A stretch of DNA of 63,838 bases, filler included, from Hyphochytrium catenoides (taxonomy: Eukaryota > Protista > Hyphochytriomycota): assembly GCA_900088475.1 (NCBI GenBank). It is 6 parts of 6 records of this genome, joined end to end, with 100 filler letters (N's around TTAATTAATTAA, not from the genome) between each part and the next. Parts side by side here need not be neighbours in the genome. Positions count along the whole stretch, not along the records: positions 30,839 to 40,740 come from FLMG01002724.1; 5 more parts are not named here. One strand, written 5' to 3'. A model generated the notes under the pieces. It made no database searches. It saw only the letters and a program-made list of their open reading frames with translations, and had not been told where the DNA came from. Shown piece after piece: positions 1-63,838 of the stretch. The translations under genes and the position numbers were made by a program. Each line of letters starts with the position of its first letter. Positions within the stretch are counted from its first letter, which is position 1.

Positions 1-3000
1 ACATCCCTAGAAGACAAGAAAGGACACCCAGGCAAGAAGTCAGTACGGAAGGCAAAGAGAGGAGAGAAGAACAAGAGGAGAAAAGAAGAGTGAGAAAAGC
101 AATCTATTGATGACGCTGGAGTTAACATCTCGTCTTCTTATCATCATCGTAACAAGAGAAGAAGAGGAGGAGGGCAATGAGGGACGGCTCAGTACTTGCA
201 ATGCATCACGAAGCTTATTATAGAGCTTCCAGCCGTCGGTCGCATGCTGCTCCGATAAGGAGAAGAGTCAGTATTGAGAAGAACGAAATGGATATTGAGA
301 GAAGGACAACGGCAGGACAACATAGGAAAAACATATACTGACGGGAAGCATTGCCTAGCATCAATGAAGGAAGAAAAGGTCGTGGACTCTTATCCACGCG
401 CTGCTGTTGTCAATATTCGAAGCTAGCCTCTCACCTGCTCCTATTTGACCGTCGCGCTGGATGCATCGCTGTCCTTACATCAGGAGAAAGAGCGGTTGGT
501 GAACAGAAGGATACGGCGCAAGCGGACCTTACTGTTACTAGGTAGGCACCATTTGGTGGTGGTAGTGCTCTCGTCAAGCGGGTGTGTGCGTCTCTTCTTC
601 CTTTTGTTTTTCCTCCACTTTGTTAGTCGTCGTGGACATTCACTGCTTTTGCTGCGGCGTGCATCATTCTCATTTCTCTTCTTCTTGCCTCTCCCACCCT
701 CCGTCGACCGAGTACTACTCCTCACTCCTCTCTGGGTTTCTCCTTCTTCCTATAGTCGCGAGGTACTGGACAAATCCTTCTCTTCTCCGTTGGTTCCTTC
801 AGCCTCTCCACGAACCTGTTATTGCCTTACCTGGCCATCGAGCCGGTGCATGATGGATCTACTATGATGATTGATCCTTTTTGCTGTCATCAGAATTATT
901 GCCTTCGCCATTGGGGGCCAGTTCTTAAGCGTCGTCTTTCGTCTTACAAGCAGTTTGCTACTACTAGTCGCTGGGGTCCCGAGCTGGTGAGTCCTGCCAA
1001 TAGTATACCGCTGATGTCATAATAACGATGTCGTCGAAACTAACTGTCCGACGCTTCATCTCATAAGTATACCAATAACCCAGTGTCCGCCCGCCAGACC
1101 AAGGCTTTATAATAGGGTAGACGAGAAAGAGAAGGTTCCTCCTGCATAGCACCATGATGGACTGATTAAGAAACAACCGTCCGTCGTATGGGTTGCATGG
1201 TATTATTATGAGAGCCGCTGGGCGTCTCTTTATCAAGGATGACAAGCAAGCAGCGGCGTCAACACCCAGAAGCACGACGAGATCCCTTCTCGCTTAGTGG
1301 CGCTATTGACGTTTACTTCTGAAAAGCAATTCCTGCACTGAAGAACTATTCCGAGTATTCTGCTGCTACAGTTGAACGCTAATAATGATGCGGTGGTGGT
1401 GGCGGTGGTGGTGGTGAGTGTGGTCGTCGCCTGATGAGAAGGAGATCAGGAGGAAGCATATACTGGTAGTACTATAATGGAGACAGGCGGACGGCCGCCA
1501 CAGGAGTAGGAGAAGGAGGAAGAAAGAAGAAGAACGGGCAGCAGAAGAGAAGCAAGCAAGAATCTCGCTTTCTTAATACATAATAACTCGTACGAGCAGC
1601 CAAGGCTTTCATACCCACCGCTGTCCTTATGCACTGCCACGTGTTTTTACAAGAGCACAGGCAGGATTATACCTCTCTATCTGCTACGCTGCGGTCGTGG
1701 CGGTCAACGGTAGCAGAAATCTACGCTCGTCGCTGGTGCTGTTGATATTTTATAAAGGCATGATGATGACCGGCTGGTCTGGCGGGCGCGGCGGCGGGCG
1801 GTTGGCTGTTGCTGTGAGTGTGGCTTCGTGGCTTCTTCTTACTATTATCTTCCCCTTCTATTTTATCATTATCTTTATTTCTACTGCTTCTCTGCCAGAA
1901 GAAAAATAGACTTCTAAAAGTATCCATTACCCCTAAGAATAAGCTCTGTAGTACCACTGCCTCAATGCAACCAGGTGCGGCGGCGTCATCCCACCACCAC
2001 TCGTGGCCTTATCCTCCTCCTCAACATATATAGAACTATCATTCAAACAATTTGAAGAGTTGACGGTGGGTCTTCATCACTCCTTCTTCATCTTACAGGG
2101 TAGTAAGCTGCTTACTGTACGACTCCCAAGCTTCATTTGCCTCCTCTAAGGACGGACTGTTATTATTCATTGTACTTGTTTGGACCTCCGTATTACTTTC
2201 CATAAAAAAGATTACTCGTATAACAATGACTCACAAAGTACAACGCAGCCCTACTGAAGAATCTGCACTCTAATCTTCTTCTTCGTGTCACTTGACTACA
2301 GTAGTAAAAGTAAGGCGTGATCCACGTCAGTCACTCGGAGAATGTGCAGGACAGGGACTTGTGATAAGTCAATGGTTTATACTTGTGAAAAAGACAACAA
2401 CCTGGAATGCTTCTAGTGCAGTATTTTGAGGAAGTGAGTAAGAACAGCCTGGCCCGCCCCGCCCCCATAGGACAAACAGACCATAGAACAGACCGAAAGG
2501 AACTGGGAAACAAATCTCTTTTTTACTTCTGACAATTACTACTCGTACTCAGAACAGTGAATTTCCCCGAACAACAAAGGCTTTTTTAGTTTATTGCAAG
2601 GCGGGACATTTTCTGCACAAAGTTTCTTACCTGAAAGTTTTTTACCCTACAATGATCAAGGTCCAAAATAGAGCCAAGGAATTGTGTTTGGAAGCTTTTA
2701 GCACCTAGCAAGGAAAGAGTGAGGTAGATGGGAAGGCGCACCATATATATTTTGTGTTGCAGCAGTACAGTACTGCAGTGCAGCTGTACAGGTAGCGTTC
2801 TTCCCCTGCTGCTCGCACTGTGGGCTGAGAAGGAAATATGAGTTCCAACAGAGAAAAGAGGAACATCGAGCAGAATGTCGAAGTCCACCGCGACATCGAT
2901 CCACGGGGCTCCATTTGTCCAACCACAGGCTGTCTTTCGCACCGCGCCACCAGTTAGTGCAGAGAAACAAAGCTATTGAGGATGAGGTGACTTTTGCCTT

Positions 3001-4899
3001 GTCTCACCTTCGAATGTCCCAATGTCCCTCTCCTACACGACATGGGTGCCACAATCACGCATCTTTTCACCCAGAACAGAGAAAGAGTAGCGGTCCTACC
3101 CATCCCCAGCCAACAGCGTCACGATTCAATGGACATGTGAAGCTCAATAGCTCAATGGCAGACGGCCCACCCACTACTCGTAGTTCTATTGAGCAAAAAC
3201 AGAAAGACTCCATGCCAAGAAGAGCTGCAGGGCACTGGAAGAACAATAACGATGGCTACTCTTTGTTTCTTCTCCTACCTGGCCATCGCACCAACCTTAG
3301 GGTCTGGGTCAAGATGAGGCTAACAGTTGGTTCCACAAGGGTTATACCCCTGTGTCCCAAATAACGCCCTTTACCAGCTGGCCACAAGGAGAACAACATG
3401 GCTCTTTCGTTGCCTTTCTACGTCTTCCTCATGGTCTACACTGATCTGTCACCACTTTGCTCCGTGGCTTGGGCCAAACCACAACGAAGAATAAGGTTAG
3501 GCATTTTCCTGGTTCCACCCATCCTCCTAAAATATTCGCTTACAATAGATTATGCATTTACTGATTTTGTACGGAAGGGAAGATGCGTGATTACTGTGTG
3601 GGACAAAGAGTTTTTACTGTAAGATACTCCAGAGTATATGGATATGTGGATAAGCGATTTGTCTTTTTCCATATTATTTTATTGAAAGGAGGGACCTTTA
3701 TTAATCCACAACCTAGTAGTTTATTTCGGCTAGGGAATAGTTCTACATTTATGGGTATGTATTGAAGACAAAAAAGTTCCATTTTTATTACTTTTCCTAT
3801 ATAATAATTAGGGAGGAAGTGTTCTTTTTACTAGAACATCTGTATTTACCTTGAAAGCCTGTCTGCCCCTTTATCCCATCACAACAACAGGATGCCAGCT
3901 CTCCGCAGCAGCAGCAGCAGCAGAAGCTGGGTGACGATCGACATCAAGCTCCTCATTGTGATCTCAATCAGCTTGTTGGCCCCTCTCCCCAAGCAGGCGG
4001 TGGAAAGAAGAAAGAATATTAAAGAATGGGGCTCCCAGCGACACTGTCTCCCTCCGAATGTGCCATCTCTCCCATTTTTGCCGTTCGATCATACGCCTCT
4101 TGCCTCTCACCTTCCGCTCACAGGTTTTACACCCATCCTACATGTCAGCCTGTGGTCTTCTGCTAGAATAAGCCAGGGACAGAGAGTCCTGCTGTTGCCA
4201 CTAGTCCATTAGGTCACCTGATGAACTTCCTGCCCCACCGTCGCCCTTGAGGCGAAGTTCTATTTTCTATGTTTCTTCTTCTTCAGTAACGTCCGGCCAG
4301 CCTCAACAGTTAAACTGGCTGGTCACTCTGTTTCGGTGGAAAGGACGTCAAGGGCCCACCCGTCGTTCTCTCCCTCCTCTACCACACGTGTTGAAGAGTC
4401 TCCTACTTTATTTCCTAACCCTCGTAGGCAACCTCTCTTTGCTTCCTCCGATGCTCCATGAGCCTACTGCTGTCCTACCGTCAGCTTAATCACCGGGGAA
4501 TAAGCTGTAGTTCTTCTATGATGGGAGCTATTCATTATGAGGGTAGATAATAATATTGCTCTTCTTTTTGTTCTGTGGTCTCCCTTGTATCGTTCAACAA
4601 GCGGTGTTACACTGTTCTTTTCCCATATAACTAGCTTCTCCCTGTCCCTTTATAAGTTTGAATAGTTTCTGCGTACTTTGGAAGGGTCATCTCGGTTCCT
4701 CCATAAGTGCCCGCTGCTCCCACAATGACGAGGAGAGGAAAAGCCACAGGTAATAAAAGATAGACCAAAGGTTCCTTTCTAAAAGCGAACAGTGCGGGAA
4801 ATAATACGTACCGAAGACCGAGAGAGAAAGGGAACAATCAGGAGAGAGGTGGCTGTCTAAGCGGAGCTCTTTTGCTCTCCTACTAATAAGAGCAATACT

Positions 4900-5466
4900 C
4901 ATTCATGAGCCACCACTCTGTCTCTCTCTCTCTCCTCTCATCTGGAGGCCCGTCCAACAGCAGGCCTTCCTGCTATTTGGGCGAACCCATCAGTGAGAGG
5001 CTGGGAGCGTGTCTACCCCGTAGCAGAGAGAGAGAGAGACAAGACAAAGCAGCCAGCACTCCTCTCTCTTCAACAATTTTCCAACTCCTTACCCTCTCTC
5101 TCCCTTTCCCACTGTGTTCATTAAGAGACCATCTTCTTTCCTTGGCTTGTTGTCCCCCCGTTGGGAGAGGGAAGGACAACAGCCAAAACCTGCGGACTGA
5201 TAGGTTCGAGCCCATTGGCTGACTGCAAATCGAAGGAGAGGGGGGCGTCTTCGCACTAACCACTGCGAGACAGAGGACAGCGAGATCTGCGCGCCAAAAG
5301 GGACACAATGCTGGGAGTTAGGGAAAACCAGAGTGGGAGAAAGAGAGAGATGTCTCTTGCTGTCTCTCTAACAAAGCTTCTCTTGTACTATTTGTCCCCC
5401 AACCGCCCATCTATCTCCGTCTTTTCTCCCACTCTTGCCTCCCTCGTTCTCCCTCTCTCCCTCCCC

Positions 5467-5531
<65 letters not shown>

Positions 5532-6112
5532 TTCTCTCTCTCTCTCTCATTCTCTCTCTCTCTTTCTCTTTTTCTTTGTTTTCCTCCCCCAGGGTGGTGA
5601 GGGCTGACACAGAGGAAACTCTGCCGCTGGCTTCTGGGTCGGTGGTGGAGGTCTGTGGACTTCTTCGTGCTCGCCGCACACTCTCTGCGTACATTCTCCG
5701 CCATCACAAGACTCGCTTCTCTCTCTCTCTCTCTCTCTTACTCTACTTCTTACTTTCTCTCTATTTGTCCGAAACTTCTCCATCCTACGTCTTTCTCCTG
5801 TCTGTTTGTCCTTTCTCCTTCTGTGAGTGTCGAGTCACTCGTCTGGGCTGGCTGTCTGGGGGCTCTCTTGTTGATTGCCTCATCAGCATTCTCTCTCCTT
5901 TTCTTGGCTTCTTCCTCCTTGGTATCCGCTGCCACACCGAGGGACACTCTCAGCTCCATCCCTATCTCCTGAGCCTGGGTTGTCCGCTGGCTCTTGCCCT
6001 CCTGTCCGCTGCTTGGGATTGGTATTATTTTCCAATCACTGCGGCAGCACCAGCCCATGAACTTGTCATCGTACTCTACATAAGGAAAAGTACAGGAGCC
6101 GTGATTTCTTGT

Positions 6113-6156
<44 letters not shown>

Positions 6157-7290
6157 ATCCTGTCGCTCTTCGCTTTCTCTTGCACGTACTCGCGCCTCCT
6201 TCTTTCCTGCTCCGGCCCTACTAGCTCCAATCGGCCGCTCATGACGCGAGACTGGGTCCGCGAATAGGCAGACGAAGACAAAAAAGACGCTCTAGGGGAA
6301 CGTGGCAAGGGAAGAAAGAAGAAGAACAGAACAGCCACATTTCACGCCTGCCTCTCTCTCGCTCTCTCATCGCTCTCAGCTTGCCGCTTTTTCTGCTCCT
6401 GCTCCCTGCGACCCTCCTGAACCCAAACATGCGCTCCTGCTGACTCTTCTCTCGTCGACTCCCATTATAGAACTAGTCTCTCTCTTTTTTCTCATCGCCT
6501 TCATGCTAATGACTGGAGATGTCTCTGTCGATCCTCTTTCCGAGCTCTCATGGAGTCTGAAGGCGCGGTATCTCCATCTCTCTCCGGTACATTTCAACTA
6601 GTCAATAGAACGATGCGACCATCTAAGAAAAAGCTCTGAAAGTGCACCATCAGGAGTCAAGCGTCAGAGGTCTTGCCTTGTACTCGGAGGACCAGCAATC
6701 ACCATTGCTTGTCTCTCTATCTATCTATCCTTCGTCAGTTTCTCTCTCTTCAATCTCTCTCTCTCTCTCTCTCTCTCTCTACCCTCGTCCAGTGAGGGGG
6801 AACTATCATATATCTCTTCTGGTCCTTGTGCATCGGTACTCCTTCCGCCTGCATAAAGGAAAGGGAGACAATATACCTAAACTTGGCTGCCACACTTCTG
6901 TCTCTCTCTCTTTCTTACGCCCTCTCTCTCTCTCTCTCTTCAGTTTGCTCCCTTTATCGCTGGCCGCTGTTGAGCTTCGCTCCACTTCGGAACCAGTCTT
7001 TGGGCTTCGAATTCCCGTCTCTTCGCTTGCTTCCTGACAACGAGCTACCCTTTGCCCACGCCTTAGAAAGGACTGGGACCAGCTTCTTTTTCATTTTATT
7101 ATCCGTTGCGATAAGAAGGCCTTTCTCCCTTTAGCTCTCTCCGTTCCTTTCTCTACTCTTCGCTGATCCAATCCCTAACTCTGCCTTGTGCCACCTTGGT
7201 TTGCGGCTTCCGCACGTGCGCATTAAGCAAAAAAGAGATTCGGACAGACTCTTTTTCTCTCTCTGTTTGTTCTCCTGTCTCTCTCTCTCT
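4900..7290. repeat. (CT)n/(GA)n microsatellite-dense non-coding region upstream of the WRKY19-like gene
   Basis: Multiple (CT)n runs, e.g. ~5450-5570, 5715-5740, 6115-6155, 6755-6780 and 6900-6940. The long Ser/Leu and Arg/Glu ORFs in the track are translations of these runs. Confidence 0.9.
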
Positions 7291-7307
7291 CCTCAAAGAA
7301 AGCCAAC

Positions 7308-8387
7308 ATGATGCAGAAGGAAGGCGGCGAGGAAGGGAAACCTCAGTACCTGGTCGGCGTAGAAGAAGAGAATAAAAAGGAGGAACAGGAGTTTGTCTCA
7401 ACGGACAGACGAGCCACCGCTGATAACCCGGACGTTGGAGAAGAGAGAAGGAGTGCCGCTAAAGGAAAGCGGAAGAGAGGGACTCCAAAAGAGAGCAAAC
7501 ACGCCATCAAACGCAAGAGACACGCGGAAGAAAACAGCAGACCCTTTTCTACCTCGAGGTCTACTTCTTCCTCATCGTCTAAACTTTTAGTGGACGGCTT
7601 GCCTTCCAAGAGTAGCTCCTCGTCCTCCAGTAGCAAGAAGAGAAAGACGAAGACGAAGCGCCAAGAGGGTGGCGCTCACCAACGGGGAGTATCCTCACGG
7701 AGCAACAAAGAGAGCGGCGCTGACATCTCTTCTCTTGATCAGCAGCGAAAGGCGGCTTTGGCTGCCCGTGGCCGCGCCAAGCGTTCGCACTGTAAGCACC
7801 AGAATTGCACCAAGTACGCGGTGAAAGGCGGCGTCTGCGTGGAGCATGGCGCCAGAGTGCCCCGCTGCCAGGTTGAAGGGTGCGGAAAATGCGCGGTGAG
7901 AGAGGGCGTCTGCGTCCGTCATGGCGCCAAAGTAAAGCGCGCGCGATGCAAGCACGAAGGCTGCGAGAAATATTCTGTCAAGCAAGGAGTTTGCGTCTCT
8001 CATGGCGCGTCTGTGGAGCATCCGCGCTGCAAGGTGCCCAACTGTACCAAATACGCGCAACGCTCTGGTGTCTGTGTGAAGCACGGGGCCAAGCCTCGCC
8101 ATCTGCGGTGCCAGGTGCCAGGTTGTTTGAAGTACGCAAAGAGCGGCGGCTTCTGCATTTCGCATGGCACCAGCGGGTCTCCTACGAGTCAATGTACTAT
8201 AGATGGCTGCACTGGGAAGCTAGAAGATCCTCACGGTGAGCTCTGTAGGAAACACGCCAGGCAGCGGCCCCGTTGCAGCCTGGCGGGATGTTCTAAATAT
8301 GCCAAGACCACGGAAGGCTTTTGTCTGGAGCATAAACGGACAGCGAGTCAGTGGCAGCATGACAGAGATCAGGAAGAAAAAGAGTGA
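7308..8387 (+). CDS. Intronless nuclear protein with seven WRKY19-like C-x4-C-x9/11-C-x2-H zinc-finger repeats
   Basis: 359-aa ORF with repeats CKHQNCTKYAVKGGVCVEHG, CQVEGCGKCAVREGVCVRHG, CKHEGCEKYSVKQGVCVSHG, CKVPNCTKYAQRSGVCVKHG, CQVPGCLKYAKSGGFCISHG plus two degenerate copies. The N-terminus has basic NLS-like tracts (KGKRKR, KKRKTKTKR). Confidence 0.85.
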   Translation: MMQKEGGEEGKPQYLVGVEEENKKEEQEFVSTDRRATADNPDVGEERRSAAKGKRKRGTPKESKHAIKRKRHAEENSRPFSTSRSTSSSSSKLLVDGLPSKSSSSSSSSKKRKTKTKRQEGGAHQRGVSSRSNKESGADISSLDQQRKAALAARGRAKRSHCKHQNCTKYAVKGGVCVEHGARVPRCQVEGCGKCAVREGVCVRHGAKVKRARCKHEGCEKYSVKQGVCVSHGASVEHPRCKVPNCTKYAQRSGVCVKHGAKPRHLRCQVPGCLKYAKSGGFCISHGTSGSPTSQCTIDGCTGKLEDPHGELCRKHARQRPRCSLAGCSKYAKTTEGFCLEHKRTASQWQHDRDQEEKE

Positions 8388-9756
8388 GGATGGCGTCTCT
8401 CTTGCCTTCCATTTCTCTTTCTGTCTTTCTTTCCTCAGTCCTCCGCAGTCTCCCATATCTCTGTGGAGTGAACCTTTCTATCTCTTGATAATCCTCATTT
8501 CTCTGTGCACAACTTTAAGCCCTTTAGCTTGTCAACAGGGACAAGCTTCAACGTTCAGCATCTCCTGTAAGACAGCGGCAAGGGACCTTACTAATGCAGA
8601 CTCTATCCCGCTAAACGCTGCGGCGCTTTGGATCAATCTCCCTGCCTGAAGCAGCTCCACACGCTTTTCCGCAAGCTGTGGGGTTTGAAGCCGCAGAGAC
8701 TACTGGACCAGAGGAGAATCATAACGATGCAAGACGCTGAACTGTCGCTGGGCCCTCAGGCAGCTTAGCTCCCTTGCTATTATATTGCTTGGCATAGCGC
8801 GGACTACGACAAGGGATGTGTGGATAGCGCAGCACTGCGGTGAGGCTAGCCCATGGGAGGGAGCTTGAGAAGGAGGGCTGCTATCTATAAAGGAGAAATC
8901 AAGGAAGCACGCGTCCTCGTCTTTCATCACATTGGCGGTCCCACACTCCTCGTTCCTTTGTCCACATCGCACCATGCATGATTTATCATGAGATGGCTTA
9001 GCACTTGTGTATGTACAGGTTAAGCAGCGCCGGGATTTGGGGCGAGCGTAGTAAGGCCCAGGCAAAGAGCTATAAAGGATGCATGACTAGCACAGATGGA
9101 TCACTTATCACGTGGTAACCGCTGATGGTGGCTGGTACTGAAGCTCATAGCCAAAGAGAACTCACGACAACCGGGCATCTTGTTTCCTCTCTGGTTGCAA
9201 CGCGGGACTCTATCGTCCTTCGTCCGCACCGGATCCAGAGGTCAGCATCCTAGAGGTCGGCTAGGATTGAGACTCAAATATTAAGAGTGAAGACAGCGGT
9301 GGGAACAGGAGCCCCCAAGGTCGGCTGGAAGACAAGCTCTTCAAGGATAAGGAGTGAACGGTGCAGTAGAAATACCGTGAGCAGCACAAATGGATTATGA
9401 GAAGATGATTTTGCTGCTGACAGTCCGAGAGGATAGCGATGTCTAACGAATGCCATCAGCGTCCAGCATGCCTCAGACAATGTGCCGCTAGCGAGATCTC
9501 TTCATTGTTGGCTCCTTCTTGTTCATCCTAGGGCGGCATGTTACATGGATCTATTTGCTCATAAATAACCGTTAATAGGGCTATTGTTTACTCTGCACGG
9601 CGGGATGCACTCCTTTCTCTCCCTTCTCCCTAACCGAGAGGATCGCTCTATGTCTTGCCCTCATCTCGGCGTCTGGAGTGAGTTGTCCCTGCAACTAAGG
9701 ACTGCGTGGCCCCACCGCCATCGGCTCCTCTCTCTCTCTCGTTTCTCTATGAAGTG

Positions 9757-12626
9757 TTAGATGCTCTCCCTCAGCCCGATCGGCTGCAGGCCGTTGGATG
9801 AGACTCCTCCTGTCTCAGAAACACTCTTTCTCCTCACTGTGCTACCCTTGAGATCTATGAACTCCCAGCGGCCGCCAGGCAGAAACTGAAGGAGGAAGTC
9901 GTGATGGTCCCTCAACCCAGGCTTATGTCCCACACTGAGGAAAGTGATACCCAGGCTCTTGATGGTCTGATAGAATAATGCTTCGTTCTTTGCGTCGAGA
10001 GCACTAGACAGTTTAGGACAAGGGCCAAGCCAGGGAAAGCACCATGATCAGTAGGTAGAGAGGACAGTCAAGGATAGGGCAGAGTCATTGTAGAGTAGGA
10101 CGTGGTGCAGAGTGAGGGCAAACAGCTCGCTTGTTTTAAGATAAAACAGAGCAAGAACACTGCTGAAGAGATGTATATGTGACCATCCCTTAGAGAGAAA
10201 TCGTGCGAACGTTGAGAGTATGAGGGTGCATAGCGCCATCGAAGCGAGGGACCAAACGGCCTTGTAGAAACTAGTTACCTGGTTGATTCATCCATCAGAC
10301 AGAACTTTGGCTTCTGGACGCAAATCCTCGCCAGGGCCAAACGCTGCTGCTCTCCTGACGACAAGACATTCGCCCAATCTTCCGTCACGTCCAGATCACT
10401 TCCGTGGCGCTTCAGCAGTCCTGAAAGGTTGACAGTGTGCAGACTCTTGAGCAGCACCTCGTCCGATACCTCTTTGGCTCTGAAAGGGTAGCAGAGCTGC
10501 TCTCTCAATGTCCCAAGCACCATGTAGGGCTTCTGGGGCAGGAAGAGAACATCTCCCATCGTGGGACGGAGGACCGTTCCCGTGCCTTCTTCCCAGAGCC
10601 CAGCAATTACGCGGAGGAGGCTGGACTTACCGCATCCGCTTTCACCGTTAATCTGAACAGAAGGACAAAGCTCAGACAGGACGGGAGATGAATGGGCGAA
10701 CCAACTTAGGAGATAGGCCACAAGTTAATTACAACCAGGTATAGGTAAACACTCATTGTGCCCAAATGGCAGAGAAGGGAGCAAAGTCTAAGCGCAAGAA
10801 CCGAGGAATATGGTAGTGAAGGGGAGACAAAGCCAGACAGATCAACAGGAAGAAGAACCGCTTAGAAGAGAAGTGAAAACTGACCAGCAGTCCTCGTCCT
10901 TCTGGTAGGGCGAACGATAGAGTTGAGATCAGAACTCGATCTGTCCGAGGAACAACTATTGTCACGTCCTGAAGCCCGAGCAATTCACTGTTCTCATACT
11001 TTATACCGCCTTCTAAAGGAGATAAGGTCAGCGTGCTCTCTCTTTCCAGAGGCAGCATATCTTTCTTCTCCGCGATTTCGTCAAACGTCGTCACAAGATC
11101 CATAATGCGGTGCACCGCCGTAGACAGTGCGGCAAACTCCGCAAAGGAAGACACGAAGAGGTTTAGGCCGGAGAAGACCCTAAGAAAAGCCTCAGTTGCT
11201 AGCGTAAGCTTTCCCACCTCCAGGTCCTTCTTCAGTATGGCAGGGCCAATGACCACGGCCGGAATAACGTAGGGGAGGAGACGATACGCCATCGTAAAGG
11301 AGGATAGAAGCAGCTTCTTCCAATANNNNNNNNNNNNNNNNNNNNNNNNNNNNNNNNNNNNNNNNNNNNNNNNNNNNCTCTCGTGACCTTCTCCACCATA
11401 GAAGGCGATCTGCTCGGCGTTCTCTCTGATGTGCACGAAAGTATAACGAAGATCCGCCTCCAGCTTCAGCACGTTAAAGTTCAGCTTCACCAAAATATTT
11501 CCGAAGATCCTGATGGTGAGAAAGGTTCCTACTGAGGTGTACAGCACGAGGAAGTGGAAGAGAGAGGGAGATACCTCATAGAGAACGAGAGAGAAGGCTG
11601 TGATGGATGCCACGGAGCTAACCACCGCAGTGACTAGGTCCACGCTGATTGCGCAGTAGGAAGCGACGTCCTGAGCGATCCGCTGATCAGGATTGTCAAT
11701 ATCTTCGCGCTTGAGATGCAGCTTGTAGTATGACTGACAGCTCAGATACCGCGCCGTCATCCACTGCGTCAGAGAGCGGCGCCAAAAAAGCCCTAGGCGA
11801 GCGATTGTATAGTGACATAGCGTAGACAGTGGGACATAGCTGGATCGGAAGAGAGCACAGGAAGGCGGCAAGGGAGGGTTAGCTCAGTGTTAACAGCCTG
11901 GCTGCGGGTGAAAAGCGCCTGTCGAAGGAAGGCCAAACAGCGAAGCAGCCAGTAAAGGGATCAGTGGCGGGGAAGACTCTAGCTTGATTGGAAATATAGG
12001 ACGCAGAGAAGTGGACAGCTTATCCCCGACAGAGGAAGGAAGGCATACTACTGCGGCGGTCAACCTGCGTCCTTGAAGATAGGGGCACCAAGACAACGGA
12101 CGGGGCAGGAGAAGGGCAAGAGAGAATAACACTGAGAAGTGCAAGGAGAGAGAAAGGCTATCTCATAGCCCGCAGGGGGTCAGGCAAGTAGATAGGTCTT
12201 GTTGACTCACCAAATGATAATGACGGCCTGAGCTTTCAGGTTGTCCCAAAAGAGCTCTTCGTTAGCCTTTGAGAGAGAGGAGACGATCTCGCTGTTCGTC
12301 TTGTCGAATCGCACCCGCAGATTGGTCTCTAGCATGATCAGCGATAGGATCAGGCCCAGTAGCAACCAGGCCGTCCGCCCATACTCCTCCGACTGCCAGA
12401 AGAGCTTCGCTAGCCGGAGATATTGGACGATATCAAGAGAAAGACCTGATGGCGAGCTGGACTGCTTAGGCTCAGTCAGAAGAGTTCTCTGTGACTCCTC
12501 CTGGTCTGAGCGCCCTTCCCCTACCTCAGCCCGGGTCAGCTCTTCCGAGCCCCGAGAAGCCTCCTCCTCCGACCTGAGAACCTGGTCGTAAGCCGCCTTC
12601 GCTGTCCCTGCCTTCTTGGGCGCCAT
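9757..12626 (-). CDS. ABC transporter subfamily D half-transporter (TMD-NBD; YddA/plant ABCD2/ABCD4-like), 4 exons
   Basis: Exons ~12626-12211, 11840-10885, 10652-10279 and 10003-9757, joined by GT-AG introns. Motifs: IDNPDQRI, EAA-like LEADLRYTFVHIRENAEQIAFYGG, Walker A GESGCGKS, FLPQKPYMVLGTLREQLCYP, signature LSSGEQQRLALAR, Walker B/D-loop LMDESTSALD, SVGH. An internal N gap lies at 11326-11377. Confidence 0.92.
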
Positions 12627-13429
12627 AGCTGCTTTAACAGCCTTTCAATAGGAAGCGGCACGAGTCATCTCCAGCCCGTATGACTAGGTAGCGGGACACA
12701 GCGAGAGGTCAACTCGATCTAGCTTGGCAGGCAGCAGGCGGCTGGAGACTGGACTTTGAGGACGGATCAATCAATCGTCACACCTATATTTTAAATGAGA
12801 TGGACTAATGTATAGGAAATGCCTGTGTAAGTGTGAGACAGATAGCTCGGTAGGATCGGATCTCAATCAACCCAGAAAGCTCATAGAACTAAAAAATACA
12901 AAAGAAGCATAAGGCTGGTAACGGCTATCATTGCAAATCGACCTGACAGTGGTCTACAGTACCGTCCCCTCATTGCTGTATTCCAGAACGAGAACATACC
13001 AGTAGGCCAATGATGCCGTTAGCGGGTGGCCCGTACTTTCCCTCTCAAACTTGGCATCCAAAACCTCTGTGGCTGCCTCTCTCCATCCTCCCTCGCTCCT
13101 CCTCCCCCTGAGTCTTCAACATCATCATCAGCCTCGCGTCTCGCGTCTCACTCTTGGACTCTATCCGAAGCCGCTCATCAGGCACCTGAAGCGTCCCCAG
13201 AAGCTGCAGTCATAGTCTGCTGGACCTCTGCGTGAGCCCTCACCTTACTACTTTGAACCTCCTGCTTCCTACATGCTTCAGTGGTGCCTCACGGGTGCAG
13301 CTGCCGGCTTGACTGGCGTAGCGGAGGTTGATTTGGACCAGGGGACACTATAACAAACAGAGGAACTGCGGCATTAGGTTATCGGTTCCTGAGGGTTAGA
13401 GCTCCACAGCGCGTGACAATCCAGGGAGG

Positions 13430-16400
13430 ATGGAGGCTGAAGCTTCAGAAATTGCGGCTGCGCTGCTTCGTCACCCTGACGTGGTTCGAGGACAACTGCG
13501 CCATGCAGTCACAGTCCTGACCTCTCGTGGCCTTAGAGTGTCAGCACGGTGGTAGGGATCTTTGATGTGGTCTTCCCAAGAAACAGACGCTAACATTTAG
13601 ACAGGGCCGCTGAGATGCTCACCGCCCTGAATGCCAAGGACGGAGTCAGAGATCTGGACGGACCAAACCCTTCCGACGCGGAACTGAGAAGGAATTTTAT
13701 CCAGGCCGCAGCGCTAGACGCACAGTCCGAAGCCGCAGAGAGCAAAAGAGACAGAGTGAGCACAAGCTACGCCCTCCCTTCCTTGTCTCTTTCCGTCCCA
13801 GCGCTTCGCGGTTCTGACGTAAGGATTTGTGCAGGACGTCACCACTCTTGGAAAGGCTTTCTTCGATATGGGCGAATACCTACGGGCAGCAGAGACTCTA
13901 AAGGTCAAAGGTACGCACCTTCTTCTTCTTATTTTTCTTCATCTTTGGCTAAGTAGCCCTATTAGCTGCGCACGAAGTAGGGCCATACGGGATTCTGAAG
14001 CCCACACCAAAGTCCATCTTCCTCCGAGCCTACGCACTGTACTTGGCTGGGGAGAAGAAGAAGCAGGACGAGCTTATGGATAGGATGGGTAAGTCACGTT
14101 CTCTTACGATGCAAGCCCGCAGTCAGCCAATTCTTCTTCTTTCCGTTGTGATATCCTCTTCCTGACAGCCGTGCTCCCGCCATTGCCGTTTACATTGGCG
14201 AAAGTATCTTTTTTTGCTCGCTTCTCTTGGCTGGTTGGCTCTTGGTTGATTTGGATGTGCTCATAGACCGTGGAAGAGGCAAGAATCCGTACCTTAAGGA
14301 GCTGGAATGTGAGCTTCGGACCTACTACGAGTCAGAAAAGCTGGATGGACTTGGGCTCTACATGTACGAGTCCCAAGAGTCACCTTTCCTTCCACTCTTC
14401 GCTCTCACGGGACTAGGACACCACCCAACTCTTCGTCTCTCTTTCGTCTCTCTTGCGCTGACGTTCCGACGTTAATTCTCTTCGACCTTACATCGGCCTT
14501 TTCTCTCTGTACCAGATATGGCGTTGTGATGAAAGAGTTAGAGAGTGACTTGGAGCTAGCCCGCGGGTTATTGAGAGAATCGGTGCAGAGGTACCCTTGG
14601 AACTGGTCCGCTTGGGTTGATCTGGCGGCTCTCTGCAGCGATAAAGACGCGGTATTGCCTGGTTGCATCGGTCACTTCTCTAAGTGCACCTGCCCTTATT
14701 TATCCTTGTCTCATTTTCTCGCCTTTAGCTTCACGCATTAGATCTGAAGGTCCAGGCCCCATGGATGATAGACTTCTTTCATGCTCATCTTCTTCTCGAC
14801 CTTCAACACAATGAGGAAGCTCTGCAGGTACCTCGATGGCTTCACAGGACAGAAACGCTTAATAACTGTTAACATTCCTTTCCCTTGGGTCGTTGTCGCG
14901 TTTTTCACTGACACCTGCCAAATTCTTACGCATCTCTGGGTTTTGTACCCTTTGCGTCTCTCTTCTATATGTCTGCAGCTATACGAAGCTCTAGGTGCAT
15001 CTATTCCTGCGAGCACGTACATAATCTCCCAAAGTGGAATGGCCCATTACAATATGAGAAGTAAGTCAACGGTCATCAAGAAGGTTCCATGTGACGTGAT
15101 AATCACCTCTTTTCCTCCCTCCTCTCTCCCTCTCTGTGTCTCCTTTCTTATCGAAATCGATCATCTCTCACCCAAACACTCTCTCTCTCTTTCCCACCTC
15201 TCTTTCTGCTTCGTTATCGCTGCTTCTCTCGCTCTCTTCTTTCTCTTGCCCTCCACTCTGGTGCTGGCCATTTCCCTAGACTTCGATGAGGCGCAAGAAG
15301 AGTTTGAGATTCTCCGTAGGGTGGACCCATATCGACTCGATAACCTTGATACCTTCTCAAACGTTCTCTATGTCAAGGTAGCCTTGTGTTCTTTTTCTTA
15401 GTTAGCAGATAAGCTGAAGCATCTTATCCTCAGGAGTCGAAGGCAGCACTCAGTCATTTGGCCCATAGCGCGCTGCTATGTGAGAAGTACCGGCCGGAGA
15501 CCTGCTGCATCATTGGTAAGCTCTGAGTTAGCCTCCCCAGTCGGGGTCACTCTTAATTCTCCCTACATCTGGAACTATGGTTGATTCCTATGTTGAGCAC
15601 TCGCATGATATTTCAGCTAGTGTCGCTCCTCCACCGAAATCAGTACTTGCTTGTGCCGGCCTTCTACCTCTAAGTCCCTCCTTTTGCTGTGCCTTAGCCC
15701 CTAAAGTTATGACCCTGGCATTTTCATTTTCTCTTTTAATGGAACGACTGAATGGTACAATCTAGGGAACTACTACAGTCTCAAGGGCCACCACGAAAGG
15801 GCGGTTGTTCACTTCCAGCGTGCGCTTAAGCTGAATCCAAAGTTCCTCAGTGCCTGGACACTGATGGGCCATGAATTTGTGGAATTGAAGAACACCTCGG
15901 CTGCTATTGAGGCTTACAGGCGAGCTGTGGGTAAGTCACAGAGTATTCTTGGAGACAGAAGAGACCCGAGCCAGATTGACAGGAAGGGGTAGAGAGTTTT
16001 CAAAGGAGCGGAGCTTGCAGTTGGAGTAAGAGCTTGTAGGCAAGGTGTGAGAGGAGGAATGGTGAAGAGAGAGTGTACGAAGGACCTACAGCGACGTAGA
16101 AATCGAAGAAGAAAAAGGGACAGGGGAGAGAGAGAGGAAGACAGGGATGACGGAGGCAGAAAGAGGAAAAAAAAGGTTATAGCGGCATTCATGGAACTAA
16201 AGACAAAGTTTGTTGCCCTCAATCCTATAGACATCAACCCTCGGGACTACCGCGCCTGGTACGGCCTCGGCCAGACTTATGAGATCTTGCAGATGTTCTT
16301 CTACGCCCTTCATTACTATCGCAAGGCGACTACCTTACGGTCCTATGACTCAAGGATGTGGTGAGTACTCGGGAGCCCTACCTGTAACTTGAGCACAGCT

Positions 16401-16994
16401 GACGAGCCGCAACGTAGGACCGCAATGGCGGGATGCTATGAGCGGCTGGAGCGCCGGCAAGAGGCCGTGATGTGCTACGAGCGCGCCATCTCTAACCACG
16501 ATCGAGAAGGCTCTGCGGCGGTAAGTTCACCCTGTTAAATTTGTTGAAAGAGAGTTCGAATTTTCTCCGACGCACCGAACTTCAGGTACGACTAGCGAAG
16601 ATCTACAGGGAGATGGGTGCCAAGGAAAAAGCTGCGAAGTTCTTCAAATATCATTTGGAATGCAGAGGGAACGACGCGGTACGCCTTACGCCGTCTTACT
16701 TCATACACAGCGTCTACTCGGTATCTAACACATGTGGCAGGCCGACAGTCCTGAGAGTGTGGAGGCGATACTTTTCCTTGCACAATTTTGCAAAGAGTCG
16801 CGCATGTATGATGACGCAGCGCGATATTGCTCGCGACTGCTCGACCATCCGGGGCCGGTACATCACTTCCTCGATATTCCCTTCTTTTTTGCCGCTGACA
16901 AGTGCTGATGATGCCCTGCGCCTACTCTGTTTAGGAACGAGAGGAGGCGAAGGCTCTGCTGCGTGAGCTGCGGTCCCTGGACGCGCTGGAGTGA
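13430..16994 (+). CDS. CDC23: Anaphase-promoting complex subunit 8 (TPR protein), 16 exons
   Basis: Spliced translation contains [99 protein letters not shown] and [15 protein letters not shown]. It has 15 GT-AG introns and stops at TGA 16992-16994. Confidence 0.95.
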
Positions 16995-17107
16995 GGAAGC
17001 GCCCGCAGAACCGTTTTACCTCACCTCTACTGTGCTGGTCGAGAGAAGTTGCGATTCCCACCCCACCCGTGGCCATACTTGTTCTAAACTATATTTTATT
17101 TATTCCG

Positions 17108-17113
17108 AATAAA
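17108..17113 (+). terminator. Putative polyadenylation signal AATAAA of CDC23
   Basis: AATAAA in an AT-rich patch ~115 nt after the CDC23 stop codon. Confidence 0.45.
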
Positions 17114-17443
17114 GTATTTTAGCGGGTCCCTTATCATTGATACCTTTTTCGAGGAGCCTGGAGGAGGTCTGGGGGCTTGGCACACAAAGAAGGACTGAGT
17201 GGATCAATGGGAACTGTGAAGGAAAAGGCTTCAGAATCAGGAAATCTTCATTCTGAAGCTTCTCCATCGCTTGAGCTCCCCATCAGAAGCAGCGCCGATC
17301 CGACAGATCAGAAGCTCCAAGCGAAGCCGGGCAGCGGGCCTTATAGGACAGAATTCTAGGAACCAACCTCCTTCTGCACTAAACAGTAATAGGCCTGACC
17401 CTAAAAGTGGCAAAGGCTTCTGAGACGAACGCCTCCGCTCACA

Positions 17444-19743
17444 ATGGATGATAGTGAGGGCGCTAAGTCTTCCTCACCGCTTGAGACGCTGTACACGCGA
17501 GGAGAAAGGCTATGGCAGGCTATCGATGATGACGAGTTTTCTCCTGACGTTCAACAAAAAGCTATCGAGGCTCTCACTTCTTTCCGCCTCTGCCAACAGC
17601 TGATCGCCTCAGCACACCTATTTTCAAAGAACGAGATGGTAGCTGCTCCCCTATTTAGAAGCCATGTGCCGAGGATAATAACTGCTTTTCACTCTTCCTA
17701 GATCGATGACGTTCCTACCTCACATATCCGCTACCTGCTCACGGACTTCTATATTGCGACTTTGCTTCTCAAGCTGTCGGACAGCCACAAGAGGCGAGTC
17801 TGTCATAGCCGTGGTCCTCCTTCTTTCGGTCTCAGAGTCTCCATCTCTCCATCTCCCACTCGTATGTCCTTCGACATCGTGCTTTTTATATCTATATTCT
17901 GTTTCCCGGTCCACTATCTCGTCTCTCTTGCCTGGTCTATCTCTTCATGGTATCGGAGCTTACCTCGGTCTGAGCTGTCTGATCTCTCGTGGCAGACTAA
18001 ATCACGTGACAGAGGCGGAAGCATGTCTAAACTCCTTCCTGGACACCTGCGAGAGACAGGAAATCATTACCTCCACACAAAGAAGGGAGTTTTTGAATGT
18101 AAGGGGACAAAGTGATGCTTCGGCTCTCACGCCTCAGTGCTAAACCAGAGCATGCGCTCTTTTCTCAACTTGACTCCTTCTCTTATTGTTCTTCCTCTAC
18201 TCTCGAGCTACTGCTTTGTCTCCTCTTTCCCTTTGCTGTGCTTCTTAAGACCAGTTGCTGTCCTGCAGGACAAGTCAGCGCTCTCCGCCGCTGAGCAGCG
18301 AGCTATGAAGATTGAGAGATTTAAAAGTGAAAGCCGGATGAAGAAGCAGTTAGAGGTTTGCTGCGCTCAATCTGTTTCGTATATGTCTGCCTGTCTCTCT
18401 CTTTCTTACCTTTCTCAACTTCTCCAAGTATCGCCTTAGCTGACACGTTTTACAAAGGAATTGCGCTCGCGTTTCAAAGCTATAGATGACGAGGAGGCTT
18501 CGGAATGGGAGGAGACCGCACGTGACCTTTACTTGGCGCAGCTTCGCTATCATATTCAGCAGATCCACGAGCTCCTACGAGCTATAAAGGAGGTGCGGCC
18601 ACATACCCGCCCAACAAGCTTCTCTCAAGGAGTCTCTCTCTCTCTCTCTCTCGCTTGCTCCCTCCATGGCGGCGGCTCTTTCTCTCGCTGGTGGTCCTTC
18701 TGAAAGTTGGCTTGTTACGCAGCAAACACTCAACCGTGCTCATGCCTTCGCCTGGTCACTGTCGAGTTCTCTATGCTATACCAGTGCTAAGTCTTTACTC
18801 TGATCTCTAGATGCCTGTTACATCTTTCTCGCCAGCGGTTCTATCACGTGCGCTGCTCCTTACCTTCATGATCCCTATCGCATGGGCTGACGGTCTCGCC
18901 CTCTTTTCTCCTTGGGCAATTGGTTCTAGGAAAGAGAACTTTTGGAGTACAAGCGGAGCATGGAGAGGGGCGATAGCGAGGAAGCTTTTGACGCCCGAGC
19001 GCCTTCTAGATCCTCCAAGAGTCAAGAAGCACCTCGCTTAGACTTCAGTCCTGAAGCGTACGCTCAGCGGCCAGGCCTCGTGAGTCTCTCCTCACACCTA
19101 GTGGACATCTACTTACGAAGCAATAACTTACTGCTCTCCACTCGTCTTGTAGTACATTCCATTTGTCTTTTTGGCTTTCCCCTCTCTCACTGTTCGGGTC
19201 TCATTTATTCTGGGCTCTACCTTGGTGTGGTCTGTCTTCCCATCAGTCCCTCGCTAGGCTGATCAATCCTCCGTCTTTAGCAAATCACTCAGATTGATCC
19301 CTCGGGGCGGATGACGCGGCAGACGATCAAGGCCCAAGTCTTCCAGCCCTTTCACCAGCAGCCCACCATGACGCTTCAGGAGCTGGCAGATCTGGAGCTC
19401 GCAGAGGCGAGAGAGCGAGAGCAGACACAAACGTAAGGACACTCTCTCATGGAGTGCCCTAACGCCCGATATCCTCCTCTATTCGTACCGTTACTTCTCT
19501 TCTCACGTCAGTTCTGTCGTTCTGGCTCTCTTCTCACACACACAATGTTTCTTCACCTCTAATGGCTTTTTTAACAGTTCTGGGTCGGAAACCTATGTCA
19601 AGCGGTACGAACAATTGGCCGAGGAAGGCCTAGAGGACGATGAGGAGCTGGTGGAAAAAGCGACCTACAAGGACCGTGCGTGGGATGACTGGAAAGATGA
19701 CAACCCGAAGGGCATCGGGAACAAAGGCGCCTCTGTATACTGA
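17444..19743 (+). CDS. TAP42: TAP42/alpha4/IGBP1 PP2A-family phosphatase regulator, 8 exons
   Basis: Spliced translation contains LFSKNEMIDDVPTSHIRYLL, RAMKIERFK, VFQPFHQQPTMTL and the C-terminal KDRAWDDWKDDNPKGIGNK. It has 7 introns, one of them GC-AG, and stops at TGA 19741-19743. Confidence 0.92.
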
Positions 19744-20018
19744 TTAACTGACAAAAGACTAGAAATGCCTCTGTTTCTGCCCGCTAGTGTCAACTCCTTC
19801 CTGTCCCTGCTTGCCCGAATGGGAAAGCCGTGGACCCCCCACTTCAGAGGGTTAGGCAGACGCTGCCGGGCTTCAGTAAATTCAATCAATGGCGGCAATG
19901 GACTGCAGGCGGGACCACACAGTCCCCACTTGCATATCGTTAAGGGCGAAAGACTCTTTCTTTATTTTCTCTTCTCTCTTCCCACCTCTTTTGGTGCTGC
20001 TGAGCGAAGGTCTGGAGC

Positions 20019-22805
20019 CTATCTTGTGATCTTGAACTTCTTGATTTGATCCAGCAACTTCTTGGGCTCTCCGCTCTGGAAGTGTAGGCGGACCGGCTCG
20101 AGGATTCTAGGACAGCAGCGTTAGTACTTGCTTCAACTTCAGGGAAGGAGCCCAGAGGAAGTGGTAATTGGGCTTACTCATTAATATATTTCCCTAGCGC
20201 GGGCTTCAGGTCCCCGGGGTGGATGTTCCCTGCAACATAATCCTGCTCCAGGGCTTCGTACGAGGAGAAAGTGCTGGTAGGTGTATAATATAGCAGAGGG
20301 CCGTAGACAAGGTGAGGGTTACGTGGGTGCAAAGGAAGGGGCGGAGATCATAGATATTCAGCGAAGGAGAGAGCGAGAGATAGCTGCTGTGAGCTCATAT
20401 CCACCATGCCAAATGACTAGAAGGGATACGTACAGAGGACCACCGTTGGCCTCGCTCCTGTCTATTGTCACAGCGTCATACTTCTGGAAGACAATGTGCT
20501 TCATGTAATCAAGGACCGGGTTCCCTTGCACCTCTCCGGGCGGGCAGTATGCCTTCTTTAGCTTTCTGTTAACGTCGGCAGCGGTATCTTCCATGAAGAT
20601 CGCGGAGTCCGGGTCAGATTTGCTCATCTTCTCTTGGCCCTGAGGAAAGAAAGGCGTGATCAAACCTAGGACCTGCGTTCTACCTTTCTATAGACTAGAC
20701 ATCTAAAGGCCTCCTATCAAGCTGTGCTCCGCTTAACCCCTAGACCCCTCCTTTGGCTTCGCCCTACCCCGTGGCCCTTGACGAGATAGTGCCGTTGCTC
20801 TCGCGGTCATTCTTCTCCTGCATCCTCTGTAAACCTTGTCAAGTTCATTGCACTACCTGCTTCAGCCCTAGAAGCATGTGATGACTGATAATGACGGGCT
20901 TATGCTTGATCTTGGGCTTCACCTCGTCGCAGTACTCGCGAGCTAGCATATTCACCTGCAGTCACGCACTTGGGAGCTCAGAACTATTTGAAGAATCGTA
21001 TCAAGGAATGCATGGAGCCCTACGAGAGAGCAAACAATGGGCCGAACTCTTGAAGATTAAGCAAAGCACAGACGGATGGGAATTCAGTCAAGACAGCCAT
21101 TGCCAGCACTTCTCTATCTTTCGGCTCACCTTTCTTTGGTCCATTCCCAGCTGGCAGATGTCTGCCTGTAAGAAGTTTCGAGTGTGAGTGGTTCGGTTGA
21201 GCCTAGAAGATATACAAGGACTGGCCGGACAGGAATAGGTAGAAGCTACATAAGCACTCGAGCAATGATCAAGGATGCGACCAAAGGAAGAACAGTGCCG
21301 TCTCTTATACCTTGAGGAAGAAGACGTCTGCACACTGCATGCAGGGATACATGATCTGTGCGGCGCTCATCTCGTCGGATTCCTGCCAGTGCGTTAGGTA
21401 TTGGAGAAGGAAGGTGTAGTGCGACACGGCAAGCCTACCTTCCTGCCCATGATAGTACAGCAGCGCTGAATTCGCGCGAGGTTGAACCTCCTGGCGATGT
21501 CCATGACGCGGCTCCAGTAAGCGTCAGCGTGAGCGTTGATCTCATCGGAGGCCCAGAGGAACTGTCCGGTTCTGAGAGTGAGCGCGGCACTCTCACCTCG
21601 AAATTTTCCAGTTCTCTACTTCTTCTCACAGGTCCCTAACCTCGAACTCTCTCTCTCACAGTGGCGAGGCTTTATCAACTCTTTCTTCCTTCTTGTTTCC
21701 AGGTATGTCTTTTTGTTATGACCATTCGTTAGGCGAATTCCTACACCTGTTTTCTGTCTTCTCTGACCCTCTTCTACTCTCCTTTATTTGCACTACTACG
21801 CGCACCTGAACATTATCCATGTCCATGCCTGCCGCCCTCCAGATCTCGATCATATATTGGCCGACCATGCGGATCTTCTTCAAATCGCCGCCCATCTGAG
21901 GTGCACACGGAAGACCCATGGAAGGGAGTCCTTTAGACAACGCTGCACAGGCCCTGTAGTAGGTACCTCTCTCTCTCTAGTATCTATCTATCTATCTCTA
22001 TCTCTCTTCTCCCCTCTTCCTCTCTATCTTTCCGACCTCTCAACCTTATTTTCATGCGATGTTTCTTCCTTCGTCGAGAGCCTACCTTGTTGTTTAGTAG
22101 CGCGAACCAATCCGCCACCCAGAAGCGGAAGATGCACCCCGCGGTCGTCAGCTTATTCACCTGAGACAAAAGAGAGTTAGAGCCGCTTATTGTTCCCATA
22201 GGCAGGACGGTGGAGCAAGTATAAGGAGAGAAAGAGAGGGAGAGGAACGCTCACATTGATGACGCGAAGGACGCCCTGCGCAATGTGCATCCGACCGGAA
22301 GGCTCAAAACCGTCATAGCAAATGGGATGATCCTTTTTCTCGAGCAGCAACCGCAGCTCCGCCTCCTGAATGCATTCCTCGCCCACACTGCGACAGAGCT
22401 CGAAGCGCTCATCAAGGCTTAGCTGGGATTTCTTCCACTCGCGTTGCTCGTTCAAAAGCGACACAGGGGTCGGCCCGCTTGCTGCGCCGCTCACGGAGAG
22501 TGCGGCGGCGGCGGCGATGAGGGCGCCTGTGGGATCACAAGCAGTACAAGAGCTCAGAGCTGAGCGGACGGAAGCAGGAGAATGAGGACAGGAGAGAGGT
22601 CAAATGGGTCATACCGGCGCCGCCCGCGGCAGTGCTTTCCTGTACTTTGTCTTCAACTTCCTCGCCCTCGGTGCGCTATCAGACAAGTTTTAGAAACAAT
22701 TTGGTGGAAGGTTCTATCACGGCAGAGAGGGAGACGAGCAAGCGCGGAACGTCGAGAGGTAGGCGAGGAAGCAAAACCCTGTTGGGCACCTACTGGGGTC
22801 GCCAT
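20019..22805 (-). CDS. YARS: Cytosolic tyrosyl-tRNA synthetase (plant/protist type), ~12 exons
   Basis: Contains CYDGFEPSGRMHIAQG (HIGH-like), WVADWFALLNNKMGGDL, YPCMQCADVFFLKADICQLGMDQRKVNMLAREY, KMSKSDPDSAIFMED and HPGDLKP. It has 11 GT-AG introns. The start at ATG 22805, through a 12-nt first coding exon, is less certain than the core. Confidence 0.95.
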
Positions 22806-25800
22806 GATTGCGATAGATCGCCCTCGAGAATCGACCGGGTGCTGCTGCTGCTGCTGATGTCACTGGTCACGCTTCTTCCTTCAAAGCCCAACCAATATGC
22901 TGAGGCTCTTGTCCATCGTCTGTCTTATTGTCGGCTTGGGCAGAGAGCACACAGCAAACCCCGCAGCCCAGCAAGGCAGAGGGCAGGCGGCGGCGGGCGG
23001 TACAAATAACTCTTCAGCGGAGAAAGGAGGGAGAGACGGATGAAGGGGAAGAGGCTGGAAGTTGAGCCTCAAGAGCCAGAAAGATTTCTCTGGTGGAAGG
23101 GAGGTGGAGATCGAAGTACGCTAACGGCGATAATAACTACTGGGGAAGCACTGTATCAGTATGGGATACTTTCCTGTGTGCACAAGTCCAAAGTCCCACA
23201 ACTCCAGTCCCCTTTGTTCTCTACCTTACTCATTTTCCTCTTCGGGCTCGGGCTATGGTGCTGGTGCTGCTTGTGTGACCTTAGTATTATTATTTACTAA
23301 GCGCTGCCCCTCACGACAATGGGTTTTCAGCAACCTTATGATGATGATGAAGAAGAAGAAGAAGAAGTGTTGCCCACAAAAAACAATAATGCACATTCCC
23401 CAATATTCAACTTCTCTTCTTCCGCCTCTGAGGTGGTGAGATCATCTAGGCACTACTGCGACGGTAAGTGCGTCTGGAACCATTCGCGGGAGGGCTTCAA
23501 AGCGGCAACAATCGTCGGCGATCATAGCCAGGCGGGCGTGGATCCCTCCTTCTTCTCTTTCTCTACTAGCTGTTTAGCAGTTATACATTGCTCATCTAAT
23601 TTATTTATTTTTTTGTAAAACATAGAAGGCCATTCCCACAAAAAAGATTAATTCAGTTATTTAATCGGGAAGTATGAGGGTCCTTGTCAGGCTGTGGGGC
23701 TGCAGGTTTGCCGTTAGTCTGGGAGGCTTTTGGTGGTACTAAACCCTATGTCTTGGACTCTGTGGAACAACTCATGAAGCTTCAGAAGAGTGATCGCTCT
23801 GCTCTCGCGGCTTCTCGATCTCTAGGTCATTGGTCTCGGTTAGCAAAGAAGGCTCTAAATCTTCACACATGCAGAATCTCCCTCGCCATCCACGAAGAAG
23901 AGAATAATACGCTACAGATTCTGAAGCGTATTCCTCTTCAGCAGTTGAACCCCGCTTTTCCTTGTCTGATGTGAGTGTGCTGATGATGGTATCAGCCCTA
24001 TGCCCTCTTTCTCCTCCTTCGCCGTCTCCTATCTTTATTGCCGAGAAGTTCAACTATGATTCTTCTTCCATTTCCAATGATGATGGTGGAGGAGGAGAGC
24101 GTGTTGAAGAGTACAAGACTTTGTAGCTGTTGTCTCTTTTTCCTATTCTTCTTCTTTTTCCTCTTTCTTGCAGCTCTTGTCTCTTCCTTTCCTTCGTTTT
24201 CGTCTTCTTCTTCTTCCTCCTCTTCCCCTCCTTCTTCTTCTAACTCTTCTCTTTTCTTCTGCATCTCTTCTTTTTTAGTAGTAGCAGCTGATGCATAATG
24301 AAGCCCTTCTCTAAATATTAAAATAGTTCAACAATCAAGTTGCGAAGTCCATCTTCTTTTTTCTCTTGCTAGTCGACTACTTTTCTCTCTTGTTCCTCTT
24401 CTTGTTCGTAGTACACATTATCATATCTTCTTCTTAGACAGTAATCTACTAGTAGTCACTCCTTCATAAGAAAGAGAAGTTATTTACAACGCAAGTTTTC
24501 TCCCGTTTCTGGCGGCGCGCCCACGGCGACCGTCTTCTTTCTCATTCCTCTCCTTCTTCTCGAGCACGTCTTCGTTCTTTTTCTCTGCCTCATGCTGGAG
24601 GTTTCCTGGCCGCTCTTCCCTCTGTGGCGCTGCTGCATAAGGCCCAATTCCCTGTATGATGTTATCAGGGAAACAAGGCACCTTTCTGGAATATAAAGTT
24701 CCTCTCTTTGCCCAGAGAGTATCCCAACTTCAATTACAGAATCTGAAGAAGAACTCGAAGAAGAGTTGGGCCTAACATAGACGGGACTGGCCCGGTGGTG
24801 GTGATGAATACGTTCGAGGAGAAAAGAGCTACAGATATTGGTAATGGCAGAAAGAGGCAGATGGAGAAGGTGCAGAAGGCTGAGACAAACGGGTAAGTGC
24901 CGTTGTCCATTTCCAAATTTTACACTTCCGGCTCTTCTCCTATTCCATCATGTCTCCCACCATTTATGCGTTATTGAATGCAAATTGGTAGTGATATAGA
25001 TGACTATGCAAATTGGTATTGAGATGCGCAGCTAAGAGCAGCAGATGTAATCTGTAAGTGCACAATGACCATTTGGAGATAGATTGCCAACAGGTTGCGC
25101 TACCATTCTTTTCCAAACTACTTACGTCTTTATCTCGTCTCTTCTACCACAGCTACATTATTTTCCTCCTGTTCCCTCTATTCTAGTACTGCCTCTCGTG
25201 ACTGGATGCATGTTGTCAAGCATCTCCTTTCCTCAGGCAGAGGTTTTTTCCAACTTTATTGGGCCTCCCACTTCGCTCCTTCGTTTTTGATCTTATCAAG
25301 GAGGCTTGCTGCAAAAATTGACGCTAAGAGAGCATGTTTATCGCTATCGTGCCAACGCCTTCTTGTCCTTCTCGGCCGTCCTAAGTGAGTTGCAGCTGAC
25401 CGTCTTCTTTCTGCCGTCTCTTATTGGTGCACTGCTGTCAACAAATTGGCTGCGTCACAACAAGTGCCACTCCTTGGACTCTCTTTTGGTAGCTGTTTGC
25501 CTTCTGCTGTCTCTCCTCTCCTCTCCTTCCACGAACCCCTTCCTTATCACTGGAGATATAATACTACTTCTTCCTGTTCACACCTCGAGAATAATAGTTC
25601 TCCCTTGCTTAGTTCCTCTTATTACTACCTTCTTTATTTAGCATGCTATGGAGGTTTTTGCGGTTCTTCGTTCCTGACTCGTTGAGATAATTCTTGCTGC
25701 GAGAGGGCAATAATTCAAAGCGGAGCCAAAAAAGAGCTACATTCACTATCATCGACGATCTCTTTCCTTCAGCAGAAGGAGAAGAACCCGCAGGGCAATT

Positions 25801-26140
25801 TCGTGATGAGGGGCTCTCGCTCAGGGCAGGTGTTTCTGCTGGCGGATCTCGATTACTTGCAAGCTGAAACCACAGCAGCCGAGCATCTTCTTGCTACCTC
25901 ATTTCTGTACCTAGAAGAGAGAAAGGAAAAACAGCAGCAACAACAATGCCGCTTTTGAACAAGCTGCCGCTTTCTTATTATTAGCGTTCTTTTCTCATTC
26001 CTCGACCAAACATGATCATGACCACCTCATTGTCACCTGCTTTGTTGTAAGGAGGCAGCTTGTTGCTTCTCATCATAACGTTTTACGCACTGCTGCTGCC
26101 GCCTCCTGCTGCCTTGAACGAAGACGTTTTCTGCTAATCA

Positions 26141-26760
26141 GTGATTGCCTCAATCGAACTAGCTGTGAGACCAGCCGGGCTCAACGCGCTTCAACGGTTG
26201 GCGTCCCTGACTCCGGCAGAAAGGGAACGGTTGTTCCGGACTGGAGGCTGCTTTTGGTGCAAGGAGTCTGAACACCTTGGCCGCGACTGTCCCCGTTTCT
26301 CTAACCCAAGAAAGTATCGACCACTAGGCCCAAATGGCCAGTTCCGGGGTTGAGTGGGCCACGCCCTGGAACTATACTTAATCATGACATCAATGAAAGG
26401 AGAATCTCTACCCCTTCGTGATTTCTTATCCCTGCCCACATCCCCCAAAGCAAGAAATACCTAGGTCCCTTACCACTGAACATGACGACCAACCAGCCCC
26501 ACGAACCCGTCGCGTCACCTTGGCCGCACCTCCTTGTGCCATAGACACTATGACCCAAGAAACAACTGAGATCACCCCCCCCCCCCCGACGTCCGTTCTT
26601 CTTCTGATCCGGTTAAAAGTCACAGCCGCTACCACCACAAATACGTCCGTTCATACAGACCTCATCTTATTACCGTACACATCAGTGGGGTGGTCTTGCA
26701 CGCTTTGGTTGACAGCGGCTGTCAACGTAACATTATCGGGAATCACCACGTAACACTTAC
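26141..26760 (+). mobile_element. Ty3/gypsy-like LTR retrotransposon remnant (Gag zinc knuckle and aspartic protease)
   Basis: LTPAERERLFRTGGCFWCKESEHLGRDCP is a CCHC knuckle in gypsy-type context. LHALVDSGCQRNII follows (protease active site). The frames are disrupted. Confidence 0.7.
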
Positions 26761-26899
26761 TGGTCTTACCCCTAATGAATATATGGGATTCGGAGACAAT
26801 TACATTATGACTTCTTGCTCAGCTTATGAGCCAGAAAGGGTAGTCTCTAGATTGTGGGACCCTCTTGGACTTGGAATCCTGAGATGCATTCCTACTAGT

Positions 26900-28100
26900 A
26901 GAGAGTACCTGTTCTCTCCTCACCGAAAATTTCAACCATACGAGCACTTTCCAAAGCCTAGTACTTGTAATAAGCTATAGTTAACATTAGAGTCCACTTC
27001 TTCTATCATATCTCTGCTTCTCCTTGGAGTATGGAACTGTAACTTAATCAGTTGGTCTGGTGCATCCTTTAGTCCTATAAAATATGACTCAGATAGTCCA
27101 CACTTCAACACCTCCCCGCAGCTCCAAATGTCTGTAGGTAAGAGAGATTGAGGGATTCGATTCTGAGAGGAAGATTGTATGGTGGGTATGTCGGGTACTA
27201 TTTTTAGCTGAGGGAGTAAGGCTTGGAACAGTGGAATGGGTAGTGCCTTGGTGAGCATATCAGTGGTCAAGTCTTTGGACGGACAGTAGGTAATCCTTAG
27301 GACATTGCAGTTGACTTTGTAGCGGATAACACAACGTTTGACATCGAGGTATTTGGACTTTGGTCTTGGCATTTGACATATTGTGATGGCGCTTTGTTGT
27401 CTTGGAATGCTTCTACTACAGCTCCTGCTTGCGGGTAATTGATTTCACTCAAAAGAAAGGTTATATGTTCTGCATGTTTGGATCCTGTCCCCAGAGGTGT
27501 ACTCAGCTTCTGTTGTCGATTATGATACAATGTCTTGCTTTTTCCGTTTCCAAGCGAAAGCACCGGTGCCAAGAGTCATAAACTAACCAGTGACTGCCTT
27601 ACGACTGAATGTGTCATTACCCCAGTCGGCATCGGCAAAGAGCTTGAGGTTGTGACCGTCAATCCCTAGCTGCTAGTACCCTCCAATCGAAAGATCTCTT
27701 GACCGCTTTCCAGTGGACATTCCGGAAGTTAGCCATATAGTTGGCTTACTGACTGTACTGCGTAGGCTATGTCTGGTCGAGTCGCACCAGGAGGTGTAGT
27801 AGTGCTCCAACAGCATTGCAGTACGAAACTTGTAATACCTCCTACTCTTCAGCCGGACTCAACGGTGGGAGCTCGCACGCCATGGCAGATGCTCCCCTGC
27901 CACAGCTGGGGTGCTCGCTGGGTTGAATTCCTCCATACGAAATTACTTCAGTATGTCTTGGGTACATCTCGTTTGTCTAAGGTATATCTTGCGATTTGGT
28001 CGGTCTCTAAGAACTTCAACCCCACGAGAAGGTTGAATGGCAGTAGGTGGAGAATGAGAGCGTTCTCCCCCGGGTGCTGGCACTTGGCGGTCTAATATAC
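26900..28100 (-). mobile_element. Degenerate Ty1/copia 3' half: RT-RNase H, polypurine tract and start of the 3' LTR
   Basis: Minus-strand translation gives ATRPDIAYAV, LFADADWG, RKAVTG, STTEAEY, SKYLDVK and YCPSKDLTTDMLTKAL, with stops and frameshifts. The PPT GCGGGGAGG is immediately followed by TGTTGAAG at 27110. The left LTR boundary is not resolved. Confidence 0.85.
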
Positions 28101-28113
28101 ATTAAATTGAATC

Positions 28114-28783
28114 TGTTGAGAGCTGAAGCTGACAAAGCTCTGAAAATGCTCTCAGTTCCAGACTGTACCTCATATCAGGGAAAAGCCAGAAAACAAAGTA
28201 TTTCAGGGTTCGTAGAAACTAGGCTTTTATCACAAGGTAAGTGGGAAGTGAAGAGATAGTAAGTGGGTCATGTAGGTGGGTCATGTAGGTTATACAAGAC
28301 ACAGTTATTGATTAAGACAAACTAGACATGATAATTAGAAAACAAGGTCCCATAAGCTCTTCATACTCTTTCTGTCTATATCAGTAGACCAGATAACATA
28401 ATAAGAGTGTCTTCAAATCCCATACATTTTTGCGAGCCCGAAGGGCGAGCCTCAATTCAACCCACTCAGCACAAATGGACTTTTCGTGTTGTCTCTGTGT
28501 CTGTATGTATTGGATGTAGGGTCCGGTAGTATGGACGGCACGGCAGTCCTTATACGGTCCGTCCAAAAAATCTCAGCTTCTAACTCTTTCTAGATGCTGA
28601 GATATCGCCATTACAAGATAGCATAGTTAGCTGCTAGTAATATCTATGGCAATTAGACCACTATCTAAATGGGTGGCTGTGAGGCATCCAAGTCCTCGGA
28701 TGTGGATAAGGCCGCATCTTCTGGTCCGGCCGCCACTTCATTCTAATCTCACTTTCCAATTTCCAAGTACCCCACAGTCAACA
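28114..28783 (+). repeat. Putative 5' LTR of the plus-strand copia element
   Basis: Begins TGTTGA and ends TCAACA (6-bp inverted termini). A PBS-like GGTTATCGGGCTCCA follows at 28791, then gag. The partner LTR is not in the window. Confidence 0.55.
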
Positions 28784-30738
28784 TCTAAGAGGTTATCGGG
28801 CTCCACACAAGACAAGCAAGGCCAACCTGCCAACCTTGTGGGACTTGCGAATCGAATCGCATCGAATTCGAGCTGGAAAGTCAACCCACTATATCAACGA
28901 CTTGGCAAAAGAAATTGACCAAATAATATCAATGACTTGGCCAAATCTGCGCAAAGTAGTCAACGACTTGCCAAGATCGATCCAAGACAACAACGATTTG
29001 ACCAAAAGTGTCCATAATATCAACGACTTGACCAAAAGCTATCCAAAAGGTGTCCAAGCTACCATGGACCAGACAAAAGGGAATTCGTCAAGTTCAATAA
29101 CCAAGCTCAAGGGCAAGGACAACTACCCAGCTTGAAGCGCCAAGATGGAAGCGCTCCTAGACAAACTTGATCTCTTCGATCATATTGAAGGAACTGAGGG
29201 TTCCAAGGATCTAAGGGATGCAGCGCTGGAGAAATGGCTGAAGGCCGATCGCAGAGCCAAGACTGAGATCATTCTCGCTCTATCAGATGACATCGTCCAC
29301 ATTGTTCCGCACAAAGCCACTGCAAGAGAGGCGTTTATTCTGCTCCAAGAGGAGTACGAGAGCCGCAACTCAAATAAGACGGTAGCCTCGCTGGTTTCTT
29401 TTCTGTCGTCAAATTTTATCGAGGGAGATGACATGCGAAGGCACTTATCTCAACAACATCACGCGCCATCGTACCGTGATTGAGGACATGATGCAGCAAG
29501 ACGATTTTATCGAGAAGCTGCACATCGCAGCGACCCTGAAGAGCCTCCCAACATCCTTCGAGTTCACAGTCAAGGCGATCCACGTTCGCGGCACGGGAAA
29601 GATGAAGGAGACTGAGGGTACCAACGACATCCTCATCCAAGAAATGCGGCGTAGGGATGCCATGGGCGAAGCGAAACGTGGTGCGCCCTCAGCGGCATAC
29701 ACCGTACAGAAGCACGACAAGGCACCACAGTACATCGTGCCAACATTGCAGACGCAAGACTCATAGTAGGTCGGAAGACTGCTGGGAGCTGGAGGCGAAT
29801 GCACATCGCCGTCCAAGCAAATGGAGATCCGTCAAGGAGGGACGAGACGCAAAGAAGTTTACCTCTTCTATCATTGCCCTTGTGTGCACTCTTGATGCTG
29901 ATGACAGGGCTAAACTAATTAGCACACTCCTCCAGGATTCTAACTATGGAACTGTCTCACCGTCCACTACTATTCTCAACTGCTCACGAACGCAACAATG
30001 GATTATCGATAGTGGCGCGTCATCACGTCGCTGGTGAAAAGAGCTGGTTCCGCGAGTATCAAGATATCGCACCAGTCACGCTCTATACTGCGGACAAACG
30101 GCCTTTGTGTGCAGTCGGTAAAGGCAGGATCGATCTCCGGCTACAAAGTGGGAACGTCTTAGCACTTACTGACGTACTTTATGTTCCCGGCTCCCCTAAA
30201 CATTTGCTCTCGATCTCTCAGGAACTCAGGAAGGGTGGTCATATAATTTTTCAAGACGAAAGGAAAGTCTATTATCTTGCTCCGCAGGACCAACAGGCTG
30301 GGTGGAAGTACTCCAGCGACCCGCTTTTTACACACATCGGTACACAGATTGGCAACCTCTTCTATGCCACTGGCACTACCATAGAGCCTGTGCACCAGAA
30401 AGACGACAACTCCTTATGCACCACTTCCACCGATCACCCACAAAGGGAGTCAGTCTCCCAGAAGTCCATGACTCTGTGGCACCGACGCTTAGGACATCTT
30501 AACGTATCGGATGTCCGTCTACTGGCTAAGTTCGCCAAGGGCATTCGACTTTCAAGCATCTCTCAAATGGACTTCTGTCAAGACTGTGCGCGGAAAACTT
30601 ACCAGACAGCGGTTCCCGGAGAAGGCAGTGGACAAACTACTCAACCACTGGAGCTTGTACACACCGACGTTGGGGTTGTGAATGTGCCCAGCTTTGTTGG
30701 ATTATATGGGATGATTGGACAATGTCATTAGATGAGAG
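28114..30738 (+). mobile_element. Ty1/copia LTR retrotransposon 5' half (LTR, PBS, gag, protease, pre-integrase/integrase start), pseudogenised and truncated by the contig end
   Basis: Gag start KLKGKDNYPA*SAKMEALL, UBN2-like WLKADRRAKTEIILAL, knuckle CQHCRRKTHSRSEDCW, protease WIIDSGAS, LTDVLYVP, pre-integrase LWHRRLGHLN...CQDC and integrase PLELVHTDV. It carries a premature TGA and frameshifts. Confidence 0.9.
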
Positions 30739-30838
30739 NNNNNNNNNNNNNNNNNNNNNNNNNNNNNNNNNNNNNNNNNNNNTTAATTAATTAANNNNNN
30801 NNNNNNNNNNNNNNNNNNNNNNNNNNNNNNNNNNNNNN
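30739..30838. other. Artificial contig spacer N44-TTAATTAATTAA-N44
   Basis: Identical 100-nt spacer with a six-frame stop linker at 30783-30794; it occurs five times in the window. Confidence 0.95.
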
Positions 30839-30841
30839 TCA

Positions 30842-31799
30842 TCACATCCTACCCTTTGAGGTGTGGCGCCTTTGAGGCCGGGTAGAACGTGCGGTCGGCT
30901 CGGTCGGCTGCCCGTACTGCAGATAATAGTCGTTGGACCTGGAAGGGGTAGAGTCTTGGAGGAGGGAGTTCGACGATTGACGAGAAACCACCTGTCCGTT
31001 TATAATTTCTTCCACTGTTTGCTCCTGCGTACCGTCAGGCTTCGTGCTGATAGTCGTCCTCCTTGTGACCTTCCGTCCCTGATTATCTATAGACGTAGAA
31101 CTCTGGACACTTTGAGACGTAAAGCTACCACCTCCTCCTCCAAACCCAGAGCTGAAGCTCATACTGCTGAAGGAGCCACCCGCATTCCCAAAACCGCCAA
31201 ATCCAGACGAGAAGAAAGGATCACTCATCATGGAGCCAAAACCACGATGCCGGTTCCCGAACATAGAGCTACCAAACATGGAGCCGCCGAAGAACGGGTC
31301 GTCATCAAAGAAGCTTGCGAAAGGATCGCGGCCTCCAAAGAAAGCTCTAAAGATCTCTTCAGCATGTCGGGCACTAAAGTGACCATGGCCATACTGATCG
31401 TCATGGAGCCCTTCCGTGCCATAACTGTCATATGCTTCTCTCTTCTGCGGATCACTTAGTACCTCGTACGCCTGTCGCAATAGCGTAAGCGACCAAGGTT
31501 TGAGTTAATGGCAGCGGGGGCAAACTGCTAGTGGGTGCGACGGTTACCTCGGCTATTAGCTTGAACTTCTCTGTGGCTTCTGTACTGTTTCCGTTCTTAT
31601 CTGTAGAACAGAAGCCAAATAGGAATGGTGCATTAGTTCTACCTAAGGCTCACTGCCAAGAGAAGACTAGACTCTGTTGGCATTTACCCGGGTGCCACTT
31701 GACAGCAAGCTTGCGATAAGCCTTCTTAATCTCATCCGCACTGGCGCTTCTAGATACTTCCAACACCTCATAGTAGTCTGTCTGACCTGCGGAGTTCAT
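30842..31799 (-). CDS. DnaJ/Hsp40 class B co-chaperone (DNAJB6-like), 3 exons
   Basis: J-domain [31 protein letters not shown], with the HPD Asp codon split by an intron, then [25 protein letters not shown]-rich region and an S/T-rich C-terminal domain follow. Confidence 0.92.
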
Positions 31800-33025
31800 G
31801 CTTCTGTAAGAACAGCCGTTTCCCACTTCGGTAAGCTCTAACACTTCTTCGGTGGTGTGTCTGCAGTCCGTTGATAGTTATCACAAACTTTCAAAGAGCA
31901 TCAAAATATCAGTGCCCACTACCAAGAAGATTATTATCTTCAAACACGAAGCTCAGAGACTCTCTCGAAGCCTTTTGCAGAGATTATTGCGAAACGGAGC
32001 TCTGTCCCGAAAATGATTTTCGCTGGAAGGAAGCAGCTCCGATTTAGCTTTAGAGGGCTTTAGAAAGGGTTTCCCATTTGCGAACAGACAAGAAACTGGC
32101 ACCTCCAGCTTCAGAATCACAGCACGAGAAGCCAAAAGTAGCAACGGAATGATCTTTGGAAATAAACCCAAACACAATTCGGGAAAGATTCAATCAATAT
32201 AACCACAATTGGGCTTCATGGAGAATGGAATATTCCCGGACGTATGATAGATTTCACACAGTGGCGTGATCCAAAAATAACCACGGATGTGTGTTTATAG
32301 TGATCAAATCACGCCAAGAAAGTTCTAGAGCGACACTAAGTTCGAGACAGAGCAACAATCCACCCTTAGAAATAGTGGGGTTTTCCTAATTGAGAGTATC
32401 TATCTTGGGGAAGAGGGAGCGTAAACTGTAGACTGGGAGATTCATTGCTCGATTGCTGCAAAGCGTCACACCAGTTTCTACTTGAGACTTGAGACAACAA
32501 CAATACCCCATACAAAAATACCAACACGCCCTACCTTGTAAGGTGATTGCCGCTAACGGCTAGAGCTGGGTGCTACAACGATCAAAGCACCTCCAGGAGC
32601 GGCGTGAGATCCAGTCCCGCTCTTTCAAGGCTGACGAAGAGAGATTGATGATGATCCTTCGGGCTTCCCACGCACCGTCCTCCTCGCGCCTCAACAAGCT
32701 CATCATCAGCTGCCTAGAGCCCCAGGACAGGACACCAGGTTCTCCTGCTCAGGCCAGTCCCTTGGATGGCGAGAGTAGATGACCACCTGCCTTCAAACCA
32801 GCCAGTACTTTGACTTCTTTATCCACAGTCATCACTGGTTCGAAAGGGAGAAGCCTTCGGTGATTGGCACAGCTGTCAGCCCTCGATCATAGCTAGTATG
32901 TACCGCTCAGTCATTGGGGCCGGCGCCGTTCCAGAAGCAAGACAAAGGTGATATCAGAGTGATGTCTCTGTGATCGCTCAAGCTCTTCCACAGTGGGCGC
33001 AAGGGATTGCTGCTGCTCCTCCACC

Positions 33026-34480
33026 ATGACTGCACGTCTGGGTGCGATGGCTGGGTGCCGAACCAACTTCTATGGAAGCTGGGCCAATGCGACCTGGAGT
33101 CGGATGCTAATATCTCAGCCTTGCATGAGACCCATCAGCGTGAGGACTTACACTGACCTCACCAGCCCAGTGGCATGGACCCCTCTCAGGGAGCGATGCC
33201 CAGGCCAAAGGCTGGGCCTTTCTGGAAAGGCCTGTGGGAGGGCCCTCTCCACCTTTCAGGTTAGGGCGGAGAAAAAAAGCAGAAGTCTTCCTGTTCGTCA
33301 GCATACGAGAAGGGAGACGGCGGGCCATGGAAGCAAGCCAACTACAGTTGTGGGCTTTAATCGACTGATTGCTAAGTATGGCGCCGCTAAGAACCTTGGC
33401 GCCGTTGAGAAGGTGGTGTACAAGCGCATGCCTGAGGCTGGGGTGAAGCCCAATGAGATCAGCTGCTTTGAGGTACTGAAGGCGTGCATCAAGGCTCGAA
33501 AACTTGAGAGGGCAGAGATGTTTCTCCTTGAGGCTATGCCATCGCTAAGAGTGACGCCAAATGATTTCCACTTCAATTTGCTCCTGGGAGGCTATGGCTC
33601 TCTGGGTAACTGGCAGGCCGTGGAGGATATTCTATACAAGCGCATGCCTGAGGCTGGCGTGAATCCGGATAAGATCAGCTGCTCTGCGGTGCTGAAGGCG
33701 TACAACAAGGCTGGAAAACTTGAGAGGGCAGAGATGTTTCTTCGTGAGGACCTACCGTCGCTAGGAGTGAAGCCGGATGCTGTGCACTTCAACCTGCTCC
33801 TGGGAGGCTATGGCTCTCTGGGTAACTGGCAGGCAATGGAGGAGATTCTGTACAAACGCATGCCTGAGGCTGGCGTGAATCCGGATAAGATCAGCTGCTG
33901 TGAGGTGCTGAAGGCGTACACTAATGCTGGAAAGCTTGAGAGGACAGAGAGGTTTATCCGTGAGGGCCTACCGTCGCTAGGAGTGAAGCCGGATGCTGTG
34001 CACTTCAACCTGCTCCTGGGAGGCTATGGCTCTCTGGGTAACTGGCAGGCAATGGAGGAGACTCTATACAAGCGCATGCCTGAGGCTGGCGTGGAGCCCA
34101 ATGAGATCAGCTGCTCTGAGGTGCTGAAAGGGTATATCAAGGCTGGAGAGCTTGAGAGGACAGAGAGGTTTCTCCGTGAGGGCCTACCATCACTAGGAGT
34201 AAAGGCAACCGCTATTCACTTCACTCTGCTCCTGGGAGGCTATGGCTCTCTGGGTAACTGGCAGGCAATGGAGGAGATTCTATACAAGCGCATGCCTGAG
34301 GCTGGCGTGGAGCCCGATGAGATCAGCTGCTGTGAGGTGCTGAAGGCGTACATCCATGCTGGAGAGCTTGAGAGGGCAGAGGTGTTTCTGCGTGAGGGTA
34401 TGCCATCGCTCGGAGTGAAACAGACCGCTCAACATATCCAGGTATTGAAGAATAAGCGATCATCGTTTCAAGTGTTATAG
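33026..34480 (+). CDS. Intronless P-type pentatricopeptide repeat protein with ten 36-aa motifs and a probable mitochondrial presequence
   Basis: First in-frame ATG is at 33026. Motifs such as FNLLLGGYGSLGNWQAMEEILYKRMPEAGVNPD match the PPR consensus (YN.LI.GY...G..A.....M...G..PD). The N-terminus is Arg/Ser-rich and acid-poor and contains RALSTF. Confidence 0.88.
   Translation: MTARLGAMAGCRTNFYGSWANATWSRMLISQPCMRPISVRTYTDLTSPVAWTPLRERCPGQRLGLSGKACGRALSTFQVRAEKKSRSLPVRQHTRRETAGHGSKPTTVVGFNRLIAKYGAAKNLGAVEKVVYKRMPEAGVKPNEISCFEVLKACIKARKLERAEMFLLEAMPSLRVTPNDFHFNLLLGGYGSLGNWQAVEDILYKRMPEAGVNPDKISCSAVLKAYNKAGKLERAEMFLREDLPSLGVKPDAVHFNLLLGGYGSLGNWQAMEEILYKRMPEAGVNPDKISCCEVLKAYTNAGKLERTERFIREGLPSLGVKPDAVHFNLLLGGYGSLGNWQAMEETLYKRMPEAGVEPNEISCSEVLKGYIKAGELERTERFLREGLPSLGVKATAIHFTLLLGGYGSLGNWQAMEEILYKRMPEAGVEPDEISCCEVLKAYIHAGELERAEVFLREGMPSLGVKQTAQHIQVLKNKRSSFQVL
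33347..34426 (+). repeat. Coding tandem repeat, 5 x 216 bp (each unit encodes two 36-aa PPR motifs)
   Basis: The anchor CTCCTGGGAGGCTATGGCTCTCTGGGTAACTGGCAGG recurs identically at 33581, 33797, 34013 and 34229. Confidence 0.95.
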
Positions 34481-35332
34481 ACCCCGAACAGACCTGAGGG
34501 CGCGGTAGTAAGTGGGACGAGAGCTACGGATGGTAAAAGAAGCCGGAATCCTTGCCGTAGCTCCGAAAGCTCCTAAATAGCTCTGGTGTGGTTGATGGTC
34601 AACAGCAAGTAGTCGGAGGCTAGCTCCGTCTATGGATGCTGCTCGGTCCAGATCATGCCACTGGGAGACCCATCATCACGCTTTACTAGTTTCTTTACAC
34701 CTCCGCGAGTGCGGAGTCTGTCAATAAATTAATCTCTATGGTCTCACGCCTTTAGAGTCATTTTTTCGCCCTTATCGGCCGGCCCCTCAATTTGCATGTG
34801 ACTTCATCCATTTCGCCGCTCTTGCTTTTCATCCTCTCTCCCTGCTGAGCCTCTAACACTCCCTGCTTTCTGTTCGCTAGAGATATGTAATGGGAGGAAG
34901 AAAGAGGATTTGACAATGAATCTGTGGATACTCCCAGACGTGCTGTCTAAAGCTTGAAGATGAGGCGATGACGACCAGGCATCATTGGGCCCATAAGTGT
35001 CAAAGGAAAGATAAGCGCTTTGATTATAGAGTCGCCACTCTCCGAAAAATAACTACCTACTACTGGCTGCCTTTACTCGAGGCTGCGGCCTCGGTCCTGA
35101 AGTTAGGAGGTTCGTGACTGGCGTCTGAGAACGGATCAAGTCAGCTCTGAGGGGCATTTTCTTCTCAACCTGGGCGTGCTGGGGCGGGAGAGGACTGCTG
35201 CCTCGACCTAGGGCCTCTCTCTTAGTCTCAAGCACGCCGCACTTTAGCGTTGGCTCTCTTTCCCTATCCTAGTTCCCACACCTACATTTCCTCTTCTTCC
35301 TTCGTTACTTAGGCCCCTAAGTATTTTGACGC

Positions 35333-38300
35333 TTAAGATAGCTCTGTGACTCCATGCACTGCTGCTTCTGGTCTATCGAAGACGAGCGTGTTGAAGACAT
35401 CGTTGAAAAAGGAAGGATAATATCGGCAAGCGCGCCTGCAATCGGGACCGTAATTGCACTGCAAAGAATCGACATTGTGTTAGCTAACCAAGAGTACCTA
35501 GATGAGACCATTAGGATCCAGAGCTCTTCACTAGCATCAGGAAGGACGTAGAGAGGCGTGAAACTGAGAGGAAAGGGAAGGTTTAAGAAGAACTAGGCCA
35601 CAAGGTAAGGGAGAAGCTGCTGGCGTACCTCGAGGATCACGGGTTGGAAGTCTCCGTCCTCCGAGTGCTCAAACATGACATCTACACCGTACAGAGCTCG
35701 ACTTTGACCCAACTTTCCCAGGCCTACCAAAGCCAGAAGCAGAAAGATAGAGAGAAGTGAGAAAGACAGAGAAAGAGAGAGTGCAGGAGGGATAGAGATA
35801 GAGAGATTGCAAGAGAGGAAGAGAGAGAGAGAGACAAACAAGAGGGCAGCTAAGTAAGATGGAATGCGGGATTCAATAGGTTCACACCAGCTTCCTTCTG
35901 TCTTTCAGCGCAACCTCTTACTGCCGCTTGTGAATCCTTTCGTTACTCTGTCTCGTGAGCTATTTGCTCTCTGACTCCCGCCAGACTCCTCTCGCAGCAT
36001 CCCATATCTCTCTCTCTCCGTCTGCCTTTTCCTCTCTTCCCAGTTCAATACCTTGGGGTGGATCTTTCGCGGCTACAATGGAGAAGAGTTCATAGATTGC
36101 CCGCTCCATCTTCTTCTCGAGCTCAGCCCATCTCAACCCCGGATATTGCTGCTCTAGACCCACCGTGAAGTCTTCAGCCATCACCTGCGCATTGGTCAGG
36201 AGACCATAATTGAGGAGACAAGTTGTAAGGGCTCACGGACGGGAGACAGGAGCAGGCTTGTGATATCTCTCGCCAACTTAACGCAAAACAACTACGAGAT
36301 ATTGAGAGGCCAACGTAACACTGGCACACGACGTTGGGGGATGGAAAGAGGGGAGGGCGATGGATGTGAAGACGAAGAGAGGTACCGGAGCAGAAAGAGA
36401 GAGAGAGAGAGACTTGGATGTACATGGCGAAGATTGATAGAGAGAGAGAGACCTGTATCGCTTCCCATTCCGTATAGTTCATGACAGTGAAATGCTTCTG
36501 AAAGTCGTCCAGGTCCTCCAGATTATACTCTTTATTGGCAATCCGCGGCCAAAAGACCTTGGAACGATAGATCTGAAGAGGCTGAAGAGAGCGCAGCAGG
36601 ACGAGGATGCGCAAGTCGAACTTCTTTCCTTCATAGAGAACGGGGCGATAGAGATACTTGCAGGCTACTTTGGGGCCTGTCTCTGGAAGACGAACCAGGC
36701 TATACAGCGGCAGCGACACGAGAGTCAGTGGCGCGAAGAGCAGACAAAGTCAGAAGCAGGAGAAAGCTGGAAGACCCTTATAGCTCTACTTGAAAATGAC
36801 AATATTCAGTTCGCCTCCTTCGGACTAGCGCGGCAGAGCCATAACGAAGTGGGCAGCGGCGCATCAGAAGAACAGAGCGCAGAAGAAGGATGGTGTCATC
36901 TCTTGAAGAAAGAGAAGCATAGCCGATGAGAAGGGCAAAAGGATTGGGCTGGTGATAGATATGCTCTTACTGCAGGAGATTGTTAGAGACAGCGACATCC
37001 AGACTGCGCGCCATATTCCAGGGTTTACAGATCCAGTGATTGTCTAGGCCTAGGGCCTCTCGCCGCCGAAACTCCTAGGAGAGTGGATGAGCCATTAAAT
37101 AAGTGGAAGAAGAAAGGCCGGAGTTATTATTAGTTGGCCCCGTAATGAACCCCTTACACCTGAGCATACGACACTAATAGCAGGATAGAGATAGCCCGAC
37201 GATAGAGGAGAAGACGTTACTCAGACAGAGAGGAGAGGTCTCACTTTGACAAACTCAGGTAGCTCTGTCTCCATGTTGAAACACTGCGCGAACCAGGAAG
37301 GCCATTGCCCGCCACAGCCCCTAAGAGATAGATGAAGTTGGTATCGACCAAGAAGGAAGAGAAGAGAGAACCAGCAAGCGCACAGGCAAGAAGTATCACG
37401 TTCCTTCTCTTAGTGATAATTCTCGTAGGACGCTGTTCTCTCTCTCTCTCTCTCATTCTCATACTTTTTAATTTGTCTCTCCCTTTAGGTTTTCGATACT
37501 CAGCGACCCTCTCTCTTTCTCCTCTCTTACCTGTAAACCGTCTCTGCTAGTAAATCTTTGCATGTGAGAATCATTTCGTTCGGAAACTGGTTCACCAGCT
37601 TGTTAGGGCTGTCACGTGCTAACCGATCGAACTCCTGAGAAAGACAGACGATCAGCGAGAGGGAAAAAGGAGAGACAGGGATACGAGAGCTCCTCAAAAC
37701 GACTGATGAGAAAGAGGTGAGAGAGGGAGACAGAGACACGGGAACCTCTCGCAAGCTAGACAAGAGCTATGTGTTCCATAGATAGGTGGCCCTCAGACGG
37801 TGCAGCAAAACCGAGCGGCAGCGCCACGAAGCAAGTGGCCCTGCGTGAAGCCTCTTTCTTTCTTCACCTTGAAGTGCTTCACGGTCCATATCACGTCTGC
37901 CTCATCCTCAGAGTCTACGAACTGCAGACCATCCAGGGAAAGAAAGCTCTTGAGAAGCTCCAGATCTAGTAGGAGAGGGAAGGCGCCGGAAGGCTATTAG
38001 GAGAATGGATTCAAGGTAGGTGAACGGAACTTCAAAAGGTGAGCCACGTTATAGGTAATAGAATCGCAAAGAGAGGGCCACAGAACAAGAGAGAAGAGTG
38101 CAAGAGAGAGAGAGAGAGAGAGAGAGAGTGAGAGAGAGAGAGAGAGCGAGAAGAGACAAGCTAACAACAGAGAGGGTAGTGTGGGACTGTAATGGGCGGG
38201 TCTACATAGAGTCTCAGATTTGAGAAGAACGAGAATATACAGCGAGAAGGCTTTCAAAGGACATAGAAGTAAGAGAGAGAAAAGCCTTGAACGAGAACCT

Positions 38301-38592
38301 GTGTAAACTCTGCAGATTCCAGACGCCAAAGAGAAAGGTCTGAGCTGCTTTTCTCCCGCAGTAAAAGACGTGAGGAGCTGCTCTCCTGAGCGTACATCTC
38401 CTCTCACCAGCATGCCAGCATCCCTATCCGTTCTTTTCTCCCCTTCGGCGACTGTTCCTGGCAGCGCCTCCTCAGTTGGGAAGATTTCAGGGAAGAGAAC
38501 TGATAGCTTTAAGGTTTTCAGGTTGCCATCCGTGGTGCCTAGGGATAGAGGCTGATCGTTATGTTATGTTATGTTATGTGGAGAGAGAGAGG

Positions 38593-38635
<43 letters not shown>

Positions 38636-39178
38636 GCAGACAAAGGCATTGGGAGCCAGTGGACGATCTGAAGGCCGCTGGTAGCTTCAAACGGGAAAGA
38701 GAGGAGGGAACAACGCAAGGGACAGAAAGGGTTGATAGTGAGTAGGTGCAAGGCACTAAAGCGCGAAGAGATACTATTAGGACAGCGATAAGGGCCAGAA
38801 AATAGCAAATGGTGATGGCAAACGAGGAAGAGAGAGAGAGAGAGAGACGGAGAAAGATTATTATGAGTACATAGATGGACAGGTAGAAAGAGATTGATAA
38901 AGAGAGAGAGAGAGAGCTCTGAAGCAGAGTTCTTACCGGGGAACAAATCGTTAGTCACCTCTTCGCCGCTCTCAAGGTCTCGCAGTGGCCACAGCAGAGA
39001 AAACGAGATGCCTTGAGGGACGTAAAGGAACGGGACAAGGGCCACTGAAGGAGAGAGAGACGGACGGATGGCGGATCCAAACTCATCCAGAATGTACCTA
39101 ACGCAGTGGGGGTGGGGATTAAGAGAGAGAGAGAGAGAGAGAGAGANNNNNNNNNNNNNNNNNNNNNNNNNNNNNNNN

Positions 39179-39226
<48 letters not shown>

Positions 39227-39254
39227 GAGAGACAGAGAGACAGACACAGACACG

Positions 39255-39285
<31 letters not shown>

Positions 39286-39991
39286 TGAGAAAGAGAGAGA
39301 GAGAGAAAGAAGACAAGGGAGGAGCAAGGGTCATCTAGGTTGAGGGAAATGAAGGGTCAACCGAGGCTGCCCATGAGGGGCTGTCACCATCAGAGAGAGG
39401 AGCTCCACAGAAGGAAAGAGCAGGGAGAACAGCCAATAACAGATAAAAGAAGCTTATTGTGTGCTTCTTCTTGTGTGTGAGAGATGTGAGAGCGACACAA
39501 GTGAATTAAGGGGAGGAAATCTGGAAGGTGAAAGGCAGAAAGGGGAAGAGAGAAAGAGCCTGACACTGAGGGGGATAGATAGATCGATTGAGAAATCTAG
39601 AGAGAGAGAGAGGGAGATAGAGAGAGAAAAGGCACAAGGCAACATGCAATAGAGCATCTAGAACTGAAATCCGCTTCGTCTGGCAGTGAGTACGTACCAG
39701 ATGGGTTTAGAGTCTTCAGGAGGCCGGTTTGCGAGCTTGTAAGTCTGAGCGTACTTCCATATCCTCTCAGAGACGAGAGAGATAGTTCTCTCTCTCTCTT
39801 CGCTTGTCTTCCCCTCTTCGGCTAATGTAAAAGGAAGATCCATCAGTGACGCCATCCGCTGCAGGAGCCCTGGACAAGAGCATAAGCGAAAGTAGAATTG
39901 TTAGTCCAGATGGGAAGAGAGAAGCGCGTGAAAGAGACAAAGGACGATAAATGAGGATGGCAGAGCAAGCGACGCATCGGCGTCAGCACAG

Positions 39992-40034
<43 letters not shown>

Positions 40035-40275
40035 CGGAAACACATGAGGAGGCCTGAGAAAGAAATAGGTCGTCTGCATGAAGGGAACAACAAGAAAGAG
40101 AGGAAAGTTGACGTACAGGGAGGGACGGTGGGAAAGAGACAGAGAAAAGAGAGAGGGAGACCACAGACCGGGGGAGAGGAAGAGAGAGACAGAGAGAGAG
40201 GGCAAAAAAAAAGAGAAAGAGAGATATGAGAGAGAGAGGGGGGGGAGAGAGAGAGAGGGGACAGAGAGAGAGATG

Positions 40276-40315
<40 letters not shown>

Positions 40316-40646
40316 CTGACAGACAGAGAGGGTCACGGGGCGGCGAAGAGTCGAGAGAGACTTGTCGAAGAGAAAGACTTCCATACCGAGATTGCCGCGG
40401 AGGGTGTTCCTGACGCTGTCAGCAGTGAATGTCCAGGCGTGGTCCACCAGGAAGACTGCTTTGTCATCCTTCGCGCTGAGCCCATCCTCATGGCCCACGA
40501 AGACGCGGAGAGAACTCTCTTTGTGTGTCTCTTCCTCTCTTTCTTCTTCCTTTTCTCTCCCCTCTGAAGCTTCCTCTTCTTCTGCTTCCTCTTCTCCTTC
40601 TACTCTAGCGATCATAAAGAACTCTCCTGCATCGAATATTTCCTCT
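35333..40646 (-). CDS. TTLL12: Tubulin-tyrosine ligase-like protein 12 (5' end lost at the contig break), at least 12 exons
   Basis: Spliced translation contains EIFDAGEFF, VFLVDHAWTF, WYILDEFGSAI, SLLWPLRDLESGEEVT, VNQFPNEMILTCKDLLA, NHWICKPWNMARSLD, KFDLR, FQKHFTVMNY, RALYGVDVMF and ILECNYGPDC. Introns are GT-AG and it stops at TAA 35333. Confidence 0.93.
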
Positions 40647-40740
40647 CTAAGTGGTAAGGCACGGCGAAGGAGAGATGTATGGCGAAGGTCAGTACAAGCT
40701 TGGTGTGTACGTCAGAGAGAGAGAGAGAGAGAGAGAGCGA

Positions 40741-40840
40741 NNNNNNNNNNNNNNNNNNNNNNNNNNNNNNNNNNNNNNNNNNNNTTAATTAATTAANNNN
40801 NNNNNNNNNNNNNNNNNNNNNNNNNNNNNNNNNNNNNNNN
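40741..40840. other. Artificial contig spacer N44-TTAATTAATTAA-N44
   Basis: Linker at 40785-40796. Confidence 0.95.
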
Positions 40841-40966
40841 CCACTACGCATTCTCTTATCTCTTCTGCTCTTGCACGTCTGATCTTCGCTCACTCCTCTA
40901 GTCTCTCTCTCTCTCCCCCTTTCTATTATCGCTGATGCACTCTCTCCTCTTTCTGTCTCTCGGTAG

Positions 40967-41105
40967 GGCCTCTGCCACTCGTATCGTCATCATTTGTATA
41001 GGAATGTAAGGCACATTGACACTGACGCGCGGCTGAAGTGTCTCCTTCCTTGCACACCTCTCGCCATTGTGAAGATCCTCGAGCATCTCGAAGTCTATGA
41101 TAAAA

Positions 41106-41163
<58 letters not shown>

Positions 41164-41345
41164 GAGGTAGAAAAGAAAGAAAGAGAGAGATGAGGTAGAA
41201 AAGAAAGGTTGAAAAGAAAGACTGAGGGTATCTCTCTATGCCTAGTCAAACGCCCGCCCTTCCGCCTCTTTGCAAACCTCCCTAACCCTTCAATTATCTC
41301 GCTTTCTCGCTGCTGTCCTCCCCCTGTCTCTACCTTCTCACTCTC

Positions 41346-41381
<36 letters not shown>

Positions 41382-42500
41382 CGTGCTGCTGCTCGTCGGT
41401 TATAGTCTTCCCTATGGCAATCGGCTGAGCGGAAAGAAGATCACTGTCATCAACCGCAGCGACATCGTTGGCCGTCCTTTGGCTGCGATGCTAGCAAATG
41501 ACGGTGCAGACGTCTTCAGCGTTGATATTGACTCTCTCTTCCTCTTTAGAAGAGGAAAGCTTATCAAGGTCTGCACCTGGTTTCATCTTCTCTCTGTCTT
41601 CCTAATCTCTGGTCTTCCACTTTCTCTGATCAAGGATTGCCTCTTTGTCTCTCTGTCACATTTCCTTCTATTTCTCTCTCTCTCTCTCTCTCTCTCCGTC
41701 TCTCTCTCTCTCTTTGCTCTACTTTAAAGACTCTGTTTCTCTCCTTTGCAGCTTTCTTTAGGAGATGGTATGACGAGAGGGTTCGCCGCTTTACTCATCT
41801 CTGNNNNNNNNNNNNNNNNNNNNNNNNNNNNNNNNNNNNNNNNNNNNNNNNNNNNNNNNNNNNNNNNNNNNNNNNNNNNNNNNNNNNNNNNNNNNNNNNN
41901 NNNNNNNNNNNNNNNNNNNNNNNNNNNNNNNNNNNNNNNNNNNGTGTCCCTGTCAAAGATTATCGCCTGCCAGCCAGCTGGATCTCGCCTAACACTGTCA
42001 TTGTGAACGTCGCCTCGTTTAAGAATGTCGATCAGGAGGAGGTTTTGAAGGTACTGAGCCTTGGCAAGGGGTTCTCTCTCTCTCTCTCTCTTCCTCTTTC
42101 TGTCCTCGTGTATCTCTCTCTCTCTCGCTGTTATGCGCCTTCAAAGGAATAACTGACCTCTCTGTGGCCTCTCGTTCTCTCGTCGTTTCTGCTTCAGTTT
42201 GTGGGTCACTTCTGACACCTTGCTTCTGGTTCTCTCTCTCTCTCCGTTCAAAGACTGTCTCTTGGTCTCTCTCTTTCTTCTCTCCTTCTCCCTCTCTCTC
42301 CGTTCCGCAAGGGCTGGGATTCTTTCCATTCTATGGCTCCTCGAAGAAGGAAGAGAGTCTGATTTTGCTTTCTCTTCTCTCCTCTCTAGATTCCTGGCGT
42401 GAAGTATGTCCCTATGGTTGGCAAGGTGACTGTGTCGATGCTGGAGAGGAACTTGATCCGTCTCTACGAGAACTTTCATCACCAACAAGATAGCGCCTAA
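40967..42500 (+). CDS. MTD1: NAD-dependent methylenetetrahydrofolate dehydrogenase, yeast Mtd1-type (3' part; 5' exons and one internal part lost in gaps)
   Basis: Contains GLCHSYRHHLYRN, LLPCTPLAIVKILE, LPYGNRLSGKKITVINRSDIVGRPLAAMLANDGA, NVASFKN and YVPMVGKVTVSMLERNL. It stops at TAA 42500. Confidence 0.9.
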
Positions 42501-42550
42501 GAGAAAGACCAGATTTATGAAAGGGAGAGAGGGAGAGACGTAGGGATACG

Positions 42551-42588
<38 letters not shown>

Positions 42589-43012
42589 TCTCCGTAGTCT
42601 TTCTTTCGTTTGTGGCGCACCATATATTTAACATTGTTTTATCAACAGAACCTCATGTGAGAGTAGCGCTACCCTGCACCACCAAGTGCTTTCCTATCCT
42701 GTCATTCTCTCTCTCTCTCTCTCTCGGCCTGCAGCCTTCTCTCCAGCCCTGTCTCCTAACGCCGTCTCTCTCTCTCCTCTCTGTCTCTCTCTCACTTCCT
42801 TTCTTTGGAGGTCGTTATTCTAATCAAGGGAAGAGAGGTTCTCTGTTCCGCCTAACAATCGATCCCACGTCCCGCGTGGTCCACTCTTCTCCTCCGTCTC
42901 AAGCTAATTACTGCGAGATCTTTTGGGGTTCTCTCTTCTTCATGAGGAGAGCAATTTCCGTCTCCCTCCTTCTCCGCCCCTCCCCCTTTTTCAAATCTAG
43001 TCTCTCTCTCTT

Positions 43013-43053
<41 letters not shown>

Positions 43054-43086
43054 CTCCCGGATTGGGTTCTCTCTCTTCTCTGTCTC

Positions 43087-44122
43087 TTAAGCCCAGTGCA
43101 GCTCCATGTGAAGCGCATCTCTCCCTTCTAAGTAGTAGTCCCGTCGTCTCTCTATCACTTGGAAGCCTAGGGAAAGATACAGCGCCAAAGCGTTCTCTCT
43201 TTCTGGATCGACATGGAGAGAGACACTCGGGACGCTGCGCAGAAAGAGTAAGAATGATTGGAAGAGAAGAGAAAGACAACATGATGAAGAGAGAGAGAGA
43301 GAGATACAGAGATAGTAAGACGAGAGGCGGAGGGTGGCCTATCCCAAGAGCAGAGAAGAGCGACACCGAGGGAGAGAGACACCAAAAAGAGAGAGGGAGG
43401 GATGAAGAAGAGAGAGAGACAAAGAGAGAGAAGACAGACAGACAGAGAGAGGCTTGAGCGTACCGAGTCCTTTTTAGATTTTCAAGTGCTTTCTCCATCA
43501 ATGTTCGACCGATTCCTTTCCTTCTGTGCTCCGGAGCAACCGCTACTTTGTCTATCCAGCCAATCACCTGCAGAAAAGGAGCACAGGTGAAGGGGAAAGA
43601 AAGAAAGAGAGAGAGTGAGACAGAGAGAGGTTGTGCCGAGAGAGAGACAGCGACAGAGACACACACACAGAGAGAGAGAGAGGGGAAGAGAGAGAGAGAG
43701 AAGAGGAGCAGAGATTATGAGAAGATGAGAAAGGCGGAATGACACTACGGAGAGGGGGAGAGGAAGGGAGAGAGAGAGATGTGTAGAGAAAGAGCTAGAA
43801 GGGCGAGCGAGAAAGAAAAGGTAACTCCGCTTAGGAGAAGACAAAGAGATGGGCTAGAAAAAGGAAGGAATGAGGTCAGAGACAAGAGAAAGCTTGGTTA
43901 GATGGCAAGGCACGTCAGGAGAGAGAGTAGTAGAAATAGGAGTGTGAGTAAAAAAGAGAGAAGGAGAGAAGGAGAGAAGTCCGGGCGCTACCGAGTTCTT
44001 TCTGTAGAAAAGATATCCGAGGACTTCCGACTGCGGGCAAGGCGGGCGAGATGTAAGGGCTAACAGTAGGCCCACGCCTCTATATACAGGGGGAGAGAGA
44101 GAGAGAGAGATAAAATAAAAGA

Positions 44123-44156
<34 letters not shown>

Positions 44157-44548
44157 NNNNNNNNNNNNNNNNNNNNNNGAGAGAGAGAGAGAGAGAGAAG
44201 GTTAGGGAGAAGAAAGGGGCAGAGAAGAGAGAGAGACTAGGGAGCGGCTACCAAATTAGAAAGATAGGAACAAAACGGGAACGAAAGAGGACGATGGACA
44301 GCTGTTTAAGACGACGAACAAAGAAGAGATTGAAGGACAGAGAAAATAAAGGGAGAGAGAGAGAGAGAGAGAGAGAAAAGTGAAGAAGAGAGAGTTAACA
44401 AACGGAACGACGATAAGCCAGTCCCGGGAGACCTTTTACTTGCTTCTGCGGCGAAGGAGCTGTGCAGACTCTCATGCTTAGGAAACACCCTTCGTTTCAA
44501 GGAGCGGCCCATACCAGAAGAAGCGACAAACACCCCAGAGAGAGAGCG

Positions 44549-44583
<35 letters not shown>

Positions 44584-44957
44584 AAGAGTGTGGGAGGCAG
44601 AAAGAGAGAGATAGAGAGAGAAGAAAGAGTGTGGGAGACAGAAAGAGAGAGAGAGAGAGATAGTGTCAGATTTGAATCAGAGTGTGGGAGACAGAAAGAG
44701 AGAGAGAGAGAGATAGCGTCAGACTTGAATCAGACTTGTTGGAGAAAACACGAGAGACTAAGGAAGGCAGAGAGAGAGAGAGAAAGCGAGAGAGAAGGAC
44801 GGAGAGAAAAGAGCGTGAGATAAAGGGAATAAGTGAAAGAGTGGAGCAGAGCAGAGACAAGAAAAATAGGAGAGGCGAACAAGGGAGAGAGTGGAGAAGA
44901 GGAGAGATCGAGAATATGAAAGCAGAGAGTGGACAGAAAAGCGAGAGAGAGAGAGAG

Positions 44958-44989
<32 letters not shown>

Positions 44990-45280
44990 GAGAGAAAAAG
45001 GCAAGAAGTTCAGAATCAAAGCTGAAAGAAGACCAGGACAGTATGAAAGCCAGCAGAGAAGACACCGTGAGATAAAGAGGAAAACAGACGAGCTGTCGTC
45101 CCACTTTTTCTCTATCTTCGCGGCTTTCTCCAGCAGATCGCTGCGTAGCTGTGCAGGAAGCTCTGAGAACTCTACAATCTCAACGCATTCTGCTTCTAAA
45201 GCAAGAGGAGCAGCGAGCACAGCTGACCCTCCGACACCCTTGTGATCGGTCCCACTGACTTTTTTGCCTTTGCTTCTCAT
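43087..45280 (-). CDS. GNAT-family acetyltransferase, RimI-like, 5 exons
   Basis: Spliced translation: IEKKVFPKHESL ... VLGYLFYR ... WIDKVAVAPEHRRKGIGRTLM (acetyl-CoA motif A) ... SLHVDPERENALALYLSLGF ... RRDYYLEGRDALHM*. Confidence 0.85.
44585..44735. repeat. Intronic minisatellite with an embedded (GA)n microsatellite, ~3 copies
   Basis: AGAGTGTGGGAG(A/G)CAGAAAGAGAGAG... occurs three times. The last two copies also share ATAG(T/C)GTCAGA(T/C)TTGAATCAGA. Confidence 0.8.
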
Positions 45281-45927
45281 TCTCCTGCTGCTGCCTCCTC
45301 CTGTGGACGAGTTCAGCTTGGTGGCCTCGCTAGCCTTCAGCGTTCATGACATTGCCCCTGGTAGCAGATAACCTAGAGGCAGTAGTGCCAAGTAGTAGTC
45401 TTGCAGCTTCAAAAGTGACAGAAAAGGAAGAAACCCAAATGATGGAGAGAGTAAGAGAGAAGGGAGATAGCACTGCCACAAGCCAGGCCACACAGTACGG
45501 GAAACCTAACGAGGCCGAGCGTCGTAGAGGAGGATGGGAGAGCACGGTTTACTGCCTTTCTCTAGAAGAATATAGAGAGCGAGGCAGGCAGTTAAAGCAG
45601 ATTGCCAAGTGCCTCCATCCATCGTCTGCTAACGAAGATTTCTGACGGAGATTCTGGATGGAGATTATTGCCTGGTGCAGAGCATCAGAACCTGATAGCT
45701 TTTCCGGGTAGGTCCTGAGATTAATTTCGGTTGCAAAAGCGGATTTCGGAACCGAAGCTTACAAAATCAAATATGTTTATTTCAAACGTTATATTCGGCG
45801 GTGGTTTTCTCTAAACTTCAGTCTTTAGAGGAAGTTTCGATGTCTGTGTTCTGATTGAGTCTGATGGAAGGCCTGCAGGTTTGATCTCCGCCCTCTCCTC
45901 TTCTTGCTGAACAAGATGACGTCCTGC

Positions 45928-45984
<57 letters not shown>

Positions 45985-46432
45985 CCTCACTTATGGCAGG
46001 TCCCATTATCATGAAGCGCCTCTCGATCTCCGCTTCGAGCTCGTCACGGTCAGCCGCCATCCTCCAATGACTCCATCATACATCAGAAGAGATTGGAGGA
46101 CACACAGCAAGAGCTCCTCAGATGCAAGGACTCCTCCTCCTGCAGCTGATGGGAGAGAAGAGAGGAAGCTGAGGCAGCGATAATGCTGGCAAAGAGTCTT
46201 CCCTGGAGGATTGGAAACTTCATAATCTAAGAGCTGCTCGAGCCACAATCTTCATAATTTAAATGAATAGGTCTATTGAATGGAAAACAAGCAAGGAGTT
46301 TGCCCTGCAGTTGACACGACTGAAGGAGCCTCTTCCCTTCCGTTCACACTTAGAAGGGAAGGTAGAACGGTAAGGAAAAGAGCTCCCTCTTCTTTCTCTC
46401 TCTGCTCTCTCTCCCTCTTTGCTTGTTCCCTC

Positions 46433-48790
46433 TTAGAGGTATCTCGGCTTGGGACTGAAAAAGTCAAAAATGCTGGCCAAGAAGTCCTTCCTGGCGGGCT
46501 GCGACTCCTCCTTTCCAGCATCTGTTGGCTTTGGCGTGCCTACTTCTGGCGCTTTGGTCTCTGGTGCCTGGGTCTCTGGGACCTTAGGCTGCTTCTCTGG
46601 CTCCTTATCTGTTGCTTCGCCCACCTTGGCCGGGTTGGAACGCAACGCTGCGAGCTTGGCCTTCAGATCGATGGCGCAGTCGATACCAGAGTATTCAGAC
46701 TTGCATTTGCAGCCAGAAGGCAGACACTCGCCATTGGAAGGGCCGCTGCAGTTGTTAGGGCAAGAGTCAATCGCGCCAAAGGTGAGCTGTGCCTTCATGC
46801 CCCAGGTCTCTGCGGCTTCAGCCGCTGACCCAATGTTGGCAGCGATCTTAGAGTCCATAACGCGCCTGCACTCACGAAGATAGGCGACCTTGGCAGTCTC
46901 TACCGCTGTGAGGTCATTCAGCAGCTCTGCGTCTGCCGCGCACATCCTCTCGACATAGACTTCTCTAAAATCCTTGACAAACTTATCGCAGAAGGGAACA
47001 GTGCTGAACACGTCCTCGCAGATCTTTTGCGCTGTCTCTCTATCCAGCAGTGGGCCAGTGGCGACTTCCTCCAGCGCTCGCATTCTCCTCCCTGCTGAAG
47101 GGACCGAATAGTTCCTCACGGGCGGAGAGAGAGGCGTGAGAAGAAGCTCTTTGACCTTGAAATAACCCTTGTGAGCGAGCTGATCTGCGTCAGCAGTGAG
47201 AAAGCTAAGGTCGTTCTCGGAGAGAGAAGAGACAATGCCCTTGCAGCCGTCCATACAGGTGAAGAGACTGCCATCTACGCCGTGCAGGGCTGTCAGCTTA
47301 GCAGAGTCTGTCACATCGTCCGCCTTGTCCCCGTTCCAGTTGCCCAGAAGACCTGTGGTGCTGGCGTCTTTGAAGGAAGGAGAGAGCTGCACAGCCACGT
47401 TCAGGTGCGGATAGTTATTGAACTGCGCCCAAATGCCGCGATTGATGTCCACATAAGTTGACTGGTCACTTGCTAGGAAGACTCTGAAGCCCTCAGCCTT
47501 GCCCAATAGCTTCTCTACGGAGAGACCCTTGTTGTCCGTGGTGCCGCTAGAGTACTGAAGCTGTCCTGCATTGTCCAACATAAAGCGTGCGAGGGACTCT
47601 CCAAAGCTCACAGCTGCGCCCTGGATGCACGCTGGCGCCTTGGCCAGGCCAAGTCTTTGGATGGGTCCACACTTCTCCTGGTAGAGATGGATCTTCAGAT
47701 TCTTGGACTCCACGAGGCGGAAGAAGCCAGGCGCTTGGAAGTCATAGCTCACACCGTCCAGCGTCTTAAGATGTGGGTCTCCGCAACTCTGGCCATAGCT
47801 ATGGCCCTGCACCTTGCGCTTCAAACTCACCTTCTGGGTGCAATAGGGGACGTCTGACGACACACAGTCCGCTTGGACGAAGACGGCATTGCCCAGGACT
47901 AAGCCTTCCTTGTCGGTCAGCGGCCCAGACGTGGACCGGATTTTCACGATGTAGAACTCAGGATCTGTCAAGGCGTTGAATGTCAGCTTCTTCCTGCTCA
48001 GAATGATGCCCTCGGACGTAGCGAGGAAGATGGTCACTTGCTTCCCTTGAGGCGCCTTAGAGCCAAGAGAGATCTTCACGTCAAGCACTTGCCCGTCTAC
48101 CACGCACTGCTCCTGGTCCAAAATCTCAACATTGATCACGTTCTCTGAGCACGTGGGAGGCACTGATCCCTTGCTGATGACGGTGCGTTTGAGAGAGGAA
48201 AGCGGGGCTGACATGGGCTTGTTCCACTCTCCCGTAACTGTGCCACGGTACAGACGGAGATTGTCAACATCCAAGACGCCGGAGACGCCTCCCTTGGTCA
48301 CGACAGAGAGGTAAATACTAGCGGGCATCTCGCCTTTCGTGTCGACGAACAAAGAAACGAAAGTCCAGTCGTAAGTACCCGTCTGGACGCTCTTCATGAG
48401 GTTGTTGGTCTTGGTGCCGTTAACCCACTGAACGTCCACGGAGATGCCGGCAAAGGCAGGAAATCCAGGATCCAAATTTAGGTTAGACGCACGGAAGAAC
48501 CCGCCGATAGAGAAAGAGTTCTTGAGCACTCTCCTCTGAGCGTCCTGAAGGTCGAGAATCTGGAAGAGCCCGAACTCTCCCTTCTGCCCGTCAACAACGC
48601 TATTAATAGAGGCGAAGCGGTTCCCAGAGGAGTCCCGAGCAAGGTCAAAGCCGCGTTGATAGGCAAACCATGGCTTTGTGGACATAAACCCTGGCTCTTT
48701 AACGATGTACGTCTGACCCTCGACAGAGGAGCCAACGAGTACGGCGCTCAGCAGAGCGCCTAGGCCGAAGAGACGGCAGAGGCTAGGCAT
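46433..48790 (-). CDS. Intronless secreted protein: signal peptide, putative carbohydrate-binding beta-sandwich, von Willebrand D domain, Cys-rich region, EGF-like domain, Pro/Glu/Thr tail
   Basis: Hydrophobic N-terminus (LFGLGALLSAVLVGSSVEG), VWD motifs CGDPHLKTLDGVSYDFQ and TTGLLGNWNGDKADD, EGF motif CPNNCSGPSNGECLPSGCKCKSEYSGIDC, and APET/APEV repeats. Confidence 0.85.
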   Translation of the reverse strand: MPSLCRLFGLGALLSAVLVGSSVEGQTYIVKEPGFMSTKPWFAYQRGFDLARDSSGNRFASINSVVDGQKGEFGLFQILDLQDAQRRVLKNSFSIGGFFRASNLNLDPGFPAFAGISVDVQWVNGTKTNNLMKSVQTGTYDWTFVSLFVDTKGEMPASIYLSVVTKGGVSGVLDVDNLRLYRGTVTGEWNKPMSAPLSSLKRTVISKGSVPPTCSENVINVEILDQEQCVVDGQVLDVKISLGSKAPQGKQVTIFLATSEGIILSRKKLTFNALTDPEFYIVKIRSTSGPLTDKEGLVLGNAVFVQADCVSSDVPYCTQKVSLKRKVQGHSYGQSCGDPHLKTLDGVSYDFQAPGFFRLVESKNLKIHLYQEKCGPIQRLGLAKAPACIQGAAVSFGESLARFMLDNAGQLQYSSGTTDNKGLSVEKLLGKAEGFRVFLASDQSTYVDINRGIWAQFNNYPHLNVAVQLSPSFKDASTTGLLGNWNGDKADDVTDSAKLTALHGVDGSLFTCMDGCKGIVSSLSENDLSFLTADADQLAHKGYFKVKELLLTPLSPPVRNYSVPSAGRRMRALEEVATGPLLDRETAQKICEDVFSTVPFCDKFVKDFREVYVERMCAADAELLNDLTAVETAKVAYLRECRRVMDSKIAANIGSAAEAAETWGMKAQLTFGAIDSCPNNCSGPSNGECLPSGCKCKSEYSGIDCAIDLKAKLAALRSNPAKVGEATDKEPEKQPKVPETQAPETKAPEVGTPKPTDAGKEESQPARKDFLASIFDFFSPKPRYL

Positions 48791-51219
48791 GTTTTCCTTT
48801 AGAAAAGAGAAGAGAAAAAATCGTCAGCTCTTCCCTAGCTTTTCTTTATAAAAACTCACTGGTGGAGTCTGGAGTCTGGCGCTCCGCTCAGGAGACGGAA
48901 GGTTCAACTATGAGAGCTCCTCTTCTTGGAAAGACAGAGAGGAGCAAGCAAGCTCTCTTCTTTCCTCTCCTCTCTTTCTTCAAACTTCAAGGTTTCCATC
49001 TTTCTTGCTCTGTCTGTCTCTCCTCTCTTTCCCTATCCTCTCTCTCTCTCCTTCTTTGATGCACACTCTCTCTTCTTTTCTTGACCGATAGCCCGCCTGG
49101 TCTCTTCTTCCAGTTCTTACCTTGCTACGCAGCTCGATTCCGTCCTCCTCTTCCCATTCTGATACCTCTCAATGCCCTTCTTTCTCTCTCTTTCTCTCTC
49201 TCCCATACTTTCTCGGCTGAATACTCTCGTTTTGCACCTGTGTTTGACAGACCTCACTCTCTCTAAATCATCTCCGTCCCTTTTTTCTAGCTGATACTTC
49301 GTTGCCAGCTAGTCTCAACCAAGAGGACATGGAACCAAAAGTAGGGGTAAACAAAGAAAGGAGATAAAGACAGAAACGGGGAGAGAGAGAGAGAGAAAGT
49401 AGGAAAAGAAATCTTGATGAAGACTACTCGCAGTTCATTTCTAACTGAGAAAGGGTTGGCGAACCAAAAGTGCTGGGCCAGGGAAAGGGACAGGTCAGTG
49501 TTGGCCCTGCTACAATTGACCAACCACCATCGCTTTCTATGAAGTAGGAGGATCTTGGGCTCAGGTTATAGACCAAAAGAGAGAAGACATAAAGTGATAA
49601 GGAGGAGGGAGAGAATGGCAAGAAGAGAGAGAGTATAAAATAGACAGAAAGTGTAAGTGGGAGAGAGAGAGGGCAATAGAAGGAGAGGGAGAGGAGAGAG
49701 AGAGAAAGAGAGAGAGACACAGAGAGAGAGAGAGAGAGAGAGAGGCGGACTGGGTCCCGGTATTCAGGCTAAAACGGTAGTACCACCGTATCTACCCCTG
49801 TTTGCTCTCTCCTAAACCCCCTTTAGCTCGTTCGGAGAAGCTTGTTACTGATGTCAGAAACTACTCTATCGGTAGAGATAGGAACACATTTTCACCAAAC
49901 TGGGTATTAGCAACCACCTAGCCACATTTACTGGTATCTAGAAGCCGTTAGCGGCTATGCTGTCCCATTCCTAGCCTTATAACGTCCGTTAGCGGCTTTG
50001 GTTAGCTCATATACCATCTATTGGGACGCTGGGACTGTGGCCGCGAGCCCTTTATTAGGTGGGCTCTTGACCCTAGAGAGGCCTAAGAAGTTTGCCAATT
50101 ATTTCTATGGGAAGAGGCCAACCCATCTAATTATTTGGCTTATTATTAGGAGCGAGGCTGCTCGATCAGCACCCCGAGCAGGAGGCTGATGGACCAGCAG
50201 AACACACGGCCGCCCTCGAGATCTTGATAGAACGTCGCCAGTAGAAGACGTCTGCATCGCCCATAGTTCTACATAGTTCTAGCTCTCTCCATCCACCATG
50301 ACAGGGGAAGGGATGTCTAATTGACGTCACGCCGCACTGAAGGAGTGGTTGACTGATCACGGCACCGGCTTTGTTCCTACATCCTCTATCCTGCGCTTAG
50401 TAGTCGGGAGCAATGACAAGAGCAGCTATTTATTGATCGTTCTAGAGTCTAGAGCGTCTATCCACGCGACTTGCTCCCTGCAGCGGCCCTCAACTCACTC
50501 CAGCAGCCCTCTCCCTGCTAACTGCTAACTATGTAGCTATAGAGATAGCGCCAGACAGCAGTTGCAAATAACTGAGGAGAAAGTCGATAAAGGAGAGGAG
50601 AATCTGCTACGTCCTCCGCTGTAGCGACTTTAAAACCATTCTTCTCTCCTCTTCTGTCAGAAGAAGAACGGAAGAAGGCGCTGGAAAAGGAGGAAGAAGA
50701 AGAAGAAGGTCAGGGGTTGTCAGTCCATTCTCAGGCACGTCTTCCCATTCCTTGTCAGCTGATCCTAGAATTTTTCTGGAAAATTAAAAGGCTTCACGGA
50801 TGTGACCTCAGGAGGACACCTCTCTTGTTAGACATAATAGTCTGACGTTAGATCAGCGGCCACATTCTCTCTTCTACCATTGCTGTCTCCTTTTCTTTCT
50901 CTGGTAGTCCTGGTCCTTACGTTGTCTCTCTCTCTCTCTTTCTGCCAATGTAGCTCTCCATTATCTCTATTCTTCACCACGGTGTGTCTCTCTCCTTGAG
51001 CTGCTTCCTTCGGTCTCTCTAAGACTATTATTGTCGAGCTCTGCGGCGTCTTTCACGTCTTCACTTTCTCGAAGATCTCGACGCATTCCCTGCGAAACAC
51101 TTTAGCCCAGAGAGAGAGGCATTCCCCAGTTCTCGGGCATCGCCAGAGAAACGCAGACGAAGAGAGAGAGAGAGAGAGAATGGGAGAGAGAGAGAGGTGT
51201 GTATGTGTGTGTGTGTGTG

Positions 51220-51276
<57 letters not shown>

Positions 51277-51925
51277 AGGGAACGGGACATGAGAGTAACT
51301 ATGCGCGGGGAGGCGAGAGATGAAAGTGAGGAACATGGAAGCACGCGAGAGGCAGAAAGCAAACAAGCACCACAAAGAGGAGGGTTGAAAGGAAAGTGGC
51401 TGTCTTCTTAGGGACCGCAAGCTTCGCCAACAATGAGCCCTGACGAGGATGCCAATCACCTTCCGATGAACTTATTCGGACAGAACCTGGACAAAAGAGG
51501 GAGAGGATCCAAGCGCTTCTTTTCTCTCCTTCCTTTCATCGCGTCATCTATTGCCTAGTCCGTAGAGGGGAACGTAGTGAAAGACGATCTAAAATTAATT
51601 AGCAAGTCGTCGGTAGCAGCATTCTCTCTCTTCTGTCTCTTTCCCTCACCAATCACCCTCCCTCCCTGATTTGTTACCGTCTCTTTCTCTCTCTCTCCCT
51701 CTGTCTCCTTTCTCTTCTTTGTAATCCCTCTCTAATGCGGCCAGGAAGCTCGATTCAAACTCAAGAAGAGTCAAAAGAGACGCATGGGAACATGTTTGCC
51801 CTTATATTTACATTAGTAAGGAAAGGGACCAGCGGCAGCAATGTGCGGCACACCTAGAGGAAGATCATGAGAGAGAGAAGATACAGGGCTAGACCATGGG
51901 ATGTGGACCTAGTTGCCCCGAGGAA

Positions 51926-51973
<48 letters not shown>

Positions 51974-52068
51974 CTGCTTCAGAAAAGCAGGAGCAAGAGG
52001 TAGAGGCCAAAAAAGGAGAAAGAAAGAATGAGATGTGGTCAGAGGACAGTCCTTTCTGTCCGTGCTTT

Positions 52069-52871
52069 TTACTTCTCACTGACATCTGAAATAAACTTTT
52101 GAGCCTGGAGGGCGCTCAGCACGTTCCGAAGACCGTCCATAGCCTCCCTATCGCGCTTTGTTGCTTGCTGGAAGAAGGACAGCAAGCTGATCTTCGCTAG
52201 CTCAACTGAGAGCGTGCTCGTTGGCGCGTCCCCTGACTTACAAGCGGCACCCTGTAGCCCAGCGCTTTTATCGCAGTCAATGAAGTTCATATGTCCAGCC
52301 TTTGACACCTCAAACGCCATAGAATCCCTTGTGCTGGCCTCCTGGAAGCTGCGATAGTTGCACTTTGCAGGAGCGCAAGCCTGTAAGCCGCTAGGTCCAT
52401 ACTCTGAGCCCACGAAGAGGTAATCCACGTTCCTCTGGCTGCCCGCCTGCATCGCCTTTATTGCAGCAACTGCAGAAGGATTCTGCGCATTGACAGAGCT
52501 TCCAGGAGCTGGACAGTCCACAGGATCCAGCACAGCGACAGCTGAGAAGCGGCTATCGAAGGTGGAAGCAAGGACAGAGGCCTTCCCACCGAGGGAATGA
52601 CCGAAAGCTAAGGCTGTGGAGCGGTCAAAGCTTGCGTCTACGTTGAGATGTGCCCAGTCCACCAGCCCACGGGTCAGGTTAGCTCTTGCGCCGTGCGGTA
52701 TCGAAGAGAAGATTCCTTCGGTTGGCGTGTGAGTGACAACGACGTAGCCATAGGAGGCGAGGTAGCCCATGTAGCTCTCATAGAGGTTGGAGTTCAGCGT
52801 GAAGCCCGGAGAGAAGACGATTAGGTTGAAGACGGAGGAGAAGGAGCTCGAGCAAGAGGTTGGTGCGATCA
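52069..52871 (-). CDS. Chlorophyllase-like alpha/beta hydrolase, terminal exon (5' exons lost at the contig break)
   Basis: Acceptor CACAG at 52872. Contains VFSPGF...YESYMGYLASYGYVVV, nucleophile GHSLGG, LDPVD, CAP and GHMNFID, the Ser-Asp-His layout of chlorophyllase/PETase-like families. Confidence 0.75.
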
Positions 52872-52927
52872 CTGTGAGAGGCGAAGAGAAGAAGAGTTAG
52901 TCGTGCACACAGAGGAGCAACAGGATA

Positions 52928-52968
<41 letters not shown>

Positions 52969-53074
52969 GAGATAGCAAGCAATGAATGTGAGGGAGGGAG
53001 AGAATCCACTCTGCCACGACGATGTTCATGTGAGAGAGAGAGAGACACGGAGAGAGAGAGAGAGAGAGAGAGAG

Positions 53075-53174
53075 NNNNNNNNNNNNNNNNNNNNNNNNNN
53101 NNNNNNNNNNNNNNNNNNTTAATTAATTAANNNNNNNNNNNNNNNNNNNNNNNNNNNNNNNNNNNNNNNNNNNN
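53075..53174. other. Artificial contig spacer N44-TTAATTAATTAA-N44
   Basis: Linker at 53119-53130. Confidence 0.95.
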
Positions 53175-53225
53175 TCTTCCGCATCCTGTCTCTCTCTCTC
53201 TCTCTCTCTTCCTCTCGGCTCTGAC

Positions 53226-54675
53226 CTTGGATATGCCCACAGAAGAGTTGGAAGCGGTGCATCTTTGCCCTCCTGCCAGCCTGGCGGCGTATATATGACA
53301 GCCGTTAGCTCAACTCCGTCAGCTCTCTTATACTTCACCAGCTCTTTCTTGATATCCCTGCCAGACAAAGGAAAACAGAAGGAATGAGATGAAGGAAGCG
53401 AAAGAGGCAGAGAGAGACACAGAGAGAGGGAGACACAGAGACACAGACAAGAGAGAGAAAGAGAGAGAGAGAGAAGGAGAGACAGAAAAGGAATACACAG
53501 GAAGAGAGGAAACGGTTAAGGGCCGCTCAAAGAGCCTGTGAGATGGGAGAAAGAAAGAAGAGGGATGCAAAGAGAGAACGAGAGAGAGACACAGAGAGAA
53601 ACAGTTTCTCATTCCCCTACCGCAGATGAGGATATGGATGGGAGAAGTTTGTGAGAGGAAGGATCTTTCTTCCTTCTCCTATCTCTCGAAGCTGGTAGTT
53701 CGCTGGGTTGGTCTGTGACTCCACCTGCGTCAACACCACGACTGGGCGGGTAGAAGGCTCCACGCGGACGGCAGCATGGATCACTTCATAGATTGGAGGC
53801 GATGACTGCCAGAGGCGGGAAGTACGGAGATCGTCGAGAGAGAGCTCGTCGAGAAAAGGCTTATCACCCTGGTTTTAATGTAGAGGAGAGAGAGAGGAAG
53901 AGAAATGATATGAGCAAAGAGAGCAAGGGTGACAACGAGAGAGGAAGAGACAGAGAAAAGAGGAAGAGAACCCAGAGAGAGAAAGAGGAACGAGGATGCA
54001 GAGTTCTCAAATATTAACCATTTACTAGAATAGGGAGTGGACGGCAAACGATGGGCAAAAGTTAGAAGAGGGAGAGAGAAAGAGACTGTAGGAGAGAAAC
54101 AGAAAGAGTGCTAGTGAGCTGCAGAGGAGAGTGCAATGTTCACTCTGCTTTCCCTCTCCGGTACCTCAGGTCCGGCTCCTGGTCCCGCTAGGAGGATGCT
54201 GTGCCCAGCGCCCACATTATCGGACTGACCTGTCCCTGTAGAGATGAGGACAATGTCAGCCTTCCTAAAGAGTCTACGGCCCTTCCTTGTTCTTCTAATT
54301 GTCTCTTTCTCCTGCCCCCTCTCTCTTCTCACCCCCTCTCCCTATCTCTCACTCTCTCTCTGTCTTTCTTCCCTTTCTCTCCTTTGTTCTCTTTTCCTTG
54401 GTCAGAGTTACTAGGTTCATATGTAAGGATGTCATTCTCTTCGTGGAGAGCTTCAACAGCCGTCAATCCTAGCTCTCTCTAGCTCTCTCTCTCGCTCTCG
54501 CTCTCTCTCTCTCTCTCTGTTTTCTGCCTCCCCAGAGTTTGCTTCCTGGGATCATTGGAACGATCCTTCTCCACCATCGTGCTCTCTCTTTCTCTTCTAT
54601 TTCCTGTGAGTTACCTGTCTTGGAGGTCAACAGCACCTGCCTCCCGTATTTATTATAGCGGATGAGCGGATCGCC
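53226..54675 (-). CDS. S9-family peptidase, glutamyl endopeptidase (CGEP/S9D)-like, internal fragment of 4 exons
   Basis: Spliced translation: GDPLIRYNKYGRQVL ... LAGPGAGPEGDKPFLDELSL ... RLWQS ... ESQTNPANY ... LTNFSHPYPHLRDIKKELVKYKRADGVELTAVIYTPPGW ... PLPTLLWAYPR. Confidence 0.85.
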
Positions 54676-54775
54676 NNNNNNNNNNNNNNNNNNNNNNNNN
54701 NNNNNNNNNNNNNNNNNNNTTAATTAATTAANNNNNNNNNNNNNNNNNNNNNNNNNNNNNNNNNNNNNNNNNNNN
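54676..54775. other. Artificial contig spacer N44-TTAATTAATTAA-N44
   Basis: Linker at 54720-54731. Confidence 0.95.
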
Positions 54776-55950
54776 CGCAATGAGAAGAATCTCACACGGT
54801 TGCCTCCTTGGGTGAGAATCAACTTGGGTTTTGCGGGCGTTAGTTAGGTAATAGCGATGTGGGTTTGGAGAGCGCATCTGTGTTTTGGCCAAGGGGAAGA
54901 GTCACAGCAGAGTGGCCAGTTGAAGTCTTGGCAAGCCCACCCAGCCCTAATGTGTTTTCGTTATTGTGGTGGGTGGGAGATTGTAAGGAAGCTTGCCATA
55001 TCCATTACTATTTTGGTGACAAATTTGATTCTGCCTGTTTCCTAGGGGGGAACCTTTCTACAATAGAGGATTTCTGTATTATTACTACACTGGGGACTAT
55101 GGCTCTGCTAGCTGCTCTGCTACTAGGAAGTAGAACGTTGCTACAAGTACAAGTACAAGTATTACCACGAGAGTGTTTCCTTTTACTTGTACTTCTCATT
55201 CGTCTTTGCATTTCTTCTTCTTTTGTTGATGATTTATACTTCTTTTGTAAGTTCTTCCTCTATGAATACGGAGTATTACTTTCGTGCTGCCCCTCTTTTC
55301 TTCGGTCCTACTACTAGGAGCTCCTACTCCTTCGCGGATTCCTATCCATCATCAGCCATATCTTGCATTAATAGTAGTAGGGTTATCATTTATCATAATA
55401 GCTACTAGTAGAACTAATAATCTCCATTGATTGGGACCACCACACGGACGATCTCGATTATTTAGCAGAGATCTGTATCTTCTCTTCACGTCCTTGTGTT
55501 GATGTCCAACAACAGCATTGATCTGCCTCCTCGGTAATCACTTCTTCTGGTTCCTCTTTTTTTCTAACCCTCCTGCTCTTTGTTCAATGTGACACGACGG
55601 TAGAAGGGCAGAAAGACAAGAGCAACAAGTCCAAAAGGATGAGTAGTAGTAGGAGCAGCCACAGCAAGCAGTTAGTTATCATAAGGGATCGGACGGAGCA
55701 GTAGCGACCCCAAAGGAGGAGGAGATAAGGACGGACTAGTAGTATTGCGTCCAGAGGCCCACCCCTTGACGATTATAATAGGGCCACTGTAGTAATTGAC
55801 TCTCCCTGTCGTTGTTTCACACACCGGCGGGCCGTCAGTAGTGTCCACCACAAGCAAGGGTAATAATAGCGGTAGACCTTATTAAGTGCTGCTCTAGTAG
55901 TACACCATCAGCTTGATCGCTGCTGGAAGCAATGCAGATAATTGTCTCAT

Positions 55951-56031
55951 CTGGATATAGCCGCCTACTATACTACACTGGATATAGACGCCTATACACT
56001 TTAACTGGATATAGCGGCCTATACACCATAA
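55951..56031. repeat. 27-bp tandem repeat, 3 copies
   Basis: CTGGATATAG..GCCTA... units start at 55951, 55978 and 56005. Confidence 0.85.
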
Positions 56032-57284
56032 GTGCGTTCGTTCTTCTTGTTGTGGTTTATTTTGATGAGACTGGACAGAGCCGGCCTCCCTGGTGCTTCC
56101 ACCTCTCCTCGCTCACCCAGCCACCAAGCCGTATGCGATAAGTGGGACAAAGCAGGGATCTTATACATGATAATGACGCACGCATGCCTAAAAGGAGAGA
56201 CGTGGCTTCCATGTACAGGCCTCTTATCTGTTGGTGTGGCGTCGACCGAGCGTACATAATACATAATAAATCGTTTGGGTGCCTGCTCTTAGCGCTGTCC
56301 TAAGTCACTCGTCGTTCATTATTGTTGCATCTAGCAGCTGCTGCGCTACCACATCATCACGATTGCCTGTTGTAGTACTGTAGTAGGAAGGGCAGCTACC
56401 GAGAACCGCCGCCTTCTTATTAGTGGCCCAGGTTCTTCTCCTGTCTTCACAGGGAGAGGATTCACCTAGAAACCCAACAATGAACGAAGTAGTGGGTTCC
56501 TACACGGTGTGTACCATCTCTGCTCCTCCTCCTAACAAAGACAGCCTCCCTCCTTGTTGCACCCACCAACATTAAGATCATCTTCCATTTGGTGCTCTTC
56601 TCTTGTTGTTGCATGGATTTTCGTCGCGATGCTATAGGTCTCACGGTCTATGACAACACCAGTTCTTGCTCTTTTTCCTTCTTCTCAGACGATGCTCACA
56701 TCAGAACCCTGGGAACACTACAACTGCACAGCCTATTCTTCCACTAACCACCTATCCGTAATAGCAGTCATTATATTCGTAAGAACATACCACAATTCAG
56801 GCGATATTTATGATAACAGATACTTGGTGACCTGAAACGCCCGTCCCTCCTTTGACTGCCCTAAGTGAACCATCTCCAGTACTCCCCCAAGAGCATTTAT
56901 TCCCACAACAGGACGAAGAGCATTTGACATGCTGTCTCCCCGTATCTCTCGAGCGCTCTGTCTCCTCACGTTAAGCCCTACCTTCCCTTTGCCTTTCGTC
57001 TATCCCCCATCCTCTGTCTCCCATTCGGGTACCCTGAGATCTTGATAATCAGATGATTGTAGAGCTGAAGCTGAAGCTCTTGGAATCGGCGACCAAGAGA
57101 CTGAGTCTGCATCTTCATCGTGGCAGTCTCTGAAAAAGCTCTCTGGATAACGTCGTGCATTCTATTGGGAGAGGCTTAGCACTGCGATCGGAGGACAGCG
57201 ACGCTTTTCCTTGGCGTCTATAGGAGAAGATTCAGTCTGGTTCTCCTCATAAGACTAGCCTCTCCGTCCCTGTTGAAGTTAAAT

Positions 57285-60200
57285 ATGGTTGCAGCAGGCT
57301 CAAGTGCCGCTGCCGCAGGATTACTGCTTTTAGGAGCCCTGTGCGGCGTAGAGGGCTCGGTTTACTCCCGCTTCGTGTCGTTGAAGCATGAGACTGTGAG
57401 ACATATTGGTTCTTTATTTCTCGGCTAATTATTCTGTGTTGCCTCCATATTGCGGCGAAATATTCTTATGCATGACTGACCAACTGATTGTGCTACACTT
57501 CTATGTCAGTATGTGCAATGGAGCGAGGGGCCAATGTTTTCAAGCTCTTCTTTCCCCTCTGGCCAGGCCTACATCGAGGTAAAACAGCAAACTTCGGCTC
57601 CTTTGCACCCCTTGAAACAAGTTCTGACCCGCTAACACACTCTCTTCCATCTGAACTCTCGTCGGCCTTCTCTCTCCCTCTTTTTATTCTAATCACCGTG
57701 GGTGGCACTGCGCTTCGTCTCTACCACGGATACGGTCTCTACTACCTTACCTCCCTATCTTTGGGTCTCTAGATGAAGTTCAACTTCAGTACTCAGATAC
57801 CTCCAGGCGTTCGAGCTGCAGCTTCGGTGGTACACTTAAGTCCAGGAGATAGCCTCGGCGACAACGAGTGTGCATATATCGATCAACAATGGAAGGCGCC
57901 CTACCAACAGAAGTTTTTTTTCTTCAACTCCACAGCCAAGGACAACAGCACGAGTCTGGTGCCCGCTTCACTCGGTGGCAAAGACGCCGAGGTTATCTTT
58001 GAGGTCACAAAGGAAGGTAAGCAAGCCAGTACCCATTTAGGTAGTTGGGCCAGCGAGAAGAGCTTTGACAGTGCCGCCGCTGCTCGCTGGTTGGCCCCAT
58101 GGGAATGTTAGCAGGGACCGTCTCTTTCGTCTTCTTGCGCTTGGCTTTCTTACTGATGTCCAGTTGATCGGCTCTTTTTCTCCTTGCCAGCAGGACGCCT
58201 TCCTTTGGTTAGCGTTCTCTGCTCTATCTCTGGCATTGGCGTTCTCTTCTTGTTGTTTACTTCCACCTCCTCTCCTGTTTCCGTCCCCCAAGGACGTTAA
58301 GCTCGCTTTTTTTACACTCTGGTTGCGTCTTTTCATCACGTCTAACACTACAATCTTCTCTTGTCAATGTCCAGGACTACAGCTCGTTGTGCTCTCAATC
58401 TGCACGGACTACGCCTTGATCACCATGAACGCAGATGCTCAGCTAAAGTTCCACAACCCGTACGGCTGGCTGCCCGCTTCTTGGTACGGGCAGGTGGTCG
58501 TCTCGGGACTGGTCTTTGCGCTCAGTGGTCTCCTGGACCTGATCTTCCTCTTTCTCTTTTGCAAGTAAGGACAATTTCCCTACTACTAGTCTTGGCGAGT
58601 CATCCTCTACCTTCATTATCTTTTCGTTAGCAACAAGGCTTTTGTTATTACTTCGGGTCACTATCATGTTTGACGCCAGCTTTATTCCGAGCAAGCACGA
58701 AGACATGTATCTTTTGATCGCACCTCTTCATTCTGGTGACTTCCTCTCTGCTTGTGGGACGCTGAAAGTTTGCCTGCTGGTTGCCTTCTCTATAGACACC
58801 GGTCGACAACCATCTGGCTGCAGTGGCTCATACTTCCAGTGCTTCTGATCATGACCGTCGAGGCTCTCACGACCTTTGTTGGCTTCCTTGAGATAAACTC
58901 GTCCGGCGTTCCAGTCTGCTGCCCTACTCCAGACACCCTTTATGCAGGCACTCTTCTCTACGTCTTCCTTAGAACAGCCGGCAGAGTACTGATCCTTATT
59001 ATCGGTTTGGGCTACGGTGTGGTCCGGCCAAAGTTGACTTGCCGAGAGATACTTCTGGTCACGGCTCTGGGGGTCTTCTATGCAGTGGCCGGACTACTCG
59101 TACAAATCCAAATCTATATCATCCAGGTGGGGGCCTCCATCCACAGCCTCTCTTTGGGCTCTGTCGCTTTGTTTTATTCCTCCATTTCCTCTCCCGTTCT
59201 TCCATCTTCCTTGTCCTTATCTGAACGTCTTTTCCTTCCTCTTGATCCTCTGGCCGCAAGCCACCAATTCAAGTTGAGCTTCTGGATAGTGTCACTTTCT
59301 CCCTCTTCCCAAGAAAAGTTCTATAGAGGTCCCTCGCCTGTCTGCTCTATGTCAATCATTACCTCTCTTTAACCTAATTCCACCTTCCTGTGCCTTCCCT
59401 CCTGTGCCCACCTACTCCTGTCCCGCCTCATGTACTTGTACCAGGCATCCCCCGAGGTTGATAGCTCTCAGGACGTATACCAGCAGTGGCAGCTGTTGGA
59501 ACTCTTCGCCAATGCGTGGTTCGCCATTTGGATCTACACTGCAATCAGAAACACCAGGACACAGCTACGGCAGAAGAATCAGAAGGCGAAGACTCAGATG
59601 TACAATTGGTTATATCGCATCTATATCACGTACATCACCGTCGCATGTCTCTTCCTGTTGATCGATCTCGGCATGTAAGTTCTTGTCCATGCGGCCTGTT
59701 CCGACTGCTGGTCTAGCCCCCACTATCTTCCACATTTCTCTTCTGTCTCTGTCTATTCCTCTGTCTCTGTCTCTGCTCGTCGGAGAGTAGTCCTCACCCG
59801 CAGCTGCTACGACGAGAACTCTTTGATGGACGGGCGATCATTTACGTTGTCTATGATGTAGCCCTCTTTTCTTCATATCTTCAGCTGCCTAAGACGTCTA
59901 GAGACCTCTTGCCTCCTTTGTCCTCGTAAGCTCCTGCTTGGGAAAGATTATGCTAATTTTCTGAATCTTCAATACGCGCAGCAATGGTTACTTCTTCGAT
60001 TTCGACCAGCAAGCCTACTGGAAGTTCGCCTGGCTCTCGTCTCTGCAGAAGCTCTTTCTCTTCCTTGTGATCGCGGCGATCTGCTCGATATGGCGGCCTT
60101 CCCCTGTGAGCTATATGTATGCATATTCGCAAGAGGTACGACCAACACGTCTCTGTTCCGAACGCTTCTACTTTTCTCCTGAGCACTTCTTCTACCTTTG

Positions 60201-60584
60201 TTCCCAACGGGAGACAATCTCTTTCCGTATGTACCTCCTTCTTCGGCTCTTGATGAACTGAATCTCCTCGTGTTGTTAGTTCTTCTCTCTACTGACTGTT
60301 CCCAATCTATCTCGTTTACCTCTGCTGGCCATCAGCTTCCCACTAGTGAGAAGGACGCCGATGAAACTGGGGGAGCGACCGCCATTGAAGTTCATGCAAT
60401 GACTCCGGAAAAGATCAAACTTGATATTTCTCCTGAGGAGGGCGATCCCAACTTCAAGATTGCTGACGATGAGGACCACGAGGCGTCACCTTCTGAGAAG
60501 CCCAGCAGTCCGCCCTCGCTTCACGCCCGAGAGAGTGGTGGCCTGCTAGCTGGAGGCAAGAAGGAGAAGACAGATGCAATTTAG
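57285..60584 (+). CDS. GOST-family (TMEM87/GPR107, Lung_7TM) seven-transmembrane protein, ~8 exons
   Basis: Signal peptide MVAAGSSAAAAGLLLLGALCGVEG, then FHNPYGWLPA, ILIIGLGYGVVRPKL, QKAKTQMY and CSIWRPSPVSYMYAYSQE, with an acidic cytosolic tail. GT-AG introns keep the frame. Confidence 0.88.
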
Positions 60585-61130
60585 AAGGTTCTAAGAGGCA
60601 ATCAGCAGAATGAAGAGGGAGGATAGTGGACTAGGAAGCCGCTGAGCTAATTCGCTGAGTGATGCGGGCCTAATGGTGATAAGAGGAGGTAGAGTGGTCC
60701 GCGTGCACACTAGAATGCATCTAGACGGTTATGTTCAAGAGAGCCAGAACGGTATTTTCTTTCTAAGTTAATAGGGAGTTTAGGGACGAAGACTCTTTGT
60801 CGCTTGATGCTTTGTTTTGAAGACATCACACCGTTGGACCTTCACTGGTCTCACGGTGTTTCCTCCAGTTTGCGTCTCTTAACGCAATGATCTCTCTTTC
60901 AATGGTTCTGTCGTTTCTTGTCGAAGAGCTGAGAAGTATCTGAAGAGCTATGCCTTCAAACCGTCCCCCGTGTTCTGACTATGGTACACGGAATAGAGGG
61001 GTACAAAGACTGGCAGAGAAATGGCTAAGGCATCCAGTGCCGCGGCCTACCATCTCCTAGTTATGGAAAGCAGCAGCAGTAGCTCCTTTTTTAATCAGAT
61101 GCAATCGGCACCAGATGGACAGCTACAGTG

Positions 61131-62294
61131 CTAGGCAACCGCTGATCCCTTTCCTGTCCGTGGCGATCCTACGACAGCGCTGTGAGGAGACAGAGCGAGG
61201 GCTCGCGATCTATCCACAGCACGGCGGCTTGAAGAGGAGGGTGAGCACGTATCCGTCCCAGCTCGTGTCCTCCTTTTCTCTCTATCTAGGGCTGGAAGTG
61301 ATAGTGGGCGTTTGTCTAATGCGAGCTCCTTCCTTCTGCTTTGCTGGCTCTTTATGTATAGAAGAGCTTGGAGCTTCCTTTCAAGAGCCAGTTGCGCTCT
61401 CACCATTCTCCACCAGCTCTGCACCGTGACAACAGCAAGCTCAAGGTTAAGCTGCCGACAGGCAAATAGCAAACTTCGTAAATCCTTAGCTTGCTGAAGT
61501 CTGTCGGCTAGTTCTCTCCAACAAGCTGTTGACTCATAGACATCAGCATCTACCTGCGTCACCTGTGTGAGGGCAAGAAGCATGAAATTAGATCAAGATG
61601 CTTCTCCCTATCAAAAAGTCACCCACATTACTTAAGGCACGGTTTGGGTGACGCTTACCACTGTGTTGCGCAGCAGCCTTGTGCCTTGGCCTCTCTTGGC
61701 GGAGTCCCGTCTCTCTAATTCTTTGTGTTGTCGGATCAGGGCCCTGATAGCCCAGGCATGCTCTGAATCTGCGCCATAGTTCTTTGCCGTGCCTTTTGTT
61801 CTTGTCGTCTGTCTACCGCCTTGATGGATAGTCAGCGGTGCCTTTGACAGATGAAGTGCTTTGTCTGTTTGTCTATGAGTTCCGTGGTGTGTGGGCAGGC
61901 TTTTAACCGGGAAAGGAGCAACGGGGATGATGCCTCTTTCTCTTCTTCGACGCGCCACGCGAGAGCGGAGCTTCTTAGATCTCCACCACCTCTGAATACT
62001 AAGAGCAGCCGCGAGGAGGTCGTCAAAGTAAAATACGGCGGAACGCTCTTTACCCTTTGCCACCAGCTGAGTTATGCTGTTTCCTCTTGTTGTCTGCAGT
62101 GCTTTGTCCTCTCTCTTCTTACCCTTGTGAGCATATTTGTTGAACGTTGCGGCACGAAGAACCAGAGTTCCAGCGGCAGCGAGGATGATGGCAATGCCAG
62201 CAGTCAAGAGAATAGAGCTCTGCAGTCTGTGGCTGAGCAGCAGCGTCTCTGACAGTCCGTTCCTAGCCATATCTTCACCAATCACAGCTTCCAC
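61131..62294 (-). CDS. Uncharacterised protein with a hydrophobic segment and two IQ-like calmodulin-binding motifs (5' end uncertain)
   Basis: AALSIQRWWRSKKLR and AVVTVQSWWRMVRAQ lie in two ORFs joined in frame by a GTAAGC...CACAG intron (~61659-61563). Confidence 0.55.
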
Positions 62295-62709
62295 ATCGGC
62301 GAATGTTTGTCACGTACAAAACGTCACAACCTGTTCCACGAGAAGGAACACAAGCGAGGGTGAGGTGCTGAAGCTTTAGTCAGTTATGATCACACTGAGC
62401 AGACTGGGCAACGGCCCCAGATACGTCTCAAAGGTTTGCAATAGCGTATCGATCTTATGGCTGGCTCTCTAATGATCCGACCTCTTGTTCCTGCCCCTGC
62501 TACTCCTGTCATGAGAAAGCAACAGACTTCTGGGTCTCTGTATCATCTTCAAATCGAGTACGCAGGCACAGCTCGGAGGAGAAGATGAAGGGCAAGTTGA
62601 TGATGAAGGAAGGAGATGGAAGGAAGAAGACCGAAAAACAGGCAAGAAGAGGAAAGAGAGAGGGAGCACACAGAGAAGCAGATAAACAAAAGCGAAGAGA
62701 AGACAGAGA

Positions 62710-62809
62710 NNNNNNNNNNNNNNNNNNNNNNNNNNNNNNNNNNNNNNNNNNNNTTAATTAATTAANNNNNNNNNNNNNNNNNNNNNNNNNNNNNNNNNNN
62801 NNNNNNNNN
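62710..62809. other. Artificial contig spacer N44-TTAATTAATTAA-N44
   Basis: Linker at 62754-62765. Confidence 0.95.
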
Positions 62810-62830
62810 ATACGATCTTCTGTTGTCTAG

Positions 62831-63454
62831 GTGAGGTCTTCTGCTGAAGAGACCAGGCAACAGTGGCGTTGTATCCTTTGCTGCGAAGCTCATAAAGCCA
62901 TCCGACAAAAGGGCTTGGATCCATTCGCGCATGGGCATAGCCGGTTAGGCTATAAGACAGTGTTCAGCTGCTCCTGTTGTAAGGTCCCTTTATGTAGGAC
63001 CAAAAGGTGGGGGGATGGGGAGTTATCTTGCTTTGAAGTATTTCATTCTTATGACAAACTCCCTGAACCATGCAAGCGTGGAGGTGGTGCTGAGAATAGA
63101 AGAAACAGCTTGGAGGTCGCTGACACCCGTCAAAGGCACAGTAACAGACCTCCTCCACCAAAAAGAACTAAGAGGAGGAGGCAAGAAGATGTAGAAGAAG
63201 GTGAAAGAGACGAAGAGAGCAAAGAAGAAGATAGCCAAGAGAGCAAAGAAGAAGATAGCTCAACACAAGAGGGAGGGCCATCAGCTTTATCTTCTGATGA
63301 AGGTGAAACAGCAGGAGGTAGTAGGGACAGCAGCAGTACCCTCAGCAGGAGGGGAAGAAAGAGAAGTAGAAGGATCTCCTATGTCCTTGTAAACACTAGG
63401 CGTCAATCAGCGCGCCTGAGGAAGAAGAAGAAGAGAAAGATGGCAACAGTCTAG
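62831..63454 (+). mobile_element. Terminal exon encoding a piggyBac-like C-terminal cysteine-rich domain plus a charged NLS-bearing tail
   Basis: RCILCC...KTVFSCSCCKVPLC...SCFEVFH resembles the C-x2-C ... C-x2-C-x-V-x-L-C ... CF-x2-F/YH domain at the end of piggyBac transposases. It is preceded by a TCTAG acceptor at 62830. Confidence 0.55.
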
Positions 63455-63649
63455 ACTTTACTATCGCGTGAATCGGGGGTTATATATATTTATAAAAAGA
63501 TAACAAGAAGAAGCATGATGATGGTATCGACAAAGGGATCGACTGACGACGGCATTAACCGAAAATCGCTATTAGCACTGTTTATAAATTTCTCTTTCTA
63601 GCTTACCAGATTGGTGATACGTGCTGCCTCGCAAAGAAGACCTTACAGT

Positions 63650-63838
63650 GCCGCCTGCAATCTTATGGGACTTTTGCAAGATTGACATAGGGCAAGACTT
63701 AATAGTCGTATGAAATAGTCAAGCAATAAGCTTCATCATCATCATTATCATCATCAGTGCCTGCGATCTTATGAGGCTTTTGCAAGATTGACATAGGGCA
63801 AGACTTAATAGTCGTATGAGAGAGTCAAGCAATAAGCT
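63650..63838. repeat. ~106-bp direct tandem repeat (at least 2 copies, running off the window)
   Basis: TTTTGCAAGATTGACATAGGGCAAGACTTAATAGTCGTATGA starts at 63672 and 63778, with a (CAT)n tract between the copies. Confidence 0.9.

What the first reader, a model, noticed from the sequence alone, without database searches (positions are those of the whole stretch)
33026..34480. TALE-like PPR gene: recently amplified 216-bp heterodimeric unit of 36-aa motifs with variable RNA-recognition residues
Seen: ten motifs, each exactly 36 aa (canonical P-type PPR is 35), strictly alternating types A and B. They are encoded by five 216-bp units with long identical DNA stretches, and the gene has no introns in an intron-dense genome. 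Residues at motif position 5/last are A1 N/N, B1 F/N, A2 N/D, B2 S/D, A3 N/D, B3 C/D, A4 N/N, B4 S/T, A5 T/D, B5 C/T. These positions vary even where the scaffold is almost invariant, especially in type A. Established: position 5 and the last residue form the PPR base code (ND=U, NN=C/U, TD/SD=G), and natural PPR motifs are normally very degenerate. Inference: this may be a young, modular RNA-binding array, probably mitochondrial (Arg-rich leader, RALST), diversifying by tandem duplication or conversion. The predicted target is roughly Y-?-U-G-U-?-Y-?-G-?. It could represent an undescribed reprogrammable PPR subfamily or a natural designer scaffold.
Basis: partly seen in the sequence, partly recalled or inferred. 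Interest (0 to 1): 0.75.

Follow-up and report, generated by a model that had tools for sequence, protein, structure and literature searches.

The report
Ordinary PPR gene with duplicated motif pairs
This is an intact, intron-free gene for a pentatricopeptide-repeat (PPR) RNA-binding protein, probably sent to an organelle, whose ten 36-residue motifs arose by copying a two-motif block five times; it is a tidy example of a known kind of protein, not a new class.

Summary
ORF 33026-34480 (+) encodes 484 aa: a basic 107-aa leader, ten contiguous 36-aa PPR motifs alternating A/B (33347-34426), and a 17-aa tail. The motifs are encoded by five in-register 216-bp units. Pfam, NCBIfam, PDB sequence matches and a confident AlphaFold model all give a P-class PPR solenoid.

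- **Age of the array:** units 2-5 are 85-90% identical (dS 0.19-0.33, dN/dS about 0.4) and unit 1 is about 71% identical (dS about 0.55). The array is moderately old and constrained, not fresh.
- **Specificity positions:** all four code positions vary among units 2-5 (Fisher p = 0.007). Five other positions vary more and six vary as much as the most variable code positions, so the TALE comparison is weak.
- **Relatives:** an exhaustive HMMER search found no protein above 34% identity, so no subfamily could be shown.
- **Precedent:** near-identical PPR arrays are present among the database hits (dinoflagellate SACEK-type, metagenomic, PLS triplets). Looser two-motif periodicity occurs in four hits.

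With the published PPR code, A motifs read pyrimidines and B motifs purines. The predicted target is about 5'-Y?UGUGY(A)G(R)-3'.

Verdict: new member of a known kind, of modest interest.

The parts
33026..34480 (+). Complete single-exon PPR gene: ATG to TAG, 484 aa
   Evidence: ORF list and first ATG. Pfam PPR_2/PPR_3/PPR/PPR_1 and TIGR00756 all score above their cut-offs. No further PPR-like coding sequence lies in the piece.
33026..33346 (+). N-terminal leader, 107 aa, probably an organelle-targeting presequence
   Evidence: 14 R + 4 K against 1 D + 3 E, with no acidic residue in the first 40 aa. The leader has low model confidence (pLDDT under 50 for residues 1-102). Targeting is inferred from composition only.
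33347..33562 (+). Unit 1: motifs A1 (N/N) and B1 (F/N), the diverged edge unit
   Evidence: 71-72% nt identity to units 2-5 and dS 0.53-0.63.
33563..33778 (+). Unit 2: motifs A2 (N/D) and B2 (S/D)
33779..33994 (+). Unit 3: motifs A3 (N/D) and B3 (C/D)
   Evidence: 90% nt identity to unit 2.
33995..34210 (+). Unit 4: motifs A4 (N/N) and B4 (S/T)
   Evidence: Shares a 67-nt identical run with unit 3.
34211..34426 (+). Unit 5: motifs A5 (T/D) and B5 (C/T)
34427..34480 (+). C-terminal tail of 17 aa plus stop; modelled as one capping helix
   Evidence: The translation shows a weak resemblance to the start of an A motif. There is no DNA repeat homology beyond 34426. The model has helix 468-483.
30842..31480 (-). 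Neighbour: DNAJB6-like exon, divergent from the PPR gene and cut by the piece edge
   Evidence: Pfam DnaJ end at residues 2-18. The best relative is 47% identical.
35320..40615 (-). Neighbour: multi-exon TTLL12-like gene, convergent with the PPR gene (approximate limits)
   Evidence: Pfam SET_TTL and TTL hit separate short open frames. The stretches between these frames are rich in (CT)n.

Best explanation
This is a lineage-specific P-class pentatricopeptide-repeat protein of an unidentified, poorly sampled eukaryote.

A basic leader of about 100 aa probably directs it into an organelle, with the mitochondrion the better guess. There the ten helix-hairpin motifs form a right-handed solenoid that binds about ten consecutive nucleotides of a single-stranded RNA, one motif per base, through residue 5 and the last residue of each motif. 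It has no catalytic domain. It would therefore act as P-class PPRs usually do, by protecting, positioning or exposing an RNA segment (stabilisation, end definition, translation or processing).

The array arose when a pair of already diverged neighbouring motifs (A+B, 72 aa, 216 bp) was duplicated in tandem. An older event separates unit 1 from the rest. Later in-register duplications, or unequal crossovers, gave units 2-5. The scaffold has since been under purifying selection while the base-contacting residues and several others drifted or were selected apart.

Read with the published code, A motifs (N or T at position 5) specify mostly pyrimidines and B motifs (S, C or F) mostly purines. The ancestral unit probably read 'UG', and the present protein reads roughly 5'-Y-?-U-G-U-G-Y-(A)-G-(R)-3'.

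Shown: family, fold, repeat anatomy, divergence figures. Inferred: targeting, RNA binding, target sequence, role.
For: - **Family:** PPR_2 6.6e-29, PPR_3 2.8e-27 and TIGR00756 6.2e-40 are all above their cut-offs. Best PDB sequence matches are designer PPRs bound to RNA (5i9h 1.9e-54, 5i9f) and maize PPR10 (4m59 1.1e-48). In that alignment motif position 5 lies under the designer N5 and the last residue under D35.
- **Fold:** the AlphaFold2 single-sequence model has pLDDT about 90 over residues 103-478 as 21 paired helices. Top Foldseek hits are cPPR, dPPR and PPR10.
- **Repeat history:** the 216-bp period has no indels. Units 2-5 are 85-90% nt identical, dS 0.19-0.33, dN/dS 0.36-0.49. Unit 1 has dS 0.53-0.63. 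There is an excess of synonymous change over the neutral expectation (my tally of about 17 of 44 changes; binomial p = 0.019).
- **Code residues:** N/D, N/N, T/D, S/D and C/D are all combinations with measured base preference in Yan et al. 2019 (PMC6468296).
- **Leader:** composition.
- **Gene limits:** a single exon between a divergent DnaJ gene and a convergent TTLL12-like gene.
Against: - No experiment, transcript or organelle genome is available, so targeting, RNA binding and the target are inferred.
- The PPR code was measured on 35-aa plant-type motifs, and transfer to 36-aa motifs is untested.
- F/N and C/T have no assigned base, and S/T gave only a smeared band for A.
- B motifs have C, not Y/F, at position 4. 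B4 and B5 have lost the conserved proline before the last residue, so some B motifs may not read a base at all.
- The leader has no recognisable signal peptide, which argues only weakly against a complex plastid.
Confidence: 0.75

Rival explanations
1. One reading: this is a member of a young, fast-evolving 'reprogrammable' PPR subfamily. A near-invariant two-motif scaffold is amplified, and positive selection acts mainly on the base-reading residues, as in TALE effectors or plant Rf-like PPRs.
For: - All four code positions vary among units 2-5, against 18 of 68 other positions (Fisher p = 0.007). The mean-entropy permutation gives p = 0.014.
- A2, the third specificity-linked position, also varies.
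- The B5 codon is T[T/C/G/C/G]T across units 1-5, inside a 12-nt stretch identical in all units. The S/C alternation conflicts with the majority 23|45 split.
- B36 with B35 changed by several bases at once in units 4 and 5.
Against: - Only five copies exist, so the tests have little power.
- B12, B13, B22, A2 and B35 are more variable than any code position.
- Overall dN/dS is about 0.4 and dS 0.2-0.3, so the array is neither hypervariable nor young.
- No paralogue or orthologue was found in 1.84 billion representatives, the word-indexed library or metagenome contigs. A 'subfamily' is therefore undemonstrated, though the source genome itself could not be searched.
Confidence: 0.15
2. The repeat number, or the order of units, is an assembly artefact of a short-read scaffold. 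The true gene then has a different number of A/B units.
For: The piece carries a 32-N gap at 39147-39178 inside a microsatellite, so it is a scaffold. Units 3 and 4 share a 67-nt identical run, and other pairs share 40-56 nt. These runs could mislead a de Bruijn assembler using a short k.
Against: - Every unit differs from every other at 10-15% of bases.
- The frame is intact over all 1,080 nt and the period is exactly 216 with no indel.
- Variants show a mostly tree-like pattern (nine 23|45 sites against three and two for the other splits), not a chimeric one.
Confidence: 0.07
3. It is a PPR-fold protein that no longer binds RNA: a protein-binding solenoid, or a decaying recent expansion with no function.
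For: - B motifs carry unusual residues (C at position 4; F or C at position 5).
- B4 and B5 lost the conserved Pro.
- No conserved orthologue was found.
Against: - The 484-codon ORF is intact.
- dN/dS is about 0.4, with a significant synonymous excess.
- A motifs keep the canonical N5 with D or N last, and the B13 Lys of designer PPRs is kept in most units.
- The solenoid model is confident.
Confidence: 0.05

Closest known systems
P-class PPR proteins and consensus designer PPRs (maize PPR10, PDB 4m59; dPPR 5i9f/5i9h; cPPR 4wsl/5orm)
   Same: - The same Pfam and TIGR family, and the same helix-hairpin solenoid.
- N/T/S at position 5 and D/N at the last position, in register with the designer motifs.
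- Ten motifs and no extra domain, like dPPR-U10.
   Different: - Motifs are 36 aa, not 35, with one extra residue in helix b.
- Identity to the solved designer and plant PPRs is 24-28%.
- Two motif types alternate instead of one consensus motif.
Plant restorer-of-fertility-like (RFL) PPRs
   Same: These are P-class PPRs with an unusually conserved scaffold and high diversity at positions 5 and 35. They gain, lose and shuffle whole motifs by unequal crossover (PMC5075784).
   Different: RFLs are a flowering-plant clade of 15-20 motifs of 35 aa, sitting in multigene clusters. Their selection was shown across many paralogues. Here there is one gene, no paralogue in hand, intragenic copies only, and no clade membership (all database relatives at or below 34% identity).
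SACEK-type PPRs of dinoflagellates and other CASH lineages
   Same: These are natural PPRs with runs of near-identical repeats. Examples are P0024 from Symbiodinium sp. Y106 (88% lag-35 identity), and P0142 from Effrenium and P0130 from Noctiluca (review PMC12787238). P0024 has the joint-highest identity to the query (34%), and the A motif shares its downstream Trp-Gln and the M-P-x-A-G-V-x-P-D end.
   Different: The defining S-A-C-E-K at positions 9-13 is absent. A has G-G-Y-G-S there and B has K-A-Y-x-K. SACEK arrays repeat a single 35-aa motif, not a 72-aa pair.
PPRs with multi-motif repeat units (PLS triplets; two-motif hits P0058, P0036, P0099, P0160)
   Same: The duplication unit spans more than one motif. 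Triplets of 101-102 aa reach 64-77% identity in Diphasiastrum and Adiantum proteins. Periods of 71-72 aa occur in four of the 150 best hits. P0036 aligns almost without gaps over 355 aa of the array.
   Different: Those two-motif arrays are much more diverged (mean BLOSUM62 score per residue of 1.3-2.2 at lag 71-72). Only the query exceeds its one-motif identity by more than 0.2 at the two-motif lag. There is no S motif and no E/DYW domain here.
TALE repeats of Xanthomonas effectors
   Same: This is an analogy only: tandem helical repeats, one repeat per base, and specificity carried by two residues.
   Different: TALEs are a different fold and family and bind DNA. Their repeats are nearly identical outside the two variable residues (my own knowledge, not tested here). 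Here units differ at 15-24% of residues spread over 22 of 72 positions.

Membership tests
PPR family (Pfam PF01535/PF13041/PF13812; TIGR00756) | Significant match to the PPR profile HMMs in tandem | tested here: met
   PPR_2 scores 100.2 bits (cut-off 30) over 6 stretches. PPR_3 scores 95 bits. TIGR00756 scores 132.9 bits (cut-off 20).
PPR family | Helix-turn-helix hairpins stacked into an alpha-solenoid | tested here: met
   The AF2 model shows paired helices through residues 108-483 at pLDDT about 90. Foldseek top hits are cPPR, dPPR and PPR10, probability 1.00. This is a prediction, not a solved structure.
PPR family, P class | Canonical 35-aa P motifs only, with no L/S motifs and no E/DYW extension | tested here: inconclusive
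   There are no short motifs and no C-terminal domain. However, all ten motifs are 36 aa, one residue longer than P motifs, through an insertion in helix b. This is best described as a P-class length variant.
PPR family | Base-specifying residues at position 5 and the last position drawn from the known code | tested here: met
   A motifs carry N/N, N/D, N/D, N/N and T/D. B motifs carry S/D, C/D and S/T, which have measured preferences. F/N and C/T are unassigned (PMC6468296).
PPR family | Sequence-specific binding of single-stranded RNA in an organelle | not testable with these tools
   Only the leader composition is available (net charge +14 over 107 aa, no acidic residue in the first 40 aa). 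No targeting predictor, transcript or organelle genome was available.
PLS-class / DYW editing factors | P-L-S triplets followed by E and DYW deaminase domains | tested here: not met
   The period is 72 aa from two 36-aa motifs. Only 17 aa follow the array, and there is no DYW hit.
SACEK-type PPR | S-A-C-E-K at motif positions 9-13, with a conserved downstream Trp | tested here: not met
   Positions 9-13 are G-G-Y-G-S in A and K-A-Y-x-K in B. Only the Trp, at A17, is shared (definition from PMC12787238).
Plant Rf-like PPR clade | Membership of the RFL clade, genomic clustering of paralogues, and diversifying selection at positions 5 and 35 | tested here: inconclusive
   No relative exceeds 34% identity. 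The 9.9-kb piece holds no second PPR gene. Intragenic variability at the code positions is raised (p = 0.007) but is not the highest. The genome could not be searched.
TALE repeats | 33-35-aa TAL repeats with a repeat-variable diresidue at positions 12/13; DNA binding | tested here: not met
   No TAL family appears among the Pfam hits at E up to 1. The structure and PDB matches are all PPR.

The most novel reading that the evidence does not exclude
The gene may be the visible tip of a lineage-specific PPR family in an unsampled protist. In that family a fixed pyrimidine-reader/purine-reader motif pair (A+B, ancestrally reading 'UG') is the unit of growth. New RNA specificities would arise by adding pairs and changing residues 2, 5 and 36. 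That would make it a natural two-motif modular scaffold with 36-aa motifs, usable as an alternative designer-PPR backbone.
Probability: 0.15. Interest if true: 0.55.

Novelty: new member of a known kind. Interest (0 to 1): 0.3.

Why it matters
If the reading holds, the gene is a clean natural case of a PPR array growing by duplication of a two-motif block, with the base-reading residues changing on a conserved scaffold. That is useful as a teaching example. It might also serve as a naturally stable 36-aa scaffold for engineered RNA binders.

It does not open a new question. The database hits include near-identical PPR arrays (SACEK-type, metagenomic and PLS-triplet proteins). Motif duplication with code-residue diversification is established for plant Rf-like PPRs. 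Designer PPRs already give a programmable scaffold.

The more general point is that the source organism is absent from the protein libraries. 'No relatives' therefore reflects sampling, not uniqueness.

Tried and rejected
1. **Further exons.** The sequence CAG|GTATTG at 34438-34446 looks like a splice donor. tblastn of the array against the whole piece, and three-frame translation of 34400-35700, found no further PPR sequence. The convergent TTLL12-like gene begins about 850 nt downstream. I kept the single-exon model.

2. **Repeat homology beyond the array.** None was found on either side.

3. **A four-motif (432-bp) duplication**, to explain the S/C/S/C alternation at B5. Rejected: only 2 sites support 24|35, against 9 for 23|45.

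4. **A and B as two known motif subtypes.** A and B share 10 of 36 residues with each other and 7-14 with the repeat consensus of unrelated PPR arrays. No clear assignment emerged.

5. **Finding paralogues or orthologues.**
   - The word-indexed search gave only 20-30% identical proteins, those named being plant PPRs.
   - Exhaustive HMMER gave 12,645 hits, none above 34% identity and no self-hit.
   - The degenerate-pattern scan and an exact 32-nt scan of metagenome contigs both came back empty.

6. **Identifying the organism** through the DnaJ neighbour. The best hit is 47% identical, to a EukProt transcript (GILK01...) whose taxon I could not resolve.

7. **Rfam scan of the piece.** Nothing was found.

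Full report
**Observation**

The piece holds one long open frame on the + strand, 32993-34480, whose first ATG is at 33026. Tandem Repeats Finder reports a 216-bp period over 33419-34419 (4.6 copies, 88% matches, no indels). The repeat finder gives copies spaced exactly 216 nt apart.

Cut from nt 33347, the translation falls into ten contiguous 36-aa motifs ending at 34426. They strictly alternate between type A (x-x-H-F-N-L-L-L-G-G-Y-G-S-L-G-N-W-Q...) and type B (x-I-S-C-x-E-V-L-K-A-Y-x-K-A-G-x-L-E-R...).

Identity at a lag of 72 aa is 0.84, against 0.27 at 36 aa. The A and B consensus share only 10 of 36 residues. Unit 1 is much more diverged (71-72% nt) than units 2-5 are from each other (85-90% nt).

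**Anatomy and surroundings**

The protein of 484 aa has three parts.
- A 107-aa leader with 18 basic and 4 acidic residues, none acidic in the first 40. It has low model confidence.
- The 360-aa array.
- A 17-aa tail that the model folds as one capping helix.

The sequence CAG|GTATTG near the end looks like a splice donor. No further PPR-coding sequence exists downstream, and repeat homology stops at 34426.

Upstream, on the opposite strand, lies a DNAJB6-like exon (30842-31480). Downstream, convergent, lies a TTLL12-like gene (SET_TTL plus TTL domains). It is broken into many short exons, with (CT)n-rich stretches between them and a 32-N assembly gap at 39147-39178. From my own knowledge, most plant PPR genes also lack introns.

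**What it is**

Pfam PPR_2 (6.6e-29), PPR_3, PPR and PPR_1, and NCBIfam TIGR00756 (6.2e-40), all pass their curated cut-offs. The best solved relatives by sequence are designer PPRs bound to RNA (5i9h, 1.9e-54) and maize PPR10 (4m59, 1.1e-48).

In that alignment the motif's N5 lies under the designer N5 and the last residue under D35. Each motif carries one extra residue in helix b. A single-sequence AlphaFold2 model gives pLDDT about 90 over residues 103-478, as regular helix pairs. Foldseek returns cPPR, dPPR and PPR10 first. There is no S motif and no E or DYW extension. This is a P-class PPR with a 36-aa length variant.

**History of the array**

Nei-Gojobori estimates between units 2-5 give dS 0.19-0.33 and dN/dS 0.36-0.49. 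Against unit 1, dS is 0.53-0.63. I tallied about 17 synonymous changes among about 44 from the codon table. That exceeds the neutral expectation (binomial p = 0.019), so the scaffold is constrained.

Two-by-two splits among units 2-5 are mostly tree-like: nine sites for 23|45, three for 25|34 and two for 24|35. This points to successive in-register duplications with a little conversion or recurrent change. It does not point to duplication of a four-motif block.

The diverged edge unit and more similar interior units fit the usual pattern of arrays that grow by unequal crossover. 'Recently amplified' is therefore only partly right.

**Are the code positions special?**

Among units 2-5, 22 of 72 positions vary. 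All four code positions (A5, A36, B5, B36) are among them, against 18 of 68 others (Fisher p = 0.007). The mean-entropy permutation gives p = 0.014. A2, the third specificity-linked position, varies too.

The B5 codon reads T[T/C/G/C/G]T in units 1-5, after 12 nt that are identical in all units. This is one of only two sites that contradict the majority tree in the 24|35 sense.

Against this, B12, B13, B22, A2 and B35 are more variable than any code position. Much of the last-residue variation also sits in a generally variable inter-motif loop (A34, A36, B1; B35, B36, A1, A2). With five copies the test is weak. The evidence allows diversification of specificity but does not show TALE-like concentration of change.

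**Relatives**

The word-indexed search found only 20-30% identical proteins, those named being plant PPRs. The exhaustive HMMER search of 1.84 billion representatives gave 12,645 hits, none above 34% identity and none that could be the protein itself. Two scans of metagenome contigs were empty.

The DnaJ neighbour's best relative is only 47% identical. The organism is therefore simply not in these libraries. Absence of relatives says little about a paralogue family in its own genome, which I could not search.

- Eleven of the 150 best hits have arrays with at least 60% repeat-to-repeat identity.
- These include 35-aa SACEK-type repeats in Symbiodinium sp. Y106, Effrenium voratum and Noctiluca scintillans, and 32-34-aa repeats in metagenomic proteins.
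- They also include 101-102-aa PLS triplets in Diphasiastrum and Adiantum. SACEK-PPRs are described in PMC12787238.
- Two-motif periodicity (71-72 aa) also occurs in P0058, P0036, P0099 and P0160, but far more diverged.

What is particular here is the combination of a two-motif unit, both motifs of 36 aa, at 84% identity. Among these 151 proteins, only the query shows it.

**Likely mechanism**

By homology, the array should bind about ten bases of single-stranded RNA, N-terminus toward the 5' end, one motif per base. Yan et al. 2019 (PMC6468296) measured the relevant combinations:
- ND and NN read U (NN also C).
- SD, TD and also CD read G strongly.
- ST gave a smeared band with A.
- Cys at position 5 behaves as a purine reader.

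A motifs are mostly pyrimidine readers and B motifs mostly purine readers, so the ancestral A+B unit probably read 'UG'.

F/N and C/T remain unassigned. The code was measured on 35-aa motifs. B4 and B5 have lost the conserved proline. All of this is inference. The basic, acid-poor leader fits a mitochondrial or simple-plastid presequence, but no predictor was available.

**Comparison and verdict**

The protein meets the sequence and fold criteria of the PPR family. It fails those of the PLS/DYW, SACEK and TALE families.

In evolutionary logic it resembles plant Rf-like PPRs. Those have a conserved scaffold, variable positions 5 and 35, and motif gain by unequal crossover (PMC5075784). It is not a member of that clade.

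It is a new member of a known kind: a lineage-specific P-class PPR with an unusually regular two-motif array. The risk of an assembly artefact is low but real, given 40-67-nt identical runs in a gapped scaffold. Interest is modest.

**Limits**

The TTLL12 exons were not joined into a spliced model.

Noticed in passing
window 35320-40615 (- strand): A TTLL12-like gene (SET_TTL and TTL Pfam domains) is split into many short exons. The stretches between them are packed with (CT)n/(GA)n microsatellites, totalling 402 nt of perfect runs in the piece.
   Followed up: partly
window 39147-39178: A run of 32 N sits inside a (GA)n tract. The piece is therefore a gapped scaffold, which bears on how far repeat copy numbers can be trusted.
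   Followed up: yes
window 30842-31480 (- strand): A DNAJB6-like exon (end of the J domain plus a G/F/S-rich region) is cut by the piece edge. Its best database relative is only 47% identical (a EukProt transcript, GILK01000924), so the source organism is not represented in the protein libraries.
   Followed up: partly
proteins P0024, P0103, P0142, P0130 (hits): These are SACEK-type PPRs with 5-11 near-identical 35-aa repeats, three of them from named dinoflagellates (P0024, P0142, P0130) and one from an unnamed ENA contig (P0103). In P0024, N at position 5 is almost invariant, while the last residue and the first residue of the next motif vary (D/G/N; P/Q/R/V).
   Followed up: partly
proteins P0058, P0036, P0099, P0160 (hits): These PPR proteins alternate two motif types with a 71-72-aa period. 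P0036 aligns almost without gaps over 355 aa of the window's array at 27% identity.
   Followed up: partly
window 33467-33469 and the same codon in each unit (+216 nt): The B-motif position-5 codon is TTT, TCT, TGT, TCT, TGT in units 1-5. Only the middle base changes, and the 12 nt before it are identical in all five units.
   Followed up: partly
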